Shown here piece after piece: positions 1 to 16,461 of a stretch of DNA of 16,461 bases. The position numbers and the translations under genes are program-made. Each line of letters begins with the position of its first letter. The stretch's first letter is position 1. Source of the DNA: Candidatus Hermodarchaeota archaeon (GTDB taxonomy: Archaea > Asgardarchaeota > Hermodarchaeia > Hermodarchaeales > Hermodarchaeaceae); NCBI GenBank assembly GCA_016840065.1, contig JAEOTB010000105.1:1-16461 (forward strand), given 5' to 3'. The notes under the pieces are model-generated. The model had not been told where the DNA came from. It made no database searches and saw only the letters and a list, made by a program, of their open reading frames with translations.

Positions 1-1
1 A

Positions 2-424
2 CTATGGAGTGAAAGGGATCCCCGAGCTCGACAACTCACACCCGGTTTCAGCGACCTCACCCATGCAGAGCAGACCCGAGCATTCTATGTCAACTTAGAC
101 ACGATTTTCGTGCCCAGAAGCGGCGTTCATTTAATGAGACTCGGGGAAAAAGACGAGCGAAGTTACAGGGACGCCCTCGAAAGGGGAGATGTATACATAC
201 TGGGTGTGAGCTGGTCTACAATCGAGTACGAACTGGAACTGCCAGAAATACTAGTAGATGATGAGAACGCTGTTAGCCTTTTGGTCCAAGGTAAGGTGGA
301 GGAGGCATTCGAAAAACCGCGACGAGCCCTCCGCCTACTCCAAGAGGGGAAGCTACACGAACCAGACAGCTTCTCGATGCGTGATTTCCTAATCGAAGTT
401 AGTGACTGTATCCTTATCTACTGA
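2..424 (+). CDS. Hypothetical protein, 5'-partial, possibly 3'-truncated
   Basis: The frame of ORF 110..424 is open back to base 2 (LWSERDPRARQLTPGFSDLTHAEQTRAFYVNLDTIFVPRS...), so the true start lies outside the window. It ends at TGA 422-424, overlapping the end of the opposite-strand DDAH fragment. No confident family assignment. Confidence 0.55.
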   Translation, partial: LWSERDPRARQLTPGFSDLTHAEQTRAFYVNLDTIFVPRSGVHLMRLGEKDERSYRDALERGDVYILGVSWSTIEYELELPEILVDDENAVSLLVQGKVEEAFEKPRRALRLLQEGKLHEPDSFSMRDFLIEVSDCILIY

Positions 425-722
425 GCACCTCTTCGACATGGGTTTCTTCTCCTTGACGGCTTTCACGGGCTAGCCGGGCGATGAGCGCTTTCTCCCCGTG
501 GATTATCGCGGTGTCCTCGACGAAGCACGCATCAGGATAAGCCTCTGCAGAGCGTTCATCCAGATAAGAAATCCTCAGACCCAAATCCGTCAGGGCGGCA
601 CAATAGGCACGATGCTGTTCCATTGCAAGGGACCTGTCCACGGTGTGGCGGAGTGGGTGGGACGAGATACATTCAGGGTAGCGGTTACCAGGTTTAGAAA
701 CCAATGCGCATTTTGACGTCAT
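414..722 (-). pseudogene. N-terminal fragment of a dimethylarginine dimethylaminohydrolase (DDAH)/amidinotransferase-family enzyme
   Basis: Motifs ALVxxPG, AxEQHxxYxxAL, YPDACFVEDTAII and SRQGEE match the DDAH N-terminal half. It stops after 102 aa, while the family is about 250-280 aa. All three minus-strand frames hit a stop within about 35 nt of the break, and no EGGDV continuation is seen there. Confidence 0.8.
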
Positions 723-843
723 GAAGGATCATCACATATCAAACATGTAAACAGTTCAGTACACTACCCGTTCTCTCATTTAAGGTATCTCCTAGCTGGA
801 AGAGCTTGATGAATGGGTAAAGGTTGAACTACGTGAGGCTTAA

Positions 844-1608
844 ATGGCTGGGAGGTTAAGGGAGGTCATGACTGGGAAGCCTGATGCGGAGGAGGATGTG
901 GAGGCGCGTCTTGATAGTTTAGTTACAGCCTTCTGGTCCACCGTTAAGGAATTTAGAAACTCGATTGGACGCCATGGAGGCGAGGAACGATTATCCATTC
1001 ACGAAGCCGGGCAAATAGTACGGGAAACCCTAGACGAAATCGTCGAAATCGAAGGTCTGAGAGCAACCCGTGAACTCTGCCGCATGTTTCTTCAATCAAA
1101 ACTTTTCAGTTCGTCGGCAGCTCCTTACCTCCTGAAGCGCTGGGGTCCTGTCGCCTCCGATGAGTTCCGCAGGCTCACCGGTCTCCCCCCAGGACCCACC
1201 AAGACCGCCGTGGAGCTCCTTATCGAGAAGATTGAGACAGCGCCGCCGCCCAAGGTAACGGGTCACTTCCACAAAGGAGGGATTGCCATTGGACCCCTCA
1301 TAGACAGCCGCCCCGGATGGATTACCCTCCTCGGCAGACTCGGCGACCCCGCCGCCGTACCCTTCCTCATTGAACTCCTCTTGAAGAAAGAAGAAAGACT
1401 GAAACATAACGTTGCGACTCACACATGGGACATGAGGATGCGGGCGGCGAGTAGCCTTTCCCAAATCGATGACCCCCGTGCCATCGAACCCCTCATCAAG
1501 GTCTTCAAGTCTCTCACTCCTCGTTCTTCGGAGCGAAACAGCATACTCAACATTTTAAGGAGATTCAAGGACGACCCCCGCGTCGATGCGCTAAGCCTTG
1601 GCCTCTAG
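844..1608 (+). CDS. HEAT-repeat (PBS-lyase-like) domain protein
   Basis: C-terminal repeats LGRLGDPAAVPFLIELL and RMRAASSLSQIDDPRAIEPLIKVF; GTGAGG upstream of the ATG; helical N-terminal region of unknown function. Confidence 0.8.
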   Translation: MAGRLREVMTGKPDAEEDVEARLDSLVTAFWSTVKEFRNSIGRHGGEERLSIHEAGQIVRETLDEIVEIEGLRATRELCRMFLQSKLFSSSAAPYLLKRWGPVASDEFRRLTGLPPGPTKTAVELLIEKIETAPPPKVTGHFHKGGIAIGPLIDSRPGWITLLGRLGDPAAVPFLIELLLKKEERLKHNVATHTWDMRMRAASSLSQIDDPRAIEPLIKVFKSLTPRSSERNSILNILRRFKDDPRVDALSLGL

Positions 1609-1703
1609 GAGCGCTGGAGTCTCCGCCGCACCACGACGATTGCCACTGTGACCACAAGGACTATGACCAAGGCTGCAAGGGGGGGACCTCTCTGCTTGAA
1701 CAA
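1605..1703 (-). other. Orphan C-terminal membrane-anchor fragment or 32-aa membrane peptide
   Basis: Manual translation (TTG at 1703) gives FKQRGPPLAALVIVLVVTVAIVVVRRRLQRS-stop: Pro-Pro, a hydrophobic helix and a basic RRR cluster. The TAG overlaps the HEAT gene stop (CTAG 1605-1608). Confidence 0.45.
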
Positions 1704-1739
1704 TCGGGATTGAAGCAGCCGCCTTTTGCCTTGCGTTTT

Positions 1740-2000
1740 TTATGGGGGAGTAGTTTTTTGTATCCTTGGTTTGTTTTCTAGTTCTGGCGGGAAGCCCTCA
1801 GGGTCAATTTGTAGCATGCCGATCAGCGGGATGAGCTGTCCAGCCATCTTTGTAAGGCAGCCTGGACACTCTGCTGAAAGAGCGCTTATCAGGTCAGGGG
1901 ATATCTTCGTTTCTAGCTTTGAATCGCCTTTGCTGAAAACATAAACGAGTAGCCGTAGAACATTCCTAGGATAGAGATGCGTATACATCGTCTGAATCAT
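1740..2000 (-). CDS. Short hypothetical ORF or gene remnant
   Basis: 86-aa ORF co-oriented with the upstream gene run; no recognisable motif. Confidence 0.25.
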   Translation of the reverse strand: MIQTMYTHLYPRNVLRLLVYVFSKGDSKLETKISPDLISALSAECPGCLTKMAGQLIPLIGMLQIDPEGFPPELENKPRIQKTTPP

Positions 2001-2051
2001 CCACTAGACTCATCTGATACAGCTTCTAGTTGAGGGAGATTAGAATCTGTC

Positions 2052-2516
2052 TTAGTGGATAGGCCCTTTGTATCGGATTGATTTTACGTAGAGGAGAGCA
2101 GCAAATAGGAAAGGGCTCAGATAAGTTACGAGAAGTATTGCAATAAACCCAATTAATGCAGGTGGGGAACTAAGAATATCACCACGAGCGAGGATTTCGG
2201 GTACAAAGAGTGCCGTAAAGAAAATAGCACCAAACACACCTAGGCCTAGAGAAGTGGCTGTCAAACCATACAGCCACGAAGATCGATGACGTGGTGATTC
2301 ATTAAAATGGGAATACGACACAGACCCAACAAAGGCCCCAGCAAAGCTAGCAACCACAAACATACTCCACCGAATCATCTCAGGTATGGGATTATGTATA
2401 TCTGGAGGACGCATAGTCCCTGCCAATATACCTTGAATCTCAATCAGGAATAGCCCAATACAGGCAATCGACCCAATAATTAGCATCCATTTAACTCCCT
2501 TTTTCAAATGCTTCAT
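2052..2516 (-). CDS. Hypothetical integral membrane protein (about 4 TM helices)
   Basis: Four long hydrophobic segments with basic termini; ATG start; visibly more A/T-ending codons than the neighbouring genes. Confidence 0.75.
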   Translation of the reverse strand: MKHLKKGVKWMLIIGSIACIGLFLIEIQGILAGTMRPPDIHNPIPEMIRWSMFVVASFAGAFVGSVSYSHFNESPRHRSSWLYGLTATSLGLGVFGAIFFTALFVPEILARGDILSSPPALIGFIAILLVTYLSPFLFAALLYVKSIRYKGPIH

Positions 2517-2570
2517 AGCCTTACCACAAGCCTCCAGATTCCTCTTAACAAATAACTAGTTTGTTGGTTG

Positions 2571-3044
2571 TTATATTCTATTTAGTGTTGCTTGTATTCT
2601 TCGCCAGTGTCTACCCTGCCAGTAGACTTGCCGGCAGTCCTTGTTGGTGCATTGCCAGTAGAGGGTGAACTGGTTAAAGGAGCGGGCAGGCACTCTGTCC
2701 TTGACCTCTTCTGGTTGTGCATGGGCTAGGCGGGCGTTACAGAGGGAGCAACGGCTCTTGCTGGGATTGAGGATGAACTCTGTACCCAGGTATTCTTGGA
2801 GGCGGCGGAGCATCTTGTATATGGGGCGAGAGCCGGGGTTGAAGACCTTTAGTCCGCGGGTCTGGGCCCTGGTGATTAGTTCCTTGTCCCTGGTGAGTAG
2901 GATACGGTCTTCGGTGGCGATGAGGATGTCGTCGTCGACCCAGTCGTTGCAGAAGATGGTGTCGTAACCGAGGAGCCTGAGCCATCGGGCTAGGCTCCCG
3001 TACATGCCATCGAGGATGAAGGTGGGTCTTTCCTTTTCAGCCAT
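2571..3044 (-). CDS. Mut7-C RNase domain protein (PIN fold with zinc ribbon)
   Basis: FILDGMYGSLARWLRLLGYDT, DDD, RILLTRD, SRCSLCN and YWQCTNKDCRQVYWQGRHW match the Mut7-C family signature. Confidence 0.93.
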   Translation of the reverse strand: MAEKERPTFILDGMYGSLARWLRLLGYDTIFCNDWVDDDILIATEDRILLTRDKELITRAQTRGLKVFNPGSRPIYKMLRRLQEYLGTEFILNPSKSRCSLCNARLAHAQPEEVKDRVPARSFNQFTLYWQCTNKDCRQVYWQGRHWRRIQATLNRI

Positions 3045-3772
3045 TACTCTGCTTGCCCCTGTTCGATTTTCTTGATTACGTGTTTGATGACCTTACAGAC
3101 GACTTCATCTTTTTCGGTTTCGAGGGCGGTGTTGAGGGAGGCGATGACGGAATCGCCCATGTTGATGAGGGTGAGGGCGGCTCCGACTTGGAGGTCGGGG
3201 TCGTGGAGGGCTTGGAGGAGCGGTGCGACCGCGGGGGCGCCTATCATCGCAAGGGCTGTGGCGCTTTGGGCGAGGACCTCCTTGTCGTCGCTACGGAGGG
3301 TTTCGATGAGGGCGGGGATGGCGGGGACGCCGATTTCGCCGAGGCTGAGGGCGGCGTAGGAGCGGTAGGTTTCGTCTTTCAGGAGGTCGATGAGGGGAGC
3401 AACAGCGGGTTCACCGATTCTTTCGAGGGTACGGGCGATAATGTTCATTACATCGACTTCAGAGCCCTTCATCTTCTCGATGAGGGGGGTGACAGCGGGT
3501 TCACCGATCATGGCGAGGACGGCGGCACACATGGTTCGGGCTTCTTTGTCTTCGAGTTCCTCTAGCAGAGGTATGATGGCGGGTTCACCGATTCCTCCCA
3601 AGGCGGCTGCGGCGCTTACTGCTGCTTTTTGTTCGGAATCTTTCAGGACCTTTATCAGGCCTGGCACCGCGGGTTCACCGATGGTGATGAGGACGCGGAT
3701 TGCCTCGACTCGTATGTCACGGTTAGTGTGGTGTAGAGCTTCGATGGCTCGCTCGATATCTTGTTTACCCAT
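3044..3772 (-). CDS. HEAT-repeat (PBS lyase HEAT-like) protein
   Basis: About 7 repeats of AAxALxxIGEPAVxPLIxxL. GGAGG lies 8 nt before ATG 3772 (alternative start GTG 3778). The stop overlaps the Mut7-C start (TAATG). Confidence 0.92.
   Translation of the reverse strand: MGKQDIERAIEALHHTNRDIRVEAIRVLITIGEPAVPGLIKVLKDSEQKAAVSAAAALGGIGEPAIIPLLEELEDKEARTMCAAVLAMIGEPAVTPLIEKMKGSEVDVMNIIARTLERIGEPAVAPLIDLLKDETYRSYAALSLGEIGVPAIPALIETLRSDDKEVLAQSATALAMIGAPAVAPLLQALHDPDLQVGAALTLINMGDSVIASLNTALETEKDEVVCKVIKHVIKKIEQGQAE
3405..3682. repeat. Four identical 14-bp intragenic repeats GCGGGTTCACCGAT
   Basis: Copies at 3405-3418, 3495-3508, 3579-3592 and 3669-3682 (spacing 90, 84, 90). They encode IGEPA of the HEAT repeats on the minus strand. 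Confidence 0.9.
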
Positions 3773-3810
3773 TTGCACAACCTCCAGTTGCCAGCTTTGG
3801 ACTTCCTGCC

Positions 3811-3821
3811 TTTTTAATTAT
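3811..3821 (-). promoter_or_regulatory. Possible internal TATA-like promoter for the HEAT/Mut7-C pair
   Basis: ATAATTAAAAA on the minus strand, about 40 nt upstream of ATG 3772, overlapping the Staygreen stop codon. Confidence 0.35.
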
Positions 3822-4321
3822 CGTAACTCAACTGCCTGCTGTCTCTCTTTTGCCTTTTCTTGAGTGTATTCTCCCATTGTTTGCCAGTACTCAGTCCAGT
3901 CATTTCCTTTAATTTCGGGGTGAATGTGAATAAAGACTTTGGACTGGTCGAGGTTGGGAGTCTTATCGAATAGGTGCCGGTCACCATAACGGATAGCTTC
4001 TAACGCTCGGGGAAAATAGCTGCGAAGAACTGCTGTGTACAAATATGAGATAAAGACTGAGCGTTCGATATTGCAGTGGGCGTGGAGTGCATAGCCTTCC
4101 GGTTCTTGTTTCCATTCCGCCAGGAATTCAACTAGCAGGAATAGAACGAACATGCTAGTGTTCTCTCTGCGGTGATAGTCTGGCCCTATTGTCAAGTAAA
4201 GGTCGCTACCAATGTCAGCATGAACAAGTGTGTAGTGGCGGGGAATTAAGGGGCCATCTGCGTGGTTTGGGGGGATGAACTCTACATGAAGCTTTGGGAA
4301 ATATGACCAGCTCAAAACCAT
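3818..4321 (-). CDS. Staygreen (SGR, Mg-dechelatase-like) family protein, divergent
   Basis: KLHVEF, PLIPRHYTLVHAD, LYLTIG, LAEW, LHAHC, ALEAIRYGDRxLF, PNLD and EYW follow the Staygreen family pattern in order; GAGGG directly upstream of the ATG. Confidence 0.88.
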   Translation of the reverse strand: MVLSWSYFPKLHVEFIPPNHADGPLIPRHYTLVHADIGSDLYLTIGPDYHRRENTSMFVLFLLVEFLAEWKQEPEGYALHAHCNIERSVFISYLYTAVLRSYFPRALEAIRYGDRHLFDKTPNLDQSKVFIHIHPEIKGNDWTEYWQTMGEYTQEKAKERQQAVELR

Positions 4322-4329
4322 CCCTCAGG

Positions 4330-5223
4330 CTATCCTAGTTTTAGTTTCCAGTATAGGCCCTGGATTGCCAGGTCAATCTGGTATTGGTGATATCTTCCGT
4401 CTTCTATCCAGTGTTGTGAGCGTTTACCGAAGTACTCTGGTAGGCTAGGGTGCTGGAGAACCTCATCAATTGGTAGCTGCTGGGTTTTGAGTTTTTGTAT
4501 GGCAGAGACTAGTTCGTCGAAGTAGCTTCTGACCTTAGTGATGTAGGGTTTGCCGACCACGTCTCCGTGTCCAGGTATTACGTATGCGATATCGAGAGTT
4601 TCCCATTCCCTCCATATCTCTATCATTCTCATGAGATTGCCGACGACTTGGGCATACCAGGTGAGTAGGTTATCACCAGTCCATAGGGTCCGCTTTGAGG
4701 GGCTGTAGATGCAGGCTGAGTCTGGTGAGTGTCCTCCTGTTACTCGGAAGACGAGTTCCTGCTCCTCTGGTCCAATTCTTTGTTCGTTCTTCACGCTCAG
4801 GCTGGGTTCTACGAGCTGTAGTTCCCCAATCGCGTCACTGCGTTCACGGTCAGCCCTGAAGTGTCTGGCTAGTCGTAAACGGTAGCCAGGTTTCTCAAGG
4901 TTTCTAATGTATTGCTTGATTTTCTCGGTACACTTCTTTGACGCCACTATTGTTACGTCTTCAAAGACCTTCAGAGCGAAGGTGTGATCTGAATGAGAAT
5001 GAGTGAGGAGCAAGTGTGAGGTTTCACGACTGAAGCGGTCTTCCATGTCGTTGCGGAATCTTTGTGTGTAGGAGGGGAGTGCTCCACTGTCAACAAAGAC
5101 TAACTCGTCTGGGAGTGCTACGCAGGTTATAGTGGAAGTTCGGGCAGGGCCAAGCGCTGCGGTGGGAAATTCAGGATTAGCATAAGTGGTGATTATGTTA
5201 TCTGTGACCTCGATGTATTCTAT
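4330..5223 (-). CDS. MBL-fold metallo-hydrolase; N-terminus extends beyond the tracked ATG, probable ATA start
   Basis: THSHSDH, GGHSPD, TGDNL and PGHG motifs. The first MBL motif (LVFVDSG) lies in frame upstream of ATG 5046, and the frame is open up to TAG 5236-5238. Confidence 0.88.
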   Translation of the reverse strand: MEYIEVTDNIITTYANPEFPTAALGPARTSTITCVALPDELVFVDSGALPSYTQRFRNDMEDRFSRETSHLLLTHSHSDHTFALKVFEDVTIVASKKCTEKIKQYIRNLEKPGYRLRLARHFRADRERSDAIGELQLVEPSLSVKNEQRIGPEEQELVFRVTGGHSPDSACIYSPSKRTLWTGDNLLTWYAQVVGNLMRMIEIWREWETLDIAYVIPGHGDVVGKPYITKVRSYFDELVSAIQKLKTQQLPIDEVLQHPSLPEYFGKRSQHWIEDGRYHQYQIDLAIQGLYWKLKLG

Positions 5224-5235
5224 TCCTGTCCACTC

Positions 5236-5976
5236 CTAATCACGAGGGAACTCGCCAGCGATAACGATGCCGCGGTGTCCGCCCAGGAGGACGTTGTAGT
5301 TCTTGCGTTTGTACTTGTACTTAATGTACCAAACAGGGGCGTGGACGTATTGGGCTTCGCCAACAGTGAAGGCGGTGTGAATCTTGACGATGCGGTCTAC
5401 ATCCTTGCTAATGAGGTGTCGGTGGTGTTCTTCCACCTCTTGTTGTACCATTTCCACGGCTTCATCCTTTGTGAGTTGTGCGTTGATGACTTCGGCGTAT
5501 TCAGGGACTCTTCGGAAATCATAGGGCTGTGTTCCAGCTGCTGGGAAGTCAAATTCCTTCGTTGGGAACCCTGCTCGTCGACGGGCAAGAATCAGCCAGT
5601 TGTAGGATTTCTCCAGGTTGTCCTGTTTTACATACGCAGGAGAGACCCGATCGAAGATTCCCTCATAGGCTGTTAGTGCCCTGACCTCCACTACCCAGAA
5701 AGGTAGGAGCCGGAGTTGTTGACTTGTGATTTCCGATTTGCGGTGGAGGTCAGCGCGTTTAAGGAAGCCTTTTCGCATCCAACTCCGCACCACTGGCTCC
5801 ACAGCTTCTTCCTCAATCTTTAGGGGTAGCATGGAGTGCTCAAACATGAAGGGTTTACTCATCTCGACGACTTGGGTGTTACCGCAGTAGGGGCAGGTGG
5901 TTATGACCTCGCCTGCTTTGTAGTCGAGGGATCCGTCGCAGTTTTGGCATCGAAGGCTTCGCAGAATCTTAGGCAT
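5236..5976 (-). CDS. Zinc-ribbon domain protein (N-terminal CxxC...CPYCG; LPFW and PVW motifs)
   Basis: CQNCDG and CPYCG, LLPFWV, HAPVWYIKY, G.VIAGEFP. GAGGT lies upstream of ATG 5976, which is preferred over TTG 6003. Confidence 0.85.
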   Translation of the reverse strand: MPKILRSLRCQNCDGSLDYKAGEVITTCPYCGNTQVVEMSKPFMFEHSMLPLKIEEEAVEPVVRSWMRKGFLKRADLHRKSEITSQQLRLLPFWVVEVRALTAYEGIFDRVSPAYVKQDNLEKSYNWLILARRRAGFPTKEFDFPAAGTQPYDFRRVPEYAEVINAQLTKDEAVEMVQQEVEEHHRHLISKDVDRIVKIHTAFTVGEAQYVHAPVWYIKYKYKRKNYNVLLGGHRGIVIAGEFPRD

Positions 5977-6020
5977 TAGGGTAGACCTCAAAGATTGAAA
6001 CAATGAACAGCCACATAAAC

Positions 6021-6028
6021 TTAATTAA
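6021..6028. promoter_or_regulatory. Palindromic TATA-like element TTAATTAA, candidate bidirectional promoter
   Basis: Lies in the 88-bp gap between the divergent starts at 5976 and 6065, about 45 and 37 nt from them. Confidence 0.5.
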
Positions 6029-6064
6029 AGTATATTGATTATCTCTTTGCTGGAGTTATTTGTT

Positions 6065-7231
6065 ATGCGGTTAGCTGCGTTGCGGACGAGAATGATATGG
6101 GCCCTATTTGTGGTTTTCCTCGTAGCTGTTCTCTTCTGTCTGGTGATGTCGTATATTATCGATATTATCCTCGGATACTTCTTGTTTAACGAGAATTTCT
6201 TTGCATTGCTGAACCCATGGACCATCCCCTTCATAGGGATTGAGATATATTATCCAAGTGGTTGGTATTGGGCGTTCATCGCCGCCTTTATCATGGTTCT
6301 CTTCCAATGGGCGATTGGTCCAGCAGCTGTCAGGGCTGCTGTCCAGTTGAACTACGTCGATGCAAAATCAGGTGGCAGGTTTTATCGTGATGTGAAAGAA
6401 CTTGCTAACAAAGCAGATATTCCAATGCCCAAGGTGGCAGTGGTGAATAGCCCTGTTCCGAATGCCTTTGTTTTTGGACGCACTGCTGGTGGTGCTACGC
6501 TGGCGGTCCATAAGGGGCTACTCGACAAACTTAGTAACCGTGAAATCCGTGGAGTACTCGGTCACGAAATCGGGCATATCAAGCACCGGGACATCGTTGT
6601 CATGACCCTTGCGTCGTCGATTCCACTCATCGCCTTGATGGTGCTACGAGGCTCCCTCTATGGTGCCCGCGGTGCCTCCTACTCTGGTCGTAGCAGTTCC
6701 AGTGACGGTGACGGCGCTGGTGCGCTCATCATAGCGCTCATCGCGATTGCAGTTGTTGCTGCTATCGCATTTGGTTTGTCTCTGTTAGCAGTGAGAGGGT
6801 TGAGCCGGATGCGTGAGCACTACGCGGATTCGTATTCAGGTGAACTCACTGGTGACCCTCGGGCACTTAGTTCTGCCCTAGCGCGTATCACCTGGGGGCT
6901 TAGTTTAGCTGAGAAGGCTCCGAGTTCGGGATTGCGAAGCTTCTATATTGGTGACCCTAAGCAGGCCGCTTCTGAGGTTCGTTATATCAGGGAACATCGT
7001 CGCGAGTTTGATTTGGACCGTGATGGGGTTCTTGATGAACGAGAGCTGTTGACGGCGATGGAGAGTGAAGCGAAGCGTCAGAAACTAGCCGGGATTAAAG
7101 CGTCGCTGAGTACTCATCCACCGACCTACAAGCGTATTCTTCTTCTCTATGATCTTGAGGAGGAACTCGGTCAACGACGCCGCGCCAAGCCTGTTAGCAG
7201 CGAAGATAGCCCTGGCCTTGATGAAATCTAG
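6065..7231 (+). CDS. htpX: Zinc metalloprotease HtpX (peptidase M48), long form with EF-hand-like loop
   Basis: N-terminal TM helices, PNAFVFG, HEIGH zinc motif, REHYAD, STHPPTYKRI; GGAG upstream of ATG 6065. Confidence 0.95.
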   Translation: MRLAALRTRMIWALFVVFLVAVLFCLVMSYIIDIILGYFLFNENFFALLNPWTIPFIGIEIYYPSGWYWAFIAAFIMVLFQWAIGPAAVRAAVQLNYVDAKSGGRFYRDVKELANKADIPMPKVAVVNSPVPNAFVFGRTAGGATLAVHKGLLDKLSNREIRGVLGHEIGHIKHRDIVVMTLASSIPLIALMVLRGSLYGARGASYSGRSSSSDGDGAGALIIALIAIAVVAAIAFGLSLLAVRGLSRMREHYADSYSGELTGDPRALSSALARITWGLSLAEKAPSSGLRSFYIGDPKQAASEVRYIREHRREFDLDRDGVLDERELLTAMESEAKRQKLAGIKASLSTHPPTYKRILLLYDLEEELGQRRRAKPVSSEDSPGLDEI

Positions 7232-7300
7232 CTTACGATCCTAGAAAGGAATCAAATCGTGTCTTTCTCACTTGATTTCAGGTTTGGAGCTTGAACAGGA

Positions 7301-7322
7301 AACATTAATAGTATCAGTGCTG
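7301..7322 (+). promoter_or_regulatory. TATA-like promoter, copy 1 of a motif shared with the next paralogue
   Basis: AACATTAATAGTATCAGTGCTG, upstream of GGAGG and ATG 7342. Confidence 0.6.
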
Positions 7323-7341
7323 TAAGGACTCTGGGAGGATT

Positions 7342-8181
7342 ATGATTTCTCTAGGTTCAAACAGATTCCGATATGGAATAGTCTTACTAAGCTTCCTACT
7401 TCTTCTGATTACTCCAGCATTAATACCTCATCTAGCTCAGGTTTCAGTGCTAGAACAACAGAGGGAACTAGAGCGCAGCTCAGCAGACCCGAAAGTAAAC
7501 ACCCTTGATATTTTTGGAACCAAAGGCTATCAAGGATTGGATGATAACTACGAACCCAATAACGACAGAACAACTGCATATGACCTTACATCGCTTGAAC
7601 GTAATTGGTTGAATGTAATCGATGGCTATGGGTACCAACACGACGATGATTGGTATGAAATCGAGATTACTTCTGGTTACCAATCTCTCGACGTGGCTCT
7701 GATATTTACTCACTCAGCAGGCAACCTAGACATCGCAATTTATACCAGCGGAGGTTCACTAGTAACCTCTAGCAGCTCCCAAACCGACAACGAATACATC
7801 GACACCTACCTATCCGGTAGTGGTACCTACTACATCCGAGTCTATGGTTTCAACACTGGAAACAGTTACAATATGTGGTGGGACGACACACAGTATGGAA
7901 CGACCCCTCCAACTACTACAGCACCGCCAATTCCTCCTCATGCAACAGCTCAGACTACCTACATGTTAACTCTGATCGCAGTCATTGTTCTGATTGTAAT
8001 AGTTGTGGTGATAACAATTCCCGTTGTTGTGTATTATAAGAGGCGAGGCCGTCGTGTGGTGGAGCCTATTGAGGGCACGCGTCCTCATTCAGGGCAACCA
8101 GGGTTGTGTCCTCGGTGCAAGTCTCCCGTCAAGCCAGGTGCTGCCTACTGTAAGTTCTGTGGAGAATTGATGGGTGAGTAA
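7342..8181 (+). CDS. Single-pass surface protein: signal peptide, one PPC-type domain, Thr/Pro linker, TM helix, cytoplasmic zinc ribbon
   Basis: Hydrophobic N-terminus; DDNYEPNND...DDDWYEI...GNLDI...GTYYIRVY; TTPPTTTAPPIPP; TM followed by KRRGRR; CPRC...CKFCG. Confidence 0.88.
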   Translation: MISLGSNRFRYGIVLLSFLLLLITPALIPHLAQVSVLEQQRELERSSADPKVNTLDIFGTKGYQGLDDNYEPNNDRTTAYDLTSLERNWLNVIDGYGYQHDDDWYEIEITSGYQSLDVALIFTHSAGNLDIAIYTSGGSLVTSSSSQTDNEYIDTYLSGSGTYYIRVYGFNTGNSYNMWWDDTQYGTTPPTTTAPPIPPHATAQTTYMLTLIAVIVLIVIVVVITIPVVVYYKRRGRRVVEPIEGTRPHSGQPGLCPRCKSPVKPGAAYCKFCGELMGE

Positions 8182-8250
8182 CACTCTCCTCAGCGAAAGG
8201 TCCACGGCTTTCCTGCTATCCCAGTTATCAGACTAATCTACCATAAAGGC

Positions 8251-8273
8251 AAGATTAATACTATCTAGTGCTG
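8251..8273 (+). promoter_or_regulatory. TATA-like promoter, copy 2
   Basis: AAGATTAATACTATCTAGTGCTG, nearly identical to 7301-7322. Confidence 0.6.
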
Positions 8274-8283
8274 AATCAGAAAC

Positions 8284-9168
8284 GTGAGACCCATCATGCT
8301 GAAACACAGGAAAGTAAGAACTGGAGTCTTCCTATTAGCGGCGTGTATGCTTTTGTTAGTCCTACCCCTATTTTCGGGTTCAACCCAGCTACTTTCCCCA
8401 GATCAAGGAGCAACGGCTAGCTCTCAGACGAGGGATTTGAAACAGAGTTCCTCTGAACCGTTTGTGAAGGATTTTCAGACTGATGATGCCTACGAACCAA
8501 ACGATGACAGGACTTCTGCCTACGACCTATCCAATGATGAGCGTACCTGGCTGAGCACAATAGATGGCCATGGTATTCAATGGGATGATGATTGGTACCG
8601 GATCTATGTTAGCTCCGGGAATTCCCACTTGAACGTGGAGCTCACCTTCACACACTCACTTGGGGACATCGACATAAGGGTCACTGACAATGCTGGCTCC
8701 ACCGTTGCGTCAAGCACAGGTGTGTCGGACAACGAAGATATCAGCGTAGATGTTTCAACAGGTTACTACTATCTTCGAATCTACTATGATGACGCTGGTA
8801 ACGCTTATGATCTCTGGTGGGACGATTCGACTTCGGGTACAACACCCACAACAGGTTTCCCGGGACCATTCTTCTTTCTGATATTCTTTATAGTTGGAAT
8901 AGCAGCCTTTGTCATTATCATCGTCGTAGTTATTGTCTGTGTAGTGGTCATTGTGAGGAGGACCTCTTCTCCGAGAAGGCCTCCAATACGCAGACCTGTT
9001 CCAGCAAGACCTTCTACTCGCAGACGGACTACAACAGAATCTGCAAAGACTAGACCTAAGCCTAGCCCAGCAACACCTACTGGACCCACCATTAAATGTG
9101 CCAACTGTGGAAGCTTCATAGAACCCGCGGATAAATTCTGTGTTGGCTGCGGCCAGGAAGTCGATTAG
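8284..9168 (+). CDS. Single-pass surface protein paralogue 2: signal peptide, one PPC-type domain, TM helix, Arg/Pro-rich linker, zinc ribbon
   Basis: DDAYEPNDD...DDDWYRI...GDIDI...GYYYLRIY; long TM; CANC...CVGCG. Start is GTG 8284 or ATG 8296. Confidence 0.88.
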   Translation: MRPIMLKHRKVRTGVFLLAACMLLLVLPLFSGSTQLLSPDQGATASSQTRDLKQSSSEPFVKDFQTDDAYEPNDDRTSAYDLSNDERTWLSTIDGHGIQWDDDWYRIYVSSGNSHLNVELTFTHSLGDIDIRVTDNAGSTVASSTGVSDNEDISVDVSTGYYYLRIYYDDAGNAYDLWWDDSTSGTTPTTGFPGPFFFLIFFIVGIAAFVIIIVVVIVCVVVIVRRTSSPRRPPIRRPVPARPSTRRRTTTESAKTRPKPSPATPTGPTIKCANCGSFIEPADKFCVGCGQEVD

Positions 9169-9282
9169 CCCTATAGAGGATTGAGCACCCACATTCCGAA
9201 ATATTTACGAAATGTTAAAAGGGTGGAAATCCCCTTGTATGAATACTCTAATACAAGCTGTTAGAGATTTTGGGGTTGTAGA

Positions 9283-11376
9283 ATGCGTTTTCGATATGTG
9301 CTCTTAGGGATGTGTGGTTTACTCCTGCTGAGTCTGTTCCTAGCTCCTCAAACGAGTAGAGCTGGACTTTCCCTTACCACTCCATCCGCATATGATTTTA
9401 GTGATGATTTTGATTCCTTCAATGCGACCAATTGGGATGTGTACCTCTTTCGTTCACCAGACTTTGATTATGATTGTGGTACATACGTTGATGGTGAAAC
9501 CTGGGTCTACTGTTCGTACATGACCACTGGCACAAACAGTGAATACAACGGGTACCGCTTCGTCCACGAGCTAGCAGCACCGTATACAGATGAATTCCAG
9601 GTAGAAACGGAAGTTTGCTGGAGCGCAAGTAGTACTTCTTCAATTTACAAAGTAGGTATTCGGTTGTTGTCTCCAACTGATGACCCAACGGACAATGAAG
9701 CTTTCCGGATTCGAGTCGCATTCAATGACCCGTGGTCCGCCTCTGGAGGTAACAAGAAGGTCAACATCGAAGGAACAATCACCCAGACAAGCACTCTTCC
9801 CCTCAGCGGTCGAGGAGAAATCCGTATTGGACGAAATGCTACAAATGGTATTTTCGTTTACTGGGATGATGCGTTGATTGCGGAGGGCGAATCTTCTTCA
9901 ACCATATCGAAAATCGCTCTCGAAATTCACGGTCATGACGATTACACGGGGGGGTCCGGTGGTATCAATTATGTGTACTGCCAATCTAGCTTCACACCCT
10001 CTGAAGACAATTACGAACCCAACAATGACAGAACCTCAGCCTATGACCTTTCATTGCAGGAACAAACATGGTTGAGTACAATCAACGGATCTGGTGTCCA
10101 GTTTGATGATGACTATTACGAGATCGATGTCACCTCTGGTTTCGAGGACCTCCTTGTGGAACTTTCTTTCACCCATGCGTTTGGTGACCTCAACCTCGAG
10201 GTCTACGACGCCGTAGGCACCTTCGTGACAGGCAGCTACTCCGTCACCAACGACGAATACATTGACGTTTCCCTTCCCTCTAGTGGAACTTACTATTTGC
10301 GTATCTTTAATGCGGATAATGGGAACACCTACGACCTCTGGTGGGACGATGGACAGGACGATGACGCATACGAGGAGAACGACGCGAGAACATCAGCTTA
10401 TGACCTCTCCTATGATGAACAAACCTGGCTGAGCACGATTGGTGGGCTTGGAGCTCAGTGGGATGAGGATTGGTACGAACTCTACATGACACCTGGATAC
10501 ACGTTCCTCACCGTGGAGCTCACATTCGACGACACATATGGTGACCTCAACCTCGAGGTCTACGACGCCACTGGCACCTTCATAATAGGCAGCTACTCAA
10601 CAACAGATGACGAATACATCATCACTAATCTTCCAGATGATGGAACATTCTACTTACTCGTCTTTAACGCTAATAATGGCAACACCTACGACCTCTGGTG
10701 GGACGACACACGGTACGATGACGCATACGAGGAAAACGATTATTGGTCGACCGCTTACGACCTCTCGTCTTATGAAGATGAGTGGTTGAGTGACATAGAC
10801 GGCTTTGGTATTCAGTGGGATAGTGACTATTTCGAGATTTACGTTAGTTCGGGAGAATCTCGGTTACAAGTTTGGCTCGATTTCACCGATTCTGAGGGAG
10901 ACCTTGACCTACAGATTCTTGATAGCGATGGCGATAATGTCGCATCAAGTACATCAGTGTCCGATGATGAATACCTTGACATCACCGTTACGCCTGGAAT
11001 ATACTATCTCAGAGTCTACTACAGTAATACTGGTAATATTTACGATCTCCGTTGGCTTAGTTCAGTATCCGACACGACCACGACCACAACGACCACGACG
11101 TTTACCCCTTCTCCTATCCCCTTGCCACTCCTAATGTTTATATTGGCTTTAGGCGTCATTTCTATCCTAGTCGTAATCTTTGTTATCATCACCATTTTTC
11201 TGATGAGAAGGAAGACCTCAAGATCCTCGCGAATCAGTGTATCCGAAAGACCGTGGGCGCCAGCGTCAACCAGACCGTCTGACCAGCATGGCGCAGTTGC
11301 AATGTGCCCCAATTGTGGAACCACCATCGAGCCTTCAGATCAATATTGTTTGCGGTGTGGAAAGCTACTCCGCTAG
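9283..11376 (+). CDS. Single-pass surface protein paralogue 3: signal peptide, beta-rich N-terminal domain, three PPC-type domains, poly-Thr stalk, TM helix, zinc ribbon
   Basis: Three repeats of about 119 aa starting EDNYEPNND, DDAYEENDA and DDAYEENDY; nine consecutive Thr; TM followed by RRK; CPNC...CLRCG; NAT, NAT and NGS sequons in the ectodomain. Confidence 0.9.
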   Translation: MRFRYVLLGMCGLLLLSLFLAPQTSRAGLSLTTPSAYDFSDDFDSFNATNWDVYLFRSPDFDYDCGTYVDGETWVYCSYMTTGTNSEYNGYRFVHELAAPYTDEFQVETEVCWSASSTSSIYKVGIRLLSPTDDPTDNEAFRIRVAFNDPWSASGGNKKVNIEGTITQTSTLPLSGRGEIRIGRNATNGIFVYWDDALIAEGESSSTISKIALEIHGHDDYTGGSGGINYVYCQSSFTPSEDNYEPNNDRTSAYDLSLQEQTWLSTINGSGVQFDDDYYEIDVTSGFEDLLVELSFTHAFGDLNLEVYDAVGTFVTGSYSVTNDEYIDVSLPSSGTYYLRIFNADNGNTYDLWWDDGQDDDAYEENDARTSAYDLSYDEQTWLSTIGGLGAQWDEDWYELYMTPGYTFLTVELTFDDTYGDLNLEVYDATGTFIIGSYSTTDDEYIITNLPDDGTFYLLVFNANNGNTYDLWWDDTRYDDAYEENDYWSTAYDLSSYEDEWLSDIDGFGIQWDSDYFEIYVSSGESRLQVWLDFTDSEGDLDLQILDSDGDNVASSTSVSDDEYLDITVTPGIYYLRVYYSNTGNIYDLRWLSSVSDTTTTTTTTTFTPSPIPLPLLMFILALGVISILVVIFVIITIFLMRRKTSRSSRISVSERPWAPASTRPSDQHGAVAMCPNCGTTIEPSDQYCLRCGKLLR
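10003..11060 (+). repeat. Three tandem intragenic domain repeats with a 357-bp period
   Basis: Exact matches at offset 357: 10182-10212 = 10539-10569 (31 bp), 10324-10349 = 10681-10706 (26 bp), 10358-10376 = 10715-10733 (19 bp). Confidence 0.9.
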
Positions 11377-11453
11377 CAGGCATCAGCGTCTAGGAAGAGT
11401 AAGAAGTAATGTGTACCTAGGGTAGCCTTAGATGCATTCCCATACCCATTTGC

Positions 11454-11460
11454 TTTTAAG
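11454..11460 (+). promoter_or_regulatory. TATA-like element TTTTAAG upstream of tldD
   Basis: AT-rich box in the intergenic region. A similar TTTAAG occurs at 779-784 and upstream of the propeller gene. Confidence 0.4.
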
Positions 11461-11522
11461 GTTGAATTCCCTCAGTCTCGACACTCATTATTAACAATAC
11501 TACTCGGGTGAAGTGATTTCAT

Positions 11523-12917
11523 TTGATTGATAAGCTGCAAAAGGCGGCCGAGCATGGTCAGAGCCTAGGTGCCACTTATGTGGAGCTGCGGGCCGAGGAT
11601 CGGGCTCGGACAAATATCGAGTATGAAGACGGACGAGTCCGCAGCATCAGCCAGCGGCTAGAGGAGGGTGTAAGTATCCGCGCTCTAGCTGGCGGGGGCT
11701 GGGGCTTCGTTTCGTCAGCGAACCTCTCACTGAAGGCTTTGAAGGCATCAGTGAAGGCTGCTTACTCTCTTGCAAAGAGTGCAGGGAAAACACGACGTGA
11801 TCCTGTAGAGCTAGCCGAAGTTAAACCAGTAAAAGATAAGGTAAAGTTGAAGCTCGCCAGGAGTCCCGCAGATGTCGAACCACAGGAAAAAATCGCTTAT
11901 GCGGAGAAAGTATGGAAAGAAGCCCAACGCCTTGACAAGCGCATGTCCGCTATCACGGTGCGGCTACGCGATGGCGTGGGGAAGAGATACATAGTCACCA
12001 ATGAGGGCACAGAAATCGATATGGACATCGGGCACGTTCATCTCTGGAGCTGGCTTACAGGGAAGGACGACGGAAAGATGACCGGTGCCAGGGATGAATA
12101 TGGATCCACCAATAAGGGCTGGGAGTACTTCGAAGAGGAGATGCCACCCGAGCCCTACGCTGAGATACTGACAAAACGTGTTCAGCTACTGCTCAAAGGA
12201 GCGACTCCGAAAGCTGGTAGTTTCCCTTGCGTCTTTGGGGGAACAATTGTTGGGGTGCTTGCCCATGAAGCTCTCGGACACCTTGCGGAGGCAGATCTGA
12301 CCGTACAAAGTGCTTTCGCTGGAAAAACAGGGACGGAAGTCGCACCCAAGGGAACCTTCATGGTTGATGATGGAACGTACCCAGACGGTTTTGGTACCGC
12401 AAAATACGACGAGGAAGGCGTCCCCACTAGTAAGGTTGAAATCATCAAGGATGGTGTGCTACACCATCTTTTGACAAATCGGGAATACGCCCAGAAAACT
12501 GGTATGCCTGTTTCAGGAAACGCCAGAGCGGAGGACTACCGGTATGCCCCAATCATCAGAATGCGTAACACCTTCTTTGAGAAGGGCGATATGCCTGATG
12601 AAGAACTCTTTGAGGGCATCGACTTCGGATACCTCTGCATGAGCGTTGCTGGGGGCCAGGCTGGGATGAACGCCAGTTTTCAGTGTGGTGTGCAAGAAGC
12701 CTTCGAGATTGTGAACGGCGAGGTTGGACAGTCGGTTACAACTCTGTCTATCTCGGGTATCGCCACCGAGGCGCTTCTAAAAATCCAAGGCATCGGTAAA
12801 GACAAGTTCCACATGGGGCCTGGACGCTGCGGTAAGGGTCAAGAAGCCCTGACTGGAGACGGTGGACCCCTCATCCGCTTTGATAAGGGACCGATAACCT
12901 TTGGAGGCAAGGACTAA
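11523..12917 (+). CDS. tldD: TldD metalloprotease (catalytic subunit of the TldD/PmbA family)
   Basis: HEALGHLAEAD (HExxxH), YDEEG, SGNARA, PIIRMRNT and GRCGKGQ with the zinc-ligand Cys; TTG start. Confidence 0.95.
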   Translation: MIDKLQKAAEHGQSLGATYVELRAEDRARTNIEYEDGRVRSISQRLEEGVSIRALAGGGWGFVSSANLSLKALKASVKAAYSLAKSAGKTRRDPVELAEVKPVKDKVKLKLARSPADVEPQEKIAYAEKVWKEAQRLDKRMSAITVRLRDGVGKRYIVTNEGTEIDMDIGHVHLWSWLTGKDDGKMTGARDEYGSTNKGWEYFEEEMPPEPYAEILTKRVQLLLKGATPKAGSFPCVFGGTIVGVLAHEALGHLAEADLTVQSAFAGKTGTEVAPKGTFMVDDGTYPDGFGTAKYDEEGVPTSKVEIIKDGVLHHLLTNREYAQKTGMPVSGNARAEDYRYAPIIRMRNTFFEKGDMPDEELFEGIDFGYLCMSVAGGQAGMNASFQCGVQEAFEIVNGEVGQSVTTLSISGIATEALLKIQGIGKDKFHMGPGRCGKGQEALTGDGGPLIRFDKGPITFGGKD

Positions 12918-12926
12918 GGAGGTGCT

Positions 12927-14309
12927 GTGAAGATGAAAGATAAACGAGAAGAATTGTTAGCACTCGCAGAAAAGGCAGTAGCCTTTGGTTCAAAGCATGT
13001 AGACCAAATCGAAGTTTACATGCAAGACACCTTCAATACTGAAGCTGAACTTCAGATAGGACAGATTAACTCAGCGAACCGGTCCCAAGATGCTGGAGCC
13101 GCCATCCGCTGCCTTGTAGGCAAACGTTTAGGGTGTGCATTCACGAACAAACTGGATCAAGCAACAATCCAGAAGGCTGTCAAGCAAGCAATCGCTGCAG
13201 CCAAATCGAGCACAGAAGATGCGACTTTGAAAAGTTTCCCCACTAAGGCACAATATCCCAAGGTTAGTGGAACTTGGGATGAAGCGATTCTCGAAAAAGA
13301 TTCGAGCGTCTTTGTCGATTTACTGGCAGAGACCTCCCAAAAAGCTGCCACTCAGAGCGAGGGGGGTATTGTTGGCCAAGCAGGGGTAGGCTCAGTCTTT
13401 GGCTGGTCAGCCTATGCTAACTCTCTAGGAGTTGGCGCAGCCGATCGGACCACCGTAGCCTACATCTACATCGTTCTTTTGGCTCCCACCCCAACTGGGA
13501 TGACCCCTGGCATCTTAGAAGTCGATGTCAAACGAAGTTTTAACTTAGATTTAGACCGAGTCGTGAACGACGCCGTCAAGTATCTTCAGGTGGCAAAGAA
13601 CCCAGCTGAAGGAGAGACGGGACCCAAGACTGTGGTCTTTACGGGTAACGCTCTTGGAACTCTTCTCTTCTTTGCCCTTCTTCCCTCGGTTCGAGGTGAC
13701 GGCATTGTACGGGAGAAGTCAAGAATCGCAGACAAACTTGGTGACAAAATTGCTTCAGAGTCTCTCTCCTTCCTTGATGATGGACTTCGACCTGGAGCTT
13801 GGGCGACTTCCCTCTTTGATCATGAGGGCGTTCCCAGGCAATCAACACCCGTCATCGAGAAGGGTAAGCTGAAATCCTTCATCTGGGATACCTACTGGGC
13901 GAATCGTCATGGCGTAGAGAGTACCGGGAACGCCTCGCGGAACATGCGAACTGGAGTGATAAGTATCCAACCCTCCACTCTCGTCGTTCCACAGGGTAAA
14001 GGCTCCCTAGATGACCTAATCAGTGACATAGCTGATGGCTACCTCGTTAGTGGACTGCAAGGTGCCCACTCTAGCAACCAGGACACAGGCGACTTTAGCG
14101 TCGTGGCAAACCCATGCTTCCGCATAATCGACGGGGAACTCACTGGTTGCATCAATGGTCAAATGGTATCGGGTTCTGCTTTCGACCTCATCCAGAAAGT
14201 CGACAAGCTCGCTGGTGATAGCCGACAATTCCTCCTACCAGGAGGAACAGCCATCCACGGCCCTTCAATAAGCTTCAGCGATATCCAAGTAGTCGCAAAA
14301 GAGAGCTAG
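12927..14309 (+). CDS. pmbA: PmbA/TldE protein
   Basis: FDHEGVP, VIEKGKL, STGNASR, GAHSSNQDTGDFSV; no HExxxH motif; AAGGAGGTG RBS; directly follows tldD. Start is GTG 12927 or ATG 12933. Confidence 0.93.
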   Translation: MKMKDKREELLALAEKAVAFGSKHVDQIEVYMQDTFNTEAELQIGQINSANRSQDAGAAIRCLVGKRLGCAFTNKLDQATIQKAVKQAIAAAKSSTEDATLKSFPTKAQYPKVSGTWDEAILEKDSSVFVDLLAETSQKAATQSEGGIVGQAGVGSVFGWSAYANSLGVGAADRTTVAYIYIVLLAPTPTGMTPGILEVDVKRSFNLDLDRVVNDAVKYLQVAKNPAEGETGPKTVVFTGNALGTLLFFALLPSVRGDGIVREKSRIADKLGDKIASESLSFLDDGLRPGAWATSLFDHEGVPRQSTPVIEKGKLKSFIWDTYWANRHGVESTGNASRNMRTGVISIQPSTLVVPQGKGSLDDLISDIADGYLVSGLQGAHSSNQDTGDFSVVANPCFRIIDGELTGCINGQMVSGSAFDLIQKVDKLAGDSRQFLLPGGTAIHGPSISFSDIQVVAKES

Positions 14310-14325
14310 CACAACTACAACTCTA

Positions 14326-14368
14326 CTCCTCCTTGTGAGATTCACTTGGAGGAGATTTTCACTTTTTT
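14326..14368 (+). terminator. Hairpin plus T-tract after pmbA
   Basis: CTCCTCC-TT-GTGA-gat-TCAC-TT-GGAGGAG stem-loop followed by ATTTTCACTTTTTT. Confidence 0.55.
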
Positions 14369-14434
14369 CCAAACTTGCCACATGACTTGAGCTAAGATGT
14401 CTTGTGGATACAATTGGGTACCCGTTCTCCTACT

Positions 14435-14472
14435 TTGTCAGTCTAAAAGAATCTGACAACCGCTTTTTTAAG
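14435..14472 (+). promoter_or_regulatory. Inverted repeat TTGTCAG-N11-CTGACAA next to a TATA-like TTTTTTAAG
   Basis: Arms at 14435-14441 and 14453-14459; AT box at 14464-14472; GTG start at 14525. Confidence 0.45.
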
Positions 14473-14524
14473 CTATTTTTATGGTCTAGCAACGGTTTTG
14501 TAGTTTACCAGAGGAAAGATAACT

Positions 14525-15748
14525 GTGAATTCGGAGGAACCTTTCGAGTCTGTGAGCATTGATTATTCCGATCTCGATCTTTCAGTAACAGTCCACGCTA
14601 ACGAAATCGAACTTTTCGAAGCTTCGACTGGAAGTTTCATTTACACCCATCCCTTGAAGTCAGATGCCCAGGTTTCAAAGGTTTATGTAATCAGTCCTGA
14701 ATTAGTATTATTCAAAGGGACAGATGGTAGAGTCTACGAAGTCAAAGTATCGCTTCTGGGGCAGCGCTCCACGTTATCTACAAAGGATGAGTACATACTC
14801 GCCCTCCAATACGAGGAGGAGCTAGCGATTGGAGCCCATTTCGGTCTTTATGGCTGGGGCCTGTTCACAGTCAAGGAAAATGAACTCCTTTCTCTCTTCT
14901 TCCAAGAAACAGAGGCGCTGAGAACTGGATTACTGTATGGTCAAGGATCGAAGATTGTTTCAATCCTAGGATATAGAGATGGTCGTATTTGTGCCCTAGA
15001 AGCTGAACCCACAGCTCCTTCTTCTTTTGACTCACAGCAAGCTCAGAGCTGGAACGTGGAGACCGGGCAAAAAATTGTTTCACTTCTCCGAGTAGAAGGG
15101 CAGCTGGTGTCTATCCACCAGTCAGGTGTTGTTCAGCTACGGGATCTGAAAACAGGGGAATTGCTACATTCCAGACAGGTTGCTGAAACACGCCCCAACT
15201 GCGCTACCCTCCACAATGACACACTCTTCTTGGGAATTTGGAATGGAGAAGCAATCGCCCTCGATATGAGGACCTGGGAAGTTCGGTGGACAAAGCCGCT
15301 CAGCCAGACAACGATTATGGGCTGTGCTGTCCTTAATGATGGCGTTTGCTTTGTTGATAATGGTAATGGTATCTACTGGCTTGATGCCCAGACCGGTGAT
15401 AAGAGGAGGGAAATCCAATCTGAAATCGGTGTTGTTTCAAACCCCCTCCAATTCAAGCACACTGTTGTGGTAGGAGGATCAGCTTATCTCCAGGCATTTT
15501 CTGAGGAACGATGTGTAGAGAAGCATTACTGGCAAGACAACCTTCAACGCAGCCTCTGTCCGTACCCAAAGGGCGTATTAGTTGGTAACGACAATGGCAA
15601 CATCTCTCTTTGGACTCATGGAAGCCTGAGGGTCAGGGCTGCTCCAGGATATGAAATTGCACTTCGAAAATACGAGAACCAATTATCCAAACTGATTGAA
15701 ACAGTTCTCAAGATTGCAGAGCAACAAGAGGAGAACGGCGATGAATGA
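14525..15748 (+). CDS. Beta-propeller protein (WD40/PQQ-like repeats)
   Basis: Blade-like motifs GVVQLRDLKTGE, GEAIALDMRTWEVRWT, GIYWLDAQTGD and GNDNGNISLW; no signal peptide; helical charged C-terminus. Confidence 0.8.
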   Translation: MNSEEPFESVSIDYSDLDLSVTVHANEIELFEASTGSFIYTHPLKSDAQVSKVYVISPELVLFKGTDGRVYEVKVSLLGQRSTLSTKDEYILALQYEEELAIGAHFGLYGWGLFTVKENELLSLFFQETEALRTGLLYGQGSKIVSILGYRDGRICALEAEPTAPSSFDSQQAQSWNVETGQKIVSLLRVEGQLVSIHQSGVVQLRDLKTGELLHSRQVAETRPNCATLHNDTLFLGIWNGEAIALDMRTWEVRWTKPLSQTTIMGCAVLNDGVCFVDNGNGIYWLDAQTGDKRREIQSEIGVVSNPLQFKHTVVVGGSAYLQAFSEERCVEKHYWQDNLQRSLCPYPKGVLVGNDNGNISLWTHGSLRVRAAPGYEIALRKYENQLSKLIETVLKIAEQQEENGDE

Positions 15749-15771
15749 GCGTGGATATCTACTGGAGGAGA

Positions 15772-16461
15772 TTAGCTGTCTAGCTCCTTAGCCAGTTCCT
15801 CAAGAAGTTCGCGTTGCCGTTTACTTAGCTTTTTGGGCACCTTCACAATGATTCGGACCAGCAGGTCTCCTCGCCCACGCTTTTGGGAACGCGGCATTCC
15901 CTGGGCCCTGAGCCGGAGAACCGTGTCGGTTTGTGTGCCCTTGGGTACCTTCAGCTTCACTGGCTTATCCAATGTTTGCACCTCAATTTCGGTTCCAAGG
16001 GCGGCTTGGGTTATCGAGATTTGTAACTCGGTGAGTAGATTGTCGCCGTGACGCTCAAAGTTAGGGTCTGCACGGACACGGATTACGACATAGAGGTCTC
16101 CGGGTCTGCTTCCGCCCTGTGAGGCTCCTTGCCCTGAAAGGCGAAGCATCGACCCTGTATCGACGCCGGGTGGAATGGTTATGCGGAGTTGCCGTTCTTT
16201 GTTGACGCTGCGTCGACCACGGCATTCTTTGCAGGCCTTCTCAGCTGTGCGTCCCTGACCTCGGCAGGAGGGGCAATCGGTTATTCGGACAACCTGACCA
16301 AAGGCTGAGCGCTGGATTTGACGTAACTCACCCACCCCTTGACATCTTGAACAGGTGATTATTTTACTACCTGGTTCTGCCCCGCTTCCTTGACAGTGGC
16401 TACATCGCTCAGGGCGTTTGACCTTTATTTCCCGCTCAAAACCAGTGAAGGCTTCTTGGAG
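15772..16461 (-). CDS. dnaJ: Chaperone DnaJ, 5'-partial (zinc-finger and C-terminal domains)
   Basis: The frame is open to the window end (LQEAFTGFEREIKV...). Four zinc-finger repeats: CSHCQGSG, CSRCQGVG, CPSCRGQG, CKECRGRR. Also IPPGVDTG, GDLYV and QAALG. Confidence 0.96.
   Translation of the reverse strand, partial: LQEAFTGFEREIKVKRPERCSHCQGSGAEPGSKIITCSRCQGVGELRQIQRSAFGQVVRITDCPSCRGQGRTAEKACKECRGRRSVNKERQLRITIPPGVDTGSMLRLSGQGASQGGSRPGDLYVVIRVRADPNFERHGDNLLTELQISITQAALGTEIEVQTLDKPVKLKVPKGTQTDTVLRLRAQGMPRSQKRGRGDLLVRIIVKVPKKLSKRQRELLEELAKELDS

Follow-up and report, generated by a model that had tools for sequence, protein, structure and literature searches.

PPC domains take their name from a place C-terminal to secreted peptidases. 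The collagen-binding domains (CBDs) of ColG and ColH and the PPC domain of Bacillus anthracis collagenase (1NQD, 4HPK, 3JQW, 5SV5) are beta-sandwiches of ~115 residues that follow a secreted enzyme, and the clostridial CBDs carry an acidic E-x-N-D and then a D-x-x-D-x-Y motif and come in tandem copies. Asgard and other archaeal PPC surface proteins and clostripain-related peptidases have a signal peptide and an acidic ectodomain, and many carry a catalytic domain (C11, S8 or M-type). The S-layer glycoproteins of haloarchaea (Halobacterium, Haloferax) also combine a signal peptide and an acidic ectodomain with a Thr-rich stalk beside a C-terminal anchor; they are large lattice formers that end in a PGF-CTERM or a plain transmembrane (TM) helix and are not known to have a cytoplasmic zinc ribbon. 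Zn_ribbon_2-type membrane proteins of bacteria and archaea (PF13240, PF13248, PF12773 DZR) hold a ribbon of consensus F-CPxCG-x8-[FY]CxxCG-x-L in the cytoplasm near the TM helix, the layout commonly annotated being type II, in which an N-terminal ribbon precedes the helix, and we know of no established function for this family. CdpC of Haloferax, whose C-terminal zinc ribbon binds FtsZ1, offers a precedent for a protein-binding ribbon (bioRxiv 10.64898/2026.07.16.738847).

The locus described here lies in a window of 16,461 nucleotides, the whole stretch of DNA analysed, from a Candidatus Hermodarchaeota archaeon (contig JAEOTB010000105.1). Its three genes encode the same beta-sandwich as the collagenase domains, with the same pair of acidic motifs and tandem copies, at a sequence identity of only 17–21%; here, however, PPC units make up the entire ectodomain of a protein anchored in the membrane. 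The genes belong to the same PPC subfamily as the Asgard and archaeal surface proteins (50–63% identical), which lack the cytoplasmic ribbon in the homologues inspected, and they resemble the S-layer glycoproteins in design but have no known sequence kinship to them. Their ribbon follows the Zn_ribbon_2-type consensus but, in contrast to the common type II layout, lies at the very C-terminal end of proteins with type I topology. PPC surface proteins are common and already annotated, the ectodomains are ordinary, and the three genes are a narrow variant of this kind.

Three adjacent genes for type I membrane proteins

The features of the locus are as follows.

6035–7231, + strand: M48 (HtpX-like) peptidase, upstream neighbour; adjoins a PPC gene in four related contigs and also occurs without one
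7342–8181, + strand: gene 1 (P0001, 279 aa); signal peptide, one PPC domain, Thr/Pro stalk, TM helix, basic linker, zinc ribbon; PPC 32.7 bits against 25.9
7528–7902, + strand: gene 1 PPC/collagen-binding-type domain, aa 63–187; Pfam; 51% identity to the P0002 unit
7957–8037, + strand: gene 1 TM helix, aa 206–232; K+R count 0 over the preceding 15 aa and 6 over the following 15 aa
8107–8160, + strand: gene 1 zinc ribbon, CPRC-x10-CKFC, aa 256–273; DZR and Zn_ribbon_3 matches under cut-off
8284–9168, + strand: gene 2 (P0002); 294 aa from GTG 8284, or 290 aa from the likelier ATG 8296; orthologues P0005–P0009
8467–8841, + strand: gene 2 PPC domain, aa 62–186; the modelled unit (pLDDT 94.8; TM-score 0.66–0.80 to ColG/ColH CBDs)
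8863–8955, + strand: gene 2 TM helix, aa 194–224; hydropathy, charge bias
9097–9150, + strand: gene 2 zinc ribbon, CANC-x10-CVGC, aa 272–289; 87% conserved among orthologues, highest of the segments
9283–11376, + strand: gene 3 (P0003, 697 aa); signal peptide, N-terminal domain, three PPC domains, poly-Thr stalk, TM helix, linker, zinc ribbon
9355–9987, + strand: gene 3 N-terminal extracellular domain, aa 25–235; homologues in the sister genus
9988–11070, + strand: gene 3 tandem PPC domains, aa 236–356, 354–476 and 474–596; Pfam 58.3 bits in three stretches; tree
11116–11205, + strand: gene 3 TM helix, aa 612–641; hydropathy, charge bias
11305–11358, + strand: gene 3 zinc ribbon, CPNC-x10-CLRC, aa 675–692; Zn_Ribbon_1 25.5 against 25
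11523–14309, + strand (11523–12917 and 12927–14309): TldD/PmbA metallopeptidase pair, downstream; in a relative the pair lies beside Mut7-C and DnaJ, without M48 or PPC genes

Each protein consists of a putative signal peptide, its PPC domain(s), a Thr/Pro stalk such as SDTTTTTTTTTFTPSP, one helix of strong hydrophobicity (Kyte-Doolittle 3.3–3.9), a basic stop-transfer segment (KRRGRR, RRTSSPRRPPIRR and RRKTSRSSR) and a disordered linker; a CxxC-x10-CxxC ribbon closes the chain 2–6 residues ahead of the stop. Beyond the helix there are 47–70 residues, the folded ribbon included. The ectodomains of P0001 and P0002 contain 0 and 1 Cys and that of P0003 contains 5, and every ribbon has 4. Around each helix the charge bias is 0 K+R before and 6 after, which by the positive-inside rule predicts N-out/C-in proteins with the ribbon inside the cell. 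At the C-termini the ribbon-bearing tail follows the TM helix and no PGF-CTERM/archaeosortase A signal (TIGR04126) is present.

A preliminary description of this DNA had reported the three adjacent frames, which exist and translate as described; its type I layout with one, one and three PPC copies is borne out by the translations and by Pfam, its cytoplasmic placement of the ribbon agrees with the charge bias, and its statement that the genes lack a catalytic domain holds in Pfam and NCBIfam profile searches, where none was detected. The architecture it gave stands, except that the N-terminal domain of gene 3 (~210 residues, aa 25–235) had been missed. The middle gene most likely starts at ATG 8296 and not at 8284: the database gene model P0004 begins MLK..., as does every orthologue.

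The extracellular units are of the collagen-binding type

The repeats had been assigned to the PPC/collagen-binding type from their motifs, and both profile and structure comparison bear this out. With PF04151 the whole-protein scores are 32.7 bits for P0001, 32.6 for P0002 and 58.3 for P0003 (in three stretches), all above the Pfam gathering cut-off of 25.9. An AF2 model of the P0002 unit reached a pLDDT of 94.8, and its best Foldseek matches among solved structures are ColG s3b, the ColH CBD and the B. anthracis collagenase PPC domain (1nqd, 4hpk, 5sv5, 3jqw), with TM-scores of 0.66–0.80 and a probability of 1.00.

The acidic motifs ExND and DxxDxY occur in all five units: DDNYEPNND and HDDDWYEI in P0001, DDAYEPNDD and WDDDWYRI in P0002, and the pairs EDNYEPNND/FDDDYYEI, DDAYEENDA/WDEDWYEL and DDAYEENDY/WDSDYFEI in P0003. 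They are invariant or nearly so across 60 homologous units and align with ENND and DSRDYY of ColG s3b (E 0.03), which reportedly chelate two Ca2+; we infer that the units here bind Ca2+ as well. The fold does not reveal what is bound. The residues that we take to be the aromatic collagen-binding positions of ColG are matched only in part in the alignment, and collagen is not expected as a ligand for a sediment archaeon.

Paralogy, conservation and relation to proteases

Within the genome P0002 matches P0003 with E 1.7e-51 and P0001 with E 7e-47, which indicates paralogy beyond chance. Ectodomain identity between the paralogues is 46–56%, and the first two PPC units of P0003 are sister copies in the tree (P3a+P3b, support 99/97). 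Gene 2 is the ancestral copy; its orthologues P0005–P0009 form a clade (support 99/92), and at least five further genomes or contigs contain the group. Within it no segment is conserved as well as the ribbon (87% identity, extending well past its four Cys); identity is 74% for the PPC domain and 34% for the linker, which is disordered and 23–46 residues long. Such conservation implies that the tail serves a cytoplasmic role in its own right. Whether orthologues commonly lack the ribbon had been raised as a point that would undo the proposed family, and the answer depends on how widely one looks: all five direct orthologues of P0002 keep it, but among ~260 homologues inspected it is found on those five only. 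About 50 of the ~260 end in P-G-[FY], a TM helix and a short basic tail, and others are unanchored. Of the 3006 PPC homologues, some reach 55 repeats, and relatives occur in Promethearchaeota, Thorarchaeota, Hermodarchaeota and Hodarchaeota MAGs.

The view that these PPC domains are detached from any protease holds for the three genes themselves, which contain no protease domain and do not place PPC after a secreted peptidase, but not for their kin. In a relative, P0026 (genome G026) joins clostripain to two PPC units, 50–59% identical to those here, and a PGF-like tail, and a paralogue in this genome (C110) has the build Peptidase_C11+PPC-TM-ribbon; in both the PPC domain has its name-giving position. 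Could the three genes then be functionless, decaying leftovers of such clostripain-PPC-TM-ribbon genes? The existence of the paralogue and the habit of this PPC type to follow clostripains in relatives would fit, but we regard this as highly improbable: the three frames are intact and have signal peptides, the P0002 group is maintained in other genomes at the identities given above, and the Ca2+-motif residues hardly vary. Moreover, the clostripain paralogue's PPC domain shows just 32% identity, so the genes are not recent truncations.

A ribbon tail in general use

In all three proteins the ribbon comprises two CxxC knuckles ~10 residues apart, with a Gly after each and an aromatic residue before the second; in P0001 a Lys replaces the first Gly. 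Only P0003 scores above a Pfam cut-off (Zn_Ribbon_1, 25.5 against 25), P0001 and P0002 reaching 17.7–19.7 bits against 27, and several orthologues bear precomputed PF13240/PF13248 matches; the ribbons are predicted to bind Zn2+. Thirty ORFs of the genome, membrane-bound and soluble, end in F-CPxCG-x8-[FY]CxxCG, and a genome scan gave 23 ORFs in which a C-terminal ribbon comes after a TM helix, against 7 N-terminal cases. The same TM-basic-linker-ribbon tail recurs on the clostripain (C11)+PPC protease, on an M6 peptidase and on two solute-binding proteins (SBPs) of the SBP_bac_5 type. As the same genome puts it on proteases and nutrient-binding proteins, the tail looks like a general C-terminal module or anchor and not a dedicated receptor device. 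PGF-CTERM-like lipid-anchor signals are used by at least 10 other proteins of the genome, so retention of a cytoplasmic ribbon is a choice; signalling could explain it.

The preliminary description had proposed a sensor or adhesion receptor family, and the wide use of the tail does not support a dedicated one. True receptors, in which ligand binding or clustering of the PPC domains passes via the helix to the ribbon and recruits or releases a cytoplasmic effector, are nevertheless conceivable, if rather unlikely. Such a role would account for the conservation of the ribbon beyond its four Cys, for a cytoplasmic domain kept when a cheaper PGF-like anchor is at hand, and for ectodomains that vary not only between paralogues but also between genomes (56% identity where the neighbouring M48 is 91% identical); the tail is also shared with SBP-type domains, which are classical sensor domains in other systems. 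However, Pfam and NCBIfam searches of the tail at E<=1 give zinc-ribbon families only, with no output or partner domain (HisKA/HATPase, MCPsignal, Pkinase, zf-HC2), and neighbourhoods compared in relatives disclose no conserved cytoplasmic partner gene in the locus. The tail also occurs on clostripain, the M6 peptidase and soluble proteins, and the linker is a poor conduit for a conformational signal because it is disordered and variable in length.

Asgard archaea also encode candidate membrane E3 ligases of TM-ribbon-RING type which, like the proteins here, have a signal peptide, an ectodomain, one TM helix, a basic linker and a ribbon of the same Pfam type. This genome contains ectodomain-TM-ribbon-RING proteins at C5:23256–25307, C21:941–3001 and C25:25698–28487. 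The RING finger is missing from P0001–P0003, whose chains end 2–6 residues past the fourth Cys of the ribbon with no Pfam match to a RING beyond it, so no E3 activity can be proposed for them. We speculate that the tail is the RING-less half of this design and its ribbon a shared docking site coupling PPC binders, proteases and SBPs to one cytoplasmic machine (ubiquitin/ESCRT-like or cytoskeletal). This is unlikely, but if true it would mean eukaryote-style sorting, clustering or retrieval of surface proteins in an archaeon.

Gene neighbourhood

In four contigs (G000, G003, one from JGI and one from ENA) a PPC-TM-ribbon gene has an M48 peptidase gene directly upstream, and TldD directly follows in at least two of them. 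This arrangement, together with the classical association of PPC domains with peptidases, might point to a locus acting as one unit, in which M48 and/or TldD/PmbA have the PPC proteins as their substrates, adaptors or regulators. We hold such a proteolytic module to be distinctly improbable. It is drawn from neighbourhood alone, and the four contigs all belong to a single narrow clade; in G019 an M48 (49% identical) stands beside a divergent zinc-ribbon-protein partner with neither a PPC gene nor TldD adjoining, and in Promethearchaeota DZ2M.269 TldD-PmbA-DnaJ lies beside Mut7-C, with M48 and PPC genes absent there. Ahead of each gene lies a spacer of 102–146 bp with its own AT-rich TATA-like element, and TldD/PmbA are cytoplasmic enzymes.

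A model for the three surface proteins

The interpretation we favour, and consider probable, is that of three paralogous single-pass surface proteins with PPC binding modules outside and a general ribbon tail that tethers them to a shared cytoplasmic partner. The ectodomain of each would consist of one to three Ca2+-stabilised beta-sandwiches of the PPC/CBD type, carried on a short, probably glycosylated Thr/Pro stalk, a design typical of archaeal surface glycoproteins. The PPC modules are most likely non-catalytic binders of extracellular polymers or neighbouring surfaces, apparently drawn from a domain pool that the lineage attaches to membrane-bound clostripain-like proteases. Inside the cell the ribbon tail most likely contacts the shared partner for positioning, retention or turnover of the protein, and probably does not relay a ligand-specific signal.

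What are the implications of such a tail? Less ordinary than the ectodomains is that many type I surface proteins share a strongly conserved cytoplasmic ribbon in a genome that also uses a PGF-like lipid-anchor route, and that in other surface proteins encoded there a RING finger comes after this membrane-proximal ribbon. If the ribbon is a common docking site, it provides a simple handle on surface organisation and recycling in the archaea most closely related to eukaryotes; if it serves just as an anchor or a topology lock, the locus is a routine lineage-specific gene expansion. To the common plan gene 3 adds its ~210-residue N-terminal domain, which finds no match in Pfam or the PDB and has homologues in the sister genus, one of them a stand-alone anchored protein.

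The three genes and their products

The best-supported interpretation of P0001, P0002 and P0003 is that non-catalytic PPC (pre-peptidase C-terminal) binding proteins, anchored at the cell surface, have undergone a small expansion specific to this lineage; their anchor is a general module consisting of a TM helix, a linker and a C-terminal zinc ribbon. The ORFs are arranged in tandem:

7342-8181, + strand, ORF of 279 aa (P0001)
8284-9168, + strand, ORF of 294 aa (P0002)
9283-11376, + strand, ORF of 697 aa (P0003)

The elements listed in the preliminary description are all present in the translations and Pfam matches of the three proteins. PF04151 scores 32.7, 32.6 and 58.3 bits in P0001, P0002 and P0003, respectively (curated cut-off 25.9 bits), with three stretches in P0003. 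Acidic motifs, a Thr/Pro stalk, a single hydrophobic helix, a basic stop-transfer segment and the terminal ribbon can be read in every translation. The four Cys of the ribbon and its consensus F-CPxCG-x8-[FY]CxxCG are clear, though most Pfam ribbon matches fall under the cut-off, which P0003 alone passes (Zn_Ribbon_1, 25.5 vs 25). Paralogy was also recognized correctly, as the within-genome E-values of 1.7e-51 and 7e-47 are far past chance. P0002 more likely starts at ATG 8296, because the database gene model and all the orthologues begin MLK. The spacers between the genes span 102-146 bp and each contains an AT-rich, TATA-like element, which suggests that the three genes may have separate promoters.

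The window is contig C109 of the metagenome-assembled genome G000 (2.59 Mb, 84% complete). Its TldD matches the copy in a ‘Candidatus Hermodarchaeota archaeon’ MAG at 92% identity, compared with 65% for a ‘Promethearchaeota archaeon’ copy; the latter organism name is also attached by NCBI to one P0002 orthologue. On these grounds the source is an Asgard archaeon of Hermod type.

Fold and putative calcium motifs of the PPC units

The PPC unit is approximately 118 residues long (alignment A2, 60 copies). An AF2 model of P0002 residues 62-186 has a pLDDT of 94.8 and a pTM of 0.88. Foldseek places the collagen-binding domains ColG s3b and ColH and the PPC domain of B. anthracis collagenase at the top of the PDB matches (TM-score 0.66-0.80), followed by the C-terminal domains of archaeal and bacterial subtilases. 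The PPC-unit profile has no match among PDB sequences at E<=0.01; ColG and ColH surface only at an E of about 0.03, at which level the profile aligns end to end with ColG s3b. Therefore, the fold assignment is founded on Pfam and Foldseek, which together confirm the units as PPC/collagen-binding domains. In the profile alignment (E ~0.03) the invariant E-x-N-D and D-x-x-D-x-Y of the unit fall on ENND and DSRDYY of ColG, motifs that are reported to chelate two Ca2+ in that domain (1NQD/1NQJ). Calcium binding by the PPC units is thus a well-founded prediction from this motif correspondence.

Topology and constraint on the ribbon

In each of P0001-P0003 the 15 residues preceding the TM helix contain no K or R and the 15 residues following it contain six. 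The ectodomains are strongly acidic, with 0, 1 and 5 Cys in P0001, P0002 and P0003, and the tails are basic, Pro-rich and have exactly four Cys each, all in the ribbon. Under the positive-inside rule, this charge bias predicts a cytoplasmic location for the ribbon.

What is conserved in the tail? The mean pairwise identity among six orthologues (P0002 and five others) is 87% in the ribbon, 74% in the PPC domain, 51% in the TM helix, 34% in the linker and 25% in the pre-domain spacer. Conservation of the ribbon reaches beyond the Cys residues (KCPNCGSxIEPADKFCVGCGK). These segment identities and the conserved non-Cys residues therefore argue for a specific cytoplasmic role of the ribbon, with the linker as a flexible tether. 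Protein binding by a zinc ribbon at the membrane has a precedent in archaea: the C-terminal ribbon of Haloferax CdpC binds FtsZ1 in a zinc-dependent manner (bioRxiv 10.64898/2026.07.16.738847).

The earlier proposal that the proteins form a sensor or adhesion receptor family fares unevenly against these data. A conserved tail that is kept by choice speaks for it; against it stand the lack of an output domain, a linker that is disordered and variable, and the occurrence of the same tail on enzymes, so that a receptor function is the less likely reading. We favour surface-anchored binding proteins with a general anchor.

The ribbon tail is a general module in the genome

In 23 of all G000 ORFs a C-terminal ribbon comes after a TM helix, and in seven an N-terminal ribbon precedes the TM helix. 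The same ribbon consensus is found at the end of 30 G000 ORFs, encoding both soluble and membrane-bound proteins. Four ribbon-tailed type I proteins have large ectodomains: a clostripain (Peptidase_C11) that also has a PPC-like domain, a Peptidase_M6, and two SBP_bac_5 proteins encoded in tandem. Most genomes of the family also contain clostripain-type ORFs, 620-730 residues long, with a match to the tail. The SBP_bac_5 genes belong to a tandem array of three paralogues (L052, G000:C37:1-5638), two of which are complete and have the TM-linker-ribbon tail. An ABC-transporter operon around them was looked for on the 9.3-kb contig, which encodes neither permease nor ATPase; alongside the two ribbon-tailed genes lie only the third SBP paralogue and a hydrolase.

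In a further type I class of G000, the same ribbon is followed by a RING-like finger:

C5:23256-25307, C21:941-3001 and C25:25698-28487, propeller-like GG-repeat ectodomain, TM helix, CxxC-x10-CxxC ribbon and RING-H2-like finger (CPHC...H..H...CPYC)
C5:25320-25754 and C5:25877-26446, also listed with the ribbon-RING proteins

The zf-RING_2 score of the C25 protein is under the cut-off. NZF fingers carry a T-F pair after the first knuckle. An identity of the ribbon as an NZF/RanBP2-type ubiquitin-binding finger was rejected: the CxxC-x10-CxxC spacing is equal, but there is no Pfam match of that type and the first knuckle here is followed by G-S/T in place of T-F. The part of this work most worth pursuing is the wider pattern of type I surface proteins in Asgard archaea that have a conserved ribbon in the cytoplasm, whether or not a RING finger is present.

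At least ten G000 ORFs bear PGF-like tails composed of IPGFP, a hydrophobic helix and RRRR (for example, PGF-CTERM-like tails at C108:3744-6881, C126:3062-4881 and C76:5623-7245). The genome therefore has a second kind of anchor, to which the ribbon tail is an alternative. No archaeosortase was detected with PF09721 in G000, its congener G003 or the relative G026, by an insensitive model that had a match in only one of the 14 genomes used as controls. With TIGR04125 the matches were weak, at 27-33 bits against a cut-off of 75; the only archaeosortase-like match in G000, at C105:6735-6971, is far under that cut-off.

Orthologues and spread of the PPC unit

Five full-length orthologues of P0002 were found, at 56-60% identity; all of them keep the ribbon, and they form a clade with 99/92 support in the tree. 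In three related contigs M48 is followed by a single PPC-TM-ribbon gene and then, where visible, by TldD or the contig end. This gene order indicates that the middle gene, P0002, is ancestral and that P0001 and P0003 are additions in G000. PPC units across the three genes share 46-56% identity and are 53-63% identical to those of the G026 clostripain, so that they are no nearer to one another than to the clostripain units; the only clear sister copies in the window are units 1 and 2 of P0003.

An exhaustive search retrieved 3006 proteins containing the PPC unit at E<=1e-3; in some the unit is repeated, up to 55 times within 6725 residues. C-termini were examined for 148 of the 3006 and for 116 word-search matches. 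A TM helix plus ribbon is found only in the five P0002 orthologues, and approximately 50 of the C-termini have P-G-[FY], a TM helix and basic residues, a PGF-CTERM-like signal. The PPC-TM-ribbon combination occurs in a single genus-level clade. Taken separately, PPC surface proteins and zinc-ribbon membrane proteins are already known and annotated; the literature searched yielded no description of the combined architecture.

The metagenomic protein P0027 (6725 aa) is a giant with 55 matched stretches of the window-type unit. Many other matches, 2000-4500 residues long, have a common conserved C-terminal motif (...CFFRL.V..P...).

Neighbourhood of the locus

The PPC genes lie between peptidase genes, with the TldD/PmbA pair downstream and the following genes upstream or around them:

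5236-6003, - strand, zinc-ribbon protein of 255 aa with an N-terminal ribbon, divergent from M48
6035-7231, + strand, M48 peptidase, upstream of the PPC genes
3044-11376, 8.3-kb block between Mut7-C and TldD (HEAT, Staygreen, MBL, zinc-ribbon protein, M48 and the three PPC genes)

In Promethearchaeota DZ2M.269 (L039) Mut7-C directly adjoins TldD-PmbA-DnaJ, which makes the block an insertion or deletion that distinguishes the two lineages. The zinc-ribbon protein/M48 pair is retained in G003, a JGI contig and the distant complete genome G019, whose M48 is 49% identical to that of the window and whose locus contains neither a PPC gene nor TldD; this pair seems to be what is truly conserved at the locus. 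The flanking M48 and TldD might work with the PPC proteins in a locus coupled to proteolysis, for which the evidence is adjacency inside one narrow clade; we consider this improbable and retain non-catalytic binding proteins as the preferred reading. M48 itself contains an EF-hand-like loop, FDLDxDGVLDExEL, with a weak PF00036 match.

Between G000 and G003, M48 is 91% identical, whereas the adjacent PPC-TM-ribbon protein is only 56% identical (window 6035-9168 vs G003:C317). Surface proteins that change quickly typically show such a contrast, which stems either from very rapid evolution or from a swap of the surface-protein gene.

The N-terminal domain of P0003

P0003 has an extra N-terminal domain of about 210 residues (aa 25-235):

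9355-9987, + strand, N-terminal domain of P0003, related to L047 1366-2232 (- strand)

The domain has no Pfam match at E<=10, a word-based homologue search returned P0003 itself only, and a profile of five homologues found no match among PDB sequences. Single-sequence AF2 gave no usable model (pLDDT 35). The domain may be a carbohydrate-binding jelly-roll. It belongs to a small family, with homologues only in the sister genus and in a single genome farther away. The G018 homologue is a stand-alone protein of 288 aa with a C-terminal anchor (38% identical), and that of G015 is part of a protein of >1100 aa, where it has a CBM96 module next to it.
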